This document shows, one piece after another, positions 1-64,000 of a stretch of 64,000 nt of DNA; within the stretch, counting starts at the first letter, position 1; every line of letters begins with the position of its first letter. Both the position numbers and the translations under genes were made by a program. The notes below the pieces were generated by a model. That model saw only the letters and a program-made list of their open reading frames with translations, searched no databases and was not told where the DNA came from. The DNA lies in assembly GCA_045546195.1 (NCBI GenBank), contig JAZQCH010000008.1, forward strand, positions 7,481 to 71,480, written 5' to 3'. Origin of the DNA: Candidatus Enterousia sp. Its GTDB lineage: Bacteria; Pseudomonadota; Alphaproteobacteria; Rs-D84.

Positions 1-1
1 C

Positions 2-472
2 CTGTTTTTCAAGCCGTTCAAGGTTGGTGATACAATTGAAACCGCAACCGGGAAAACGGGTGTTGTAAAAAAGATTATGATTTTTACTACGGAATTACAT
101 ACCTTTGATAATCAGGTTGTGTTTTTGCCAAATGGGGCGCTGGCTAATGGTGAAATTACAAATTTGTCGCATGGCAAGGTACGTCGAACAGATTTGAAAT
201 TAAGTGTTGCGTATGGTGATAAGATTGCGGATGCCCGCAAGGTTATCTTGGATATTCTTAAAAAGGATTCGCGTGTTATGTGGGATCCTGCGCCACAAAT
301 TTTGATTGAACGTTTGGGGGATAGTGGGGTGGAATTGGTTGTCAGATATTGGGCAAAATATGCGGATGCGTATGCCAGCAGTTTGGATTTAATTGAACAG
401 ATTTACGAAATGTTGCCGAAAAAGAAAATTAACTTTCCTTTTCCGCAGTTGGATGTGCGAATTACAAAATAA
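2..472 (+). CDS. MscS-family mechanosensitive channel, C-terminal part (5' end outside window)
   Basis: The frame is open from the window edge. It reads ..PFKVGDTIETATGKTGVVKKI..FDNQVVFLPNGALANGEITNL.., typical of the MscS beta/C-terminal domain. Stop at 470-472 is followed by a hairpin. Confidence 0.8.
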   Translation: MFFKPFKVGDTIETATGKTGVVKKIMIFTTELHTFDNQVVFLPNGALANGEITNLSHGKVRRTDLKLSVAYGDKIADARKVILDILKKDSRVMWDPAPQILIERLGDSGVELVVRYWAKYADAYASSLDLIEQIYEMLPKKKINFPFPQLDVRITK

Positions 473-499
473 AAATCCCCCAAACGGGGGATTTTTTTA
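471..499. terminator. Bidirectional intrinsic terminator between convergent mscS-like gene and tadA
   Basis: AAAAATCCCCC-AAAC-GGGGGATTTTTTT: GC stem flanked by an A-run and a T-run. Confidence 0.75.
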
Positions 500-946
500 T
501 TTTTTGTTGCGACGTATGTGGAAAAAATCGCGCAGCATCTGGGCGGATTCGTCGGCGTGTTCGCTGATTTGATGTACGCCCGGTTTCCACAGATGTTTGT
601 CTGTGTCAAAAATTTTGGCATTGGATGTGATGCCACCACCTTTTTCGTCCGTTGCGGCAAAATAAATATTTTTTATGCGGGCAAATGATATGGCGGTTGC
701 ACACATCGCGCACGGTTCCAGCGATACATAAATATCACAGTCGTCCAGGAATTTTTGCCCCAGTTTTTTACACGCGCGGTTTATCGCAACGATTTCTGCG
801 TGCAGGGTTGGGTTTTGTTTTAGTTGAACCTGGTTTTCGCCACGGGCGATGATTTTGCCGTCGCGCACAATTACCGCCCCGATTGGAACGTCATCGTGTT
901 TCATGGCGCGGTGCGCACAAACAATGGCTTGATTCATAAATTTCAT
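497..946 (-). CDS. tadA: tRNA-specific adenosine deaminase
   Basis: 149 aa with the CDA-fold zinc motifs HAEIVAI and SLEPCAMCATAI. Confidence 0.9.
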   Translation of the reverse strand: MKFMNQAIVCAHRAMKHDDVPIGAVIVRDGKIIARGENQVQLKQNPTLHAEIVAINRACKKLGQKFLDDCDIYVSLEPCAMCATAISFARIKNIYFAATDEKGGGITSNAKIFDTDKHLWKPGVHQISEHADESAQMLRDFFHIRRNKK

Positions 947-963
947 GGTTTATACTTTATCGT

Positions 964-1524
964 ATGGAATCAAAATTGCAAATTATTTCGGGTGCGTATC
1001 GTGGACGCAAACTGCGGTTGCCGCCAGACGCCCGCCCAACCCAGAATCGTGCGCGAATTGCGCTGTTTAATATGATGGAATCGGGGATTGTCGATGCGGC
1101 GGGTGATTTGGTGGTCTGGGATGCGTTTGCGGGTTCGGGGGCGTTTGGATTGGAATGTTTGTCGCGATATCCGGGCGCGCGCGTGTTATTCACAGATGTG
1201 GCATCAACATCAATTAAAACTGTGCGTGATAATTTGGGTGTGCTGGGGGTGGGCGCGCGGGCGTCTGTGGCGCAGGTGGATGCGATTGGGGCGGTCCAAA
1301 AATATGGTGCGGATGCCAATTTGATTTTTGTTGACCCGCCGTACGCGGATGAAAATCTGGGGCGGGCGTTTGTTGCGCGAATTGCGCGTGTGGCGCGTCC
1401 TGGGGCGATTTTAATCTGGGAACAGGAAGTTGGACATGAATCCCAGCCCAACGGTGATGCGTGGGAAATTTTGCGTGATAAGACCTATGGTCGTGCAAGA
1501 TTTTTGATTCTACAAAAAGTCTAG
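964..1524 (+). CDS. rsmD: 16S rRNA (guanine966-N2)-methyltransferase
   Basis: 186 aa. Motifs: IISGAYRGRKL..P...RPTQNRARIALFNMM, SAM motif DAFAGSGAFGLECLSR, and VDPPY. Confidence 0.85.
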   Translation: MESKLQIISGAYRGRKLRLPPDARPTQNRARIALFNMMESGIVDAAGDLVVWDAFAGSGAFGLECLSRYPGARVLFTDVASTSIKTVRDNLGVLGVGARASVAQVDAIGAVQKYGADANLIFVDPPYADENLGRAFVARIARVARPGAILIWEQEVGHESQPNGDAWEILRDKTYGRARFLILQKV

Positions 1525-1690
1525 CCTTGTATTTTTTTTGTTGTTGTAAATTTTTGATTTTTCTATACTAATAAGCATACAAGTAAGGGAAAGGATTCTA
1601 GCGTCTTGATTTGACGGTTTTTTTGTGTGTGGTCTGACACTGATGTGTCGGGCTGCTTTTTGAATTCTTTGCTGTACAGAATGGAGTTTG

Positions 1691-1888
1691 ATGAGGCGGA
1701 TTGTGCTGATTCTTGGCGTGTTGTGGGCTGGAACTGCGTATGCGGAGCTGGCTTCTACGTCGTATGTAAGTACGGCGGTTGAAACACGCGTTGATACATC
1801 TGCCAATGCTAAGCAGGTTATGGCGGGTGAATATACTGTGTCGGGTTCATTTCATGTGCCGACACCGCCTTTGCCACCTATGGATTGA
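1691..1888 (+). CDS. Small secreted protein (paralog of 3788-3985)
   Basis: ATG at 1691 follows GGAG. Signal peptide RRIVLILGVLWAGTAYA, then LASTSYVSTAVETRVDTSANAKQVMAGEYTVSG..TPPLPP. The stop lies 4 nt before the next gene. Confidence 0.6.
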   Translation: MRRIVLILGVLWAGTAYAELASTSYVSTAVETRVDTSANAKQVMAGEYTVSGSFHVPTPPLPPMD

Positions 1889-1892
1889 TGCA

Positions 1893-3527
1893 ATGAAGTG
1901 GTTGTTTGGTCTGTTTTTTAGTCTGTTGTTTATGTTTGCAGCACCAGCGGCCCAGGTTGTTAATGTGCAATATATACATGATTTGATTCAGCAACGATGG
2001 AATATTACGGTGCCTAAAAATGGGCAGCTAGCTGACAGCAGTGTGGTTGCCAATATGGAATATTTGTTGCGGGCGGTTGATGTGGCAAATTATAAATTGA
2101 ATGGGTGGCAGACGACTAATTATGTGGCCAGTGAATATGCAACAACTGCGGCGGCAGATACGGTTGCAGCCCAGCAGGCGGTGGATGGTTTGATTAAATT
2201 TATAGGTTTCCCATTTAAGTTGACAACAATTGATATGACAGACAGTTTCCAGTTTACGATTTCAGCCAAGGGAACTTTTTATGTCAATTGGGGTGATGGC
2301 ACAGAAGAGGTTATAAACCGGACTGATACAAATGAAACATTATACAGTCATACGTATGAAGTGGCGGGTAAATATACCGTCGAATTAGATGGCAAGGCAA
2401 CTGCGTACAGTAATGGCGGTACAACACCAGCAATCAGTTTTAATAATAACCAGAATATCGCGAGTATAAGTGGCAGTCTGGGGCAAATTTTTTCGACATT
2501 GGCGAATGGTACCCAGCCTAAGTTTTATTATACCTTTGGAAATAATCCGAATCTGACGGGTGACATTCCGCCGGCGCTGTTTTCGGGGGTGGCGGGTAAA
2601 CCCACCAAAAATATGTTTTATGGGACTTTTTATGGTGATAAAAACCTGAGTGGTGAAATTCCGGCGGGGTTGTTTTCGGGAATTAAAGGTGATCCGATGG
2701 AGGGGGTGTTTTACCGGACGTTTGAAAATTGTTCTGGGTTGAGTGGCGGTATACCCGATGGTTTGTTTGATGGTTTGTTTGGGCCGCCGGCCCGTGATAT
2801 GTTTCACGCAACGTTTGCGGGGTGTTCGGGTTTGACGGGGAATATTCCATCAGGCTTATTTGCGGGGATTTCTGGGGCACCAGCCCAGCGTATGTATAAT
2901 GCGACATTTTCGGGGTGTTCGGGTTTGACTGGGGCGATTCCAAACGCATTGTTTGGGCGGTTTGATGGTGCGCCCCAGGAATTGATGTTTGGAAATACGT
3001 TCTTTTCTTGTTCGGGATTAACGGGGTCTATTCCGGCGGATTTGTTCACGGGGATTACAGGTCAGCCAGCCAAGCGTATGTTTGAAGGTACGTTTAATGT
3101 TTGTACAGGGTTGACAGGCGCGTTGTCGGCGGATTTGTTCGCGGGGTTGGATGGGGTGCCTGTGGAAAAGATGTTTTATAATACGTTTGCGGGGTGTTCG
3201 GGATTGTCGGGTGTGTTGCCGGCAGGATTGTTTGCGGGGATTTCTGGGGACGTAGCACCACAGATGTTTTACAGAACGTTTTATAATTGTTCAAAATTGA
3301 CCGGAATTGAAGATGGGGTGTTTGGGGAATTTTCGGGGGTGGTTCAGAATCAGATGTTTACAGAAACCTTTTATCGGAATTATGCTTTGACGGGTGAATC
3401 CGTTAAGAGTGGTGGTAAGTACCTGTATGAAATATGGCCAGATGCCACGCAGAATCATGTTGGTGGGATGTATACGTCGGCAACTGGTTTATCTGACTAT
3501 GCGTCAATACCAGACGTGTGGAAATAA
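1893..3527 (+). CDS. Large secreted repeat protein: PKD-like domain plus about ten 31-aa repeats
   Basis: Internal ATG (MKWLFGLFFSLLFMFAAPAA signal peptide) is preferred over the track start 1779, which overlaps the upstream gene. PKD-like NWGDGTEEV..YSHTYEVAGKYTVEL. Repeats follow MF..TF.GCSGLTG.IP.GLF.GI.G.P... . Confidence 0.75.
   Translation: MKWLFGLFFSLLFMFAAPAAQVVNVQYIHDLIQQRWNITVPKNGQLADSSVVANMEYLLRAVDVANYKLNGWQTTNYVASEYATTAAADTVAAQQAVDGLIKFIGFPFKLTTIDMTDSFQFTISAKGTFYVNWGDGTEEVINRTDTNETLYSHTYEVAGKYTVELDGKATAYSNGGTTPAISFNNNQNIASISGSLGQIFSTLANGTQPKFYYTFGNNPNLTGDIPPALFSGVAGKPTKNMFYGTFYGDKNLSGEIPAGLFSGIKGDPMEGVFYRTFENCSGLSGGIPDGLFDGLFGPPARDMFHATFAGCSGLTGNIPSGLFAGISGAPAQRMYNATFSGCSGLTGAIPNALFGRFDGAPQELMFGNTFFSCSGLTGSIPADLFTGITGQPAKRMFEGTFNVCTGLTGALSADLFAGLDGVPVEKMFYNTFAGCSGLSGVLPAGLFAGISGDVAPQMFYRTFYNCSKLTGIEDGVFGEFSGVVQNQMFTETFYRNYALTGESVKSGGKYLYEIWPDATQNHVGGMYTSATGLSDYASIPDVWK
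2520..3400 (+). repeat. Coding tandem repeat, 93-nt (31-aa) period, about 10 units
   Basis: Units such as MFHATFAGCSGLTGNIPSGLFAGISGAPAQR, MYNATFSGCSGLTGAIPNALFGRFDGAPQEL and MFGNTFFSCSGLTGSIPADLFTGITGQPAKR were counted by hand. Confidence 0.8.
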
Positions 3528-3530
3528 AAA

Positions 3531-3639
3531 TATTTGATTTTTGTTGATCCGCCGTATGCGGATGAAAATTTGGGGCGGGCATTTGTTGCGTGATAAAAAA
3601 TACGGGCGCGCACGTTTTCTTACTTTGAAAAGAAAGTAG
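3531..3639 (+). pseudogene. Decayed duplicate of the rsmD 3' end (duplication scar)
   Basis: TTGATTTTTGTTGATCCGCCGTATGCGGATGAAAATTTGGGGCGGGCATTTGTTGCG matches rsmD 1321-1377. The tail TGATAAAAAATACGGGCGCGCACGTTTTCTTACTTTGAAAAGAAAGTAG matches 1476-1524. About 98 nt between two TTGCG repeats is missing, so the frame is broken. Confidence 0.85.
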
Positions 3640-3787
3640 TTGTATGATATAATAATCGTGTTGGTTATACCATAGGGAAGGATGTACGACACATTGATAA
3701 GACAGAAAATTGTCGCCTGCGTATGTTGTGGGGGACGGTTTGTCGTATGTTTTGTCGCGTGATTGTTGTGGTGTGCCGGGGAGCTTT

Positions 3788-3985
3788 ATGAAATATTTTG
3801 TACTGATTATTTGTGTCGTGATATCTGGGTCTGCGTATGCGGATTTGGCATCGACAAACTATGTCAACACGGCCATAGAAGAAAAGGTCAGTACATCTGC
3901 GAATTCAAATCAAACAATGGCGGGGACGTATGATGTGACAGGGGTGATGACTGTGGAAACGCCGCCGTTACCACCAATACCATAG
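3788..3985 (+). CDS. Small secreted protein (paralog of 1691-1888)
   Basis: Signal peptide MKYFVLIICVVISGSAYA, then LASTNYVNTAIEEKVSTSANSNQTMAGTYDVTG..TPPLPP. Confidence 0.6.
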   Translation: MKYFVLIICVVISGSAYADLASTNYVNTAIEEKVSTSANSNQTMAGTYDVTGVMTVETPPLPPIP

Positions 3986-4001
3986 GGGTAGGGTAGAGCA
4001 T

Positions 4002-5060
4002 ATGAAAAAATTGGTTGGTGTATTGTTTGGTTTTATGTTTGCGGTTACAGCAAATGCCGCCCAGGTGGTTAATGTGAAATATGTACATGATGCGATAAGT
4101 CGTGCGTGGAATATTTCTGTGCCGTATAATGAAAGTTTAGTAAATTCATCAGTTGTGGCCAATATGAAGTATGTGTTGACCGCGGTTGATGTGGCAAACG
4201 CCATGCTGAATGGGGCGACAACATCAGATTGGGGGAACAGTCAATACGCAACGCGTCAGGTGGCTGATACTGTGGCGGTGGACACTGTTGTTGCTGGGTT
4301 GATTAAGGTTGATGCTGTTGTGCCAGATGAACCCGGCGAGGATGTGTATGATGATGATGTGACCAGTCCAGAATATCCATTTGCAATTGGGTTAGTGGAC
4401 GGAACAGACGAATTTACGTTTTTGTTATCTGTTCGTGGGGATTTTGTTGTGGATTGGGGTGATGGGAAGGTCGAAACTATTTCCAAGCCGGATGTGTCGG
4501 AACAGGTGGTATCCCACAGATATGATAGTCCGGGCGATTATAAGGTGAGAATTGGTGGAGTGGCGACTGGGTATGATACAACAACATATCCAAGTTATTG
4601 GATACCGGCGATTTCTGCGATAACAGTATCAGATTATTGGAGTATTGAAAAATTGTATGGGCGTTTGGGACGTGTGTTCCCAACACTGGCAGATGGAACG
4701 CAGCCACGATTCGCGGGCGCGTTTATGTACAGCGAAGCGTTAACCGATATTCCCGCGACTTTGTTTGATGGCATTAGTGGAAATTTGGATGATTATATGT
4801 TCTATGCCATGTTCGAAAGCAGTTATGTTTTAACAGAAATACCAGATGGGTTATTTGATGGTTTTAGCGGTGAAGTGGGAACCGGGGCGTTAAGTTATAT
4901 GTTCGCAAATTGTGATGGTTTGACGGGGGCGTCTGCCAAATCAAATGGGGTTTATTTGTATAATAAATGGGCAAATGCGACAGCTGAACAGGTCGGTGGA
5001 ATGTATATGGGTGATTCTGGGTTAAGTGACTATGACGCGATACCAAGTGTGTGGAAGTAA
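4002..5060 (+). CDS. Secreted PKD-like/short-repeat protein (paralog of 1893-3527)
   Basis: Shares AAQVVNVKYVHDAISRAWNISVP, DWGDGKVET..SHRYDSPGDYKVRI, about 3 degenerate 31-aa units, and the C-terminus GLSDYDAIPSVWK with the upstream paralog. Confidence 0.75.
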   Translation: MKKLVGVLFGFMFAVTANAAQVVNVKYVHDAISRAWNISVPYNESLVNSSVVANMKYVLTAVDVANAMLNGATTSDWGNSQYATRQVADTVAVDTVVAGLIKVDAVVPDEPGEDVYDDDVTSPEYPFAIGLVDGTDEFTFLLSVRGDFVVDWGDGKVETISKPDVSEQVVSHRYDSPGDYKVRIGGVATGYDTTTYPSYWIPAISAITVSDYWSIEKLYGRLGRVFPTLADGTQPRFAGAFMYSEALTDIPATLFDGISGNLDDYMFYAMFESSYVLTEIPDGLFDGFSGEVGTGALSYMFANCDGLTGASAKSNGVYLYNKWANATAEQVGGMYMGDSGLSDYDAIPSVWK

Positions 5061-5147
5061 GACCACTTGTTTTTGGGGACGCGTTTTATAAATGTCAAAA
5101 ATTATCGGATTATTCTTCGATTCCGTCGGTGTGGCGATAAAAAATAC

Positions 5148-5176
5148 TTGATTTTTCGTAATTTCTGGGGCATAAT
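5148..5176 (+). promoter_or_regulatory. Candidate sigma70-type promoter of rplY
   Basis: TTGATT-N17-CATAAT, about 65 nt upstream of the rplY ATG. Confidence 0.35.
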
Positions 5177-5239
5177 GCGCGGCGCACAGCACCCTTGGAG
5201 GCTGTGTAGATGTAAAAAACAAATCAAAGGAAATAAAAA

Positions 5240-5860
5240 ATGGCTATTGAATTAAACGCAGAAATTCGCAACGTAGCAGGCAAGGGGGCCGCACGTAGCA
5301 TCCGCAATAACAAAAATATCCCTGCTGTTATTTACGGGGAAAAGAAAACCCCAGTCGCAATCGAATTGAACGGTCGTGAATTCGAAATGTTGCTGAAAAC
5401 ACCAGGTTTGCGGACTAAATTGTTCCAGATTAAAACAAGCGCGGGTACAGAAGACGCAATGCTGATGGATGTTCAGTATCATCCAGTAAGTGATGCGGCA
5501 ATTCATGCGGACTTTAAACGCATTGATGTGAAGAAGCCTGTTAACGTGGTTGTGCCAGTTGAAGTTATCAACGCAGAAACATCCAAGGGATTGAAACTGG
5601 GCGGTACATTGAACTTTGCGGTACGTAAGGTTGCTTTGCGCGGTTTGGTTGATGTTATCCCAGAAAAAATCATTATTGATTTGGCGAACCTGACAATCGG
5701 TGACGTGGTTCACGGTACAGATTTGGTTTTGCCAGCGGGTGTTGAATTGGGCCTGCGCCAGGCGGAATTGGCGTTCGCAATCATTGGTGGTAAAATGCCA
5801 ATGGAAGAAGATGAAAAGGCCAAGGCTGCGGCAATGGCGGCAAGTGCTGCGAAAAAATAA
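5240..5860 (+). CDS. rplY: 50S ribosomal protein L25 / general stress protein Ctc
   Basis: 206 aa. N-terminus ..GKGAARSIRNNKNIPAVIYGEKKTPVAIEL and a two-domain Ctc-type length with an A/K-rich tail. Confidence 0.9.
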   Translation: MAIELNAEIRNVAGKGAARSIRNNKNIPAVIYGEKKTPVAIELNGREFEMLLKTPGLRTKLFQIKTSAGTEDAMLMDVQYHPVSDAAIHADFKRIDVKKPVNVVVPVEVINAETSKGLKLGGTLNFAVRKVALRGLVDVIPEKIIIDLANLTIGDVVHGTDLVLPAGVELGLRQAELAFAIIGGKMPMEEDEKAKAAAMAASAAKK

Positions 5861-5880
5861 TCCAAGAAATTGGTTGTATG

Positions 5881-5906
5881 AAAAACCCGCCATTGGCGGG
5901 TTTTTT
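5881..5906 (+). terminator. Intrinsic terminator after rplY
   Basis: AAAAACCCGCC-ATT-GGCGGGTTTTTT. Confidence 0.75.
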
Positions 5907-5921
5907 GTTCATATAAATCTG

Positions 5922-5950
5922 TTGCGGAAAATTGACGTGGACATTATAAT
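5922..5950 (+). promoter_or_regulatory. Candidate promoter of Cys-rich gene 6000-6734
   Basis: TTGCGG-N17-TATAAT. Confidence 0.35.
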
Positions 5951-5999
5951 GTAAAACAGGTTGGAATACAACAGATGTAAAGTTGAGGGGACGCGGAAT

Positions 6000-6734
6000 A
6001 TGAGGATGTCTTGGATTTTAAGGATGGTTGTAATTGTGGGGGTGACACTGGTTGGTGCGGGTAATGCGATGGCGGTGACATCGATTGTGGGTAATTGTAT
6101 CAGAATTCAATGTCCAGTGGATAATTTAGCGATGGAAACTAACCCGCTGTCTATGGCGCTGGATGGGGATTTTCAGTATGAATATACTTGTTATCAGAAT
6201 TCAACCAACGGGCGTTATTTAAAGATTTCAAGTCTGATATCAACTACTGAATGTCCAGATGGCTATTCGTTACAGCCAAAAACATACTCGTCCATGAATG
6301 CGTGTCCAGATATGCTGTTTACGTATTACGATTGTGCCAGGGATAATACTGTGGAACCTGATGAGCCAGTGTGTATATCATGTGATAATTGCGACGATGA
6401 CCCAGAATCTTGGGTGGGGGCTGGCGTGGGGTATGAAAAACGGGAAAAGAAAACCTGTAATAAAAGTACATGTTTATGTCAAACCAGCACAATATACAGA
6501 TGTGCCCAGGGGTATTATGGTAGTCCAATAAGTGGAACATCGGGCTGTACACGATGTCCGGTTGATAATGTCACGGGGGTACGCGGCACAACTGAAAAGC
6601 CTGGAACAATCAGCGCCAATGGTTGCGTTGTTGCCGCGGAAACGAAGTTTGAAAATGAACGCGGTTCGGGTGTTTATTCGGGGGATTGTACCGGGATTGG
6701 AATTGGGGTGCTGCCTGTGCTGCCACTTGAGTAA
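6000..6734 (+). CDS. Secreted Cys-rich protein (CxxCP family member 1)
   Basis: ATG at 6000 gives MRMSWILRMVVIVGVTLVGAGNAMA as signal peptide. The body is Cys-rich and ends ..GCTRCPVDN..GCVV..GVYSGDCTG.. . Confidence 0.65.
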   Translation: MRMSWILRMVVIVGVTLVGAGNAMAVTSIVGNCIRIQCPVDNLAMETNPLSMALDGDFQYEYTCYQNSTNGRYLKISSLISTTECPDGYSLQPKTYSSMNACPDMLFTYYDCARDNTVEPDEPVCISCDNCDDDPESWVGAGVGYEKREKKTCNKSTCLCQTSTIYRCAQGYYGSPISGTSGCTRCPVDNVTGVRGTTEKPGTISANGCVVAAETKFENERGSGVYSGDCTGIGIGVLPVLPLE

Positions 6735-6826
6735 GGTATATGTTTTGTATGGGATTTCCCACCAAATGGTGGGATTTTTTTGGGGTGGAATTTTATGCTT
6801 GCACGAATCGGATAAATATTACTAGT

Positions 6827-7240
6827 ATGGCGCATACAACAATTCAAATAGGGAGTTTGTCCGTGATAGTTGGGATTGGAATTGACTTGGTCGAATGTGG
6901 GCGTTTCTTGGATTGGTCTGCGTTTAAAAAATCACGTATCTTTACAAAAAAAGAATTGGAATATGCCGATAATGATAATGCGAATTCTGAAAAACATTTG
7001 GCAAATTTCTGGGCCGCACGCGAAGCGTTTTTAAAGGCGATTGGAACGGGATTTGGTGATGATATCAGTTTTTCTGATGTGTCGGTTGTTCATAATGATG
7101 CCGGGCGTCCGGAATTGTTGATTGCGGGCGGGGCCAAGGCGGCACTGAAAGAATTGGTTGGTGGTGATGCGCGGGTGCATCTGTCGATTACTGACCAGTC
7201 TGATTATTGCGCGGCGATGGTCGTTGTTGAAAAAGAATAA
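6827..7240 (+). CDS. acpS: Holo-[acyl-carrier-protein] synthase
   Basis: The internal ATG gives a ~137-aa product. Core IVGIGIDLVECGRF...FWAAREAFLKA typical of AcpS. The track start 6740 would add an implausible N-extension. Confidence 0.85.
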   Translation: MAHTTIQIGSLSVIVGIGIDLVECGRFLDWSAFKKSRIFTKKELEYADNDNANSEKHLANFWAAREAFLKAIGTGFGDDISFSDVSVVHNDAGRPELLIAGGAKAALKELVGGDARVHLSITDQSDYCAAMVVVEKE

Positions 7241-7267
7241 AAAATGCGCATTTTGCGCATTTTTTTA
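7239..7267. terminator. Bidirectional terminator between acpS and the kinase gene
   Basis: AAAAATGCGCA-TTT-TGCGCATTTTTTT. Confidence 0.7.
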
Positions 7268-8188
7268 TCTGGAAAATTGTTTGTCGATATTCATGATTGT
7301 GGATATTTGTTCGCGCATGAATTGGACTTTGTTCTGATTGTTTTGGATGCCTTTGATGCCTTCTGGTGATATGCGCAAATCATCAGATGCCTTGATAAAA
7401 CGTTTTAACAGGGCGCACATAACGCGATACTTCATGATTTGACGCAGGTTTTCGTTATTAACACCAGGCATTGAATATTCTGAACTGTTGTGTAATTTAC
7501 AATATGTTTCGTATGTGCGACGGCATATCCCCAATTCGATTTGTAATGGGGCAAATATGTCGCGATAGATGAAACGATAGTCGGCTTCGGCAAAATCAAT
7601 GAATGATAGGGTGCTGGTTTCTGGGTCGTATAAAACGTTGCCAGGGTTCAGGTCACAATGCGACCAAGCGGCGCGCGTGTCGTATTCAAATGTGCCGATG
7701 TTATCGCGAATTGACGCCATGTATTTTACTTCGTCGTCTTTGAACCAATAATGCATTTTGTTTTCAATGAAATTATCCAGACGATTGAATTTTAATTCAG
7801 ATGCGATTTTGTGGCGCTGAATTTCCTGGATGGGTTTTAATTCGTTCATATCAACCAAAAATGCTGCGATACCGTCAATGATTTCGTATTGCTGGCGGCG
7901 CGATAGTGTTTTGTATAGGTCGGCCGTCAGATGTTCGCCGGGGGCACATTCTTCCAGTAATTGGTATTCATCGTCTTTGATATAAATCATGCGCGGGATG
8001 TTATAACGCGGATTGCCGACGGCGTGGATTTCGTCAATGGCATCTTTGGTACGATGCTGTTTCGCCAGCCATTTGTCGCGTGCGTCGGCATTTAGTGTTG
8101 GCAGGGGACGCTTCATAATCAGCGTGTCGCCAAAATAGACGATATAACTTTCGCGACCGTGGATAAGATTGTTTATGTTCTGTGTCAT
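7265..8188 (-). CDS. Aminoglycoside/choline-kinase-like phosphotransferase (APH fold)
   Basis: ATG at 8188 lies 4 nt after the Fic-like stop. Catalytic loop HCDLNPGNVLYD (HxDxxxxN), metal-binding IDFAEADY, and a Lys in TLIMKRP. The track ORF N-terminus overlaps the upstream gene and was trimmed. Confidence 0.75.
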   Translation of the reverse strand: MTQNINNLIHGRESYIVYFGDTLIMKRPLPTLNADARDKWLAKQHRTKDAIDEIHAVGNPRYNIPRMIYIKDDEYQLLEECAPGEHLTADLYKTLSRRQQYEIIDGIAAFLVDMNELKPIQEIQRHKIASELKFNRLDNFIENKMHYWFKDDEVKYMASIRDNIGTFEYDTRAAWSHCDLNPGNVLYDPETSTLSFIDFAEADYRFIYRDIFAPLQIELGICRRTYETYCKLHNSSEYSMPGVNNENLRQIMKYRVMCALLKRFIKASDDLRISPEGIKGIQNNQNKVQFMREQISTIMNIDKQFSR

Positions 8189-8192
8189 AGCG

Positions 8193-8915
8193 TTAGTATA
8201 TTTTTGAATCCCGTAAGTGTTTAAGTATTTGTTCTTGGGTGCGCAATTGGCATTGGGCCATATATTCTGTGTATGCGCGTTTGTCGCCACTGGCGCGGGA
8301 TTGCAGGGCCTGGATATAGGCGGATTTGTCACTGCGTTTGTTAAACGCGATTGGGCGATAGCCATTTTGTAGTAACAGCCAATTCATAATCATGCGGGCG
8401 GTGCGCTTGTTAAAGTCATCAAATGGCTGTAACATAATTATTTCGTAATGCACATCATAGGCACGGGTCAAAATATCGCGCGTAGAATGATTCATACGAT
8501 AAATAATTTGGCGCAGTTCATAGTCGATTACGCTGTAATCAGGGGCGTTGTATGTCATGCCATCGATGCTCATACGCAGTTTGCAGTTCGTCGTGCGAAA
8601 GTTATAGCCATCAATATTTGTATTTGAACACAGTTTTGCGTGGATGATGCGGATATCTTCGATATTTATTTCCAGTGCTTTGTTTTCCATAATGTAATCA
8701 TATGTAGTGGCGATGTTTGACATGCTGGTTTCATCCAGGTTCGCCTTGGATACTGGGCATAACATTTGGGGTTCTTCAAAGGCAATTTGACGACGTAACC
8801 AGTTCAGGTTGTTTGTGCGTTTGACCGAAGAAAAACTGTCAAAGCATGTGTCCAGTTCCGCGCGTTTTAGCGCGATTTGCTGCTTGGTCGTTAAAGTTGG
8901 TTTGTGTGGTGCCAT
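8193..8915 (-). CDS. Fic-fold protein with degenerate active-site motif
   Basis: HYEIIMLQPFDDFNKRTARMIMNWLLLQNGYRPI aligns to the Fic core HPFx[DE]GNGRxxR. The catalytic His is Gln and GNG is FNK. Confidence 0.7.
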   Translation of the reverse strand: MAPHKPTLTTKQQIALKRAELDTCFDSFSSVKRTNNLNWLRRQIAFEEPQMLCPVSKANLDETSMSNIATTYDYIMENKALEINIEDIRIIHAKLCSNTNIDGYNFRTTNCKLRMSIDGMTYNAPDYSVIDYELRQIIYRMNHSTRDILTRAYDVHYEIIMLQPFDDFNKRTARMIMNWLLLQNGYRPIAFNKRSDKSAYIQALQSRASGDKRAYTEYMAQCQLRTQEQILKHLRDSKIY

Positions 8916-9066
8916 TGTGAACAACCTCTTTTATTTATTATAAATATAGCCCATAAAAATAATTTGTCAAGTTTTTGTGTGGTTTTTGTGTTGGGGGTAA
9001 AATTCGGGTTGAACGTGGGCGCGAATTGTTCTATGCTGGGGTATCGGAAAATGAAAGGGTGTATCT

Positions 9067-10479
9067 ATGTTCAAGAATTTAGTTGTTTTTATGATGTTGT
9101 TGTTGCCGGTCGTGGATTGTCTGGCCGCGCCGAAAAAGAAAAAGGAAGAACCGGTTGTACATCTGACCGATGAACAGATATATGAAGAGTTGAAAAAACT
9201 GGCGCTGGTGTTCGAAGTGGCGCGTGATAATTTTGTCGAAGAAGCAGATGAAAAAAAGATGTTAGAGGCCGCAATGAACGGCATGTTGGGTGCGCTGGAC
9301 CCGCATTCTTCGTATTTATCAGCGGATGATTTCAAGGAATTTAATGATAAATCACATGGTGAATTTGGTGGATTGGGTATTCAGATTACCAGCGATCGCG
9401 GTGCGGTGCGCGTGATTTCGCCAATTGATGATACCCCCGCGGACAAGGCGGGGATTAAGGCAGGGGACTATATTACCCATATTGATGGTGAACAGGTCTT
9501 TGATTTGACATTGAATCAGGCAGTCAAGAAAATGAAGGGACGGCCCGGTACCAAAGTTAAATTAACGGTTGTTTCCGATGATGGTGAACCACGCGAAATG
9601 ACCCTGAAACGTGCGATTATCAAGGTCGAATCGGTCAAACATGATACAAAAATGTTGGCGGATGCCGACCCAGATGATAAGGAAACACCAAAGGTTGGGT
9701 ATATCAGAATTTCTGACTTTGGTGCGACGACATCGCGTGATTTGAACAAGGCGATAAAAGAACTGGAAAAGGACAAGGTTGTCGGTTATGTCGTTGATGT
9801 GCGTAATAATCCAGGTGGGTATCTGACGGCGGCGATTGATGTGTCGGATGCGTTCTTGGATGGTGGGGAAATTGTGTCAACCCGTGGCAAGGAAAAGACA
9901 GACATTGAACGTGTGTTCGCAAAACCAGGCGATATGGTTAATGGGAAACCGGTTGTGGTGCTGATTAACCATGGGTCGGCATCGGCGTCTGAAATTGTGG
10001 CGGGCGCATTACAGGATAATGGGCGCGGTTTGGTTATGGGGTCGCAATCGTTCGGCAAGGGCAGTGTGCAGCAGCAAAAGCCACTGGGGGATGGAACGGC
10101 GATTCATATCACGATTGCGCGGTACTATACACCGTCGGGACGGTCGATTCAAAACGAAGGTATTACCCCGGATATAGAGGTTTTACATTCCAAGGTTGAG
10201 GTTCTGGAAAAGAAGGAAAGTATGTATTCCGAGGCGTCGTTCAAAAATTCGCTGAAAAATGACAAGGCGAAAAAGAAGGACAAGAAAAAGTCTGACAAGG
10301 ATAACAAAGATTCTGATGACGAAGAAACGCCATTTGAAGATTTGACGGACGAAGAAAAAGATGCCCGCGACTATCAATTACAGCGCGCAATGGAAATGGT
10401 GATTGCCATGGATACGGTTAAGTCACGCAGTATTTCCAGTCCGACTGATGTCGAAGTAGCGGATGAAACGGATGAATAA
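9067..10479 (+). CDS. ctpA: Carboxy-terminal processing protease (S41)
   Basis: Signal peptide, PDZ region (GLGIQI..PADKAGIKAGDYI), S41 core VVLINHGSASASEIVAGALQDNGRGLVMGSQSFGKGSVQ, and a K/D/E-rich tail. Confidence 0.9.
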   Translation: MFKNLVVFMMLLLPVVDCLAAPKKKKEEPVVHLTDEQIYEELKKLALVFEVARDNFVEEADEKKMLEAAMNGMLGALDPHSSYLSADDFKEFNDKSHGEFGGLGIQITSDRGAVRVISPIDDTPADKAGIKAGDYITHIDGEQVFDLTLNQAVKKMKGRPGTKVKLTVVSDDGEPREMTLKRAIIKVESVKHDTKMLADADPDDKETPKVGYIRISDFGATTSRDLNKAIKELEKDKVVGYVVDVRNNPGGYLTAAIDVSDAFLDGGEIVSTRGKEKTDIERVFAKPGDMVNGKPVVVLINHGSASASEIVAGALQDNGRGLVMGSQSFGKGSVQQQKPLGDGTAIHITIARYYTPSGRSIQNEGITPDIEVLHSKVEVLEKKESMYSEASFKNSLKNDKAKKKDKKKSDKDNKDSDDEETPFEDLTDEEKDARDYQLQRAMEMVIAMDTVKSRSISSPTDVEVADETDE

Positions 10480-10482
10480 TCC

Positions 10483-10509
10483 AAGGGGGCGAAAAAGCCC
10501 CCCTTTTTT
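10483..10509 (+). terminator. Intrinsic terminator after ctpA
   Basis: AAGGGGGC-GAAAAA-GCCCCCCTTTTTT. Confidence 0.75.
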
Positions 10510-10521
10510 GTTTGATAAATC

Positions 10522-10550
10522 TTGCCATTGTATGTTTTTGGGGGTACAAT
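10522..10550 (+). promoter_or_regulatory. Candidate promoter of the PFOR gene
   Basis: TTGCCA-N17-TACAAT, 38 nt upstream of the ATG. Confidence 0.4.
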
Positions 10551-10587
10551 TGGGGCATTGTGTTAAATTGGTAAAAGGAAAGTTATT

Positions 10588-13500
10588 ATGTCTAAATTGA
10601 TTGTTGATGGAAACTGGGCGGCGGCGGATGTTGCGTACAGATGTGTCGATTTTGCGGCGATTTATCCAATTACCCCCAGCAGTACTATGGGTGAATTGGC
10701 AGATGAGTGGTCGTTTCAGCATAAAAAGAATATTTGGGGTGCGCAGCCGCAGATTATAGAAATGCAGTCCGAAGCGGGGGCGGCCGGTGCGATGCATGGC
10801 GCATTACAGATGGGCAGTTTGGCAACAACTTTTACTGCGTCCCAGGGACTGCTGCTGATGATTCCGAATATGTATAAAATTGCGGGTGAACAGACACCGT
10901 TTGTTATGCATGTGGCGGCGCGTGCGCTGGCAACACATGCGTTGTCGATTTTTGGTGACCACAGTGATGTTATGTCGGTGCGATCAACCGGGTTTGCGAT
11001 GTTGTCATCACACAATGTTCAACAGGCACACGATATGGCGGCAATTGCGCATGCGGCAACTTTGCGGGCGCGTGTGCCGTTTTTACATTTCTTTGACGGG
11101 TTCCGTACCAGCCACGAAGAATCACGTCTGACGCGCATACCGGATGAAGTGCTGGAAAAAATGATTCCTGAAAAATTGGTGTTGGAAAATCGGGCGCGTG
11201 GTATGACGCCGGATAAACCAACTATTCGTGGAACCGCGCAAAATCCAGACGTATATTTCCAGGGGCGCGAAGCGGCAAATCCGCTGTATGAAAAAACACC
11301 AGAAATTGTTCAAGGGTGTATGGATGAATTTGCGGAACTGACCGGGCGTAAATATAACCTGGTGGATTATGTGGGGGATGAAAACGCAGAATTTGTTATT
11401 GTCGCCATGGGCAGTGCGTGCGAGACGATTGAAGAAACATTGCCACATCTGCCACGCGGATTGGGATTGGTCAAGGTGCATCTGTATCGTCCGTTCCCGG
11501 TTGATGCGTTTCGTCGTGTGTTGCCAAAATCTGTGCGCGCAATTGCCGTTCTGGACCGTACCAAGGAACCGGGCAGTATTGGTGAACCACTGTACCAGGA
11601 TGTGAAATCCGTTGTGGCGGATGGTGTTGCCGTGTTTGGTGGGCGATATGGTCTGGGGTCCAAAGAATTTAAGCCGCGCGATGTCAAGGCGATTTATGAA
11701 AACCTGATGCGGGGACAATTACATCATAACTTTACGGTCGGAATTGATGATGATTTGATGGGGTTATCGTTAAAGACTGACCCGGCGTTCGCAGTCGAAG
11801 ACCCGAATTTCAAGACCGCTATTTTATATGGTATCGGCAGTGATGGTACCGTCGGCGCGGTAAAAAATATTGTTAAGATTGTTGGGGAAAATTCTGATTT
11901 ATATCCGCAGTCTTATGCCGTGTATGATTCCAAGAAATCAGGCGGGTTGACCGCATCACATATTCGTTTTTCAGATGCGCCGATTAAAAGTCAGTACTTG
12001 GTCGAAGTGGCGGACTTTATCAGTGTTTCAAACTTTATGATTGCGCAACGGTTTGATGTGTTCCGTGGTCTGCGTGCGGGTGGTACGGTGATGATTAACA
12101 CATCGATGGCGCCAGATGTTGCGTTTGCGAATTTACCGCGTGATACCCAGGAACATTTGATGCGGATTCGTGCGAATGTGTATTTCTTGGATGCGAATCG
12201 TGCGGCGGCGGAATTGGGTTTGGGCAATCGTATCAATACATTTATTATGTTGAACTTCTTTAATCTGACCAATGTTATCGACCCGGCCCAGGCCGCAATC
12301 AGTGCCAAGGCAGCAATCGAAAAAACATATAAAAAGAAGGGCATGGATGTTGTTCAGGCAAACTGGGCGGCGGTGGACAGGGCTGCGGAATTTTTACATA
12401 AATTTGACATGCCGTCATCTGTGTCGAATTTCGCACCGGATTTCGTGCCGGCTATGACATTGGATACGCCGGCGGAAATTGCGGGAACGTTGGGTGAAAT
12501 GGCGGCGCAGCGTGGTGATGCGATTCCGGTTTCGCGTTTCCGTGTTGATGGTGAATTTGGCGCAGGGCAGTATCCGGTTGGAACATCCAAGTATGAAAAA
12601 CGTGCGATTTCAGAACGCGTCGCAACCGTTGATATTGATAAATGTATCCAGTGTGGTAAATGTTCAATGCTGTGCCCACATGCGGTTATTCGGATTAAGG
12701 CTTTGACCGTAGACCAGGTAGAAGATGCGCGTGCCAAGGGTATCAAGGTTGTGCCAATGAAAACACCAGAACTGGGGCCAGATATGTATTTCACAATCAA
12801 TATTTCGCCGGCGGACTGTACGGGATGTAATGTTTGTGTAAAAAATTGTCCGACGGGTGCGTTGTCTATGGTGCCGGCACGCGATGTAATGGCGGATAAT
12901 CAGGCGGCATTTAATGCGGCGGAAAAATTGCCGGATATTCCACGCGAAAAATTAAACCTGAATATTCCAAAGCATGTGGAATTGTTGCCACATTACTTTG
13001 AATTTCCGGGTGCGTGTGCGGGATGTGGTGAAACGCCGTATGTGAAATTGTTGTCGCACCTGTTTGGGGAACGTATGGTTGTTGCCAATGCGACGGGATG
13101 TTCGTCGATTTATGGGGCGAATTTGCCGACAACGCCATGGACACGCGACGCAAATGGGCGTGGGCCGGCGTGGTCAAATTCGCTGTTCGAAGATAATGCC
13201 GAATATGGTCTGGGTATGCGTTTGGCATTGAACCAGAAACGCGATAACCTGCGGGCGTTGTTGTTCGAATTGGGAATTGAAAATGTCGAAGATATATTCG
13301 ATGAAACCGATGTCGCAAAACAGCGTGCGTTGGAAACAGAGTTGCGCGCGCAATTGGCGAAAATCGACGGACCACGCGCGCGATTGGCGGAAAGCCTGAT
13401 TGGTGAAGTCGTTGATAAATCTGTATGGATTATCGGGGGCGATGGCTGGGCGTATGATATTGGCTATGGTGGTGTTGACCATATTTTACACAGTGGTGAA

Positions 13501-14097
13501 AATGTGAATATATTGGTTTTGGATACCGAAGGGTATTCGAATACCGGTGGTCAGCAATCTAAGTCCACGCCGTTTGGTGCCAGTATGAAATTCGCAATTG
13601 GCGGTAAAGAACATGCCAAAAAAGATTTAGGTATGATTGCGATGATGAGTGGCGCATATGTTGCCCAAATTGCGCTGGGGGCAAATCAGGCCCAGGCAAT
13701 ACGCGCATTCCGCGAAGCGGCATCGTTCAATGGCCCATCAATCATATTGGCGTATGCGCCATGTATTGCGCATGGGTTCGCGCTGCAAAATGGTGTTGAA
13801 CACCAGATGCAGATGGTCCAGACCGGTGCGTGGCCACTGTTCCGATTTGACCCGCGATTGATTGCGGATGGACATAATCCGTTGACCATGGATTCAAATG
13901 TTGATAATCCGTTGCCGTTGGAAGATTTCTTGAAAACAGAATCGCGTTTCGGTGCGGCGCGCGCGGCAAATCCACAGTTTAATAAACTGGTTGATATGGC
14001 CAAGGCAAACAATGCGTATAAAAGCGAATTGAAAAAACATATTGCGCAGTTCGCAATGCTGAATAAACCAGTTGTCAAAGAAAATGGGGAAGGCTAA
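10588..14097 (+). CDS. nifJ: Pyruvate:ferredoxin (flavodoxin) oxidoreductase, single-chain
   Basis: 1169 aa. N-terminus ..DGNWAAADVAYR..AIYPITPSS, two ferredoxin motifs CIQCGKCSMLCPH and CTGCNVCVKNCP, TPP-binding GGDGWAYDIGYGG. Confidence 0.95.
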   Translation: MSKLIVDGNWAAADVAYRCVDFAAIYPITPSSTMGELADEWSFQHKKNIWGAQPQIIEMQSEAGAAGAMHGALQMGSLATTFTASQGLLLMIPNMYKIAGEQTPFVMHVAARALATHALSIFGDHSDVMSVRSTGFAMLSSHNVQQAHDMAAIAHAATLRARVPFLHFFDGFRTSHEESRLTRIPDEVLEKMIPEKLVLENRARGMTPDKPTIRGTAQNPDVYFQGREAANPLYEKTPEIVQGCMDEFAELTGRKYNLVDYVGDENAEFVIVAMGSACETIEETLPHLPRGLGLVKVHLYRPFPVDAFRRVLPKSVRAIAVLDRTKEPGSIGEPLYQDVKSVVADGVAVFGGRYGLGSKEFKPRDVKAIYENLMRGQLHHNFTVGIDDDLMGLSLKTDPAFAVEDPNFKTAILYGIGSDGTVGAVKNIVKIVGENSDLYPQSYAVYDSKKSGGLTASHIRFSDAPIKSQYLVEVADFISVSNFMIAQRFDVFRGLRAGGTVMINTSMAPDVAFANLPRDTQEHLMRIRANVYFLDANRAAAELGLGNRINTFIMLNFFNLTNVIDPAQAAISAKAAIEKTYKKKGMDVVQANWAAVDRAAEFLHKFDMPSSVSNFAPDFVPAMTLDTPAEIAGTLGEMAAQRGDAIPVSRFRVDGEFGAGQYPVGTSKYEKRAISERVATVDIDKCIQCGKCSMLCPHAVIRIKALTVDQVEDARAKGIKVVPMKTPELGPDMYFTINISPADCTGCNVCVKNCPTGALSMVPARDVMADNQAAFNAAEKLPDIPREKLNLNIPKHVELLPHYFEFPGACAGCGETPYVKLLSHLFGERMVVANATGCSSIYGANLPTTPWTRDANGRGPAWSNSLFEDNAEYGLGMRLALNQKRDNLRALLFELGIENVEDIFDETDVAKQRALETELRAQLAKIDGPRARLAESLIGEVVDKSVWIIGGDGWAYDIGYGGVDHILHSGENVNILVLDTEGYSNTGGQQSKSTPFGASMKFAIGGKEHAKKDLGMIAMMSGAYVAQIALGANQAQAIRAFREAASFNGPSIILAYAPCIAHGFALQNGVEHQMQMVQTGAWPLFRFDPRLIADGHNPLTMDSNVDNPLPLEDFLKTESRFGAARAANPQFNKLVDMAKANNAYKSELKKHIAQFAMLNKPVVKENGEG

Positions 14098-14099
14098 AG

Positions 14100-14528
14100 A
14101 TGAGAAAGATTGTTTTAGGTGCTGTGATTGTGTTGGCGGCCTGTACGTTTCAGACCAAGCATCGGGGTTATGTGTTCCCCGATGATTTGGCGGGCCAGGT
14201 TGCGGATATAAAAACGACATCGGCGCTGATTGAAAAAATTGGTGCGCCCCAGGTGAAAACCATGTATGGGGATGAAGTCTGGGTGTACTATGGCGCGGAT
14301 GAAAACTATCGCGGGCCATTGGCACCGACATTTACAGATGAAACGGTTTTGTTGGCGTGGGTGCGTGGGAATCGCGTATTGAAAACCCAGGTTTTACACG
14401 ATGCGGATTTGCCAGATGTCAAGATTGCCGAAGGTGAAACAGAAATCCCGGCGGCGATTGAATTAAACGCAATCGAAGAATTGTTTAACAATATTGGTCG
14501 ATTCAGCCCGGCGGGACTGGGACAATAA
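14100..14528 (+). CDS. bamE: Outer-membrane assembly lipoprotein BamE (SmpA/OmlA)
   Basis: Lipobox VLAAC, then HRGYVFPDD...IEKIGAPQ....YGDEVWVYY, typical of alphaproteobacterial BamE. Confidence 0.7.
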   Translation: MRKIVLGAVIVLAACTFQTKHRGYVFPDDLAGQVADIKTTSALIEKIGAPQVKTMYGDEVWVYYGADENYRGPLAPTFTDETVLLAWVRGNRVLKTQVLHDADLPDVKIAEGETEIPAAIELNAIEELFNNIGRFSPAGLGQ

Positions 14529-14598
14529 AAAATCCCCGCCGACGTCCACCCACGCAAACGTTCGTTTGCGCGGGGCCCGGTTGTCGGCGGGGTTTTTT
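14527..14598 (+). repeat. Terminator hairpin carrying a conserved palindromic core (family copy 1 of 4)
   Basis: Outer stem CCCCGCCGAC/GTCGGCGGGG plus T-run. Inner core TCCACCCACGCAAACGTTCGTTTGCGCGGGGCCCGG recurs at 16921, 47463 and 51130. Confidence 0.8.
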
Positions 14599-14646
14599 AA
14601 TATGAAAAATATCATTGCGAAAAATCGCGCAAAGTGCTAAAATATA

Positions 14647-14780
14647 TGGCATAGAGCAGAAAAAACAATGCCGAAAAAAAAGGGACGATTAGATTCGGCA
14701 TAATTCTACAAAGTAATTTCCCAGATTTTCGCATAATTTGACTCCCCATTATTTGCCTAAAAAAAACGTCGGTTTGGGTG
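14647..14780 (+). promoter_or_regulatory. Conserved 5' module, copy A (upstream region plus first codons of the 14738 ORF)
   Basis: 14671-14780 aligns ungapped to 27593-27702 with 4 differences in 110 nt. Hairpin TGCCGAA-N18-TTCGGCA, two A8 tracts. A possible promoter TTGCGA-N17-TAAAAT sits at 14615-14643. Confidence 0.7.
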
Positions 14781-16054
14781 CGGCAATGCCTGCGTTTGCG
14801 GATACATTTCCATCAAACGGATATATGTTGGAAAACAAGACCTATGTCAATGCGGCAACACAACAAAACATTGGCGTGTATGACGGCACGGTGACCGCAA
14901 CCGCGGAATACGAAGATATCCTGTATCAAATTGGTGCGGGAATGTACCTGCCCGCGGGGTCGGTTGATGCGGAACAATGCCCCGCCAACAGTTATTGCCC
15001 GGGTTTGACGGACGCAACATACAACGAAAGCGCGGCCCAGGGTGCAACATCGTGCCCGTCGGGTTATCCAAATTCCGCCGCGGGCGCGTCGTCAAACACG
15101 CAATGCTATACCACATGTACGGTAAATTCGGCGAATATTGAACATGCAACGGCGGTGGCTGGTAATGATTATTACAACACCGACGCAGATACATGTTCCG
15201 CCACCGCGTGTGAAAACGGATATCATGTAAATGAAACAACGGGGATTGTCGAACAAACACCATTGATTGATGTTGATTATACCGTGGCGGGTAATGGTTG
15301 GGGGTATATCAGTGCCGACGGCAGCAAAACCTCTAAGGCCGATACATATGGCCTGACTGAATACAATACATGGGCGTCGAAATTTGGTTATGGTGTTGTG
15401 TATGGTCGCGCCAGTTGCCAATCAACACTGCATGACCCCGGCCTTGAATATATAATGGCGAATCAAAGTGGGGTGCTGAACGCGACAATGTCGCCGGATC
15501 AGGTTCGTTCGGATTTAACACCGATTGTTGGTGTGGCCAAGGCAAATTATTTTGCGGACATTGTTGCTGGCATTGCCGATGGTACCAAGGGCGAAGAAGA
15601 TTTCTGGGACGCCGTGTCTGTTGTATTTGGGAAGTTCAAGGATGCATTGTTCAGCACAACGGACACGGGTCAACATTGTTATTGCCAAATGACGGGGTTT
15701 AAATCGGGTTCGTCGTCTGTTGTTGACATTGCGTCGGCCCCGTGGGTGCTCTTCGGCGGCTACGACTCGGCGGACAAATGCGCGAACAGTTGTGCGAACA
15801 GTTGTGCATCCTACCTGCAGGGCGGTGGCACGTTTCATCGCGGGTTCCGTGGGGCGATGTACGGTGCGTTGGATTTTGTCGCCGGTGGCACATGCGCAGC
15901 GAACGAAATCACAATTAACTGGACGGACGCAACGGACGAAGATATTGCCGCAAACAACGCCGGTATGTGTACATACGGTGGTGATATCCGCACACCGGTC
16001 GCAGCCATGGAAAAACCGGGCAAAACGTTTGTTGGGTGGAAATTCAGCAAGTAA
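14738..16054 (+). CDS. Cys-rich secreted protein (family member 2), start uncertain
   Basis: The TTG start gives [21 protein letters not shown] as a weak signal peptide; an alternative ATG is at 14786. GVYDG..YED..Y..G.YLP..CPANSYCPG is shared with 16278. The C-terminal ..TINWTD..CTYGGDIRTPVAAMEKPGKTFVGWKF resembles the Listeria-Bacteroides repeat. Confidence 0.6.
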   Translation: MTPHYLPKKNVGLGAAMPAFADTFPSNGYMLENKTYVNAATQQNIGVYDGTVTATAEYEDILYQIGAGMYLPAGSVDAEQCPANSYCPGLTDATYNESAAQGATSCPSGYPNSAAGASSNTQCYTTCTVNSANIEHATAVAGNDYYNTDADTCSATACENGYHVNETTGIVEQTPLIDVDYTVAGNGWGYISADGSKTSKADTYGLTEYNTWASKFGYGVVYGRASCQSTLHDPGLEYIMANQSGVLNATMSPDQVRSDLTPIVGVAKANYFADIVAGIADGTKGEEDFWDAVSVVFGKFKDALFSTTDTGQHCYCQMTGFKSGSSSVVDIASAPWVLFGGYDSADKCANSCANSCASYLQGGGTFHRGFRGAMYGALDFVAGGTCAANEITINWTDATDEDIAANNAGMCTYGGDIRTPVAAMEKPGKTFVGWKFSK

Positions 16055-16143
16055 TTTCCGAACAACATACATCCCTGTGTGTGTTCGGGGGCAAACCCAC
16101 TTTTGCCACCCGGACACACGGGGGTCAGTGTGTCAATTAAAAA

Positions 16144-16256
16144 CCTTTGTCATTCCGTGGCTGGACCACGGAACCCAGGTAATGCGCGCAAAGCGCGCGC
16201 AAATAATAAAGATTTTATGACCTGGGTCCCGCGGTCCAGCCGCGGGATGACAAAGG
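16144..16256. repeat. Composite palindrome: two inverted 37-bp units, each itself a hairpin
   Basis: CCTTTGTCATTCCGTGGCTGGACCACGGAACCCAGGT (16144-16180) versus the reverse complement of 16220-16256: 33/37 identical. The 4 differences are two compensatory pairs inside the unit hairpin. Confidence 0.85.
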
Positions 16257-16277
16257 ATAGAAAAAGGTAAAATTGTT

Positions 16278-16922
16278 TTGGTGCGGTGGCGCGTGATTTT
16301 ATTATCGGCAATGCCGATAACAATGAACTGTTTCGCGGGGACGGATATAATCTTTGCCCCCGGCGCGGTCATACCAAACACATGCGTATTTAACAACACC
16401 GGCGTGTATGACGGTGCGTTTGTTATGGTACCGGTGTACGAAGATACGATATACACATGTGAACGCGGATACTATTTACCAATGGGGTTAGAGGTCTGCG
16501 CCATATGCCCCGAAAACAGTTATTGCCCCGGCGGGGAATACACATATTCTGAAACCGATGATACGGGTGTTAACCCATGTCCCGACGGCAGTGTTGCGCC
16601 CATTGGCATGTGGGACGCCGCACAATGCGGTCGCAAATTACACATCAGCGATGTGTATATCTATTTGCGTCGCGCGAAACAATCTGCGCCGTCGTTACAC
16701 ATTGATGTTGACGGTGACGGTACGGCGGATTACTTTGCGAATGCGACGACATACGATGTTGCGATGAACAAAGACACCGACCGTCGTTTGCGGATAAAAA
16801 TGGGTGATGTTGTGTATTCGGTTCACGACGACACGATTGACGGCACGGCATCAATGCCACGCGTCACACCGACAACCGAACCCGCCGAATCCACTGAACC
16901 CGTGGACGAACAATCACAATAA
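16278..16922 (+). CDS. Cys-rich secreted protein (family member 3)
   Basis: TTG/GTG start. NTGVYDGAFVMVPVYEDTIYTCERGYYLP..VCAICPENSYCPGG is homologous to the N-terminal module of 14738-16054. Confidence 0.6.
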   Translation: MVRWRVILLSAMPITMNCFAGTDIIFAPGAVIPNTCVFNNTGVYDGAFVMVPVYEDTIYTCERGYYLPMGLEVCAICPENSYCPGGEYTYSETDDTGVNPCPDGSVAPIGMWDAAQCGRKLHISDVYIYLRRAKQSAPSLHIDVDGDGTADYFANATTYDVAMNKDTDRRLRIKMGDVVYSVHDDTIDGTASMPRVTPTTEPAESTEPVDEQSQ

Positions 16923-16987
16923 AAATCCCGCCGATGTCCACCCACGCAAACATTCGTTTGCGCGGGGCCCGGATGCGGGATTTTTTA
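16921..16987. repeat. Terminator hairpin with conserved core (copy 2 of 4), between convergent genes
   Basis: AATCCCGC..GTCCACCCACGCAAACATTCGTTTGCGCGGGGCCCGG..GCGGGATTTTTT. Confidence 0.8.
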
Positions 16988-17542
16988 TTCGCTTAATGCC
17001 GCGATAATTTCGGCGAAGTTATCGGACGCGTCGCCGGCGGCGTTGATTTCACTGAATTTTATGCCGGGGGCGTTGCGCAACCAATTAACGGCGGGCATTG
17101 TGATGTGCTGAAAATTTTCCAGGCGATGACGTATGATATCCATTGTGGCATCGTCGGCGCGTTTTGTGCCGTCGCGGACGCGTTTGTGGATGCGGGTAAT
17201 CAATGTTGCGTCATCGGTCGCTAAATACAGGATATGAATATCAAATTTGTCGGCATAGTTTTGAACCAGCCATTTTGCCTGGCCAATTGTGCGGGGAAAG
17301 CCATCCAGAATCATATCGTGGTCTGTGATTTTCTGGGCCATTAAATCACATACTAATTTATCCGGCACCAGGTTGCCCGCCGATATTAATTTTCCAATCT
17401 GGGAATCGGCCGATTCGGCGCGAAGCAGGGCGCCGGCTTCGATATGTTTGTATGGGTGGCGCGCCATTAACATGCGTGAAAATGTCCCCTTGCCAACGCC
17501 GGGGCCACCCATCATGACGATAATTTGTTTTTTGTTTTTCAT
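16985..17542 (-). CDS. adk: Adenylate kinase (short form)
   Basis: P-loop MMGGPGVGKGT, 185 aa, ..DGFPRT..Q motifs. Confidence 0.9.
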   Translation of the reverse strand: MKNKKQIIVMMGGPGVGKGTFSRMLMARHPYKHIEAGALLRAESADSQIGKLISAGNLVPDKLVCDLMAQKITDHDMILDGFPRTIGQAKWLVQNYADKFDIHILYLATDDATLITRIHKRVRDGTKRADDATMDIIRHRLENFQHITMPAVNWLRNAPGIKFSEINAAGDASDNFAEIIAALSE

Positions 17543-17610
17543 ATTGTAAATCTTATCATAAAAAACACCGTCCGCAAAGCAGACGGTGAAACATTTTACA
17601 GATTTGTAAA

Positions 17611-19326
17611 TTATTTTTTGCTGTTTTCAATAGCAGCGCCCAAGATGTCGCCCAAAACAGAACCGGAATCGGCTTCGTTTGCGAATTCTTTGACCGCCTG
17701 CTTTTCCAATGTCACCTGCAGGGCACGGATAGACAATTTAACAGTGTTGTCTTCGACCGAAACAACAGATGCTTCGACGCTGTCGCCAACATTGTATTTT
17801 GATGTGTCCTGTTCGGATTTTTCACGGGACAGGTCTGTGCGACGGATAATACCGCGTACATCGCCCGCCAATGTCAAAATCAATTCATCAGGTGTGACTT
17901 CGGAAACTGTGCCACATACAACTGCGCCTTTCTTGATAGAAGCGGCGTTGTTTTCAGCACTTTCTGTCAACTGTTTGATGCCCAGTGTAACGCGTTCTTT
18001 TTCTGGATTGATGTCCAAGATTTTCGCGGTTACTTCCTGGCCACGAACGAATTTCTTCAGTTCTTCTTCGTCCAGTTTGTTCCATGACAGGTCAGAAATG
18101 TGGACCATACCGTCCAATTCTGGGGTCAAGGCAACGAACAGACCGAATTCAGTTGTGTTCTTGATTGGGCCTGTGATTACGTCGCCAACATTGTGGGTTT
18201 CGGCAAACTGTTTCCATGGGTTTGGTTGCAGCTGTTTATAGCCCAATGAAATACGACGCTTGTCCTGGTCGATGCCCAAAACAACAACGTTCACATCCAT
18301 ACCGTTCTGCAGAACTTTGCTGGGGTGGATGTTCTTGTTTGTCCAGGACAGTTCAGACATGTGAACCAGACCTTCGATATTATTGCCCAGGTCAATGAAC
18401 GCACCGTAATCTGTCAAAGATGATACTTTGCCCGATACTGTGTCGCCAACATTGAACGCGCGGGACGCTGTTTCCCATGGGTCGTCTTCTAGTTGTTTCA
18501 TACCCAAGGAAATGCGATGTGATTCTGGGTCGAACTGGATAACTTTGACCTGAATCTTTTCACCAACGTGAACCAATTCGCGTGGGTGATTTACGCGCTT
18601 CCAAGACAAGTCGGTCACGTGTAACAGACCATCGATGCCACCCAAATCAACGAATACACCGTAATCTGTGATGTTTTTAACGGTACCTTCCAGTACTGCG
18701 CCCAGGGAAATGTTCTTCATCGCTTCTTTCTGCGCTGCGGCGATTGTGTCAGACTGAATCGCGCGACGGGATACAATTGCGTTTGTGCGCAAAGCGTCCA
18801 TTTTCAATACGCGGAATTTGTCTTTTAGACCAATCAAGGATTTCGCATCGCGGATTGGTTTGTGGTCAACCTGGGACGATGGCATAAATGCAAATACGCC
18901 ATTGATGTCAACGGTAAAGCCACCACGGACAACATCGATAATTGTACCTTCTGGGTCGATACCTTCGGCAACTGTCTTTTCCAGGTCTTTCCATGCCTTT
19001 TCAGCGCGGGCCTTGGTATATGACAGAACGGCTGTGCCTTCGCGGGATTCATAACGTTCAACGAAAACGTCGATGATGTCGCCAACGGATGGAACAGATG
19101 CACCGAATTCTTTTAATGGAACGCGACCTTCGGATTTCAGGCCAACATCAACCATCGCAAAATCACCACGGATATCTTTGACTGTACCCTTGGTCGCATA
19201 GCCCTGTAAAGTTTCCTGAGTGCCATAGTTCGCGTCAAACATCTGGACAAAATCTTCGCCAGATAATGGATTAAATAAATCTTTGGATAAATCTTTCATA
19301 AGAAAATATTCATCAAAGTTTGCCAC
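17611..19326 (-). CDS. rpsA: 30S ribosomal protein S1
   Basis: 571 aa with six S1-domain repeats (..G.V..I.DFGAFVDLG.. pattern repeated). Exact start is uncertain (GTG 19326 or ATG 19299). Confidence 0.95.
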   Translation of the reverse strand: MANFDEYFLMKDLSKDLFNPLSGEDFVQMFDANYGTQETLQGYATKGTVKDIRGDFAMVDVGLKSEGRVPLKEFGASVPSVGDIIDVFVERYESREGTAVLSYTKARAEKAWKDLEKTVAEGIDPEGTIIDVVRGGFTVDINGVFAFMPSSQVDHKPIRDAKSLIGLKDKFRVLKMDALRTNAIVSRRAIQSDTIAAAQKEAMKNISLGAVLEGTVKNITDYGVFVDLGGIDGLLHVTDLSWKRVNHPRELVHVGEKIQVKVIQFDPESHRISLGMKQLEDDPWETASRAFNVGDTVSGKVSSLTDYGAFIDLGNNIEGLVHMSELSWTNKNIHPSKVLQNGMDVNVVVLGIDQDKRRISLGYKQLQPNPWKQFAETHNVGDVITGPIKNTTEFGLFVALTPELDGMVHISDLSWNKLDEEELKKFVRGQEVTAKILDINPEKERVTLGIKQLTESAENNAASIKKGAVVCGTVSEVTPDELILTLAGDVRGIIRRTDLSREKSEQDTSKYNVGDSVEASVVSVEDNTVKLSIRALQVTLEKQAVKEFANEADSGSVLGDILGAAIENSKK

Positions 19327-19497
19327 CCTTCACCAAGGTTTCGGGTGGCAGGCCACCTAAAATCTCTCTGGGGGACTTGTGGGGTTAATCGGATTGATAA
19401 TGCGCCCACCCGCAAAATCAGAACAATTATATGTGTTTTTTTAGAAATTGCAAGGGTTTGTTCATTAAAAATACATCCCCCCGTTGCGGGGGGCGTG

Positions 19498-20577
19498 TCA
19501 ATCGATTTGAACAGGTATAATTGTTTGACGCTTGGTCGTGTCCAGCGCATGATACTGGAACGGGACGGTTGAAAAGTCTATGGATTTTATGTCAATGCTG
19601 CGAATTGTGCGGTTGTACATGGTGTGATAATATATCGTCATGTTTGTTAGGTCGGTCGCAACTGTCCACTGGGTCGCAGACGGCATATTGTTTGGGGCGG
19701 CGCCAACCGCAAACTGAACCCCCAATGGTACATCAAAGTTATTCAGCAGATGAAATGCCTGGTTCACGGTATCCATGGCGGTTGGCTGTTCCAATGAATA
19801 TGTTTTCAAGAATGCCGCACGAACAAATCGCGACGGTGGGGTAAAGTCCCCCGGCAGGCCCAGAAACCCAGCCCCCGAACCAAACGCCCGCAGGTCAATT
19901 GGGCCGAAGTTGCTTGGGCCTGCGCCGCCAGGGTGTAAATTTACATAGTTGTTCAGGTTGGTTGTTTGCCATGGGAATCCGGGTGCGTTGGTCAAAACGC
20001 CGATTTCATTTTCATAAAAGTTTGGACGGCCATCCACGATTTCCAAGACAACCTGGCGACCAGATGGTTCAGTAATGCGCCAGTGTACGGTTGATGCAGA
20101 TGGGTCTATGTTGATAATGCGCACATCGTTGATGGCGGCTTTGACCTGGTCGATGGTGGAAAATCGAGACAGTATCCATGATACAACCTGGAAATCGGCC
20201 AGTGAAATGTCTTGGTCGGATTCATTATATGGTTTGTATTCGCCATAGTTCGGAAAATAGAACAGGGCGGCGGATAAACCTGCTTCGTTCGTGCCATCAA
20301 CCACAAATTCAGGCTGTTCAACCGCCATGCCAACATAACCGTAAAGTGTTGTGTATGACAGACCGTTCATTGTCCCGTCGGGCAGTAATGATTGCATCGC
20401 GTGACCGCGTGGAACAATGGTATAAATGTTGTTCATTTCTGTGCCAGACCAATCAATAGTTCGTGCGACGATGGTTGCCCCGTCTTTGGATTTAAGTGTT
20501 ATGCCGGTACATGCCGTGGCAGATTGTATCAATGTCAGGCACGCAATCAATGCCCCCAGTATTTTTATGTGTGTCAT
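19498..20577 (-). CDS. Choloylglycine hydrolase / penicillin V acylase family Ntn-hydrolase
   Basis: ATG at 20577 gives signal peptide ..LIACLTLIQSATA followed by the nucleophile Cys in CTGITLKSKDGATIVARTIDW. Confidence 0.75.
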   Translation of the reverse strand: MTHIKILGALIACLTLIQSATACTGITLKSKDGATIVARTIDWSGTEMNNIYTIVPRGHAMQSLLPDGTMNGLSYTTLYGYVGMAVEQPEFVVDGTNEAGLSAALFYFPNYGEYKPYNESDQDISLADFQVVSWILSRFSTIDQVKAAINDVRIINIDPSASTVHWRITEPSGRQVVLEIVDGRPNFYENEIGVLTNAPGFPWQTTNLNNYVNLHPGGAGPSNFGPIDLRAFGSGAGFLGLPGDFTPPSRFVRAAFLKTYSLEQPTAMDTVNQAFHLLNNFDVPLGVQFAVGAAPNNMPSATQWTVATDLTNMTIYYHTMYNRTIRSIDIKSIDFSTVPFQYHALDTTKRQTIIPVQID

Positions 20578-20702
20578 GTGCGCTTTGCCCCCTTTGGTTG
20601 GATATATTATTGATGTTTTTGCCCAATAATTCACTAGGGGTGATTTCATAAAAATATTTTGATTGATTTTTATTTTTTATCGTTATATAATGCGCGACGC
20701 AT

Positions 20703-20776
20703 TGGGGCATAGTTTAATGGTAGAACTCCGGACTCTGACTCCGTCAGTGTTGGTTCGAATCCAGCTGCCCCAACCA
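20703..20776 (+). tRNA. tRNA-Gln (anticodon CUG)
   Basis: Hand-folded cloverleaf: acceptor TGGGGCA/TGCCCCA, anticodon loop CT-CTG-AC, T-arm GTTGG-TTCGAAT-CCAGC, encoded CCA. Confidence 0.85.
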
Positions 20777-20785
20777 GAATAAAAT

Positions 20786-20814
20786 AAAAATGCCCCATCG
20801 GGGCATTTTTGTTT
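20786..20814 (+). terminator. Intrinsic terminator after tRNA-Gln
   Basis: AAAAATGCCCC-ATC-GGGGCATTTTTG. Confidence 0.7.
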
Positions 20815-20819
20815 TATTC

Positions 20820-20835
20820 GGGGCGGCTGGATCGG
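20820..20835 (-). other. Inverted partial copy of the tRNA-Gln T-arm/acceptor 3' end
   Basis: GGGGCGGCTGGATCGG resembles the reverse complement of tRNA positions ..GAATCCAGCTGCCCC (about 14/16). Confidence 0.5.
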
Positions 20836-20861
20836 TCAGAGCGTTGAAAACGCGCATGATC

Positions 20862-20924
20862 AATACGAGAATAGACAATTAAGAAAATCTTAAAAAATCG
20901 ACCAAGGGAGATTTTTTTGATTTT
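20862..20924. repeat. Dispersed repeat, inverted partner at 51988-52165
   Basis: AATTAAGAAAATCTTAAAAAATCGACCAAGGGAGATTTTTTTGATTTT (20877-20924) matches the reverse complement of 52118-52165 at 45/48. The preceding AATACGAGAATAGAC matches the reverse complement of 52004-52018. Confidence 0.85.
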
Positions 20925-21096
20925 ATTTATTTGTATATCGAGGCACCCAGCTGCGGCCGCCCAAAAATTCAAACGCCCCGTGTGGGCGCTTTATTTTTTT
21001 GTGATTACAGAAATAAATTTTTATTGAATAAAAAAATATGTGTGCTAAGTTGAATATAATCATATTTGTAGGAATTATTTGACGAAAGGAGAAGTC

Positions 21097-24000
21097 ATGT
21101 CCAATACAAAACATTTGGCGGATTTGTTGAAAGTCTGCAGTATTTTGCCAGCCTTGGCAATTATGCCCGCAATGGCGGAAGAATATACCGTGGTGTCGGA
21201 AACAAAAATAGCCGAAATAGAAACTATATCAGGCGGTCATTCATGGTTGGATGCTTCTACAGCTTCAGGTAACCAGTCTGTTTGGTTTATCAAAGATGGA
21301 GATGTGACTGTTTTGTCTGAGGCAGTATTTGCAAATAACAGGGCAGATTCGGGTATTTTTTCTACATCATCAACGGCACCATCTTCTTTGACTTTGAATC
21401 CCGGGGTTGTATTTGAAAATAATACCGTTCGTTTTGATGGTGGGGCGGTTGCTAATTATAATACTTTGAATGCAAATGGTGTGACGTTCCGTAAAAATAC
21501 GGCACAGACTGATTTTGAAAATGATACAACCCCAATGGGTGGTGGTGCGTTGGCATTGGGTTCTGAATCAAAGACGATGATTCAGAATAGTATATTTAGT
21601 CAGAATGAGTCAAAGTATCATGGTGGTGCCATTGCAATGCGTGGACCAAATGATGGCGATAATTCGGCCGCTGATTTAGATATTATTGATTCTGAATTCA
21701 GAGGGAATATTGCTGCACAAAATGGTGGGGCGATTTATTCAACATTCTATGACAGTGAAAATGTCAAAGATTCTGTATATATTGAAGATAATGAATTCGT
21801 TGCAAATACAGCTGTTAATGGTGGCGCGATTTATAATGAAGGATTAGCAGATCGCAGTGATAATGTTGCCGCAATGAAGGTTATTGATTCAGAATTTGTT
21901 GGTAATATCGTAACGAATTATGGTGGCGCAATTTATAATGGCAGTAAATTGGTATTGGAAGATTCAGAGTTTAGCAAGAACGACGCGTATGTTGGTGGGG
22001 CTATGTTCTTGGCCAAGGGGTCGGATACGACAATTAAAAATTCTGAATTTGATTCGAATACCGCGGATTTTGGTGGTGCTATTTATACGTCAACGGCAAT
22101 TAAAAATGTTGATATTTCAGATTCTGAATTTACAAATAATAGCGCATTGGGTGCAGGTGCCGCTGGTATTTTTTACAAAGGTACATTGAACAATGTTTTG
22201 TTTAGTGGGAATAAAGCAACAGATGCAACCGATGATGGCGCGGGTGCATTGTTCTTGGGGGCGTTGTCGCAGGTGCAGTTGAATAATGTTGACTTTGTTA
22301 ACAATACTTCGGCGGCAATGGGTGGTGCAATCGCAATGCGCGGCGTACACGAAGGTAATAACAAGGATGCAAAACTGGATATAATCGGCGGTAGTTTTAC
22401 AGGTAATACTGCCGCAGCAGAAGGTGGTGCAATCTTTAGTACATTCTATGATAGTGAAAATGTTAAGGATTCGGTGTATATCAAGGGAACGGAATTTACA
22501 AAGAATTCTGCGGAAAGAGGTGGCGCGATTTACACCGAAGGCAAAGCTGATTTGGGTGGTGGATTGGCGTCTATGAAAATCGAAGGCGCAAAGTTCACAG
22601 AAAATACAGCCATGGCAGGAGGCGGTGCAATTCATAATTTAAGTACGCTGACGATTGAAAATAGCGATTTTTCAGGAAATAAATCTATCAGTGGTAATGG
22701 TGATGGTGGGGCGATTTATACGAACACCGGGGCACTGACGCTGAAAAATGTAGATTTCGAGGATAACTTTGTGACCGCTAATGCCCAAGGCGATATGGGG
22801 TATGGCGGTGCGATTTTCGCCCAAGGCGGAATCATTGATATCCAAGGCGGTGAATATGAAAAGAATCATGCGTTGACCGGTGGGGCAATGTATGTATCTG
22901 GCAAGGCAACATCTGTAAATATTGAAAATGTTGAATTTGAAGGAAACTGGGCGTCTGATATTGGTGCGCTGGGTATCTTTGGCAAAAATGTGACATTAAC
23001 TAATTTGATGTTTACAGACAACTATACCACGGGTCAGTACAAGGATTTTGGCTTTAATGACGGTGGTGGCGCGTTGTTCTTTGGGGCGACCGCCCAGGCG
23101 GTTTTAGATAAGGGAACATTTGTTTCAAATGAATCCGCAGGTGTGGGGGGCGCAATCGCAACACGCAGCCCGGATAAGGGTGATAACAGTGCGGCAAAGT
23201 TAGATATTAAGAATTCTACGTTCCGTGAAAATGTCGCAGCAACACAAGGTGGGGCGATTTATACTGCGTTCCATAACAGTAAAGAAGCGATAGATAATGT
23301 TTATTTGGCGGATTCTGTGTTTGTCGCAAATAAGGCAAACGAAGGTGGTGCCATCTATAACGAAGGGTTGGCGGATCGTGGCGACAACTTTGCGTCTATT
23401 TATATGACCGGTGTGACATTTAAAGATAATGTTGCATCTGTTAATGGTGGCGCAGTATTTAATGGCGCAGGTGGTACAGTCAACTTGGCCGGTATAAATG
23501 TGTTCAGTGGTAATGTGGCCCATGGATTGGCAAATGATATCCATAATATGGGTACATTAAATATCACGGGTGGTACAACCACATTGGATGGTGGTGTGAC
23601 GGGTACTGGTACATTTACGTTGGCATCGGGCGCAGAACTTGATATTGCTACGGCCGCGATTAAACAGGGGACAATCAACCTGGATGGTACAGTTGTGGCA
23701 TCGTTGTTGAACGATTCAGCACGCGGTGGTTCGTATGGGCGATTCATCGGTGATGTGCAGGTTGGCGACAACGCAATGTTTAATCTGAATGTTGGGGCTG
23801 TGGGTACCTATAATATCTGGGATGGTAAAATCGTCAAGGCCGACCAGGTGTCCGTTGGTGATATCTATGAAATCGCAGGTATTGATGTAAATGGTGTCAA
23901 GATTGTGACCAAGTCTGTTGATGAAATCGCAGAAACAGTTGGTGTCACAACCCAGGCGGCGGGCGCAGTCGCAGGTTTGGCAAATTCACACAGTGGCAAG

Positions 24001-24987
24001 GCGCACCAGGTGTCATTGGCATTACAGGATGCGTTGAACAGTGGTGATATTGCCACAGTTGAAGAAGAAGCCCAGAAACTGAATCCAACAGATAAGCCTG
24101 TGGCCCAGGCGGCGGCATCTTCGGTTCAGAACCAGGTTCTGGTGCTGACAGCGGGGCGTATGGCGGGCGGTGTTTCCGTCGGGCGTGCCGGTGGTGATGA
24201 AAAGACACAGGAAAATGGCTTCTGGATTCAGGGATTGTTTAATAAGTCAAAGTTCGGTGGCGAATTCCATGGATACACGCGTGGGGTTGCGTTGGGTGCC
24301 GATACTCTGATTGACAGAAAATGGACAATCGGTGGTGGGTTGGCATTTAATAACAGTGATGTTCATGCCGACGATTTACATACTGATATCGACAGCAAGA
24401 CCCTGTTCCTGTATGGCCAGTACAAACCAAACAATTGGTTTGTGAACGCAACGGCGACATATAGCATGTCTGAATACACAGATAATAAAGTGTTTATTGG
24501 TGGTGTTGATGACAGTTATACATATGATGTCGATGCGTATGGTGCCCAGGTTATGACTGGATATGATTTCGCGCCGGGTATTACAACCGAAGCGGGTGTG
24601 CGTTATCTGCATGTCGCCCAGGATGGATATACCGACAGTATGAACATTACGACGGTCAAAGCGTTGGATACAGATTTCCTGACGGGGGTTGCGGGTGTGA
24701 AATATGCGTTCGCAATCGAAAACGATTGGGCAATCCAGTTGCGCCCAGAACTGCGTGCGGCGATGACATACGATATCATCAGCGATGATGCGATGGCAAC
24801 CGTTGTTATGCCGGGTGTCGCATCGTACAAAGTTGATGTAGAACGTCTGAGCCGTATGGGTGGTGAATTCGGTATCGGGTTGACCGCACTGTACAAGGGC
24901 GTGGAAGTGTCACTGGTGTATGATTTGGATTTACATCGTGATTATACTTCACAGACGGGGATGATTAAATTCCGTGGACGCTTCTAA
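21097..24987 (+). CDS. Autotransporter with polymorphic-outer-membrane-protein (Pmp) type GGAI/FxxN repeats
   Basis: AGGAG precedes ATG 21097. Signal peptide ..ILPALAIMPAMA. Dozens of GGAIY / F.GN / F..N motifs. The C-terminal ~280 aa is beta-barrel-like and ends ..KFRGRF. Confidence 0.85.
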   Translation: MSNTKHLADLLKVCSILPALAIMPAMAEEYTVVSETKIAEIETISGGHSWLDASTASGNQSVWFIKDGDVTVLSEAVFANNRADSGIFSTSSTAPSSLTLNPGVVFENNTVRFDGGAVANYNTLNANGVTFRKNTAQTDFENDTTPMGGGALALGSESKTMIQNSIFSQNESKYHGGAIAMRGPNDGDNSAADLDIIDSEFRGNIAAQNGGAIYSTFYDSENVKDSVYIEDNEFVANTAVNGGAIYNEGLADRSDNVAAMKVIDSEFVGNIVTNYGGAIYNGSKLVLEDSEFSKNDAYVGGAMFLAKGSDTTIKNSEFDSNTADFGGAIYTSTAIKNVDISDSEFTNNSALGAGAAGIFYKGTLNNVLFSGNKATDATDDGAGALFLGALSQVQLNNVDFVNNTSAAMGGAIAMRGVHEGNNKDAKLDIIGGSFTGNTAAAEGGAIFSTFYDSENVKDSVYIKGTEFTKNSAERGGAIYTEGKADLGGGLASMKIEGAKFTENTAMAGGGAIHNLSTLTIENSDFSGNKSISGNGDGGAIYTNTGALTLKNVDFEDNFVTANAQGDMGYGGAIFAQGGIIDIQGGEYEKNHALTGGAMYVSGKATSVNIENVEFEGNWASDIGALGIFGKNVTLTNLMFTDNYTTGQYKDFGFNDGGGALFFGATAQAVLDKGTFVSNESAGVGGAIATRSPDKGDNSAAKLDIKNSTFRENVAATQGGAIYTAFHNSKEAIDNVYLADSVFVANKANEGGAIYNEGLADRGDNFASIYMTGVTFKDNVASVNGGAVFNGAGGTVNLAGINVFSGNVAHGLANDIHNMGTLNITGGTTTLDGGVTGTGTFTLASGAELDIATAAIKQGTINLDGTVVASLLNDSARGGSYGRFIGDVQVGDNAMFNLNVGAVGTYNIWDGKIVKADQVSVGDIYEIAGIDVNGVKIVTKSVDEIAETVGVTTQAAGAVAGLANSHSGKAHQVSLALQDALNSGDIATVEEEAQKLNPTDKPVAQAAASSVQNQVLVLTAGRMAGGVSVGRAGGDEKTQENGFWIQGLFNKSKFGGEFHGYTRGVALGADTLIDRKWTIGGGLAFNNSDVHADDLHTDIDSKTLFLYGQYKPNNWFVNATATYSMSEYTDNKVFIGGVDDSYTYDVDAYGAQVMTGYDFAPGITTEAGVRYLHVAQDGYTDSMNITTVKALDTDFLTGVAGVKYAFAIENDWAIQLRPELRAAMTYDIISDDAMATVVMPGVASYKVDVERLSRMGGEFGIGLTALYKGVEVSLVYDLDLHRDYTSQTGMIKFRGRF

Positions 24988-24996
24988 ATAAAATCT

Positions 24997-25244
24997 AATG
25001 GCATATCTATGAACGGTGCCGTCCCCTCATGTAGCGGTATGTACACTACGGGGACGGCACTGTCCATATCTATACCATTATCTTTTATTTTAAAAAATGC
25101 TATGGCATATCTGCGGGCGGGGGCGACATCTTATGTAGCGTTTGTACACTACGATGCCGCCCCCATCCCGTATCTATACCATTATCTTTTATTTAACGCC
25201 AAGGAGTAGGGTAGTGTTTGTACACCGATGTTGTCGGGATTATT
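24997..25244. repeat. Palindromic-unit array 1 (2 full units plus 1 degenerate)
   Basis: Unit: AATGGCATATCTATG, left arm, TCATGTAGCG..TGTACACTAC, right arm, CCATATCTATACCATT. Loop box GTACACTAC occurs at 25041 and 25144, with a degenerate GTACACC at 25220. Lies between convergent genes. Confidence 0.85.
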
Positions 25245-25254
25245 TCGCACCTGC

Positions 25255-25473
25255 TTAGCGAAGTTTTTGTTTGGGAAACAGGTGGTTGTGTATTTGCTTT
25301 ATTTTTTCAATTACGCGTTCATAAAAAAATGGTTCGTTTAACATGCGTTCTTCGCGGGCGGCGGCAATCGCCAGTTTTTCAGCCCGGCGTTCGCGGTCAA
25401 CACGTTCAAATTCAGTCTGTATCGCAGGGTCGCGATAGTTTGGGTCTGTGATTGTGATGCCGTATTCATCCAT
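25255..25473 (-). CDS. Hypothetical 72-aa protein downstream of the virB11-like gene
   Basis: ORF with charged helical composition (..ERVDRERRAEKLAIAAAREER..), 27 nt after the virB11-like stop on the same strand. No recognisable motif. Confidence 0.45.
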   Translation of the reverse strand: MDEYGITITDPNYRDPAIQTEFERVDRERRAEKLAIAAAREERMLNEPFFYERVIEKIKQIHNHLFPKQKLR

Positions 25474-25500
25474 TATATTATCCTTTGGTTTTGCGGGGTA

Positions 25501-26460
25501 CTATACAACTTCTGTCACAGCACGCAAGGCCCCATCGCGCGATAATTGTACAACGCGAATCTTTTTTTTCATTTCCGTAATCAAATCTGTGCGATTGTAT
25601 GCGGGTTGGGTGTGTAAAATGCGGTCGGCAAATGCCGCATAGGCGGCGTCCGCACTTTCCGCGTGAATCGTTGTATAGAAATGGTCGTGACCCGTTCCCA
25701 ACATTTCCCACAAAACAGATGCATTGTCGGTCGATATTTCGCCCCCAATAATTACATCGGGTGTCATGCGCACAACCAGGTCCAACAGGCGCGCATAATT
25801 AAAATCGTTCGTTTGTTCGGTGCGCGATAAAACAAAGTGTACCCGATTCGGTTGTGGTACGCGGATTTCGCGCGCGTCTTCGACGGTAATCACACGGCTG
25901 TTTTTATCAATCAGGGTCAGCATGTGATTCAAAAATGTCGTTTTTCCCGTTGCCGTCGCGCCGGATATCAATATGGGACTGCCGTCATTGATGGCGGACA
26001 TCAGGCGGTCGTATGGATCGTCGGGGCGGATGTTTTCGCGGGGCTTTACCTTTAACAATTTTTCCCCACGACGCAGGTGATAATTTTCAAAACTGGTATC
26101 CGGGGCACCGCCGCCGCGTATGTTTAATGCGACGCCGCCGGTGATGTCGCGTTCGTCGTATTGGACATTTGGACCCGCGATTGCGGTAAAACGATGATTG
26201 CCGGGCAGGGTGGCATATACCACAGGCATGCCGTGTATTGGATCAAATGGACGTTCATAGATGTTCGCAACGGTATGAATTAAATCGACCAGGTATTGCT
26301 TGCTTAATACCTCGGCCTGGTACGATACCCATGGAACGCGCGCACCGTGCAGACGCATCCAAACCTCGCCTGCGTGGTTGATGGCGATTTCTTCGACAAA
26401 TGATGGCGAATAAAATTCAGCCAACGGTTTTAATAAAGATTCCAGAACTATATTTGACAT
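25501..26460 (-). CDS. virB11: VirB11/TrbB-family type IV secretion ATPase (orphan)
   Basis: Walker A ISGATATGKTT, Walker B/Asp box RVITVEDAREI, His box GTGHDHFYTTIHAES, about 320 aa. Start chosen at ATG 26460 (MSNIVLESLLKPL..). Confidence 0.8.
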   Translation of the reverse strand: MSNIVLESLLKPLAEFYSPSFVEEIAINHAGEVWMRLHGARVPWVSYQAEVLSKQYLVDLIHTVANIYERPFDPIHGMPVVYATLPGNHRFTAIAGPNVQYDERDITGGVALNIRGGGAPDTSFENYHLRRGEKLLKVKPRENIRPDDPYDRLMSAINDGSPILISGATATGKTTFLNHMLTLIDKNSRVITVEDAREIRVPQPNRVHFVLSRTEQTNDFNYARLLDLVVRMTPDVIIGGEISTDNASVLWEMLGTGHDHFYTTIHAESADAAYAAFADRILHTQPAYNRTDLITEMKKKIRVVQLSRDGALRAVTEVV

Positions 26461-26537
26461 CAACTTAATTTTATCATAAATCGTGACTTGAATCAAAAAT
26501 CTTTATTTGTTAGAATCATAAAAAAGAGAGATTGAAT

Positions 26538-27101
26538 ATGAAGAAATCTATTTTATTTGCTTTGTTGGGTGTTTTAACATTGGCGGGATGTGCGACGGAC
26601 AAAGACGCGCCGTATAACGAAGTGGACTTTGCCCAGGGTGGCGAAGATGCGCCGCTGTATAACGAACGCACCAGCACGTTTATGCAATCTGATAATCAGT
26701 ATTCAAATATCGATTCGTTTAAACCCAAGACATCTGCGGAAAAAGAGCAAAGTTCAAATCGCTGGAATACATCGCGTATGGAAACGCGTTGGCAGGAATA
26801 CAAGGGTACAATGGTGCGCGTACAGATTCTGTTGGGAAATACAGATGTGCGTGAAATGCGGTTGCGTCTGATGCAAAATGCGGACGGTATGGATATAGAT
26901 GGCGATTCGCGTACGATATTGGCGGCGGTCGCAGATTATGAAATGAAACGCGTATGCGGACGTAACGCAGACAGTATTGTCATGGTGTATGACAGACCGT
27001 CGTTTGATGTGATGCGTCCAACACCATACTTTGACTATCGGATTGAAGCCGAAGGGGCAACGATGCGTGAATACGGTTTCAGATGTGTGTATAACAATTA
27101 A
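26538..27101 (+). CDS. Lipoprotein, unknown function
   Basis: [18 protein letters not shown] lipobox. No recognisable domain. Confidence 0.65.
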
Positions 27102-27130
27102 TTAACAACAAAAACAAAAGGGGTATGTAC

Positions 27131-27463
27131 ATGAAAAAATTAGTGTCTGTTATGGGTGTGTTGGCGGCATTGGGCCTGGCGGGGTGCGGTGAAAAGGCAC
27201 CAGTCGCAGAAAATGGTGATACAGTTGTTATCAATTTCGCAGGTTATCTGGATGGGGTTCAGTTCCCAGGTGGTACAGCGGAAAATTTCCCATTGAAATT
27301 GGGCAGCGGTCAGTTTGTCCCAGGATTTGAAGAACAGGTTGTTGGTATGGCCGAAGGTGAAGAACGTGATATTAACATCACATTCCCAGAACAGTATGTT
27401 CAGGATTTGGCCGGTAAATCTGTTGTCTTTAAGGTAAAAGTTGTTGATATTGTTGAAAAATAA
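27131..27463 (+). CDS. FKBP-type peptidyl-prolyl cis-trans isomerase lipoprotein
   Basis: Lipobox LGLAGC, then [20 protein letters not shown]....[19 protein letters not shown] (FKBP/trigger-factor PPIase signature). Confidence 0.8.
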
Positions 27464-27477
27464 TTATCAGCAGATTT

Positions 27478-27511
27478 AAAAAAACGCCCCCCAAATCGGG
27501 GGGCTGTTTTT
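27478..27511 (+). terminator. Intrinsic terminator after the FKBP gene
   Basis: AAAAAAACGCCCCCC-AAATC-GGGGGGCTGTTTTT. Confidence 0.75.
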
Positions 27512-27568
27512 GTGTGGGGTTATTCAAAAAAATATATGGACAAAAATTGCGCAAATCGGTATCATGTG

Positions 27569-27702
27569 TGGTATAGAAGGAAAAAAAGACTGCCTAAAAA
27601 AAAGGGACGATTAGATTAGGCATAATTCTACAAAGTAATTTCCCAGATTTTCGCATATTTTGACTCCCCATTGTTTGCCTAAAAAAAACGTCGGTTTGGG
27701 TG
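27569..27702 (+). promoter_or_regulatory. Conserved 5' module, copy B
   Basis: Same block as 14647-14780. The hairpin here is TGCCTAA-N18-TTAGGCA, a compensatory change relative to copy A. The block starts at TGGTATAGA. Confidence 0.7.
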
Positions 27703-28913
27703 TGTTGTTGATGCCACTGGGCGCGGCGATGGCTGATATGGTAACAGATTGCGCCGATTGTTATAAGTGCGTTTCGTTTGCGGGTGATGGTGGTTGTAAT
27801 AGGTGCGAGTATGATGAAGCCTATTGTATGTTGTCTGATATGTTGTATAATGAAAATGCTTGTTCCTATTTTGAAGGCTTGTATCGTACAGTCGCCGAGG
27901 ATGCCAATTGTCCTGTTGCGAACGGGGAATACAATGCTTTGATACAAAATGCATGTGGCAGATATCATTCGGGTAATTACAGTGATTGTGTTAATTATTT
28001 GGGTAATTACAATTCGATGTTCTTTACGGCGATATGTGACCATATGGGGGATATTTATACCGCAAGTTTGGCGTCGAATATTGTCGATTGTACAATCCGT
28101 GATGACGCAGCAGTGGAAGAAGATATTGTCATGCCCACGGATTTATGGTATCCGGGGCAGTATTGTTATAATGACACAGATCGTTATATTATGTATCGGT
28201 GTGACTGTGAACGTGATTCGTCGATAAGCCAGGCTGTGTCCAGTCAGGCGGTTTGTATGGAGGTGTATGGCACAGAAAATGAAATTCGTGGGAATTGTTA
28301 TCTGGGGGCTGTAAGTGAAGACGTGTATTTGGTGACGAACAGTGCGGGTGAAACGCCGTATTGTGGTACCACAAGCGATATGTTGTCGTCCAGGTGGGCG
28401 GATTATGTCTGCGCAGATACCCAAGACCCAATGCAAACGCCAGAACAGTTGTGTGCGTGTCGTACAACCTGGTCGGATTGGGGAAATGATGGGGTGGATT
28501 TTGGCGTTATTCGTGAACGGCCAGAATATGCCTGTGGTCAGGTTGATTGGTCAACGCGGTGCCAGGATACGTCGCATAATTTGTCGGGGCTGTATATGGC
28601 CAGTGCGAAAAACTATAACTGTACGCGGACTGGGGATACACAGTATCAGTGTTCGTGCCCGTCGGCTTATTACACGATAACCACCGCCCAACCCCAGGGA
28701 AGCGATAGATGTAACTGTAACCGGTGTCCGTGTGTTGTGGACAAAGATGGAATTCAACGATGTGGCGCGGTTACTGGGGCAGGGTTGGAACAGGATTCGG
28801 AATATGGGTATTTTATGGGGGCGGAAATAACGCATTGCGGGTTGTCGCGCGGAACATTTGCCGATGATTCAGGTGAATTTCAATACACGGACTATTGCCG
28901 GTGGCAAAATTAG
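27660..28913 (+). CDS. Cys-rich secreted protein (family member 4), start uncertain
   Basis: The TTG start gives [25 protein letters not shown] as signal peptide. About 10 percent Cys. C-terminal ..[21 protein letters not shown] module. Confidence 0.6.
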
Positions 28914-29074
28914 GATGCCGGGGGGGGATAAATTTGGTGCCGATGCCATTTTTGGGGTCGGCACCTTGTTATTTGTGGACTTGTATATTACAAAAAAGGG
29001 GCTATATATATCATAAATTCGCGAATCGGGTTTTTGTATGGTATAATTTCACAGATAGTAAAAGGATTTGTATT

Positions 29075-29656
29075 ATGGCACTGATACCAATGGTTATAGA
29101 AGAATCGCCACGTGGGGAACGTTCGTTTGATATCTATTCACGTCTGTTGCGCGATCGTATTGTTATGGTAAATGGGGAAATAGAGCCAACAATGGCAAAC
29201 AGTATTGTGGCACAGTTGTTGTTTCTGGAATCTGAAAATCCAAATGCAGAAATTTCAATGTATATCAATTCGCCGGGTGGTGATGTGTCGGCGGGTTGGG
29301 CGATTATGGATACGATGCAATATATCAAGGCACCAGTTTCAACAATCGGTATGGGATTGGTTGCGTCGATGGGGTCGGTTTTGTTGGCCGCCGGTGAAAA
29401 GGGCAAACGCTTTGTATTGCCAAATACCCAGATTATGATTCATCAGCCGTTGGCGGGCGCACAGGGCCAGATTACCGATATGGAAATCAGAATGAATCAA
29501 TATCAGAAAAACAAGAAAACGTTAATCAAACAGATGTCTGAATTTACAGGTAAAAAAGAAAAAGAACTGTTTGATGCGATGGAACGTGATAACTGGATGT
29601 GCCCGGGCGAGGCCAAAGATTTCGGTCTGATTGACGGTATATTGGAACGTAAATAA
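29075..29656 (+). CDS. clpP: ATP-dependent Clp protease proteolytic subunit
   Basis: Internal ATG gives [30 protein letters not shown].. . Active-site region [13 protein letters not shown], then ..IMIHQP. Confidence 0.95.
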
Positions 29657-29682
29657 TTCATAGTTTGTATGGGGAAGCAGAT

Positions 29683-30942
29683 ATGAGTGATGATAAAACA
29701 CCAAAAACAGAAAATAATCAGCAGTTCTGCAGTTTCTGTGGCAAGGCGGTTTATGAAGTAAAAAAGTTAGTCAGTGGACGTAATGTCTGTATCTGTGATG
29801 AATGTATCAATCTGTGTAATGATATTATGGCAGATGATAATCGTCGCGCAGTCAGTCAGGATGTCAAGAAACTGCCAACCCCATCCCAGATTTATAATTT
29901 CTTGAACGAATATATCATTGGCCAGGATACGGCCAAGCGTACGCTGGCGGTGGCGGTGTATAATCATTATAAGCGTCATTCGGTGGCAACAACATCGGAT
30001 GTGGAAATTCAGAAATCAAATGTATTGCTGATTGGGTCCACGGGGACGGGGAAAACACTGTTTGCCCAAACATTGGCGCGCGTGTTGGATGTGCCGTTCG
30101 CAATTGCGGATGCGACCACTTTGACCGAGGCAGGCTATGTCGGTGACGATGTGGAAAGTGTATTGACGCGTTTGTTACAGAATGCGAATTTCGATGTGGA
30201 ACGTGCGGGGCGCGGTATCATTTATATCGACGAAATTGACAAGATTTCCAGAAAATCAGAAAATCCATCGCTGACACGCGATGTTTCCGGCGAAGGTGTT
30301 CAGCAGGCGTTGTTGAAACTGATAGAAGGTACCGTCGCCAATGTGCCCGCCGGTGGCGCAGGGCGCAAACATCCAGGCGAAGCGACGGTTCAATTGGATA
30401 CCAGCAAAATTTTGTTCATCTGTGGCGGGGCGTTCGATGGCCTGAACAAGATTATTGGTAATCGCACATCGGCGCGTCGTGGAATTGGATTTGGCGCAAA
30501 TATTGAATCTGACGAAGAACGCAAGAATAAAAGTTTCCTAAAAGATGTCGAACCCGAAGATTTAGTAAAGTTTGGAATTATTCCAGAACTGATTGGGCGT
30601 TTGCCGGTTATTACAACGTTACAGGAACTGGACGAAGACGCGTTGGTCAAGATTTTGACCGAACCAAAAAATGCGGTTGTAAAGCAGTTCACAGCGATGC
30701 TGGGGATGGACGGGGTTAAGTTGAATATCACAGATGACGGTCTGCGTGCGATTGCGAAAATGGCGGTGGCGCGCAAAACCGGGGCGCGTGGTTTGCGCAG
30801 TATTCTGGAACGCGTGTTGATGCAACCGATGTTTGACGCGCCGGACAAGGAAGATTTGGCGGAAATCGTAATTGATGCGGATGTTGTTGATGGAAAAAAG
30901 CAACCTGTGGAAATTATGAAGGAATCCAAAAAGGCCGCATAA
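29683..30942 (+). CDS. clpX: ATP-dependent Clp protease ATP-binding subunit ClpX
   Basis: Zinc-binding CSFCGK..CICDECI, Walker [27 protein letters not shown]. Confidence 0.95.
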
Positions 30943-30973
30943 AAATCCCCCGCCACCCGGCGGGGATTTTTTT
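30941..30973 (+). terminator. Intrinsic terminator after clpX
   Basis: AAAAATCCCCCGCC-ACCC-GGCGGGGATTTTTTT. Confidence 0.75.
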
Positions 30974-31051
30974 ATCTAAGTTTTTTTAGGTGGTTGGGTT
31001 GCGTGGCGCGCAAATGCGTGATATTATCGTGTTTATAAAGGAATAAAAATT

Positions 31052-32266
31052 ATGCAGAACGAATTATTGGCTGAATTACAGGCGCGTGGATTTATCAATC
31101 AGACATCTAATATGGATGGGTTGAATGATGCGTTGAATGCGGGAAAAATTACGGCGTATTTGGGGTCTGACCCAACCGCTGATTCGTTACATGTTGGGCA
31201 TCTGGTGCCGGTGATGATGATGCGTTGGTTACAGAAATATGGGCACAAGCCAATTACACTGGTCGGTGGGGCAACGGGACGTATCGGTGACCCGTCGGGA
31301 CGTGACAGTGGCCGACCAATGATGACCGAAGAAGTGTTGGCGAAAAATGTCGCAGGATTGAAAAAATCGTTTTCTAAGTTTTTCAAGTTTGGTGATGGCG
31401 CGTCCGACGCAATTATGGTTGATAACTATGATTGGATGAAGAATTACAGCCATATGGATTTCCTGCGCGATTTTGGGACGGATTTCACAGTGCCGCGTAT
31501 GTTGTCGATGGATTCGGTAAAACGTCGATTGGATAACGGTATGACGTTCTTGGAATTTAACTATATGACGTTCCAGGCGGTGGATTTCCTGACGCTGTAT
31601 CGTGAACATAATTGTATATTACAGACCTGTGGGGCGGACCAGTGGGGTAATGCGATTATGGGGATTGAACTGATACGCAAGAAGTTAGGCAAAGAGGCTT
31701 TTGTTTTGTCGACATCGCTGATTACAGATGCCAATGGAAATAAAATTGGAAAATCGGCCGGTAATGCGGTTTGGGTGAACGAAGATAAAACATCGCCATA
31801 TGAGTACTATCAATATTTCCGTAATGTGTCGGATGATTTGGTGGAAAAGTTCTTGAAAATATTTACAGAAATTCCGTTGGACGAAATTGCACGCCTGGCC
31901 GCGTTGCGTGGGGCAGAATTAAATGCCGCGAAAAAGGTGCTGGCATTTGCCGCAACCGAAATCGCACACGGACATGACGCCGCCGTTGCCGCCCAAGAAG
32001 CCGCCGATGCGTTGTTCGGTGGTGGGGCAAATTCGGCGAATGTCCCAAGTGTTGAAATTGATATGGCGGGCGATATGGGGATTTTGGATTTCTTGTGTGC
32101 GACGGGACTGTTTGCGTCTAAGTCCGAAGCGCGCCGCACGGTCGAGCAGGGCGGAATCCAAATCGATGGCAAGAAATTTACCGACCCGAAATCTGTTTTG
32201 GCAGTGGCACCGGAATTCATGGTACAAAAGGGCAAGAAGGTGTTCTTGAAAGTGATTGTGCGGTAA
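31052..32266 (+). CDS. tyrS: Tyrosine--tRNA ligase
   Basis: HIGH motif (HVGHLVPV), KMSKS-like KIGKS, C-terminal S4-like domain. Confidence 0.95.
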   Translation: MQNELLAELQARGFINQTSNMDGLNDALNAGKITAYLGSDPTADSLHVGHLVPVMMMRWLQKYGHKPITLVGGATGRIGDPSGRDSGRPMMTEEVLAKNVAGLKKSFSKFFKFGDGASDAIMVDNYDWMKNYSHMDFLRDFGTDFTVPRMLSMDSVKRRLDNGMTFLEFNYMTFQAVDFLTLYREHNCILQTCGADQWGNAIMGIELIRKKLGKEAFVLSTSLITDANGNKIGKSAGNAVWVNEDKTSPYEYYQYFRNVSDDLVEKFLKIFTEIPLDEIARLAALRGAELNAAKKVLAFAATEIAHGHDAAVAAQEAADALFGGGANSANVPSVEIDMAGDMGILDFLCATGLFASKSEARRTVEQGGIQIDGKKFTDPKSVLAVAPEFMVQKGKKVFLKVIVR

Positions 32267-33339
32267 TGAAGAAGGTAGTTGCGGTATTTTCTTTGTTTTT
32301 TATGTTTGCTGGGCCGGTGCTGGGCGCCAGCGAACTGTCCAAGATTAACGCACAGATTAAGCAAACCGAACAACAAAACAAGAAGTTGGAACAACAGGTT
32401 AAAACTTCGAACAAGGAACTGTCGAAAACAAAAAAAGATTTGGTGCGCGCCGCAGACAAGGTTAGCGACCTGGAAGATCAACGTGGCGCAATGGCGAAAA
32501 AAATCGCAGAACTGGACGCGCAACGCGAAAAAATTACGCGTGAAATGGAATCGAATCGGGCGCGGATATCAGATGCCGCTGCCAGTATTCTGTTCGTCGC
32601 GTCGCACCCCAGTTTTGATGCCGAAAATATGCGGGAATATGTGCTGATGTCGGCGGTGCTGTCGGGGACGGCGCAACAGTTGGACGGTGAAATCGCACGG
32701 GCGGAAAAACAGGTGCGGGAACTGGGGCAAATTCGTGACGCACGGGCGGTCGAAAAAGAAAAATTAGACAGAACCGCAAAAAAATATGCGCGTGAAAAAA
32801 AGGAACTGGATAAACTGTTGAAAACGCGCAGTGCGCAAAATGAAAAGTTGAAAAATCAACATTCGGCATTACAGAAAAAATTGCGCGAATTGTCGGCACG
32901 CGCAAAAAGTATTTCAGAATTATCCGCCGGCGTGGGCAGTTCACAGATGTCAGCAGACGCAAGTTTTTCAAGACGGAAATTAAACCTGCCGGTAAGGGGG
33001 CGTGTGGTGGTGAAATTTGGTGAAAAAACCGCGTTGGGGTTGAAATCAGATGGTTGGCGGGTGCGTACGCGCGGTGATGCGTTGGTGATGGCACCGGCGG
33101 ACGGGGTTGTAAAGTTTGCCGACAGTTTCCGCGGGTTTGGGAAAGTCGTGATTATGTCGCATAAAAATGGGTATAATACCGTTATGACGAACCTGGGGAA
33201 TATTGATGTGATGCTGGAACAGGAAGTTTTGGCGGGCGAACCAATTGGACGGATGAACCCGGACAAGCCAGAAATGTATCTGGAAGTGCGCCGTGGGAAC
33301 AAGGCCGTTGACCCCGCACGATTGTTCAAAGAAGAATAA
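32266..33339 (+). CDS. EnvC-like murein hydrolase activator (coiled coil plus M23/LytM domain)
   Basis: Signal peptide, long Q/K/E-rich coiled coil, C-terminal LytM fold ..APADGVVKFADSFRGFGKVVIMSHKNGYNTVMTNLG.. . The start overlaps the tyrS stop (TAATG). Confidence 0.75.
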   Translation: MKKVVAVFSLFFMFAGPVLGASELSKINAQIKQTEQQNKKLEQQVKTSNKELSKTKKDLVRAADKVSDLEDQRGAMAKKIAELDAQREKITREMESNRARISDAAASILFVASHPSFDAENMREYVLMSAVLSGTAQQLDGEIARAEKQVRELGQIRDARAVEKEKLDRTAKKYAREKKELDKLLKTRSAQNEKLKNQHSALQKKLRELSARAKSISELSAGVGSSQMSADASFSRRKLNLPVRGRVVVKFGEKTALGLKSDGWRVRTRGDALVMAPADGVVKFADSFRGFGKVVIMSHKNGYNTVMTNLGNIDVMLEQEVLAGEPIGRMNPDKPEMYLEVRRGNKAVDPARLFKEE

Positions 33340-33412
33340 AATATCCAAATTCCGATTTTTTTAATAAAAAAACGCGCAGTGGCGCGGATTCTGTGGCGTG
33401 TGGCCGAAAAAA

Positions 33413-33530
33413 CAGTGCCTAATTAAAACGGTGGTTTGGATTCGGCACAAAATATGATTGACTTTTCGCCCAAAATGCGACAAAATTCAGCAAAAGAAGT
33501 GCCGAATCCAAACCACCGTTTGGGTGCGTC
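33413..33530 (+). promoter_or_regulatory. Rearranged relative of the conserved 5' module (copy C) with a perfect 23-bp inverted repeat
   Basis: CAGTGCCTAATTAAAACGGTGGTTTGGATTCGGCAC aligns to module hairpin 1 of copies A/B. AAACGGTGGTTTGGATTCGGCAC (33426-33448) is the exact reverse complement of 33499-33521, with a 50-nt spacer. It ends in GTTTGGGTGCG like A/B. Confidence 0.75.
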
Positions 33531-33556
33531 GCGTATAGAAGAAAGGGAGAGCAAAT

Positions 33557-34669
33557 ATGCGGTTTTTTAGCAAAAATATTGATTTGTACAACGTGGGTCA
33601 ATGGGCGCGTCGTGCGGGGGTGCGTATGATGGGGTTGGTTGTTGCGTTGTTTGCGTCCGCGCGCGCAGATGCCGCCGAAGGAATTATGGGGACCGCATGC
33701 CCGGGTTGTGTGACATATGTTGGAACGGTTTGTGATTCTGGTTCAACATACGGTGCATATGATGATGGTGTTGGTGTTGGTACACAGTATGCGTATTGTA
33801 TTGATGCCAATATTATGGATGCATATGATGCGCGTATTTATGACGCGGATTGCGTGGCACTGTTGAAAAGTTGGGGGATGTGTGACGCGATGTCGTCGGG
33901 GTCGCAAAGTATGGGGTTGGAAATGTTGTATAATCCGGACCTGAATTGTACAACTGCGTCCGAATGGGCGGGATATTATGTTGAGTATGGGTTCAACACG
34001 TATGAGCATAATCGTGATATATCGGGGAATGTGGAATTTTATGAAATGGCTGCGGACGAGCCTTATATTTGTTGTGATGTCAGCGAAGGTGTTGGTTCGG
34101 CACCATGTTGTGTTTCTAGTTCTTCGTGTTTAGAAGATTATGCGTATTGTGGATATTGTAGTGGGCAAATGTATTCTTTGTTGGTTTATGACAGTGGTGA
34201 TATGGGTAATGCCCAAACGTGTACAGATGCGTTTGAAGCGTACTTTAACAGCGAAGATAATTCAACCGGATGGTGCGATGGTTCCGGTATTATGGTCGAG
34301 GCCACCGGCGCCATGTTAATTGCCCAGGCGTGTTGGGGCGCCACCACAATACGCCAGGCCAGTTCGTACGGTATGCAATCATATTGCGGTGTTGTGATTA
34401 CGGGATGTCGCGCCGACAATGGATATTGGTTTAATGGCGATGTTGCCACTCCGAATGATTTTATTGCTGATGGTTCGGCGCATTCGTGTAGTGCGTGTCC
34501 GGCGCCGGTCAGTGGTTATGACAGTGGACATAATTTCAGCATCAATGGCGGAACGGGTATTGGTGTTGAATCATGCTATGCCACGGCGGGAACGGCGACT
34601 ATATCTTTGACAGATACTACGGGGACATATCAGGAAACAATCACCGCGGATTGCCCGTACACGGAATAA
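33557..34669 (+). CDS. Cys-rich secreted protein (family member 5)
   Basis: AGGGAGA SD. Signal peptide ..RMMGLVVALFASARADA. C-terminal ..CSACPAPV..ESCYATAG..GTYQETITADCPY module. Confidence 0.7.
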   Translation: MRFFSKNIDLYNVGQWARRAGVRMMGLVVALFASARADAAEGIMGTACPGCVTYVGTVCDSGSTYGAYDDGVGVGTQYAYCIDANIMDAYDARIYDADCVALLKSWGMCDAMSSGSQSMGLEMLYNPDLNCTTASEWAGYYVEYGFNTYEHNRDISGNVEFYEMAADEPYICCDVSEGVGSAPCCVSSSSCLEDYAYCGYCSGQMYSLLVYDSGDMGNAQTCTDAFEAYFNSEDNSTGWCDGSGIMVEATGAMLIAQACWGATTIRQASSYGMQSYCGVVITGCRADNGYWFNGDVATPNDFIADGSAHSCSACPAPVSGYDSGHNFSINGGTGIGVESCYATAGTATISLTDTTGTYQETITADCPYTE

Positions 34670-34685
34670 CAAAAAGATTGGGTTT

Positions 34686-35783
34686 ATGAAAAAGGCAAAG
34701 AAACAGATTAATGTTATCGAAATCGATACGCGTGACGCAGACTATCAGACCGGTATTGGGCGGTATATCGATATTGTGTCGCGTAATATGCCAGATTATG
34801 TTCATACATATCGCATCATTTTATATCGCACGCATAAAAATGAATTACATATCACAGAAACAGATACGGAATTGTCGGTATATATGACGACCAGTATGCA
34901 TAATTCCGTATTGAATAATATCATTATTCAGATGTGGGGGGCGAAAATCGCCAAGATGCAGAATTTGATTCTGAAAGTGAACTGTGTTGGGATGGAGACT
35001 TTGGCGTACGCGATTCGTACACAGTTTTATTGTAAAATTGTTGGGGTACTGCATTTTTCGCCACAGTGGATTTTGGACGGAAAGCCGGGACGGAAAAATA
35101 ATCCGTTCTTTAATATGGATCATGTTATTTCTGTGTTTGCGCGTGGGGTTGAATACCTGCGGGAAATTAAGTGTGTGCGGCCGCACACCGTGATTTTGAA
35201 CGGAATTGAACCGCCTAAAATAACCCCGCGTCCGCGTGATGACGTGTTCAGATTTATTTTCCCAAATGGATGGGCAAAGCGCAAGGGACTGGTCAAGATT
35301 TTGCCAGCATTTAAAAAAGTCGCAGAAAAGCATAATATCGAAGTTCTAATCCTGGGGGGATATGGACCCGAGATTAAGCCCGAAGAATTGTCGCGTGATT
35401 TGCCGGTGCGTTTGTTGGGACTGATAAACGACGAAAACGAGGTTGCAAAATACTATGATATGTCAGATTGCTGTTTATTCGCATCCGCGTCCGAGGCATG
35501 TTCCATCGCCGGGATAGAGGCAATGTCGCGCAATATGCCGATAATATCGACAAACTGCGAAGGGTTGGCGGAAATGTTTGGTAATGCGGCGCTGTATGTA
35601 AAAATGGGGGCAGATTATTCGATTGATGCGGATGAATATGCCGCGCATATGTGCAGCATTATTGAAAATAAACGTCTGCGCAACAAATTGTCTGTGTTGG
35701 CGTATTCGCGATATGTTTCGCATTATACCGCCAAGAAGATGGTCGCCGAAACATTAAAGATATACGAGAAGTTGACCGATTAA
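34686..35783 (+). CDS. Glycosyltransferase family 1 (GT-B, GT4-like)
   Basis: C-terminal half ..LFASASEACSIAGIEAMSRNMPIISTNCEGLAEMFG.. fits the E-x7-E GT1 motif region. Confidence 0.8.
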   Translation: MKKAKKQINVIEIDTRDADYQTGIGRYIDIVSRNMPDYVHTYRIILYRTHKNELHITETDTELSVYMTTSMHNSVLNNIIIQMWGAKIAKMQNLILKVNCVGMETLAYAIRTQFYCKIVGVLHFSPQWILDGKPGRKNNPFFNMDHVISVFARGVEYLREIKCVRPHTVILNGIEPPKITPRPRDDVFRFIFPNGWAKRKGLVKILPAFKKVAEKHNIEVLILGGYGPEIKPEELSRDLPVRLLGLINDENEVAKYYDMSDCCLFASASEACSIAGIEAMSRNMPIISTNCEGLAEMFGNAALYVKMGADYSIDADEYAAHMCSIIENKRLRNKLSVLAYSRYVSHYTAKKMVAETLKIYEKLTD

Positions 35784-35812
35784 AAATCCCCCAGTTGGGG
35801 GATTTTTATTTT
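35782..35812. terminator. Bidirectional terminator between convergent genes
   Basis: AAAAATCCCCC-AGTT-GGGGGATTTTTATTTTTT. Confidence 0.75.
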
Positions 35813-36672
35813 TTGATGCTTATTATATCATAATTTTTCAATGGGGTGACGGTAAGAGTGTGTGATAATGTCGCCCCCGATGATGTTGTTGGAATCATAC
35901 ATTCGGTCATTGTGTTTCTGTAATCTGCGTGTTTGGATTGGTCGGCCGTAGGCAGACTTAGGATTATCGCGCAGGTTTTCATTACTTCGTTGTTCGGACA
36001 CTGCCAGCACTGTTTCAAAACGGCGGCTGGGATTTGGTGGAATTTTTTTGCGTGTTCTTCGCGGGTGACACATTTTTTTGTTGATGTGTCCCAAACCTGG
36101 GTCGCGGTGTTACATTTTGTACAAATGCCATTTGAATCAATGCCCTGGGTTGATGTGGTTGGACATTCAACACAGTTATTGGATGTGGCACTTTCATAGC
36201 CAATATTGCCGTCATTTGCGCCGCATGGTTCGGTACAGGTGCCGTTGCGTTTAATCAAATTGCCGTTACAGTTGGTTGGTTCGGTACATGGTTTGTCGGA
36301 TACAACATTGCCACAGGCGTCTGTGACCCGTTGATATGTACATGTGCCGTTTGACAGGTCAACAGTGATGGTTTCGGATGTTGTCCAATTTTTTGCCTCT
36401 ACAAAATTGCCCTGTTTGGATGTGGTGCCGTTACAACACCATGCCTTGACCGAGCCATATGTGAACGATTGGCCATGGTATAGCCAATGGATATTATGGC
36501 GTTTGCGCATTTTTTGTTTACATTTTTTTTCCTGGGAACCACAGAACCAGGCACTGTCCGTGCCGTCTGTTTCCAGATAGCATTTATTGTTTGTGTCAAA
36601 CCCGTTCTTGGGTTCGGCAAACGCAGCGTTTGTACATAAAATAACTGAAATCGCGATGATAAATTTTTGCAT
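35806..36672 (-). CDS. Cys-rich secreted protein (family member 6)
   Basis: Signal peptide MQKFIIAISVILCTNAAFA. Many Cys, including NNCVECPTTSTQG and ICTKCN. Confidence 0.7.
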   Translation of the reverse strand: MQKFIIAISVILCTNAAFAEPKNGFDTNNKCYLETDGTDSAWFCGSQEKKCKQKMRKRHNIHWLYHGQSFTYGSVKAWCCNGTTSKQGNFVEAKNWTTSETITVDLSNGTCTYQRVTDACGNVVSDKPCTEPTNCNGNLIKRNGTCTEPCGANDGNIGYESATSNNCVECPTTSTQGIDSNGICTKCNTATQVWDTSTKKCVTREEHAKKFHQIPAAVLKQCWQCPNNEVMKTCAIILSLPTADQSKHADYRNTMTECMIPTTSSGATLSHTLTVTPLKNYDIISIKK

Positions 36673-36817
36673 CTTGTCCCCCGTAAGCGCATTTATATAT
36701 CTTTATATCTTATTTTATGATTTTTCGAATATTTTTGCAATATAAAATAAATTATGGGGTGTGGCGGATTTATAATTTGTCCCCACTCAGTTTTTTGTCT
36801 GGGTGGGGATAGTGGGT

Positions 36818-36925
36818 TTATTTATCACAGTTCTTTTTATCCATTTCTGGTTTTTTGTTACAGCCACCGTCGTGGGTGCCAGAACAGTGCTTGCATTTGC
36901 CAGATTTATTTTCAGATTTTGACAT
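36818..36925 (-). CDS. Candidate 35-aa Cys-rich peptide (below ORF-track threshold)
   Basis: Hand translation: MSKSENKSGKCKHCSGTHDGGCNKKPEMDKKNCDK. AAGGA lies 8 nt upstream of the ATG. The hairpin CCCCACCC..GTGGGG follows the stop. Confidence 0.4.
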   Translation of the reverse strand: MSKSENKSGKCKHCSGTHDGGCNKKPEMDKKNCDK

Positions 36926-37069
36926 TTTCTATCCTTTGGTTAGTGTTATTTTTGATTTTGTCCGGACATGAAAATAATATCGTGTGGTGGGAAATATCAC
37001 AATACGCGTGTTTTCCCAAAAAAAGTATTTGTAATTTTTGCGTATGTGATTTAATATCGGTTCGTTGTT

Positions 37070-37146
37070 CGGGGTGTAGCTCAGCCTGGTAGAGTACTTG
37101 CATGGGGTGCAAGGGGTCGCAGGTTCGAATCCTGTCACCCCGACCA
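37070..37146 (+). tRNA. tRNA-Pro (anticodon GGG)
   Basis: CGGGGTG acceptor, D-arm CTCAGCCTGGTAGAG, anticodon loop AT-GGG-GT, T-arm GCAGG-TTCGAAT-CCTGT, encoded CCA. Confidence 0.9.
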
Positions 37147-37229
37147 TAAAAATTTAAATCGGCCGTGTGCCGATTTTAATTTTTATCAGTGGGTATGTCG
37201 GTTTGGACATTACATTGTTTTAACAATGT

Positions 37230-37311
37230 CAGGTTCGAGCCCGTAGGGCGAAAGGGGCCCGCCACGAAAGTGGTGGGAATTACAATCCTGTCTACGGCGA
37301 CCATAAAAATT
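37230..37311 (+). other. tRNA-Pro 3'-half pseudo-copy interrupted in the T-loop
   Basis: CAGGTTCGA, then a ~45-nt insert containing the CCCGCCAC-GAAA-GTGGTGGG hairpin, then AATCCTGTCTACGGCGACCATAAAAATT. The real tRNA has GCAGGTTCGAATCCTGTCACCCCGACCATAAAAATT. Confidence 0.7.
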
Positions 37312-37336
37312 AAACCGCCCAAATGGGCGGTTTTTG

Positions 37337-39130
37337 TTAACTGACCAATTTTTGCCAGAAAGTTTTCTTTTGTGGTTGCTTTTTGCGTTTGCGACGTTGG
37401 GCATTGACCGTGGTCTTTTTTGCGTCAACGTGTTGGGCATTTTTGCGCTTGGCATCCGTAGATGGTGCGTATGCCCCCAGCAAATCTTCGGTTTTATTCT
37501 GTTCAGGTGCAACACGCTGAATCGAATATTGGTCAATGTTCATCAGGCTGTCATCGCCGACAATCACAATTTCGGTTTCGAATTTTGATTCCATTTCGGC
37601 CAATTCGGCGCGCTTGTGATTCAGCAGATATACCGCGACGTCGGTTGGAACAGTCATGATGATTTTCTGGGCCGCCTTGGCCAGTAATTTTTCCTGGAGG
37701 TGGCGGAACAAAATAATCGCCGCCGTCTGAATCGATGGAACAACACCCGCGCCCATACAGTGTGGGCATGCGACGTATGATGATTCCATAAAACTGCTGC
37801 GCAGGCGTTGACGCGATAACATCAATACACCAAAGTTGTTGATTTTGGCAACCTGGGTGCGGGCGCGGTCGCGTTTCATTACTTCGCGCATTTTCAATTC
37901 CAGTTTGCGGTTGTTCTTTTCTTCTTCCATGTCGATAAAGTCAATCGCAACAATGCCCGCCAGGTCGCGCAGACGTAATTGTAATGCGATTTCTTCGGCC
38001 GCTTCCAGATTAGTGTTCAGCGCGGTTTGTTCAATGTCTTTTTCTTTAATCGCGCGGGATGAATTAACGTCGATTGTCACCATGGCTTCGGTTTGGTTGA
38101 TGACCAATGAACCGCCCGATGGCAGTTGGACGTATGGACCGTGCAGACCTTCTAGTTGTTTTTCAACACCGGCCTTGACCATCAATGGAACGCCGGCATC
38201 TTTGTAGTGTACCAACTGTTTGCGTGGTGCGCGACCATACATTTGGATGAAATGCTGTTTAGCGGCATCAAATGCTTCTTCGCCTTGGATAATCAGAACA
38301 TCTTCTTTGTCACTTAAAAAGTCGCGAACGACACGGCGCAACAGGGAATCTTCGGTGTGAATTGTGACCGGTGCAACCGATTCCAGCGTTGTTTTGCGGA
38401 TTTCGTTCCATAAATTTACCAGATAGTCATAGTCGGCGGCAATATCAGCCGGCGCAGCCCCCATTGCGGCAGTGCGCAGGACGACCGTCATCCCCTTTGG
38501 TATCTTTAAGCCGTGCAGGACTTCGCGTAATCTGGTGCGTTCGGATTTGTCAGAAATCTTTTTAGAAATACCATAACTGTTGCGTTTGCGTGAATTTGGC
38601 ATCAAGACCGCAAATCGACCCGCCAATGACAGGTATGTTGTCATTGATGCGCCCTTTTGGCCGCGTTCTTCTTTGACGCCCTGGACCAATAAAATTTGTT
38701 TTGGTTTGATAACGTCCTGGATTTTGAATTCACGGGCGCGTTTGGCAAATTCTTTGTTGTCTTCGCCGGCGCTGTGGTCGTCGTATTCGGCGACTTCGTC
38801 TTCTTCGTCGTTTGGATCGTCGTCATCGTCAACAATGTTGGCGTGCGCCAGTTCCAGTAATTTCTTTTTCTGTTCGGCGGTTACCTGGTAATAATCAGGG
38901 TGAATTTCAGAAAATGGCAAAAATCCATTTTTGCCGGTTCCATAATCAACGAACGCAGCCTGAAGCGATGGTTCAACGCGAATAACCTTGGCCAGATAGA
39001 TGTTGCCCTTAATCTGGGGTTTTGTTGTGGTTTCAACGTCAAAGTCTGATACGCGGTTAGTAGATGGATCGACAACTACGACACGTGTTTCTTCCGGGTG
39101 GACTGCATCCACATATATTTTTTTTGACAT
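37337..39130 (-). CDS. rne: Ribonuclease E/G family endoribonuclease (probable RNase E, short C-terminus)
   Basis: ATG 39130 follows AAGGAT. S1 domain with an acidic insertion (DDDDDPNDEEDEV), catalytic core ..TEAMVTIDVNS.., Zn-link CPHCMGAG, basic tail. Confidence 0.9.
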   Translation of the reverse strand: MSKKIYVDAVHPEETRVVVVDPSTNRVSDFDVETTTKPQIKGNIYLAKVIRVEPSLQAAFVDYGTGKNGFLPFSEIHPDYYQVTAEQKKKLLELAHANIVDDDDDPNDEEDEVAEYDDHSAGEDNKEFAKRAREFKIQDVIKPKQILLVQGVKEERGQKGASMTTYLSLAGRFAVLMPNSRKRNSYGISKKISDKSERTRLREVLHGLKIPKGMTVVLRTAAMGAAPADIAADYDYLVNLWNEIRKTTLESVAPVTIHTEDSLLRRVVRDFLSDKEDVLIIQGEEAFDAAKQHFIQMYGRAPRKQLVHYKDAGVPLMVKAGVEKQLEGLHGPYVQLPSGGSLVINQTEAMVTIDVNSSRAIKEKDIEQTALNTNLEAAEEIALQLRLRDLAGIVAIDFIDMEEEKNNRKLELKMREVMKRDRARTQVAKINNFGVLMLSRQRLRSSFMESSYVACPHCMGAGVVPSIQTAAIILFRHLQEKLLAKAAQKIIMTVPTDVAVYLLNHKRAELAEMESKFETEIVIVGDDSLMNIDQYSIQRVAPEQNKTEDLLGAYAPSTDAKRKNAQHVDAKKTTVNAQRRKRKKQPQKKTFWQKLVS

Positions 39131-39335
39131 TTTGTAATCCTTTTGTTTTGGCGTTGTATGTAATGGCAACAATCCGTCCCCGTGGGGCGTCCAAGCCCAT
39201 GCCAAGAGATTGCGCCACGATAACCATCAGCGCCATGCGAATTGTTGAAAATAGTGATAATACAAACACTTATTATAGCCCCATATTCATACACAGGGGT
39301 TATTCTAACATGCCCTTATATAGTTCGCAAGGTAT

Positions 39336-40358
39336 TTATTTTCTGATTCGTATTTCGGATTTTATGCGGTTGATTTTCGCAGGTATTTTTTCTTTGGCTT
39401 CATTCAGCCAACGCTTCATACGCGAACGCAACCAACGTTCATAGATAAAGAACAAACTGCCCATGCCAATCAGTGGCAGAACATAGTAAATGATGCGATA
39501 GGCAAGCAAGGCACCGAAAATATTGGCCTTGTCCACAGTGTCGGGCAGGGCGACCAGAAATACTGTTTCAAAAACGCCAATACCACCGGGAACCTGGCTA
39601 AAAATGCCGGTTGATTGGGCAATCGCAAACAGGCCCATAAACACAACGAACGGTATTTTTACAAACGGGGTCAGACAGAAATAAAGCACCAGACCGGCCA
39701 GAATACTGTCTGTGATGCCCAGGATTGTTTGGGTAAATGCCATGCCAGTTGATGGAATTTGGAATTTTAACTGTCCGATTTTTATGCTTTTTTTGTGAAA
39801 GAATATTGTTGTCGCAAAATACACTAATAATGTGACCAAACAAAATATGAACAGGGCGTTGATACCGATGCTGGCCCCAACCGAATTTTGAAACAGTTCG
39901 TGCGGTATCAAGAAATAACTGATGACCACAATGGCAGATGCCCCCAGGAAATATGTGAATCCGGATATTGTCAGCATCTTGACAATGTCGCCGCCGCGTA
40001 TGCGCCAACGGGTGTACAGACGGTATCGAATCGCGCCACCACTGACCACGGCGTGACCGGCATTATTACTGATTGCGAACCCCAGCATCCCCGCCAGCAT
40101 CCATTTCCACCATGAAACACGTCCGCCAACATAGCTTAACGCCAAATAATCATACAGGGACAGTGCCAAATACCCCAACATACATGCCACGCATGCCATC
40201 GCCAGGTTCGTAAATGGAATATCTAATATTGCGTGTGCGATGTCGGACAGACTGTAATTACGCAATTGCCACCACAACATGCCGGCAGCCAACACAAAAA
40301 AGAAAATGCCCGAATAACTGATTACTTTCTTAATCAGGCGTTTTGCCCGTACTGACAT
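39336..40358 (-). CDS. Multi-pass membrane protein, lysyl-PG-synthase TM-region-like (UPF0104/flippase-like)
   Basis: 340 aa, about 8 TM segments. N-terminal pattern ..WQLRNYSLSDIAHAIL..P...LA.A......YLALSLYDYLAL.. resembles the MprF TM domain. Confidence 0.55.
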   Translation of the reverse strand: MSVRAKRLIKKVISYSGIFFFVLAAGMLWWQLRNYSLSDIAHAILDIPFTNLAMACVACMLGYLALSLYDYLALSYVGGRVSWWKWMLAGMLGFAISNNAGHAVVSGGAIRYRLYTRWRIRGGDIVKMLTISGFTYFLGASAIVVISYFLIPHELFQNSVGASIGINALFIFCLVTLLVYFATTIFFHKKSIKIGQLKFQIPSTGMAFTQTILGITDSILAGLVLYFCLTPFVKIPFVVFMGLFAIAQSTGIFSQVPGGIGVFETVFLVALPDTVDKANIFGALLAYRIIYYVLPLIGMGSLFFIYERWLRSRMKRWLNEAKEKIPAKINRIKSEIRIRK

Positions 40359-40426
40359 AAAAATCCTTTTACAAGAGTAATAGGATAACTATTTCACAAT
40401 AAAAATCAATCTAAATAAAATAATGA

Positions 40427-40732
40427 CATATCTATGGGCGGTGTTGTCCCCTCATGTAGCGTCTGTACACTACGGGGACAACACTACCCATATCTATGCC
40501 ATTATTCCCCACTGTTTTGTGGGGTGGGGTAGCGTTTGTACACTACGGTTGTGGGTTTAACCGTATCTATCCCATTATTTTTCTTTTTTATTTGTTGGCG
40601 CGCTCATGTATCGTTTGTACACTACGCTTGCCAACAACGGCGCATCTATGCCATTATTCCCCATTTTTTTGTGGGGGTGGGGTAGCGTTTGTACACTACG
40701 GGGACAACACTACCCATATCTATGCCATTATT
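40427..40732. repeat. Palindromic-unit array 2 (4 units, period 73-79 bp)
   Basis: Alternating conserved boxes (C)ATATCTATGCCATTATT and GTAGCGTTTGTACACTACG, with the loop box at 40465, 40538, 40617 and 40691. The variable segments between them are partly self-complementary. Confidence 0.85.
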
Positions 40733-40740
40733 CCTTTGGT

Positions 40741-42798
40741 TTAACCAACGGTCAGGTCTTTGCCCTTTACGTCGATATAGACGGTGCTGCCTTCGCCGAT
40801 GGAGCCAGTCAGAATAAGGTCTGCGATTTTATCTTCGAGTGCAGATGTAATCAGACGCTTTAATGGGCGGGCACCAAATACGGCGTCATACCCGTTGTCG
40901 CCCAGCCATTTGATGGCCTTGTCGGTTATGTTTAATTCAATATGCCGTTCGGCCAGGCGTTTTTCCAGACCGCGCAGTTGGATTTTGACAATGCCCGCCA
41001 TTACATCTTTGCCCAGTGGGTTAAAGAACACAATTTCATCGATACGGTTGATGAATTCAGGACGGAAATGGTGTTTTACTGCGTCCATATCGGGCAGGTT
41101 GCTGGTCATGATTATAATGGTGTTGGTAAAGTTCACCACGTGACCCTGGCCGTCGGTCAGGCGGCCGTCATCCAGAATTTGTAAGAATACATTGAATACA
41201 TCTGGGTTGGCCTTTTCAATTTCATCGAACAGTAAAACCTGGTATGGGCGACGACGAACGCTTTCGGTTAAAACGCCGCCTTGTTCATAGCCGACATATC
41301 CCGGGGGACTGCCAATCAGGCGGGAAACCGAGTGTGGTTCCATATATTCACTCATGTCAATTCGGGTCATGGCTGTGTCGTCGTTGAACAGATATTCCGC
41401 CAGGGACTTTGCGACCTCGGTCTTGCCGACGCCGGTGGGCCCCAGGAACATGAAACTGCCCATTGGGCGACGCGGGTCGGACAGGCCAGCGCGGCTGCGA
41501 CGGATGGCGCGGGCGATTACCCCCAGGGCATGGTCTTGGCCGACGACACGTTTGCGCAGTTCATCTTCGATATTTAATAATTTTGACTGTTCTTCGGCAT
41601 TTAAACGGTCGGCGGGGACGCCGGTCCATTTGCTGACAACGGCGGCAATATGTTCCGGCAGAACCGTTTTGTATTCGCGTGCGTTCGCGTTCATCTGATT
41701 TATCTGTTCTTCCAGTTCGGGTATCTTGCCGTACTGCAGGGCGGATGCCTTTTCATAGTCGCCATTTCGCATGGCGGTGGCAACTTCGGCCTTGGCGGAA
41801 TCAAGTGCCGCCATCGCATCAGACAGGGCGCGCATCTTTTTCTGTTCAGATTGCCATTTGGCGGTTAATTCTTTGGATTCTGCTTCGACCCCGGTGATAA
41901 TGTTTTCTAATTCTTTCAGACGTTTTTTTGATTCTTCGTCTTTTTCCTTTTTTAATGCCTGTTGCTCGATTTTTAACTGCATTAAATGACGGTCAACTTC
42001 GTCCAGGCGGTCTGGTTTAGAGGCAACCTCGATTCGGACGCGGGCGGCCGCTTCGTCAATCAGGTCAATTGCCTTGTCCGGCAGGAATCGGTCGGTAATA
42101 TATCGATTCGATAATTTGACCGCAGACACCAATGCAGCGTCGGCGATTCGTACGCCATGGTGGCCTTCGTATTTTTCTTTTAGGCCGCGCAGGATTGAAA
42201 TCGTGTCATCAACGGTTGGTTCGTCCACATAGACAGGCTGAAAACGGCGTGCCAGGGCGGGGTCTTTTTCAATATATTGGCGATATTCGTCCAATGTCGT
42301 TGCCCCCAGGCAGTGTAATTCACCACGTGCCAACATTGGTTTTAACAGGTTGGCTGCATCCATGGAACCTTCGCCTTTGCCGGCGCCAACCAGGGTATGT
42401 AATTCATCGATAAACAGGATGATTTTGCCGTCGGCGTCTTTGATGGCTTTCAGAATTGCTTTCAGGCGGCCTTCGAATTGGCCGCGAAACGACGCGCCCG
42501 CCATCAGCGCACCCATATCTAGTGACAATAACTGTTTGTTTAACAGGTTTTCGGGTACGTCGCCTGATATGATGCGATTCGCCAAACCTTCGACAATGGC
42601 GGTTTTACCAACGCCGGGATTGCCGATTAACACGGGGTTGTTTTTTGTGCGACGGCTTAATACCTGGATTGAACGGCGAATTTCTTCGTCGCGGCCAATG
42701 ACCGGGTCCAGTTTGCCGTCGGATGCCAGTTTTGTAAAATCAGTCGTATATTTTTCAATCGCCTGTTGTGGTGATTCTTGTAAATCGTCTGGGTTCAT
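40741..42798 (-). CDS. clpB: ClpB disaggregase lacking the N-terminal domain
   Basis: 685 aa, AAGGAG SD. Begins at the linker ..[29 protein letters not shown], followed by NBD1 GNPGVGKT, the coiled-coil M-domain and NBD2 GPTGVGKT. Confidence 0.9.
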
Positions 42799-42944
42799 TG
42801 TTATGACTCCTTAAGAAATTTTTTCGTTTGCCCTATATATAGTGCCATAAAGTCGTCTTTCAAGACACAGGAACAAATGCCGAAATGCGTCCTTGCGATG
42901 GGGCGAAATTTATTCTAGACTTAGGATATACAAAGGATGGACAT

Positions 42945-44378
42945 ATGTACGAATTTACCCCAGATGATATTCAGCAAATTCAAAAACATGGACTAAATAT
43001 AGATGTTGTGCATCAGCAGTTGGCGGATTTTGTGACGGGATTTCCATATTCTGATATTGTGCGGCCGGCGGTAATCGGTGATGGGGTGCAGGCCATGCTG
43101 GGGGATGAATTTGAACGGTTTTACGATGAAAATCGCAATGATTACAAGATTGTAAAGTTTGTGCCGGCGTCGGGCGCGGCAACCCGTATGTTCAAGGACT
43201 TGTTCGAATTTTTGTCGTCGGGCGTGATGAATAAAACAACACAAAATGTTCTGGATAATCTGGAATCGTTTGCGTTCTGGGATGATTTAAAGCGGGTTTT
43301 GCCGGAAAATCCAACAAATCATAATGTTATTGAGTGTCTGATAACAGAACGCGGATTGAATTATGGCGCCATGCCAAAGGCATTATTACAGTTTCATAAA
43401 TATGCGGCTACGAATCGCACGGCATTGGCAGAACACCTGGTCGAAGGGGCGCAGTATGCCGAATCAAATTCTAATGTAAATATTCATTTTACCGTGTCGC
43501 CGGAACATATGGCGGGATTTGACGCAGTTCTGGGGCGGATTTTGCCGGCATACGAATCGGAATTTGGGGTAAAGTACAATATTTCAATGTCTGTACAAAA
43601 GGCATCAACCGATACAATCGCTGTTAATTTAGATAATACACCGTTCAGAAATGATGATGGTTCGTTGCTGTTCCGGCCGGCGGGTCATGGGGCGTTAATT
43701 GAAAACCTGAATGATATTGATGGGGATTTAATATTTATTAAGAACATAGATAATGTGTGCCCAGATGATGCGCGTCGTGATACAATTGCGCATAAAAAAC
43801 GTCTGGCGGGATTGGCGATGCAGATTCAGAAACGAATTTTTGAATACTTGCGTGCGATGGATGCGGGAACGGCAGATGCGGATGAAATTGTTGCGTTTAT
43901 AAATGATAATCTGGGGATTGTTGTTGGGGCAGATGCGGATTTGCGCGCGGTGCTGAACCGTCCGTTGCGTGTGTGTGGTATTATCAAAAATACAGGCGAA
44001 CCAGGTGGTGGGCCGTTCTGGGTGCGGGGTGCGGATGGTGGACACAGCCTGCAGATTGCCGAACCGGGACAAATTGCACCTGAAAATATTAGTATTTTGA
44101 AAGATGGCGAATTTTTTAGCCCAACTGATTTGGTCTGTATGCCGCGTGATTATCAGGGAAAAAAATTTGATTTAACCCAGTATGTTGATACAACCGCCGG
44201 GTTTATATCGGAAAAGTCTAAAAATGGGCGTGCGTTGCGCGCGATGGAACGGCCCGGTTTGTGGAACGGGGCGATGGCGAAATGGAACACTGTTTTTGTG
44301 GAAACACCGCTGAATACATTTACCCCAGTCAAGGTTATTTCAGACCTGTTGGGGGCAGGGCACAGGGTAAATGAATAA
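42945..44378 (+). CDS. Conserved hypothetical protein, DUF4301-like
   Basis: ATG 42945 follows AAGGA. N-terminus F..DD..QI.KHG......QQL..F..GFP, then KFVPASGAATRMFK, which I associate with the DUF4301 family. The family call is tentative. Confidence 0.5.
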   Translation: MYEFTPDDIQQIQKHGLNIDVVHQQLADFVTGFPYSDIVRPAVIGDGVQAMLGDEFERFYDENRNDYKIVKFVPASGAATRMFKDLFEFLSSGVMNKTTQNVLDNLESFAFWDDLKRVLPENPTNHNVIECLITERGLNYGAMPKALLQFHKYAATNRTALAEHLVEGAQYAESNSNVNIHFTVSPEHMAGFDAVLGRILPAYESEFGVKYNISMSVQKASTDTIAVNLDNTPFRNDDGSLLFRPAGHGALIENLNDIDGDLIFIKNIDNVCPDDARRDTIAHKKRLAGLAMQIQKRIFEYLRAMDAGTADADEIVAFINDNLGIVVGADADLRAVLNRPLRVCGIIKNTGEPGGGPFWVRGADGGHSLQIAEPGQIAPENISILKDGEFFSPTDLVCMPRDYQGKKFDLTQYVDTTAGFISEKSKNGRALRAMERPGLWNGAMAKWNTVFVETPLNTFTPVKVISDLLGAGHRVNE

Positions 44379-44456
44379 AAATATGAAAACATTACTTGAC
44401 TTTTCGGAATTTTTATTATAAATTTGGGTTCGCTATAAATTAAAAGGTAGAGTATT

Positions 44457-44825
44457 ATGCCACGTGTATGTAAAGTTACAGGTAAGAAAACAGAAGTTGG
44501 GATGAACGTTTCCCACTCGCATCGTCGTACAAAACGTACTTTCTTGCCGAATTTGCAAGTTTTAAAGTTCCACAGTGATATCTTGGGACGCGATTTTTCG
44601 TTGCGTATTTCGACCGCTGGTCTGCGTACATTGACCAAGCATGGCGGTTTGGATGCGTATGTAATGGCGAAACCTGTATCACGTTTGACCGAAGAAATGG
44701 CCGCAATTAAAAAAGCCATTGAAAAGAAGAACGGTAAACCAGCAGCACCTGCGAAAAAGCCTGTTCACAAGGCAAACCGCAGCGCACGCTTGGTAAAAAA
44801 GGTTGAAGCAAAGAAAGCCGCCTAG
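44457..44825 (+). CDS. rpmB: 50S ribosomal protein L28 with K/A-rich C-terminal extension
   Basis: MPRVCKVTGKKTEVGMNVSHSHRRTKRTFLPNLQ.. Confidence 0.9.
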   Translation: MPRVCKVTGKKTEVGMNVSHSHRRTKRTFLPNLQVLKFHSDILGRDFSLRISTAGLRTLTKHGGLDAYVMAKPVSRLTEEMAAIKKAIEKKNGKPAAPAKKPVHKANRSARLVKKVEAKKAA

Positions 44826-44846
44826 GGTTGGTTTTCAATGCGTCAT

Positions 44847-44931
44847 GGCCCCGTGGCGGAATTGGTAGACGCGCTTGACTCAAAATCAAGTTCTGCAAGG
44901 AGTGTCGGTTCGAGTCCGACCAGGGCCACCA
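44847..44931 (+). tRNA. tRNA-Leu (anticodon CAA)
   Basis: GGCGGAATTGGTAGACGCG D-arm, anticodon stem-loop CTTGA-CTCAAAA-TCAAG, long variable arm, T-arm GTCGG-TTCGAGT-CCGAC, CCA. Confidence 0.85.
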
Positions 44932-44982
44932 GATAATAAAAACATCCCAATCGGGATGTTTTTTGTTATAATGTGAATTGAT

Positions 44983-45633
44983 ATGAAGTTGGAATCAAGT
45001 GGTATTTTGATTGGGTTGCGCCCATTTAATGAACGCGATGCAATTGCGCGGGTGTTCACACGTGATTTTGGCGTGTTGGTGGGTATGATGCGTGGCGCAA
45101 ATGTTGCGAAAAAAAATCGACCATTGCTGGGCCAGGTTGGGGGTGTGTCGTGGAATGCGCGTCTGGATTCACAGTTGGGGATGTTTCATTGGGATGCGGA
45201 AAAAAATTTGTCGGCCGCAATAATGCTGAATCCAAATATGCTGATGTGTATGAATGCCGCGTTTGAAATTTTATGTGCGCTGTTGCCGGAACGCGAAGAA
45301 TACACCATGCTGTATGATGAAACATTGGAATTGTTGGAAAAAATGGGTGGCGGGGATGATGGTGCATATTTGACGTGGGAAATAAATTTACTGCGTGATT
45401 TGGGGTATGCGTTGGATTTGTCGAAATGTTCGGGGTGCGGTGTGGTGGATAATCTGAATTATTTATCGCCACGTACCGGGCGGGCAGTGTGTGACAAGTG
45501 CGCCGCGCCATATATAAATAAATTGTATAAATTGCCGGTGGGGTTGGGGACGACCCTGCGTTTTCTGGAAAATATTTGTGCCCAACAGGGTGTGGATGTG
45601 CCACAGATGCGGCGCATGATAAAAAACATATAG
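44983..45633 (+). CDS. recO: DNA repair protein RecO
   Basis: 216 aa. N-terminal OB-fold pattern ..GILIGLRPFNERDAIARVFTRDFGVL.. and Cys cluster CSGCG..C.KC. Confidence 0.8.
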   Translation: MKLESSGILIGLRPFNERDAIARVFTRDFGVLVGMMRGANVAKKNRPLLGQVGGVSWNARLDSQLGMFHWDAEKNLSAAIMLNPNMLMCMNAAFEILCALLPEREEYTMLYDETLELLEKMGGGDDGAYLTWEINLLRDLGYALDLSKCSGCGVVDNLNYLSPRTGRAVCDKCAAPYINKLYKLPVGLGTTLRFLENICAQQGVDVPQMRRMIKNI

Positions 45634-45709
45634 ATTGCTATATTTATTCCTTGCGATTTGATGAAAATTTGCTATTGTAAATTTGTTCAACAAAATAAGG
45701 AGAAAAATC

Positions 45710-46507
45710 ATGACTTGGACAATTGTTGTGCTGGCGCTTGGTATCGCTTTGTACATGTTGTGTGGCATGTTGCAGGCATCAAGTATGGCAAAAAAAGCAA
45801 TCAAAGCATTGGCAATCATTATTATGGCGGGCGCGGTTTGCCGTTTGTATGTGCCGTATTATTTGACATCTGTGAATCCTGCGATTATTCAGGAAATGGT
45901 CGAAGGTATGCAGGAACAGCAGAACGCTGAAAAGAACAAAGCAATCCGTAAATTTGTTCGTGAATCTGCGTTTGAAATGAGTGAACATGCCCCAATCTTG
46001 GGTAATCCAGAAGCGAAAAAGACAATCTATGTCTGGACAGCGGCATCGTGTGGTTATTGCCGTCGTGTTCATGGCGAACTGGACCGCGTGTTGAAATCGC
46101 GTGACGATGTCAAGGTTGTGATGAAAAACTTCTCTATCCATGGTGTGATGAGTGATGGCCCTGCGCGTGCGATGATTGCCGCTAAGATGCAGGATGCAGC
46201 CAAGGCAGCAAAATTTGCGGATATCGTTATGACCAAAGAATATCGTCCATCTGAAAATATTCAGGACCAGGCGAAATTGGCCGCAGCGATTGAAAAGAAC
46301 CTGATGAAATTCGCAGAAGAAGCAGGTTTGGACGCAAAACAGTTGAAGGAAGATATGTCCAGCGAAGTTGTTGAAATCGAATTGGCAAACGTTCGTGATT
46401 TGGCAAATCGTTTCGAAATCACAGGTACACCGTTCTTGATTATTGGCGAAGAAGCGTTCCCAGGCGCAATCCCAGCCGATCAAATCAACGCAGCGTTGGA
46501 TAAATAA
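45710..46507 (+). CDS. DsbA-family thiol:disulfide oxidoreductase, membrane-anchored
   Basis: AAGGAG SD, N-terminal TM segment, thioredoxin-fold active site WTAASCGYCRR (CxxC). Confidence 0.75.
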   Translation: MTWTIVVLALGIALYMLCGMLQASSMAKKAIKALAIIIMAGAVCRLYVPYYLTSVNPAIIQEMVEGMQEQQNAEKNKAIRKFVRESAFEMSEHAPILGNPEAKKTIYVWTAASCGYCRRVHGELDRVLKSRDDVKVVMKNFSIHGVMSDGPARAMIAAKMQDAAKAAKFADIVMTKEYRPSENIQDQAKLAAAIEKNLMKFAEEAGLDAKQLKEDMSSEVVEIELANVRDLANRFEITGTPFLIIGEEAFPGAIPADQINAALDK

Positions 46508-46522
46508 TTTTTGATTGCACAT

Positions 46523-46552
46523 AAAAAAATCCCCCACCCGGGGGATTTTTTT
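46523..46552 (+). terminator. Intrinsic terminator after the dsbA-like gene
   Basis: AAAAAAATCCCCC-ACCC-GGGGGATTTTTTT. Confidence 0.75.
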
Positions 46553-46593
46553 ATTTCCCGCTTACTTCGATAAACTTTTATTTATCTAAGTAA

Positions 46594-46801
46594 TTGAATA
46601 TATCAAAAATATTTTGTATAATGTGTGGGCATTGGGAAACCAACGTTGGGCTTAGAAACCCATTGAGTGCGTCATAGGGATGACGTAAAAAATCTCCAAC
46701 CAGGTAAGTGGTTGGAGTGTGCAGAATACATTGAATAATGCACGCAATTCACTCAATTGTTTCTAAACTCCAACCACCATTGTTTTTCAAAGGTGGTTTT
46801 T
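46594..46801 (+). promoter_or_regulatory. Promoter plus ~180-nt structured leader with terminator/antiterminator alternative (leader 1)
   Basis: TTGAAT-N17-TATAAT (46594-46622). Hairpin CTCCAACC(46694-46701)/GGTTGGAG(46710-46717). A second CTCCAACC at 46768-46775 overlaps the terminator arm AACCACC(46772-46778)/GGTGGTT(46792-46798), which is followed by TTT (3 T). Confidence 0.6.
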
Positions 46802-46825
46802 AATTTATAACCAAGGGATGTGAAT

Positions 46826-47455
46826 ATGAAAAAAATCTTTTTGACGACAGGATTGTTGTCTGTTTTAACGATGCCGGCATTGGCGGATGTCAAGTGGTTC
46901 GTTGGGGGTGGTTTGGGGTATGCGTCGCCCGTGTTTTCAGATTTGATAGATGATGCGATTGATGCGGACTATTTCAATGATGAAAGTGGAACGTTGACCT
47001 TTCATCTGATGGGTGGTATGCGTTTTGGTGAACGTGATAAAATATATAACGGTGGTGTTAGTGCAAACTATGTTTATATGTCAGATTTGGGGCATTTGAC
47101 AGACGGGTATAATAATGAATATGTGATTGATGCTACATTGGATTTTTCAACGTGGTACATATCCTATGACAATTATGTTCGTGTGTCGGGTGACTTTCAA
47201 TACAGAACCGATTTTATTGCGTCGATTGGATTGGGTTTGGGTTGGATGAACGAAAGTTTGGTAAGTGGTTCGTATTATGAAGACTATGAAGATGATGGTA
47301 TGTTGGTTGCGTTAAAATTTGGTTTTGGTGGTGAAACTAAAATCGAAGGTTTGGGGTGGCACGCCATGTTGAACTTTATTTCACTGAATGCCGATGATGA
47401 TGTGGATTTACAGGGAAGTGTTGGCTTTGACGTTGGTGTAAAGTACACATTTTAG
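46826..47455 (+). CDS. Small outer-membrane beta-barrel protein (OmpA-like/OMP_b-brl family)
   Basis: Signal peptide MKKIFLTTGLLSVLTMPALA, alternating Gly/aromatic beta-strand pattern, C-terminus ..GVKYTF. Confidence 0.7.
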   Translation: MKKIFLTTGLLSVLTMPALADVKWFVGGGLGYASPVFSDLIDDAIDADYFNDESGTLTFHLMGGMRFGERDKIYNGGVSANYVYMSDLGHLTDGYNNEYVIDATLDFSTWYISYDNYVRVSGDFQYRTDFIASIGLGLGWMNESLVSGSYYEDYEDDGMLVALKFGFGGETKIEGLGWHAMLNFISLNADDDVDLQGSVGFDVGVKYTF

Positions 47456-47462
47456 TTTAATT

Positions 47463-47530
47463 AAAAATCCCCCTGTGTCCATCCACGCAAATATTTGTTT
47501 GTGCGGGGGCCGACTGGGGGGATTTTTTTT
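47463..47530 (+). repeat. Terminator hairpin with conserved core (copy 3 of 4)
   Basis: AAAAATCCCCC..TCCATCCACGCAAATATTTGTTTGTGCGGGGGCCGA..GGGGGGATTTTTTTT. Confidence 0.8.
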
Positions 47531-47551
47531 ATGTGCGTGATTCCTTTCATC

Positions 47552-47793
47552 TTGCTTTGTGTGATTTTTTTATTTATGCTGTGGGATGTCTGATATGATG
47601 TCAGACATCAAGGACGCAGTTAGTGGACGGGTTTAGTCACCCGAACATGACGAAATTACTAACTATTTGTCCCGACATTATTTGTCGGGAAGCTGTTTGC
47701 TATACAAAAGCCCACGGGTAAAGGCAAATGGATTCATCGTTATGTTTGAATGACTAACTTCCCGACACCTACAAAACTGTGGGTGTTTTTTTA
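47552..47793 (+). promoter_or_regulatory. Promoter plus ~210-nt structured leader with terminator/antiterminator alternative (leader 2)
   Basis: TTGCTT-N17-TATGCT. Hairpin TCCCGACA(47670-47677)/TGTCGGGA(47683-47690). CTTCCCGACA at 47758-47767 can pair with TGTCGGGAAG and overlaps terminator ACACCTAC(47765-47772)/GTGGGTGT(47779-47786), which is followed by T7. Confidence 0.6.
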
Positions 47794-47815
47794 TAAAAAC
47801 AACAGGAATTTAGTC

Positions 47816-48373
47816 ATGAAAAACATAACAAAAGTATGCGCCATTTGCGGGATGGTGTTGGTCAGCGTACAGGCGGCAAGCGCCAGTCGTGCAATTGAAA
47901 ATATTGGGGATTTTTTGTCCTTTAAGGTTTTGCCAATGTATTCGGCGGCATCTACGTTTTATAATTCTGATTGGAACACATGGTATGATTATGATTGGGA
48001 CGGGTTAAAGCAATTGGTGGTGGTGAATTTAATCAAGTCAACTGTGACAGACAGATTAAAAGAGCAGATTGATGAACCACGACCAAATGGGCGGGGAAAT
48101 GACAGTTTCCCATCTGGACATACATCAAATGCGTTTGCCCATGCCGCGTTTATTCATCGGCGTTATGGTATAAACCAGGCGATTTTACCGTACACAATGG
48201 CGACATTTGTTGGCTATTCGCGGGTTCAGGCCAAATGGCACTATGTTCATGATGTGTTGGCCGGGGCGGCAATTGGTTTTCTGTCGGCGTGGGTGTTCGC
48301 AGACCCAAAGTATAATGTTGTTGTGTCCGCCGATACAGATGGGGCGCGTGTGGATTTTCATACAACATTTTAA
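47816..48373 (+). CDS. PAP2-family (acid/lipid) phosphatase
   Basis: Signal peptide, then the three PAP2 motifs KEQIDEPRP, PSGH, SRVQAKWHYVHD. Confidence 0.85.
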   Translation: MKNITKVCAICGMVLVSVQAASASRAIENIGDFLSFKVLPMYSAASTFYNSDWNTWYDYDWDGLKQLVVVNLIKSTVTDRLKEQIDEPRPNGRGNDSFPSGHTSNAFAHAAFIHRRYGINQAILPYTMATFVGYSRVQAKWHYVHDVLAGAAIGFLSAWVFADPKYNVVVSADTDGARVDFHTTF

Positions 48374-48380
48374 TGTGTAA

Positions 48381-48407
48381 AAAAAAACCGCCAAACGGCG
48401 GTTTTTT
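48381..48407. terminator. Bidirectional terminator
   Basis: AAAAAAACCGCC-AAAC-GGCGGTTTTTT. Confidence 0.75.
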
Positions 48408-49818
48408 AATTCTGGAAGAAACGGTTAAATATTTTTTCGTTTACTTCGGTTGGGTATTCGCGCATCAGAAACGAATTATAGTCGTCCATAATGCCGGATT
48501 CTGACATTGTTTTCATTTCATCACGCAAATCAGCCATTTGTTTTTTATCAACCGTTGGGGCGATTGATTTTTTGATGTTCAATACATAGAACGCATCAGG
48601 TGATGAAACGATTGATTTTTCATCAATGTCACCACGGAATGCGGCAACCAATACATCGGTTGGTGCCCCAGATGCGCGCGAAACAGTTGCGGATTTACCG
48701 TTTGCCAACTTGCCGTTTGTTTTGAAGTCTGTTAAAATCGCGTTGGCACGGACATAGGCCTGTTTTTTCTGTTCGGCACGTTTCCAATCATTTACCAATG
48801 ATTTTTTAACAGATTCAAATTCCGCCGTGTGTGATGGCGTGATTTTGTTCACACGCAGGAATACAAAACCGTCGTTGGTTTCAATCATTTCACTTTCCAG
48901 TTCGGCGTCCATGTCAAAGATTTTGGCAATCATATCATCTGTCAACACTTTGTCCACAGGGCGATTGTCGCGGTCAAATGTGCCCAGGTCAACATATTTC
49001 GCACCGTGTTTCTTGGCCGCGTCCACCATCGTTTCGCCGGCAATAATATCATCTTCGAATTTAACGGCGATGGCATAGCCTGCGTCGTATTTGTCGGGCA
49101 GTGTCATTTCAGTTGGTATAATTACATATGAAACACTGCGGGTTTCAGGGACTGTTTGTGGATTCTGCTTATAGTATTCGGCCAGTTGTTCGTCCGAAGG
49201 TGCGGCAACATCAAAGTCAGAATATTTGACAGTTGCGTATTCGATTTCGCGTGTGCCATAGCGCGCATCGTATGTCGCGCGCAGGGAAAATTCAGGTTGT
49301 GGTACCGCCACGCCGACCGCGCCCAGAACCATAGAACGCAAAACGTTGCCACGCAGAACGTCGGCAAAGCCCGCTTCGGTATAGCCGGAATTATATAGTA
49401 TGTTGTCGAATGCCAGTGTGGAAAATTCGCCATTGACCTGAAATTCTGGGAATGAACGGATTTCGTGGGCGATGCGTTTGTCGCTGACCACAAAGCCCAG
49501 GTCGTCTGCGCGGTTTTCCGCCATCTGCTGGGTTGCCATTTTTGTCAGGATTTGTCGCATAAATGCGTTCTGGGTCGCGGTGTCCGCATAGACCTTGCGT
49601 TGTTCATCCTTGCTTAACTGGGCCATGGCGCGCGATTTTTCCATATTAAATTCCTGGGTGGAAATTTCGGTGTCGCCAACGCGTACCAGTGTGTTGTCAT
49701 TTGTCACATTGCCAAAAATCCATTCGGCAACACCCCAACCAACGAAAGAAAATGCCAAAACACTGATTAAAATCTTGGCAATTGGTTTTTCTGATGCATT
49801 TCTTAAATATTCTAGCAT
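48406..49818 (-). CDS. PpiD-like periplasmic chaperone (SurA N-terminal domain protein)
   Basis: ATG 49818 follows AAGGGGA. MLEYLRNASEKPIAKILISVLAFSFVGWGV.. is a membrane-anchored N-terminus typical of PpiD. Confidence 0.7.
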   Translation of the reverse strand: MLEYLRNASEKPIAKILISVLAFSFVGWGVAEWIFGNVTNDNTLVRVGDTEISTQEFNMEKSRAMAQLSKDEQRKVYADTATQNAFMRQILTKMATQQMAENRADDLGFVVSDKRIAHEIRSFPEFQVNGEFSTLAFDNILYNSGYTEAGFADVLRGNVLRSMVLGAVGVAVPQPEFSLRATYDARYGTREIEYATVKYSDFDVAAPSDEQLAEYYKQNPQTVPETRSVSYVIIPTEMTLPDKYDAGYAIAVKFEDDIIAGETMVDAAKKHGAKYVDLGTFDRDNRPVDKVLTDDMIAKIFDMDAELESEMIETNDGFVFLRVNKITPSHTAEFESVKKSLVNDWKRAEQKKQAYVRANAILTDFKTNGKLANGKSATVSRASGAPTDVLVAAFRGDIDEKSIVSSPDAFYVLNIKKSIAPTVDKKQMADLRDEMKTMSESGIMDDYNSFLMREYPTEVNEKIFNRFFQN

Positions 49819-49888
49819 TTGTTCCCCTTTTGCGATACCATAGCAAAACGATGTGATAAAAAGCAATTAAAAAAAAGGGGAATTTCAA

Positions 49889-50593
49889 ATGAAAATTATT
49901 GCTGGGAATTGGAAAATGAACGGGTCGCGTGCGGGGTTGGATGCGATGTTGCGTGACCTGGAAAATGTCGATACGGAAAATACAGTTATTCTGTGTGTGC
50001 CATATACTATGTTGCGGGCGGGAAATGCGCGTGTGGCGATTGGTGCCCAGGATGTAAGTCAACATACGCACGGCGCATATACTGGTTCTGTGTCGGCCCA
50101 GATGGTCGCGGACGCAGGCGCAAAATATGTGATTGTTGGGCACAGTGAATGCCGCCAGTATAACGGGGATACAAATTCGACCGTGCGGCAAAAGGCCAGC
50201 CAGGTTCTGGCCAATGGGATGATTCCAATTATTTGTGTCGGTGAAACTATGGATGAAAAGCAGGCCGGTAAAACCATGGCAGTAATTGAATCTGGGGTGC
50301 GTGAATCGATTCCGTCAGATGTCGGTACGCCGATTGTTGTCGCGTATGAACCGCGCTGGGCCATTGGTGCGGGTTTGACGCCGACTGCGGATGAAATTGC
50401 CGGGGCGCACGCGTTGATTGCCAATACTTTGGCGGAAATGGGGCTGGCGGGGACACCGATTCTGTATGGTGCGTCGGTCAAGGGGGCGAATGCCGCAGAA
50501 ATTATGTCGATTCCAAATGTTGACGGTGTGTTGGTTGGTGGCGCGTCCTTGAAAAGTGACGATTTCATACCTATAATAACCAGTGTAAAATAA
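49889..50593 (+). CDS. tpiA: Triosephosphate isomerase
   Basis: MKIIAGNWKMNG.., ..VGHSECR.., ..AYEPRWAIG.. Confidence 0.95.
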   Translation: MKIIAGNWKMNGSRAGLDAMLRDLENVDTENTVILCVPYTMLRAGNARVAIGAQDVSQHTHGAYTGSVSAQMVADAGAKYVIVGHSECRQYNGDTNSTVRQKASQVLANGMIPIICVGETMDEKQAGKTMAVIESGVRESIPSDVGTPIVVAYEPRWAIGAGLTPTADEIAGAHALIANTLAEMGLAGTPILYGASVKGANAAEIMSIPNVDGVLVGGASLKSDDFIPIITSVK

Positions 50594-50612
50594 TTATATA
50601 GTATGAACAAAA

Positions 50613-51131
50613 ATGGAAGATGGCATGAATAACGATGATAAGGAAGTTCAGGTAGAGGCAGTGTCCGTTGATGATGCACCGGTCGTTGATACAACACCGC
50701 AGGAATCCGAGGTTGAACAGTTAACCGCCCAGTTGGCGGATATGAACGATAAATACCTGCGGATGGCGGCGGAATTAGAAAATACGCGTCGTCGGGCGGC
50801 ACTGGATGCGGAATCGCGTGCGCGCGTGCGTTCGATGGGTGTGGCGGAAAAAATTCTGCCGGTGATGGATGCGGTGGATGCCGCGTTAAAGCATGCCCCA
50901 GATGATGCGGGGATTCAATCGATGGCGCGTGCGCTGGAATCTGCGTTCGCCCAGATTGGGATTGTAAAAATTGAATCTGTGGGCCAGGTGCTGAACCCGA
51001 TGTTTCATAATGCGATTCAGGTTGTGGAATCTGGGGATGTGGCGTCCGGCACGATTGTCGAAGAAATGCAGACCGGATATATGTTTGGTGACGCCGTCCT
51101 GCGAACGGCAATGGTTGTTGTCGCAAAATAA
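50613..51131 (+). CDS. grpE: Nucleotide exchange factor GrpE
   Basis: ..YLRMAAELENTRRR.. coiled-coil motif, C-terminal beta domain ..GYMFGDAVLRTAMVVV. The start may be ATG 50625. Confidence 0.9.
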   Translation: MEDGMNNDDKEVQVEAVSVDDAPVVDTTPQESEVEQLTAQLADMNDKYLRMAAELENTRRRAALDAESRARVRSMGVAEKILPVMDAVDAALKHAPDDAGIQSMARALESAFAQIGIVKIESVGQVLNPMFHNAIQVVESGDVASGTIVEEMQTGYMFGDAVLRTAMVVVAK

Positions 51132-51199
51132 AAAAGCACCGCCCGATTATCACCCACAAAATTTACAATTTTGCGGGGCCCGATTTTGGGCGGTTTTTA
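51130..51199 (+). repeat. Terminator hairpin with conserved core (copy 4 of 4, more diverged)
   Basis: ACCGCCC..TCACCCACAAAATTTACAATTTTGCGGGGCCCG..GGGCGGTTTTT. Confidence 0.7.
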
Positions 51200-51264
51200 T
51201 GTTGAATATACACGATAAAATGATAGCATATCATTGTATGAATAACTAGCAAAGGTGGTGATGG

Positions 51265-51990
51265 ATGTTGTCGGTTATTAAATCGTGGGGGTGGTATGGC
51301 TGGGTAAAACGTGTGCTGGCCGTGGCGTTGGTGATGTTGTGTATCGTTAATATGGTTGGTGTGTGTTGGTATGGGGTTGCCACGGACGGTTGGGCGTTGG
51401 CCGGGCTTATGTTGCTGTTTTATGCGCCATTTATTTTGTTGCCGTTGCTGGGGATGGCGTGGTTGGTTTGGCGGGATTTTAGGTCGCCGTATGTTGTTTT
51501 GATAATTTTTGCTGTGCTGTTTATGTTGTTGGGTGCGTTGGTGGGTGGTGCGCATGTTTGGCGATTTGCGAATATAATACGGATGTGTGTGTTGGCGGGT
51601 GTTATATTTGTGTCGGGCGCGTGTATTCGACGGGCGGGCGCAGTTCGGCGGGCAACCGGGGGCACAGAACCCGGGGGTGTGGCGTTGGTTTCGTTGATTG
51701 TGGTTTGGACGATGACGGTTGTGATGGTGTTGAATTTGCTGGGGGGATTTTTCTTGTGGGGCTATGATGAGTTCAACATAGAACAAGAATGTATCGCGAC
51801 AAAAATTGCCCAGGGATATCCAGAGGATTTCGCCCGCGAATACTGTTTTGGTCCCGGTCAGGGATGCGTGTCCAAGGCGTATGTGGAAAATTGCGAAGTG
51901 GGCTTAAAATGCTGTTTCGCAACTGTGGCAGAAGATATGCGTTGGAACTATCTGGAATATGATGCCCAGGGGAACAAGATAGCGGAATAA
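51265..51990 (+). CDS. Hypothetical multi-pass membrane protein with Cys-containing C-terminal domain
   Basis: About 5 hydrophobic segments, then ..ECIATKIAQGYPEDFAREYCFGPGQGCVSKAYVENCEVGLKCCF.. . No recognised family. Confidence 0.55.
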   Translation: MLSVIKSWGWYGWVKRVLAVALVMLCIVNMVGVCWYGVATDGWALAGLMLLFYAPFILLPLLGMAWLVWRDFRSPYVVLIIFAVLFMLLGALVGGAHVWRFANIIRMCVLAGVIFVSGACIRRAGAVRRATGGTEPGGVALVSLIVVWTMTVVMVLNLLGGFFLWGYDEFNIEQECIATKIAQGYPEDFAREYCFGPGQGCVSKAYVENCEVGLKCCFATVAEDMRWNYLEYDAQGNKIAE

Positions 51991-52165
51991 GATTTTTCTA
52001 ATTGTGTATTCTCGTATTCGCCATGCGTGCCTGTGGGCGTTGCCCACGAAAACTGCGTTTTCTGTTGGCACTTGATAAATAATAGAGGTCGCCAAGAATC
52101 AAACACAGGCAATAACGAAAATCAAAAAAATCTCCGTCTGTCGATTTTTTAAGATTTTCTTAATT
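51988..52165. repeat. Two partial copies of the 20862-20924 repeat, in inverted orientation
   Basis: The reverse complement of 52118-52165 matches 20877-20924 at 45/48. The reverse complement of 51988-52018 matches 20862-20893 (AATACGAGAATA[C/G]ACAATTA(A)GAAAA(A)TCTTA). Confidence 0.85.
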
Positions 52166-52252
52166 GGCCCCAACCGGATTGTTCGCTGCGCTCACCACAC
52201 GTAAGGCACGAACTTCGTTTCACTCGTTCTTGCCAACTATCGTGTCGAACCT
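52166..52252 (-). other. tRNA-Glu 3'-half pseudo-copy interrupted in the T-loop
   Basis: Minus strand reads AGGTTCGA, then a ~65-nt insert, then ATCCGGTTGGGGCC. GCCCCAACCGGATT at 52167-52180 repeats 52327-52340 of the real tRNA. Confidence 0.65.
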
Positions 52253-52321
52253 ACGGTTTTCATCCGTGGGGCAGCCAGAAAGAATTAAAAAACACCACAA
52301 AATGTGGTGTTTTTTGATTCT

Positions 52322-52397
52322 TGGCAGCCCCAACCGGATTCGAACCGGTGTTCTCGCCTTGAAAGGGCGGTGTCCTAGGCCTCTAGACGATGGGGCC
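52322..52397 (-). tRNA. tRNA-Glu (anticodon UUC)
   Basis: The reverse complement reads GGCCCCATCGTCTAGAGGCCTAGGACACCGCCCTTTCAAGGCGAGAACACCGGTTCGAATCCGGTTGGGGCTGCCA. Confidence 0.9.
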
Positions 52398-52474
52398 AAA
52401 ACTGCCGTGTTCATATCGAACGCCGGTGAATTATACATGGCTTTGACCCCGTTGTCAAGTGTTTATCAATGATT

Positions 52475-52906
52475 TTATTCCGATGCGGTTTCGGAATCTG
52501 CCGCTGGGGCAGGGGTGTCTTCGATTTGGGTAAAGATAATTTCTTTGCCGTCGGATGCAATCAATGTTAATTTGCCGTCGCCCAATTCATATGTTTCAAC
52601 CTTTGGCATGAATTCAAAGTATTCACGTTCGGTTTCCATGGCCTCTGCGTCGCCCATCATCATAGTGGATGCGAAACCTTCGAATTTAATGTTGTTGCCG
52701 TCCGCAGTATAACCGCCGTTATAGCGATTTACAACACCCCCATAGACGCGCATTTCAACCGGGTCAAATGACAATGTAATGTCAACGCCAGGCTGGGCAG
52801 ATATAAAATTTGCGCCCTTTAACAATTCTGGGTTTTGGGTGTCGTCCGCGCCACATGCCGTCAATGCCAGGGCGCATGCGCCAATTGCTAATAATTTGAA
52901 TTTCAT
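52475..52906 (-). CDS. META-domain (HslJ-like) lipoprotein
   Basis: Lipobox LALTAC. ..VNRYNGGYTADGNNIKFEGFASTMMMG..E..F......Y.L.DGKLTL pattern of META domains. Confidence 0.7.
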   Translation of the reverse strand: MKFKLLAIGACALALTACGADDTQNPELLKGANFISAQPGVDITLSFDPVEMRVYGGVVNRYNGGYTADGNNIKFEGFASTMMMGDAEAMETEREYFEFMPKVETYELGDGKLTLIASDGKEIIFTQIEDTPAPAADSETASE

Positions 52907-53036
52907 GGTTTTCTCCTTTGGCTGTTATGATATAACAATCCGATTATAGAACATTATTTTCAATAATAAACAAGAAAATACACCATTATGTTACACAAAA
53001 CTTGACAATAATAGTGTTTGTGTTAACTTTGTCTTT

Positions 53037-54206
53037 GTGACTGATAAAGATGATGTGATTTTAGTTTCCAACAGTGATAGCAGGGCAAAGCCAAGTTTTG
53101 CCCAGCGTTTTCGTGAACGCTTGGTATATCCGTTCCAGAAACGGCGTTTTTATGCGCAATGGGAAAATGCGCCAATGGATATGCGGTTTCGTCTGACTAA
53201 TAAATGTAATGAAAACTGTGCGCGATGTTTCGAGTGTTCGGGGCCAGACAATCCGTTAAATGTGGTTCCTGTGGATGATATTGCGCTTTATGTAAATCAG
53301 TCGGGTGTGAATTTTACAGGCATTTATATGACAGGTGGGGAATGGTCGCTGATATACGATATTTGGCCACACTATATGCGTGAAATATTTGATAAATTGG
53401 ATTTGTCCAGGTCAGATGAATACACTATTCAGACAAACGCGCGATGGGTGCGTGGGGCGCATCGGGATGAAATACTGGGGGATATAAAATATATTCAGTC
53501 GAAATTGCGGGGGCAAAATCGGGGGCTGAAATTAGATATGTCGGTGGACCGGTATCGCAGTGCGCAAAGTATTGACTGTGTGCGTGATGTCGTCGTTGCG
53601 GTTGCGTCGGATGGGGAATTTGATAATACTAAAATTCGGCTAATGTCGTGCGCGTTGGATGCCAAAATGGCAAATGAGCGGGTTTTAATCCCTGAATTTT
53701 TTTCGGCGCGTGGGATAGAGTTAAAATTTGAAAACCGTTCGTGGTTTAATCCTTATTTCCAGGTGTGCTATGCCAACAATACCCGTATTGTTATTCACGA
53801 AGAAGGGCCCACTATGCGTATCGGGCGCGCCCGGCAAAATGGTATTGGGTATAAAATTTACTATCCGCAATTACAGTGTGGTGGTCTGCAACGCGAAAAT
53901 ACATTGATGGAATTGTCGCTGCGTGAAGATGGTATGATAAAATGGCATAATTGGTACGATTGGGATATAATGACCCCATACCGTGATGCCAATGGTGGGT
54001 ATAAGTCCATGGGGCAAATTCGGGCGGAACTGGTGGATATGGTATGGCCGCGTCTGCTGCGTCATAATATAAAAAATACAGTGCTGAATCTGTTGCCGAT
54101 ATATGGCGATATTCGTCAGATTTATATCAATAATCAAATCAAAAAAACATACGAAGACAACAGAAAGCACTTTGTACACATCGCCAAGCCGATTAAGGAA
54201 TTATAG
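53037..54206 (+). CDS. Radical SAM enzyme, unknown subfamily
   Basis: CX3CX2C cluster motif in RLTNKCNENCARCFE and a GGE SAM-binding motif in IYMTGGEW. GTG start is uncertain (an in-frame ATG lies 46 codons downstream). Confidence 0.7.
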   Translation: MTDKDDVILVSNSDSRAKPSFAQRFRERLVYPFQKRRFYAQWENAPMDMRFRLTNKCNENCARCFECSGPDNPLNVVPVDDIALYVNQSGVNFTGIYMTGGEWSLIYDIWPHYMREIFDKLDLSRSDEYTIQTNARWVRGAHRDEILGDIKYIQSKLRGQNRGLKLDMSVDRYRSAQSIDCVRDVVVAVASDGEFDNTKIRLMSCALDAKMANERVLIPEFFSARGIELKFENRSWFNPYFQVCYANNTRIVIHEEGPTMRIGRARQNGIGYKIYYPQLQCGGLQRENTLMELSLREDGMIKWHNWYDWDIMTPYRDANGGYKSMGQIRAELVDMVWPRLLRHNIKNTVLNLLPIYGDIRQIYINNQIKKTYEDNRKHFVHIAKPIKEL

Positions 54207-54333
54207 AACCGCGGGGCAAAGGACAAAAACGCACCAAATGGTGCGTTTTGAAACGGGTAGCCCTTGTTGGGATGCCAAGGCGAGTCCAAAGCCCCAGATT
54301 TCCAATGGTTTCAGACGGTTGATTTGTCAGCCT

Positions 54334-54353
54334 GCATCACACATCGCATCACA
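54334..54353 (+). repeat. Direct repeat (left copy) flanking the lipoprotein gene
   Basis: GCATCACACATCGCATCACA versus GCATCACACTTTGCATCACA at 54782-54801 (18/20). Confidence 0.7.
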
Positions 54354-54412
54354 GTTTCTGGGCAAGTTGTATATGTTTTGAAAATATGCGTAATATAATC
54401 CGGGGATTTTTT

Positions 54413-54745
54413 TTATTCGCCTTGGATCGAGTCAATTTCAACAACAGTATATGTGCCAACCTTTTTTTCACTTATAGTTTTATATACCTTATAATCACCG
54501 ATAATTGTTTTTCCATTTGTCAACGTACCTTCAAAACGACAATAACGATATTTGCCTGTGGAGTCTACCATCCCTGGAATTTCAAATGTTTTAGTTATAT
54601 TTTTAATGTGCCATTTTACACCATCTTTTTCCCAGAAGATATCCTTTAAAACTTCGATGCTATCTTGATTCCAACATTTGGGAATATTAGTGTTATCACA
54701 TGCGGTTAATAAAATCAGCGGTAATAAAAATAATAATTTTTTCAT
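54413..54745 (-). CDS. Small lipoprotein, unknown function
   Basis: ATG 54745 gives MKKLLFLLPLILLTAC as lipobox. 110 aa. Confidence 0.6.
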   Translation of the reverse strand: MKKLLFLLPLILLTACDNTNIPKCWNQDSIEVLKDIFWEKDGVKWHIKNITKTFEIPGMVDSTGKYRYCRFEGTLTNGKTIIGDYKVYKTISEKKVGTYTVVEIDSIQGE

Positions 54746-54781
54746 TGTCTTTCCCTTATTTCCCATAAATTGTATCACAAC

Positions 54782-54801
54782 GCATCACACTTTGCATCAC
54801 A
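54782..54801 (+). repeat. Direct repeat (right copy) flanking the lipoprotein gene
   Basis: See 54334-54353. A third partial GTATCACAA lies immediately upstream, at 54772-54780. Confidence 0.7.
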
Positions 54802-54950
54802 ATTTTTTGGTGGTTTTACTCTTGTTGTTGTTAAGCTGTGCGGAAAAAGCTTAGAAAACCAGCTTTTTTGTCTGTAATGGCTAAAAACTGAAATTGTCTG
54901 AAAATAATAAAAAAATCCAACAAAAGTGCTGGATTTCTAAGAAAAATTAC

Positions 54951-55026
54951 TGGTGCCGGTTGTCGGACTTGAACCAACGACCTACTGATTACAAATCAGC
55001 CGCTCTACCAGCTGAGCTAAACCGGC
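54951..55026 (-). tRNA. tRNA-Thr (anticodon UGU)
   Basis: The reverse complement reads GCCGGTTTAGCTCAGCTGGTAGAGCGGCTGATTTGTAATCAGTAGGTCGTTGGTTCAAGTCCGACAACCGGCACCA. Confidence 0.9.
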
Positions 55027-55180
55027 GTTGCCACACAATTATACATATCTGCGCGCGTAACGCAAGCAAAAAAATCATAAAATTTGGGTGGCAGTGGTCG
55101 CAGGTAGTAACTGTTTGATTTCGGAGTGGTTTTGGTGTAGAATTTGTTACAGGATTATACATAATTTATGGAGGGAAAAA

Positions 55181-55498
55181 ATGAAAACAACTAAAACAAA
55201 CAATACACAAAAAGCATGGAAGACGGCGCCGATTTCGTGGGGGCTGTATTTGGTTTTGACAATAATAACGGGTGTGGCGGGGTCTGTGCTGATTACCGAA
55301 TATGGATTTGAAATGGGGTGGCGTGGGCTTGAAATGACGCCGTTCTTTTTTATAGGGTTGGCGATTTTATTGTTGGGACTGTATTTTTCGTTGCGTTTTT
55401 GGATAGAACTGATTGCGGCGGCGCATGTGCGTGCGTTGGAAGTGTACTATGGAAAAGAACGGGCAGTAAAGTTCGAAGCGTCGGATAAGGAAGCGTGA
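55181..55498 (+). CDS. Small membrane protein (two TM segments)
   Basis: GGAGGG SD. MKTTKTNNTQKAWKTAPISWGLYLVLTIITGVAG.. . Confidence 0.5.
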   Translation: MKTTKTNNTQKAWKTAPISWGLYLVLTIITGVAGSVLITEYGFEMGWRGLEMTPFFFIGLAILLLGLYFSLRFWIELIAAAHVRALEVYYGKERAVKFEASDKEA

Positions 55499-55555
55499 AG
55501 GCGGGTGTAGAAAAGATTTCCTTGCTTTTATCTTTATTCGGGGCAGAATAGGGGT

Positions 55556-56815
55556 ATGAAAAATATAAAACTACCAGAATTGTTGGCGCCAGCGGGGACG
55601 TTGGATGCCTTTAAAACCGCCATTTTGTATGGCGCAGATGCGATTTATGCTGGGTTGCCCGGGTTTTCAATGCGGGCGCGCGCAAAGATTGATGTCGAAG
55701 GGGTTCGTCAGGGTATCGAGTTGGCGCATGCCGCAGGGAAAAAAGTCTATTTGGCGTTCAACCTGTTTGCGCATGACCATGAATATGCCAATATGCCGCG
55801 TGTTGCGGAAATTATTCGGTATTTGGGGCCGGATGCGCTGATTGTGTCTGACCCAGGTATCGTTATGTGGGTGCGTGAAAATTTCCCAGATATGCCGATA
55901 CACATTTCAACCCAAGCGAATATTTGTTCGGCAAAAACTGTGAAGTTCTGGCAGAATGCGGGTGCCAAGTTATGTGTGTTGGCGCGCGAAGTGTCACATG
56001 CTGAATTTAAAAATATTCGCGCAGAATGTCCGGATGTTGGGTTGGAGATTTTTGTCCACGGGGCGATGTGTATGTCGTATTCAGGGCGGTGTTTGCTGTC
56101 GAACTTTATAACGGGGCGACCGGCAAATCGTGGGGCCTGTGCGCAACTGTGCCGGTGGAAGTATGATGTGATATTGCGCGAAGTGGAAACGGGCGTCGAA
56201 ATGCCAATTGATGAAGACGAACGTGGCGCATATATTATGAATTCCAAGGATTTGTGTCTGATGCCGCGGTTGGCGGATGTTGTGGCGGCGGGGCCGGATA
56301 GCCTGAAAATCGAAGGGCGCAATCGGTCGGAATACTATGTGGGGTCGGTGGTTCATGCGTATCGCTGCGCGTTGGATGCATATGCGGCCAATCCAGATAA
56401 TTTTGACCCCGCGCCGTTTATGGAAAGTTTGAACCGCCTGGAATCGCGTGGGTACACGACGGCGTTCTTTGACGGGCCAGTTCGTTCAGATGCACATAAT
56501 TATGAAACGACGCGCAGCACATCAGACTGGCACGCGGCGGGCGTGATAACAGCGGTGGATGACAAAAATATAACGTTCGAACTGCGTAATGAAACGCGCA
56601 TTGGTGATGAAATTACGTTTGTTTTACCCGGGACGATGGATGCTGTGTCTGTTAAGTTGACCGAATTAGTAAATGCTAAAAACGGTGAAAGTGTGGAAAA
56701 GCTGGCGGCGGGTATGGGAAATTCAATCTTGATTCCGCGGGCGTGGTTAGGTGACAGACATGCCGATAAATTTGTGCCGTATGTTTTGGCGTACAAGAAA
56801 AAGAACCGTCAGTAA
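55556..56815 (+). CDS. Peptidase U32 family protein
   Basis: ..PELLAPAGTLDAFKTAILYGADAIYAG.. N-terminus and Cys-containing core ..HGAMCMSYSGRCLLSN.. typical of U32. Confidence 0.85.
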   Translation: MKNIKLPELLAPAGTLDAFKTAILYGADAIYAGLPGFSMRARAKIDVEGVRQGIELAHAAGKKVYLAFNLFAHDHEYANMPRVAEIIRYLGPDALIVSDPGIVMWVRENFPDMPIHISTQANICSAKTVKFWQNAGAKLCVLAREVSHAEFKNIRAECPDVGLEIFVHGAMCMSYSGRCLLSNFITGRPANRGACAQLCRWKYDVILREVETGVEMPIDEDERGAYIMNSKDLCLMPRLADVVAAGPDSLKIEGRNRSEYYVGSVVHAYRCALDAYAANPDNFDPAPFMESLNRLESRGYTTAFFDGPVRSDAHNYETTRSTSDWHAAGVITAVDDKNITFELRNETRIGDEITFVLPGTMDAVSVKLTELVNAKNGESVEKLAAGMGNSILIPRAWLGDRHADKFVPYVLAYKKKNRQ

Positions 56816-56823
56816 ATATAAAT

Positions 56824-56852
56824 AAAAAACCGCCGTTTTGGCGGTTGTTTTT
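56824..56852. terminator. Bidirectional terminator between the U32 gene and pgk
   Basis: AAAAAACCGCC-GTTTT-GGCGGTTGTTTTTT. Confidence 0.7.
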
Positions 56853-58021
56853 TACTTGGATTCCAATATTGCGATGCCGGGCAGGGTGCGCCCTTCGATA
56901 AATTCCAGGAACGCGCCGCCGCCGGTGGATACATAGGTGATGTCGTTTTTCACCCCGCATGCGGACAGGGCAGCGACTGTGTCGCCACCGCCGACGATGC
57001 TGGTTAATTTGCCGGCGCGGGTTTGTTCGGCAATCGCGCGTGCCAATGCGAACGAACCGTATGACCATGTCGGTGCCCATTCCGCCATACCCACTGTGCC
57101 GTTCCAGATGACTGTTTTCGCATTGCGGATTGCGGCAACATCGCGTTCGGTGGTCTGTATGCCGGCGTCAATAATTACGTCGTCATCTTCGATTTGTGTA
57201 AAGTCTTTGTTGGTGCGGATGGCGTCGCGGGCAAATGTTTTGGCGACCCCTTTGTCCAATGGCAGTAATACATTACAATTATTTTGTTTTGCGTATTCCA
57301 ATATTTCCAGGGCGGTGTCACGTTGGTCTGCTTCGTACAGTGAGTTGCCGACACGGGCGCCGGTCGCATAGTTAAATGTTGTGCCCAATGCGCCACCGAT
57401 AATCAATGTGTCGGACAGTTTGGCCAGGGCCTTTAATACACCGATTTTGGTGGAAACCTTGCTGCCGGCGACAATTGACAGTAATGGGCGCGATGGGTTT
57501 TCCATGACGGCGGTCAGGTGTTCAATTTCAGACGCCAGCAATTTCCCAGCATATGATGGCAGGATTTCCGCCACGCCAACGGTGCTGGCATGGGCACGGT
57601 GGGATACCGCAAATGCATCATTTACAAATATATCAAATCCGCGTGCCAAGTCGGCAGAAAACGCAGGGTCGTTGGATTCTTCGCCCGCATAGAAACGCAC
57701 ATTTTCCAGTAATACCACGTCGCCGTCGCGCATTTCGGTCATAAATGATTTATCCAAGCAATCAGGGATTAATTTAATGCCCATATAATCTGCGATTGGT
57801 TTCAGGGTGTATTCCATATTGCGCGTCCCCCGTGGGCGACCGCGGTGGGCAACAATCGCGATGCGTGCGCCGGCCATACGCAGGGCGTTGATGGTTGGCA
57901 TACTTTCGTCAATTCTGAACGGTTCGGTAATTATGCCGTCAACGATTTGTACGTTAAAGTCGTCGCGCAGTAATACATATTTTCCGCGTAAATCCAGATT
58001 TTCAATTGTGCGAAGTTTCAT
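56852..58021 (-). CDS. pgk: Phosphoglycerate kinase
   Basis: ..VLLRDDFNV.., ..HRGRP.G.., ..GGGDT.. motifs. 389 aa. Confidence 0.95.
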   Translation of the reverse strand: MKLRTIENLDLRGKYVLLRDDFNVQIVDGIITEPFRIDESMPTINALRMAGARIAIVAHRGRPRGTRNMEYTLKPIADYMGIKLIPDCLDKSFMTEMRDGDVVLLENVRFYAGEESNDPAFSADLARGFDIFVNDAFAVSHRAHASTVGVAEILPSYAGKLLASEIEHLTAVMENPSRPLLSIVAGSKVSTKIGVLKALAKLSDTLIIGGALGTTFNYATGARVGNSLYEADQRDTALEILEYAKQNNCNVLLPLDKGVAKTFARDAIRTNKDFTQIEDDDVIIDAGIQTTERDVAAIRNAKTVIWNGTVGMAEWAPTWSYGSFALARAIAEQTRAGKLTSIVGGGDTVAALSACGVKNDITYVSTGGGAFLEFIEGRTLPGIAILESK

Positions 58022-58628
58022 TTTTTATCCTTTCCTTAATAGGGCCAAAACTTTTTCGATAATGTTCGTTTATACCATATTGGTCGATGGCGCGCAAATG
58101 TGATTTTGTGGGATAGCCCGCGTTTTTATCCCATCCGTATTGGGGAAACTGGGCGGATAGGTTGTTCATTATGCGGTCGCGTGTTTCCTTGGCCAAAATG
58201 GATGCGGCGGCGATTGAAATTGATTTTGCATCGCCACGAACGACGGCGGTTCCGATTAAATCGTGCGGCAACCTGTTCCCGTCAATTAAGCAATGGTTGG
58301 GGGCTGAAGTCAGTTTGTCCACAGCACGTTTCATGGCGGTCATAGATGCCCATAATATATTTAGTTCGTCGATTTCGGCGGGAGTGCATTCGGCAACCGC
58401 CCAGATTGTGTTCTGGGTTATCCAATCATATGCGCGTGCGCGTTGTGCGGGCGTCATTTGTTTGGAATCGCGGATTATTACCGGGATTTCAATGTCGTGG
58501 CGCGGAAATATCACCGCCGCCGCAACAACGGGACCACACAGGGGACCACGGCCCGCTTCGTCCACGCCGGCAACCAATTTGGCACCACATGCGATTTCCA
58601 GTGAAAAGTCAGGTGTTTGCGTACTCAT
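58002..58628 (-). CDS. rnhB: Ribonuclease HII
   Basis: ..VAGVDEAGRGPLCGPVVAAAV.. . Start taken at ATG 58628. The 3' end overlaps the pgk start by 20 nt. Confidence 0.9.
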   Translation of the reverse strand: MSTQTPDFSLEIACGAKLVAGVDEAGRGPLCGPVVAAAVIFPRHDIEIPVIIRDSKQMTPAQRARAYDWITQNTIWAVAECTPAEIDELNILWASMTAMKRAVDKLTSAPNHCLIDGNRLPHDLIGTAVVRGDAKSISIAAASILAKETRDRIMNNLSAQFPQYGWDKNAGYPTKSHLRAIDQYGINEHYRKSFGPIKERIKNETSHN

Positions 58629-58711
58629 GATTGAAACAATAGCAGGAAATGCGCAGAAAATAAAATACTTTTTTGTTGACAAAAATAGGTTTTGCGGATA
58701 GAGTGTTGGTT

Positions 58712-58987
58712 ATGAACAAGTACGATTTTAATCAATTTAGAAAACATAATCGCCCACAAAGTGGGGATGCATTTTATCATATCGTTATGGCGATGCTGAT
58801 TGCGTTAAATGGTATGTTTGTTGGGGGCGCGATTCATAATGGGGCAAACCTGGCAAAGGGTGGGTACGATGGTGATACCGCGGCGGCCGTGCTGATATAT
58901 TTGTTGTGCGCGGCGTATTCGGGACGGACAGCGTATCAGTTATATCAGACGAAAAAAAGTATCGACCAAAATCAAAAGCAAAGATGA
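58712..58987 (+). CDS. Small membrane protein
   Basis: ATG 58712. Two hydrophobic segments. The stop overlaps the next ATG (ATGA). Confidence 0.45.
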   Translation: MNKYDFNQFRKHNRPQSGDAFYHIVMAMLIALNGMFVGGAIHNGANLAKGGYDGDTAAAVLIYLLCAAYSGRTAYQLYQTKKSIDQNQKQR

Positions 58988-59289
58988 TTCCAATGTCGGG
59001 CAAGCAAAAATTTAATAGTAAAACTGATTTAGAAAATATAGAAAACAATGCCGAGGTATCGCGATTTGTTGGTACTGTGGGTGTTGTGATGGGGGTGGGC
59101 GCATTAGCGGTGGCGGTTGTTAACGCGTGTCAGAAAAACTGGGATGTGACGGCGATGTGTGCTTTGGCTGGTGCGTTTAGTACTGCGTTGGGGGCGTGGA
59201 ACCTGGTAAATGCCCGTGACACATATGCCAGATTACAGGAATTGCGTAGAAAGCAGTTTGAGGGTTGGTATCATGATTGGGATATGTAG
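58984..59289 (+). CDS. Small membrane protein (translationally coupled to the previous gene)
   Basis: ATG 58984 lies in an ATGA overlap. ..FVGTVGVVMGVGALAVAVV.. and ..MCALAGAFSTALGAW.. segments. Confidence 0.45.
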   Translation: MIPMSGKQKFNSKTDLENIENNAEVSRFVGTVGVVMGVGALAVAVVNACQKNWDVTAMCALAGAFSTALGAWNLVNARDTYARLQELRRKQFEGWYHDWDM

Positions 59290-59294
59290 ATAAT

Positions 59295-59321
59295 AAAAAC
59301 CCGCGACTGCGGGTTTTTTTA
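59295..59321. terminator. Bidirectional terminator upstream of the ssb 3' end
   Basis: AAAAACCCGC-GACT-GCGGGTTTTTTT. Confidence 0.75.
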
Positions 59322-59340
59322 TTGACTTTTTTCTTGGGGT

Positions 59341-59799
59341 TTAAAATGGAATATCGTCGCCGATATCTGCGACGGAAATTTCTTCGCGTGGGGCAGATGC
59401 CGGGGTGGCGGATGCCGCGTATTCAGAACCCGCGCCGTCCATTGATTTCGCGCCACTTAAAATAACCATCTGGCCACCAAATGGGTTCAAGACAACTTCG
59501 GTTGTATAAACGTCTGCGCCGGATTGGTTTTGCCATTTGCGTGTGCGCAGGGAACCCTCAAGATATAATTTTGTGCCTTTCTGTAACATGCGTTCGGCAA
59601 CCTCGACCAAATTTGGGTTAAAGATTACAACGCGATGCCATTCGGTTTGTTCCTTTTGTTCGCCGGTTGCGCGGTCACGCCAACGATCAGATGTCGCCAG
59701 GGAAAAACTGACCACCTTTTGACCGCTGCCCATGGTGCGAACCTGGGGTTCTTGGCCGATGTTTCCAACAAGTATTACTTTATTTATGCTTCCTGCCAT
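59341..59799 (-). CDS. ssb: Single-stranded DNA-binding protein
   Basis: [21 protein letters not shown].. OB fold, acidic tip DDIPF. Confidence 0.95.
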
Positions 59800-59931
59800 G
59801 TCGCTTTCCTTTTAGTTTTTATTCATATATTCGATTTGAGCAATTATAGCCCTAAAAAGCAAGTGTTTTTTATATAGGAAAAGAAGTTCAAAAATACATG
59901 TGTATGCCAGATAAAAACAAGGAGATACAAA

Positions 59932-60573
59932 ATGATTTATGGCTATATACGTGTGTCGACAGACCATCAAACAACAGAAAATCAACGCTTTGAAATCAAG
60001 CGGTTTTGCGAAAAGCAAGATTTGGTCATAGATTGCTGGATAGAAGAAACAATTTCATCAACCAAGGATTTAAGCAAGCGTAAGTTAGGGCGTCTGTTGC
60101 GCCGTATTCAAAAAGATGACCTGATTATTGCGTCTGAATTGTCGCGATTGGGGCGAAATTTATTACAGGTGATGAGTATTTTACACCATTGTATGGATGT
60201 TGGGGCAAAAATATGGACAATCAAGGATAATTACAGGCTGGGGTCTGATATTACTTCGAAAGTTTTGGCGTTCGCTTTTGGGTTGTCCGCGGAAATTGAA
60301 CGAAATCTGATTTCGCAACGAACCAAAGAAGCATTGGCGCGCGTCAAGGCCGAAGGAAAGCGTATAGGGCGACCCCGTGGCAGTTCAAATGCACGCAAAC
60401 TGTCTGGGCGTGAAAAGTATATTGCCCAAAAATTGGCAGACGGGCGCACTAAATATGAAATCGCGCACAGATTGCGTGTTCATCGCGATACGCTGAACCG
60501 GTTTATTGAAAAATATGAACTGGGGGCTGATGAAGCAGACGGACAATCAAAAACACCAGTGTTAAAACTGTAA
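59932..60573 (+). CDS. Serine recombinase (resolvase/invertase family)
   Basis: AAGGAG SD. MIYGYIRVSTDHQ..NQ catalytic-Ser motif, ..SRLGRN.., ..ERNLISQRTKEAL.. and a C-terminal HTH. Confidence 0.9.
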   Translation: MIYGYIRVSTDHQTTENQRFEIKRFCEKQDLVIDCWIEETISSTKDLSKRKLGRLLRRIQKDDLIIASELSRLGRNLLQVMSILHHCMDVGAKIWTIKDNYRLGSDITSKVLAFAFGLSAEIERNLISQRTKEALARVKAEGKRIGRPRGSSNARKLSGREKYIAQKLADGRTKYEIAHRLRVHRDTLNRFIEKYELGADEADGQSKTPVLKL

Positions 60574-62412
60574 TTTTGTTTTGGCAATTACATAGACTTC
60601 GTCTGTGCCAAACGGATTATCAACAAATCCGGCGGTCATGAATTTATATGAAATTGATGTTTCAATTGATGGACGGGTGGCCATGTCGATTGTGTGGTTT
60701 GTAAATGTGTATTCCCCATCAATGCGACGGCCGGTCGGTGTGCGCAGGTACATGTTGCCGCCAATAATTGTGTCGGGTGTGCCAATGGAAAACGTAAAGT
60801 CGTTGTGTCTGATGCCGATTGTGACGGAACCTGTTATGATGTCCGAGAATCCGTTAATCATAGATTCTGGGGATGCGGTTGGTGACATTGTTCCAATGGT
60901 TGTGTGGCCAAACAGTGTTGTGCGACCCAGTTGGATGTTGTTATTTAATCCAATAAATGTGATGGTGTTTTGGGAATCTGTGGATAAAAATCCGTCGCCC
61001 ATTAACAGTTCTGATGATTTAAAGCCGAATTCAATGTTGCCAAAATTCATTTTGGTTGTGTTGTTTTCGCGCAGGCGTTCGAACCCGATACCGCGATTTT
61101 TTATGCCGATATTATCGTTCAGATTCGCGTCAAAGGCGCGACCATAACTGTCAACAAAGGCGAATTTGATGTTTTCTGATTTGATGTTTTGTGCGATATC
61201 ACCAGGCATGTGTGCTGTGCGCAGGGCGACCGTTGTGCCATTTGACAGTGGTACCAGTTCGGCACCAACGGGGCGTGTTGCGCGTTCCAGGTCCAACATA
61301 CCGTGTCCATAGATATTATCAACCCCAACATCGCCAATATCGCGCGCGGTTTCAAATAACAGTGCGGTGATTTGACTGGATTTCATGTATGGAAACGCTT
61401 CGCGGATGACGGCGATGGCGGCGGATACGATTGGGGCGGCAAAACTGGTGCCGTTGATGACTTCGTTGGTGGCGGGGGCGTTAATGTCGCTGCCGGGGGC
61501 GGTGATACAATAGTTTTTAGTAATGCCGCATTGGTTGCTGTAATATGCCAGTTCGCCGGTCGCACTGTCCCAGGCGACGACATTTACAAAATGGCCGTTT
61601 AATTCGGGTACATGTAATGGCATTGCGGACAGCGCGCTGGACTGGGAATTGCCGTCGTTGCCCGCCGCCCATACGAAAATAGCATCGTTGTTTTTTGCCG
61701 CATGCGTCAGTGACCCAATGAAGTTTTTATCGGTCATTTGTTCCAGGTGATAACGTGAACGAACCTGGGGGGCAAATGTGTCGGCAGACCAACTGAAATT
61801 GTAAATGTTTGCGCCGTCTGCGGTCGCAGTGCGGATTGTGTTGCCGATTTTATAAAATGAGTCAAAGTCATATTGCGAACGCGCAACAGTGTAAATATTT
61901 ACGTCTGCGTCGGGGGCGATTGTTCCACCCGCCAGGGCCGCGACATTTGCGCCGTGTGATGTTTTTTCATTGGAATCAAATACGGCAACATATGAATTTT
62001 TGCCGGTGTATCCGCGGGCCAGTGAATATGCGACGCGTATGTCGTTATATTGATTGGCGTTGTAGGTATAGTTGGCCGTGTTAAAAATAGACGACAGGTG
62101 GACAGAATCTACGTCGCCGCCAACCATTGTATATGTTGGCAGGGTGATGCGTGGTGCGTTGTCGTGTGAATCGCTGTTGTCAGATGATGAATTCGTGCCG
62201 AACAGGGCAATTGCACCGCCGATTAAGGCCGCTGTGCCGGACGCAATTGTGGCTGTTGTGGCAAATGAAAAACCGCGTTCTGGTGCTTCGGGGGCGCATT
62301 TGTCTGGGTTATAGCGACGATACATTGGGTTGTCGCAATTGTTTGCCAAGGCAGGGGCGCAACAAAGCGCGCCAGACAAGAAAGCAATCAAAATGTTTCT
62401 GTACATCGTCAT
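60562..62412 (-). CDS. Subtilisin-like (S8) serine protease, probable autotransporter
   Basis: Signal peptide ..FLSGALCCAPALA. Triad regions VAVFDSN, HGANVAALAGG, GTSFAAPIVSAAIAV. The C-terminal ~270 aa is beta-rich and ends ..KTKLQF. Confidence 0.8.
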   Translation of the reverse strand: MTMYRNILIAFLSGALCCAPALANNCDNPMYRRYNPDKCAPEAPERGFSFATTATIASGTAALIGGAIALFGTNSSSDNSDSHDNAPRITLPTYTMVGGDVDSVHLSSIFNTANYTYNANQYNDIRVAYSLARGYTGKNSYVAVFDSNEKTSHGANVAALAGGTIAPDADVNIYTVARSQYDFDSFYKIGNTIRTATADGANIYNFSWSADTFAPQVRSRYHLEQMTDKNFIGSLTHAAKNNDAIFVWAAGNDGNSQSSALSAMPLHVPELNGHFVNVVAWDSATGELAYYSNQCGITKNYCITAPGSDINAPATNEVINGTSFAAPIVSAAIAVIREAFPYMKSSQITALLFETARDIGDVGVDNIYGHGMLDLERATRPVGAELVPLSNGTTVALRTAHMPGDIAQNIKSENIKFAFVDSYGRAFDANLNDNIGIKNRGIGFERLRENNTTKMNFGNIEFGFKSSELLMGDGFLSTDSQNTITFIGLNNNIQLGRTTLFGHTTIGTMSPTASPESMINGFSDIITGSVTIGIRHNDFTFSIGTPDTIIGGNMYLRTPTGRRIDGEYTFTNHTIDMATRPSIETSISYKFMTAGFVDNPFGTDEVYVIAKTKLQF

Positions 62413-62680
62413 TTCTTTCCTTTTTGTTCCTGCGTGGACAACCCACACACTACTAATATAGTACAAAGGTTTTGTTTGTCAATTGTAAATCGGCTTTTTT
62501 TAGGTGGCGGGATATTGTGGATTTTTTTATATTTTTACTTGATTTTTTAATCGGTTTTGGTTATTATCGGGGCACGCACTTGGTGCGAAGAACACAGCCG
62601 TTCTGTTAAATTTGTGTCCAAATCAATGGTTTGGGTTTCCACAGACGGCGAGGATAACAACACAAAAAAGGATAAAAATC

Positions 62681-63532
62681 ATGGCATTGCCAACATTTAC
62701 AATGAAACAGTTGATGGAAGCAGGTGTTCATTTTGGTCACCATACACGTCGCTGGAATCCATTGATGACACCATATGTTTATGGCGTAAAAGATAAAATT
62801 CATATCATTAACTTGAACAAGACTGCACCTTTGTTGCATCGTTCGTTGGTTGCATTGGAAGCAATCGCGGCCGCAGGTGGCAAGGTTCTGTTCGTGGCGA
62901 CCAAGCATCAGGCAAAAGATATTGTAAAGGATGCCGCGGAACGTTGTGGTCAGTACTATGTGAACAACCGCTGGTTGGGTGGTATGTTGACAAACTGGAC
63001 AACAGTTTCACAGTCAATTCGTCGTCTGAAGAAAATGGAAGCGGATATCGCAAATGCTGACAAATTGGGTTTGACCAAAAAGGAAGTCGGCGTTATGACC
63101 AAAGAAGTTGAAAAATTGCGCGATATTTTCGGCGGTATTTTGGATATGCACGGCACGCCACAGGCAATGGTCGTTATTGATGTGCCACGTGAAATGAACG
63201 CAGTTCGTGAAGCCAAGAATTTGGATATCCCAACAATCGCGATTTGTGATACAAACGCAAATCCAGAAATGGTTGACTATCCAGTCCCAGGTAATGACGA
63301 CGCAGCACGCGCAACACAGTTGTACTGTGACCTGTTCGTGGATGCGATTTTGTCGGGTATTGAAAAACGTTTGGGCGGTGCGGCCGGTAAAAAGGTCGAA
63401 TCTGATATGCGCGCAGACGCAGCCGACGAATTAGAAGACGAAATCAAGGAAAAAGAAGCCAAGATTAAGTCAAAAGCGTCCGAAGCACGCGCAGAACGTC
63501 GTGGTAAATTGGCAGATAAAGCCGATAAATAA
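62681..63532 (+). CDS. rpsB: 30S ribosomal protein S2
   Basis: Internal ATG gives MALPTFTMKQLMEAGVHFGHHTRRWNP.. . Confidence 0.95.
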   Translation: MALPTFTMKQLMEAGVHFGHHTRRWNPLMTPYVYGVKDKIHIINLNKTAPLLHRSLVALEAIAAAGGKVLFVATKHQAKDIVKDAAERCGQYYVNNRWLGGMLTNWTTVSQSIRRLKKMEADIANADKLGLTKKEVGVMTKEVEKLRDIFGGILDMHGTPQAMVVIDVPREMNAVREAKNLDIPTIAICDTNANPEMVDYPVPGNDDAARATQLYCDLFVDAILSGIEKRLGGAAGKKVESDMRADAADELEDEIKEKEAKIKSKASEARAERRGKLADKADK

Positions 63533-63547
63533 TACTGGGGTTGTGTT

Positions 63548-63820
63548 ATGGGTAATGACAAAAAAACACAAGAACAGTTAGTCAAGACATCCGTCGGGAA
63601 CCAGTATGTGGCAACATATGCTGGGGTCCTGGGGGATGCGACGTACTATGAGTGCAAGGATCCGGTCAGTGGTAAAAAGGTCGGGTTCGTTGCAACAGTG
63701 ATTCCAGGGCGGTTTGGGCCGCTGTGCCTGAACTATGTTGCGGCTGCTATGCGTGCCCGCAATATCGTGGACAGCACTGTGTCGTGGTGGACAAGATTAG
63801 TGTTCCAAAGACAGAAATAA
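63548..63820 (+). CDS. Hypothetical 90-aa protein between rpsB and tsf
   Basis: ORF starts 15 nt after the rpsB stop. No recognisable motif. Confidence 0.4.
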   Translation: MGNDKKTQEQLVKTSVGNQYVATYAGVLGDATYYECKDPVSGKKVGFVATVIPGRFGPLCLNYVAAAMRARNIVDSTVSWWTRLVFQRQK

Positions 63821-63848
63821 TAAACTTTAAATAAACGGGAGATTCAAA

Positions 63849-64000
63849 ATGGCAGAAATTACAGCAAAATTGATTCAGGAACTGCGTGAAAAAACATCCG
63901 CAGGTATGATGGATTGTAAAAAAGCCCTGATTGAAAATGATGGTGATATTCAGGCAGCGGCCGATTGGTTGCGTCAGAAGGGTATCGTGAAAGCAGCATC
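63849..64000 (+). CDS. tsf: Elongation factor Ts, N-terminal part (3' end outside window)
   Basis: [45 protein letters not shown] (UBA-like N-domain). Confidence 0.9.

What the first reader, a model, noticed from the sequence alone, without database searches (positions are those of the whole stretch)
46594..46801. Leader 1: riboswitch/attenuator-like 5' region upstream of an outer-membrane beta-barrel gene
A good promoter (TTGAAT-N17-TATAAT) is followed by ~180 nt with no ORF of note, ending in a terminator (AACCACC..GGTGGTT plus a short T-run) 25 nt before the SD. GGTTGGAG (46710-46717) can pair either with CTCCAACC at 46694-46701 or with the identical CTCCAACC at 46768-46775, which overlaps the terminator 5' arm. 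That is a classic mutually exclusive antiterminator. A long-range helix ATTGAGTG (46662-46669) / CACTCAAT (46750-46757) encloses three hairpins. I do not recognise the consensus of any riboswitch class I know. Leader 2 shares the short motifs GGGYTTAGNNACCC and ATGACG.
Basis: partly seen in the sequence, partly recalled or inferred. Interest (0 to 1): 0.68.

Follow-up and report, generated by a model that had tools for sequence, protein, structure and literature searches.

The report
Two-state attenuator leader for secreted-protein genes
The flagged region is a real, conserved RNA leader that can fold in two mutually exclusive ways, one of which forms a transcription terminator; it belongs to a large, undescribed family found in front of secreted-protein genes in tiny-genome gut bacteria, and its 'on' fold resembles the known small RNA sRNA-Xcc1.

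Summary
The window comes from a gut alphaproteobacterium related to Candidatus Enterousia. A promoter at 46594-46622 drives a ~175-nt leader that ends in an intrinsic terminator 24 nt before the start codon of a small outer-membrane-protein-like gene.

Both proposed folds are supported by covariation:
- **Fold A (terminator on):** long-range helix P1 encloses hairpins P2, P3 and P4, and the terminator forms. In 56 homologues, 96.4% of cells are paired and 31 of 43 pairs show compensatory changes.
- **Fold B (antiterminator):** GGTTGGAG pairs with the downstream CTCCAACC. This helix is 98.4% paired, and a Fold-B-only hairpin, P5, covaries.

Fold A is 9-15 kcal/mol more stable in most copies, so the default state is off.

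'Leader 2' (47586-47793) is a diverged paralogue with a different switch helix, upstream of a PAP2 phosphatase gene. I found more than 60 further copies in related genomes and gut metagenomes. Nearly all lie 10-60 nt upstream of genes for signal-peptide proteins.

No Rfam family reaches threshold. However, three paralogues give sub-threshold hits to sRNA-Xcc1 (RF02221). A model built from the Fold B half of Leader-1-type copies finds bona fide sRNA-Xcc1 elements in return.

The effector is unknown.

The parts
46594..46622 (+). Leader 1 promoter: -35 TTGAAT, 17-nt spacer, -10 TATAAT. The transcription start is inferred near 46629.
   Evidence: The -10 element is conserved in all 12 orthologous leaders. 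The start site is inferred, not measured.
46629..46646 (+). P0: 5'-terminal hairpin (TTGG / GAAA loop / CCAA, plus flanking pairs).
   Evidence: RNAalifold. All 5 pairs show compensatory changes in 56 sequences.
46648..46669 (+). 5' strand of long-range helix P1: near-invariant GGG (46648-50), P1a TTAGAAAC (46652-59), near-invariant CC (46660-61), P1b ATTGAGTG (46662-69).
   Evidence: 13 of the 18 P1 pairs show changes on both sides among 56 sequences. GGG is unchanged in 54-56 of the 56.
46670..46685 (+). P2 hairpin: CGTCAT / AGGG loop / ATGACG.
   Evidence: The stem sequence differs while pairing is kept in orthologues, for example GGTGTCT/AGACATT and TGTCC/GGACA. P2 is absent from Leader-2-type copies.
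46686..46693 (+). A-rich linker J2/3 (TAAAAAAT).
   Evidence: Conserved A-run in the alignments.
46694..46717 (+). P3 hairpin: 5' copy CTCCAACCA, loop GGTAAG, 3' arm TGGTTGGAG. The 3' arm is the strand that switches partner.
   Evidence: 93.8% of cells are paired in 56 sequences.
46719..46743 (+). P4 hairpin: GTGCA / 15-nt conserved loop GAATACATTGAATAA / TGCAC. It is present in both folds.
   Evidence: All 5 pairs covary and 99.2% of cells are paired. The loop motif ATAYA...GAATAA is shared with the P4 internal loop of sRNA-Xcc1.
46745..46759 (+). P5 hairpin, formed only in Fold B: CAATT / CACTC / AATTG. It overlaps the P1b 3' strand.
   Evidence: Pair 256:278 is A-U in 30 sequences and U-A in 25, and both columns are unpaired in Fold A.
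46750..46770 (+). 3' strand of P1: CACTCAAT (P1b), TG, GTTTCTAA (P1a), A, then CTC pairing with GGG.
46768..46775 (+). 3' copy CTCCAACC. With A46767 it pairs with 46710-46718 to form antiterminator helix P3'. It overlaps the terminator 5' arm by 4 nt.
   Evidence: P3' is 100% paired in 12 orthologues with 2 compensatory pairs, and 98.4% paired in 56 sequences.
46772..46801 (+). Intrinsic terminator: AACCACC / 13-nt loop / GGTGGTT, plus a T-run to 46801.
   Evidence: The stem is 99.1% paired with 3 covarying pairs, and the T-run is conserved.
46826..47455 (+). Regulated gene: a 209-aa protein with a signal peptide and a C-terminal ...YTF. It is probably a small outer-membrane beta-barrel. The Shine-Dalgarno sequence AAGGGA lies at 46813-46818.
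   Evidence: Homologue P0018 carries PF13505, but the window protein itself has no Pfam hit. There is no room for a promoter between the terminator and the Shine-Dalgarno sequence.
47586..47793 (+). Leader 2, a diverged paralogue with these parts:
- P0: 47587-47608
- GGG 47629-31, P1a TTAGTCA 47633-39, CCC 47640-42, P1b AACATGACGA 47644-53
- P3: GTCCCGACA 47669-77 / TGTCGGGA 47683-90
- P4, with an inserted hairpin: 47695-47729
- P5: 47732-47751
- P1 3' strand: 47738-47763
- 3' copy CTTCCCGAC: 47758-66
- Terminator 47764-47787, plus a T7 run
   Evidence: Model R1 gives 17 bits over its full length and model R3 gives 26.4 bits, E = 9e-6 over the whole window. RF02221 scores 39.3 bits on 47684-47774. 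The leader is conserved upstream of PAP2 orthologues in other genomic contexts. The promoter here (TTGCTT 47552-57 / TATGCT 47575-80) is weak and inferred.
47816..48373 (+). Gene regulated by Leader 2: a 185-aa PAP2-family phosphatase with an N-terminal signal or membrane segment. The Shine-Dalgarno sequence is AGGAA.

Best explanation
Leader 1 is a cis-acting, two-state transcription attenuator.

**Shown by sequence analysis**
- RNA polymerase would start near 46629 and transcribe a ~175-nt leader.
- In the thermodynamically favoured Fold A, a long helix P1 (GGG + P1a + P1b) closes a four-way junction holding hairpins P2, P3 and P4.
- In Fold A the downstream CTCCAACC is left to pair with GGG and to form the terminator hairpin with its U-tract.
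- In Fold B the 3' arm of P3 (GGTTGGAG) leaves its upstream partner and pairs with the identical downstream CTCCAACC.
- Fold B is a three-way junction (P3'/P4/P5) that takes up 4 nt of the terminator 5' arm.
- The family is large and sits in front of secreted or envelope protein genes.

**Inferred**
- In Fold A transcription stops at about 46801 and the outer-membrane-protein gene is off.
- In Fold B polymerase reads into the gene.
- Because Fold A is 9-15 kcal/mol more stable in most copies, an effector must act during transcription to favour Fold B.
- That effector could be a small molecule, an RNA-binding protein or an RNA. It most likely works by binding the three-way junction, which resembles sRNA-Xcc1.
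- The result would be co-regulation of the secretome of these reduced-genome gut Alphaproteobacteria.

**Not shown**
- Termination and readthrough in vivo, and the identity of the effector.
For: 1. **Fold A:**
   - The minimum-free-energy z-score is -5.8.
   - RNAalifold recovers P0, P1, P3, P4 and the terminator, with 17 compensated pairs in 12 orthologues whose proteins are only 50-71% identical.
   - In 56 homologues, 96.4% of cells are paired, 31 of 43 pairs have two-sided changes, and 0 of 500 shuffles reach this. Slid controls give 35-50% paired.
2. **Fold B:**
   - P3' is 100% paired in 12 sequences and 98.4% in 56, with compensatory changes.
   - P5 pair 256:278 is A-U in 30 sequences and U-A in 25.
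   - Slid controls give 27-52% paired.
   - Column 154 of alignment A2 covaries with its Fold A partner (column 31) and its Fold B partner (column 101).
3. **Independent re-invention of the same logic with other sequences:**
   - Leader 2 uses TCCCGAC / GTCGGGA.
   - Copies in locus L040 use CTCCTGGCC / GGTCAGGAGG and TCCCCGA / GTCGGGGGG.
   - A copy in L010 uses CCTCCTGC / GCAGGAGG.
4. **Energetics:** Fold A plus terminator is the minimum-free-energy structure in 10 of 12 diverse copies. It beats a forced Fold B by 6-18 kcal/mol.
5. **Strand and cis action:**
   - G-U pairs are conserved, for example 52 of 56 at columns 54:290. They would be A-C mismatches on the other strand.
   - The promoter, terminator and gene share one orientation.
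   - The element ends 10-60 nt before the start codon in most copies, with no space for a promoter in the window.
6. **Co-decay:** where the outer-membrane-protein gene has decayed (L016, L028), the leader is also deleted internally.
7. **Regulon:** most of the 53 downstream ORFs called begin with Sec-type signal peptides. A crude test flags 34, and several it missed also look like signal peptides by eye. Domains include Listeria-Bacteroides repeats, F5/8-C, trypsin, PAP2 and PLD.
Against: - There is no direct evidence of termination or readthrough. The only metatranscriptome contigs found cover the outer-membrane-protein coding sequence from 46816 and the upstream gene, but not the leader, at very low depth.
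- No ligand or protein is identified.
- Stand-alone tandem units with their own promoters and terminators, and no gene between them, exist in L063. This fits an RNA with a function of its own.
- The metagenome set was retrieved with a sequence pattern, so conservation at the pattern positions is inflated.
- The 56-sequence alignment was fitted to the Fold A model, which biases counts towards Fold A.
- The terminator loop in the window is large (13 nt) and the U-tract is only 5 U.
Confidence: 0.75

Rival explanations
1. The leader is a true riboswitch. A small molecule, for example a second messenger or an envelope-related metabolite, binds the three-way junction P3'/P4/P5 and turns the genes on. 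This is a more specific version of the best explanation.
For: - It has a multi-helix junction, strongly conserved unpaired nucleotides (GGG/ACCC and the P4 loop GAA..ATAYAT..GAATAA) and a terminator-based expression platform.
- There are many copies per genome in front of a coherent gene class: 5 copies within 20 kb of L040.
- From general knowledge, c-di-GMP-I riboswitches are likewise multi-copy in front of surface-protein genes.
Against: - The junction strand J5/3' is not conserved in sequence. It covaries with P1a instead.
- The regulated genes suggest no metabolite.
- Relatives (sRNA-Xcc1) sit in front of mobile-element genes such as symE, BRO and ORF6N.
- No binding test is possible with these tools.
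Confidence: 0.3
2. The element is primarily a stand-alone small RNA gene, an sRNA-Xcc1-like RNA of about 170 nt that ends at its own terminator and acts in trans. Expression of the downstream gene would be incidental readthrough.
For: - sRNA-Xcc1 is an abundant 88-nt RNA with mapped ends in Xanthomonas, and it occurs in tandem arrays in Xylella.
- L063 has four gene-less tandem units, each with a promoter and a terminator.
- A terminator plus U-tail is typical of Hfq-type sRNAs (general knowledge).
Against: - In more than 40 loci the element is in the same orientation as, and 10-60 nt upstream of, a gene that has a Shine-Dalgarno sequence. In the window there is no room for a separate promoter.
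- The conserved alternative pairing that specifically invades the terminator has no purpose in a pure sRNA.
- The leader and its gene decay together.
- A dual role is not excluded.
Confidence: 0.15
3. The element is a miniature inverted-repeat mobile element or REP-like repeat that carries a promoter. The P1 helix would be its terminal inverted repeat.
For: It is multi-copy, has a long inverted repeat (25 nt, 72% complementary), and occurs in tandem copies.
Against: - Copies within one genome are highly diverged. Leader 1 and Leader 2 match only at 17-26 bits.
- Their 'inverted repeats' differ in sequence but stay complementary.
- Orientation and distance to the gene are fixed.
- Orthologous copies are syntenic across species whose proteins are 50% identical.
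- The P1a/P1b word has only one match in the window.
Confidence: 0.02
4. The element is a constitutive structured 5' UTR acting as an mRNA stabiliser or processing site, with no switching. The second pairing would be fortuitous.
For: Fold A is much more stable than Fold B. Structured 5' UTRs stabilise ompA-type mRNAs (general knowledge).
Against: - Fold-B-only pairs covary (P5 256:278, P3' 99:156 and 101:154).
- The duplicated word is maintained in every paralogue even though its sequence differs.
- A terminator directly upstream of the Shine-Dalgarno sequence would abolish expression if it were never bypassed.
Confidence: 0.05

Closest known systems
sRNA-Xcc1 (Rfam RF02221)
   Same: - Both have a three-way junction: an outer helix of type GGYYGG(R)AGG / CCUCC..CC enclosing two hairpins.
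- The first hairpin carries AUACA(A) and GAAUAA-like unpaired stretches.
- An ACC tail follows the outer helix.
- A downstream hairpin overlaps the 3' strand, for example Aeromonas CCTCCCGGCCACCAT..ATGGTGG against window CTCCAACCACCAT..GGTGGTT.
- RF02221 gives sub-threshold hits on three different paralogues: 39.3, 36.4 and 31.8 bits.
- A model built only from Fold B of Leader-1-type copies finds bona fide members at their Rfam coordinates.
- Both lie directly upstream of a gene on the same strand. Both are multi-copy and occur in tandem arrays.
   Different: - No copy here reaches the gathering score of 53 bits, and Leader 1 itself gives no hit at all.
- The Enterousia version has about 80 extra 5' nucleotides (P0, GGG-P1a-CCC-P1b, P2 and the competitor copy) and a canonical U-tract terminator.
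- The full-length model scores bona fide members at no more than 12 bits.
- Leader-1-type copies lack the small hairpin inside P4.
- The context is chromosomal secreted-protein genes rather than symE, BRO or ORF6N genes of mobile elements.
- sRNA-Xcc1 is described as a trans-acting sRNA.
Terminator/antiterminator riboswitches and attenuators in general (for example c-di-GMP-I/GEMM, T-box, PyrR and trp-type leaders)
   Same: A promoter-proximal structured leader has mutually exclusive antiterminator and terminator helices that share a strand. It lies immediately upstream of the Shine-Dalgarno sequence and is multi-copy in front of a functionally coherent gene set. The comparison with GEMM and surface-protein genes is from general knowledge.
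   Different: No Rfam riboswitch, T-box or leader family matches. There is no leader peptide. There is also a third layer: an anti-antiterminator made of an exact upstream duplicate of the terminator-proximal word plus an 18-bp closing helix. The effector is unknown.
Neisseria Correia elements and other promoter-bearing MITEs
   Same: They are short, multi-copy, bounded by inverted repeats, located upstream of genes, and fold into a long hairpin when transcribed (general knowledge).
   Different: Here the copies are diverged with compensatory changes, their orientation is fixed, and orthologous positions are conserved across species. No sequence-conserved terminal repeats are present.

Membership tests
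sRNA-Xcc1 (RF02221) | Covariance-model score at or above Rfam's gathering threshold (53 bits). | tested here: not met
   Leader 1 gives no hit even at E <= 10. Leader 2 scores 39.3 bits. L034 scores 36.4 bits and the L040 copy at 7819-7892 scores 31.8 bits. Bona fide members score 69-73 bits.
sRNA-Xcc1 (RF02221) | Three-way junction: an outer helix enclosing two hairpins, the first with AUACAA / GAA(UAA) unpaired stretches. | tested here: met
   Fold B (P3'/P4/P5) is supported by covariation. Model R2, built from the Fold B halves of Leader-1-type copies, aligns helix for helix over its full length with L031, L032 and L033 at the Rfam coordinates.
sRNA-Xcc1 (RF02221) | An independent ~88-nt transcript whose 5' end is the outer helix. 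| tested here: inconclusive
   Here the conserved promoter lies about 80 nt upstream of the outer helix. Transcript ends could not be measured.
Riboswitch (strict sense) | A conserved structured domain with covariation, plus an expression platform with mutually exclusive helices. | tested here: met
Riboswitch (strict sense) | Direct, specific binding of a small-molecule ligand that shifts the fold. | not testable with these tools
   This needs in-line probing, ITC or in vitro transcription.
Intrinsic (Rho-independent) terminator | A G+C-containing hairpin immediately followed by a U-tract, conserved among homologues. | tested here: met
   Window 46772-46801. The stem is 99.1% paired with 3 covarying pairs, and GGTGGTTTT is conserved. 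The Leader 2 terminator was found by the scan. The window's Leader 1 terminator was not reported by the simple scan because its loop is 13 nt.
Leader-peptide (ribosome-mediated) attenuator | A conserved short ORF with regulatory codons inside the leader. | tested here: not met
   No ORF is conserved across orthologues. I inspected the aligned leaders. The Phe, His and Thr leader hits in Rfam are only terminator matches to the neighbouring gene's terminator.
T-box | Stem I specifier and the conserved T-box sequence, giving an Rfam T-box match. | tested here: not met
   No match at E <= 10.
MITE / REP repeat | Near-identical copies with sequence-conserved terminal inverted repeats, in either orientation and unrelated to gene starts. 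| tested here: not met

The most novel reading that the evidence does not exclude
The sRNA-Xcc1 fold is an effector-binding domain. It would be an aptamer for a small molecule or second messenger, or the docking site of a dedicated RNA-binding antiterminator. In Enterousia-like bacteria with genomes under 1 Mb, it has been built into a three-layer switch (anti-antiterminator, antiterminator, terminator) that acts as the master control of the secretome. If so, the many 'trans-acting sRNA-Xcc1' genes of Xanthomonas, Xylella, Neisseria, Aeromonas, phages and integron cassettes would really be cis-regulatory leaders of the genes downstream of them.
Probability: 0.3. Interest if true: 0.9.

Novelty: new variant of a known kind. 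Interest (0 to 1): 0.78.

Why it matters
1. **A new RNA family.** It adds a well-supported structured RNA family of more than 60 members, found here and absent from Rfam 15, in an uncultured, genome-reduced gut lineage (Candidatus Enterousia, order Rs-D84). This lineage has few recognisable regulators.
2. **A clear two-state case.** The family is an unusually clean natural example of a two-state RNA. Both states are visible by covariation, and the switch helix has been re-coded several times.
3. **A defined regulon.** Its regulon is the set of secreted and surface proteins: outer-membrane-protein-like, PAP2, PLD, Cys-rich 'CWC' proteins, Listeria-Bacteroides-repeat proteins and a trypsin-like protease. 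Whatever flips the switch probably controls how these bacteria interact with the host or with partner cells.
4. **A testable mechanism for sRNA-Xcc1.** It gives a concrete cis-regulatory hypothesis for sRNA-Xcc1. That family is widespread and tied to mobile elements and virulence regulation. It has been treated as a trans-acting sRNA without a known mechanism since 2010.

Tried and rejected
- **Rfam at the gathering threshold and at E <= 10**. Nothing matches Leader 1. The Phe, His and rimP leader hits are only the upstream gene's terminator.
- **EDL933 coordinates for sRNA-Xcc1 taken from a paper**. They pointed to a hok/sok locus in the RefSeq record, because the assembly coordinates differ. 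I dropped this line.
- **Looking for Leader 2 downstream of the outer-membrane-protein gene in other genomes**. It is absent there, because PAP2 lies elsewhere in those genomes. I recovered it through PAP2 homologues.
- **Chasing the paralogue cut off at the end of L010 through xth homologues**. That synteny is not conserved, but the search by luck yielded L040 with five copies.
- **MAFFT alignment of Leader-1-type and Leader-2-type copies together**. The registers are shifted by one column in the switch helix, so the alignment is unusable for pair counting. I used model-based alignments instead.
- **RNA-seq evidence**. Only low-depth contigs were available, which is uninformative for termination.
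- **Weak model hits at 37153-37424**. I rejected them. They come from a remnant repeat of a tRNA 3' end plus a terminator, with no GGG-N8-CCC motif and no switch words.
- **Ideas considered and rejected by inspecting the aligned sequences, not by a formal test:**
  - Leader peptide: no conserved ORF.
  - ANTAR dual hexaloops: the loops are not conserved hexaloops.
  - CsrA sites in the P2 loop: GGA is not conserved, and P2 is absent from Leader 2.
  - T-box-like pairing of tRNA CCA with UGG: absent from Leader-2-type copies.
Full report
**What is in the window.** A near-consensus promoter (TTGAAT-17-TATAAT) follows the bidirectional terminator of a DsbA-like gene (45683-46507). About 175 nt with no conserved ORF come next. 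They end in the hairpin AACCACC...GGTGGTT and a run of five T (46772-46801). The Shine-Dalgarno sequence AAGGGA and the ATG at 46826 follow. The ATG opens a 209-aa protein with a signal peptide and a C-terminal YTF. One homologue of this protein carries the outer-membrane beta-barrel domain PF13505. The leader folds far better than shuffled controls: -66.8 against -44.4 +/- 3.9 kcal/mol, z = -5.8. GGG, TTAGAAAC and ATTGAGTG pair with CACTCAAT, GTTTCTAA and CTC.

**Origin.** Homologues of the protein occur only in metagenome-assembled genomes labelled Alphaproteobacteria or Candidatus Enterousia, from animal and human guts. Enterousia belongs to order Rs-D84 and has fermentative genomes of less than 1 Mb (PMC12306168).

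**Comparative test of Fold A.** Eleven species-representative genomes carry an orthologous gene with protein identity of 50-71%. Each has an alignable leader and a conserved -10 box.
- RNAalifold recovers P0, P1, P3, P4 and the terminator, with 17 compensated pairs.
- Counting on that alignment gives 97.3% of cells paired, against 87.6% in shuffles and 37-50% when partners are slid.
- On a model-based alignment of 56 homologues the figures are 96.4% paired, 31 of 43 pairs with changes on both sides, and 507 compensated cells. No shuffle out of 500 reaches this.
- Conserved G-U pairs, for example 52 of 56 at one P1 position, fix the strand as +.

**Comparative test of Fold B.** The alternative pairing of GGTTGGAG(T) with the downstream (A)CTCCAACC is 100% paired in the 12 orthologues and shows two compensatory events, A-U to G-C and G-C to U-A.
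- The base at the 5' end of the downstream copy covaries both with its Fold A partner in P1 and with its Fold B partner.
- Fold B also predicts a small hairpin, P5 (CAATT/AATTG), made from the 3' strand of P1.
- In 56 sequences one P5 pair is A-U in 30 and U-A in 25, and both positions are unpaired in Fold A.
- P3' is slightly better conserved (98.4%) than the competing P3 hairpin (93.8%).

Both conformations are therefore under selection, which is the signature of a switch.

**Energetics.** In 12 diverse copies the unconstrained minimum-free-energy structure is Fold A plus the terminator in 10. Forcing P3' costs 6-18 kcal/mol for the full leader. It costs 1.4-14 kcal/mol for a transcript that stops before the terminator 3' arm. 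The default state should be termination. Antitermination needs an effector acting during transcription.

**Leader 2 and other paralogues.** A structure-blind scan for 'word, reverse complement, same word, T-run' finds exactly one more real case in the 64-kb window. At 47669-47767, TCCCGACA, TGTCGGGA and TCCCGACA occur in that order, and the second copy overlaps a strong terminator (47764-47787 plus T7). This Leader 2 has the same parts in the same order: P0, GGG-N8-CCC, P1a/P1b, P3, P4, P5, the 3' copy and the terminator.
- It aligns over its full length to the Leader 1 model at 17 bits.
- It scores 26.4 bits against the 56-sequence model, E = 9e-6 over the whole window. That makes it the second-best hit after Leader 1 at 143.9 bits.
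- It precedes a PAP2 phosphatase gene whose true start is ATG 47816.
- PAP2 orthologues in other genomes lie in a different neighbourhood, and all carry this leader.

Further paralogues with yet other switch words turned up.
- One is in L010 (CCTCCTGC/GCAGGAGG).
- Five lie within 20 kb of L040, with switch words including CTCCTGGCC/GGTCAGGAGG and TCCCCGA/GTCGGGGGG.
- A pattern scan of metagenome contigs followed by the covariance model gave 55 full-length matches of 65-138 bits in about 50 loci.

**What the family controls.** I called a downstream ORF for 53 of the 63 copies examined. It usually starts 10-60 nt after the element and usually has a Shine-Dalgarno sequence. Most begin with a Sec-type signal peptide. 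Recognisable domains include the following:
- Listeria-Bacteroides repeats
- F5/8 type C
- trypsin
- outer-membrane beta-barrel
- PAP2
- PLD

Many of these proteins are Cys-rich with a YCWC[KR] motif. A few copies precede small proteins that look mobile-element-related. In L063, four complete promoter-leader-terminator units stand in tandem with no gene between them. Where the outer-membrane-protein gene has decayed (L016, L028), the leader has also lost its middle.

**Relation to known RNAs.** Rfam 15 has no match at gathering thresholds and no match at all on Leader 1 at E <= 10. The Fold B part of Leader 2 does match sRNA-Xcc1 (RF02221) at 39.3 bits, with a gathering score of 53 and E = 5e-5 for that 1.5-kb search. 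Two other paralogues also hit it, at 36.4 and 31.8 bits, and one of them is of the Leader 1 type.

I fetched four bona fide sRNA-Xcc1 elements that score 69-73 bits. I then built a model from the Fold B half of ten Leader-1-type sequences only. That model finds three of the four at the Rfam coordinates. Each is the best hit in its locus, at 16-22 bits, and aligns helix for helix.

Shared details include the outer helix of type GGYYGG(R)AGG/CCUCC...CC, AUACA and GAAUAA in P4, the ACC tail, and a downstream hairpin that overlaps the 3' strand. The full-length model does not match the classical elements (no more than 12 bits). The 5' competitor half and the U-tract terminator are therefore specific to the Enterousia version.

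In the literature sRNA-Xcc1 is an 88-nt RNA with mapped ends (PMC2996969).
- It lies upstream of symE in Xanthomonas integron cassettes (bioRxiv 10.1101/2025.06.18.660453).
- It lies upstream of an ORF6N gene in APSE phage.
- It forms tandem arrays in Xylella (PMC12189769).
- In the plasmids I fetched, it sits about 40-50 nt upstream of a BRO-family gene and of a hypothetical gene on the same strand.

**Mechanism proposed.** The architecture and the selection on both folds are shown. The following steps are inferred.
1. Transcription from the leader promoter normally ends at the U-tract, because P1 closes the junction and leaves the downstream word free for the terminator.
2. An effector that stabilises the three-way junction P3'/P4/P5, or that blocks the P1 5' strand, lets the downstream word capture the P3 3' arm. 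This removes 4 nt from the terminator stem and allows readthrough into the gene.

The nature of the effector is open. My estimates are roughly 0.3 for a small molecule, 0.3 for a protein and 0.15 for an RNA, possibly including the terminated leaders themselves. An additional trans role for the terminated ~170-nt RNA is possible, given the tandem gene-less units.

**Limits.**
- No usable transcript-end data exist. The only metatranscriptome contigs cover the flanking genes at depth 5-7 and not the leader.
- The metagenome set was ascertained with a sequence pattern.
- The large alignment was fitted to the Fold A model.
- E-values from my models are rough.

**Verdict.** It is the founding window example, in two copies, of a large undescribed family of two-state attenuator leaders. 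These leaders control secreted-protein genes in Enterousia-like gut bacteria. They are distantly related to sRNA-Xcc1, which suggests a new cis-regulatory reading of that family.

Noticed in passing
window 37270-37310 (tRNA at 37070-37143): An imperfect ~35-nt direct repeat of the tRNA 3' end (AATCCTGTC..CGACCATAAAAATT) lies about 165 nt downstream of the tRNA. It looks like an attachment-site remnant of an integrated element. It explains the weak covariance-model hits at 37153-37424.
   Followed up: partly
L063 154-1005 (+) and 5130-5290 (-): Four complete promoter-leader-terminator units stand in tandem with no ORF between them, followed by an 84-aa ORF. A fifth unit lies on the other strand. 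Unit 4 has a small hairpin inserted in the P4 loop, as in sRNA-Xcc1. This resembles the tandem sRNA-Xcc1 array reported in Xylella.
   Followed up: partly
L016 ~2900-3020 and L028 ~2860-2985: In two genomes the outer-membrane-protein gene is reduced to fragments. Its leader has lost everything between P2 and the terminator 3' arm. The leader and the gene decay together.
   Followed up: partly
L040 663-829: Only the 3' half of a leader (P4, P5 and the 3' copy) is present, with no terminator. It overlaps the end of a DciA-like gene and lies directly upstream of a complete Leader-2-type unit that precedes a PLD-like gene.
   Followed up: no
downstream proteins in L040, L060, L065, L067, L086, L114, L117 and others: Many regulated proteins are Cys-rich secreted proteins that share a motif YCWC[KR]...S.WV[FY]. 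Some also carry Listeria-Bacteroides repeats. Most have no Pfam family.
   Followed up: partly
window 46521-46554 and 47463-47529: A bidirectional terminator AAAAAATCCCCC-N4-GGGGGATTTTTTT recurs as a variant after the outer-membrane-protein gene. Read or contig depth spikes there in every run, so it is a common terminator motif of this genome and its relatives.
   Followed up: no
window 46694-46717, minus strand: On the minus strand the P3 hairpin followed by ATTTTTT looks like a terminator, and the minus strand folds with z = -7.1. Conserved G-U pairs and the gene orientation argue that the + strand is the functional one.
   Followed up: yes
L031 ~1420-1450 and L033 ~1425-1455: Two unrelated bona fide sRNA-Xcc1 loci (a Desulfovibrio plasmid and Aeromonas) share a conserved upstream box, CCCGTCAGNCGTRGTTTTTTTATGCCC. 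In both it ends about 35-45 nt before the element. Its function is unknown.
   Followed up: no
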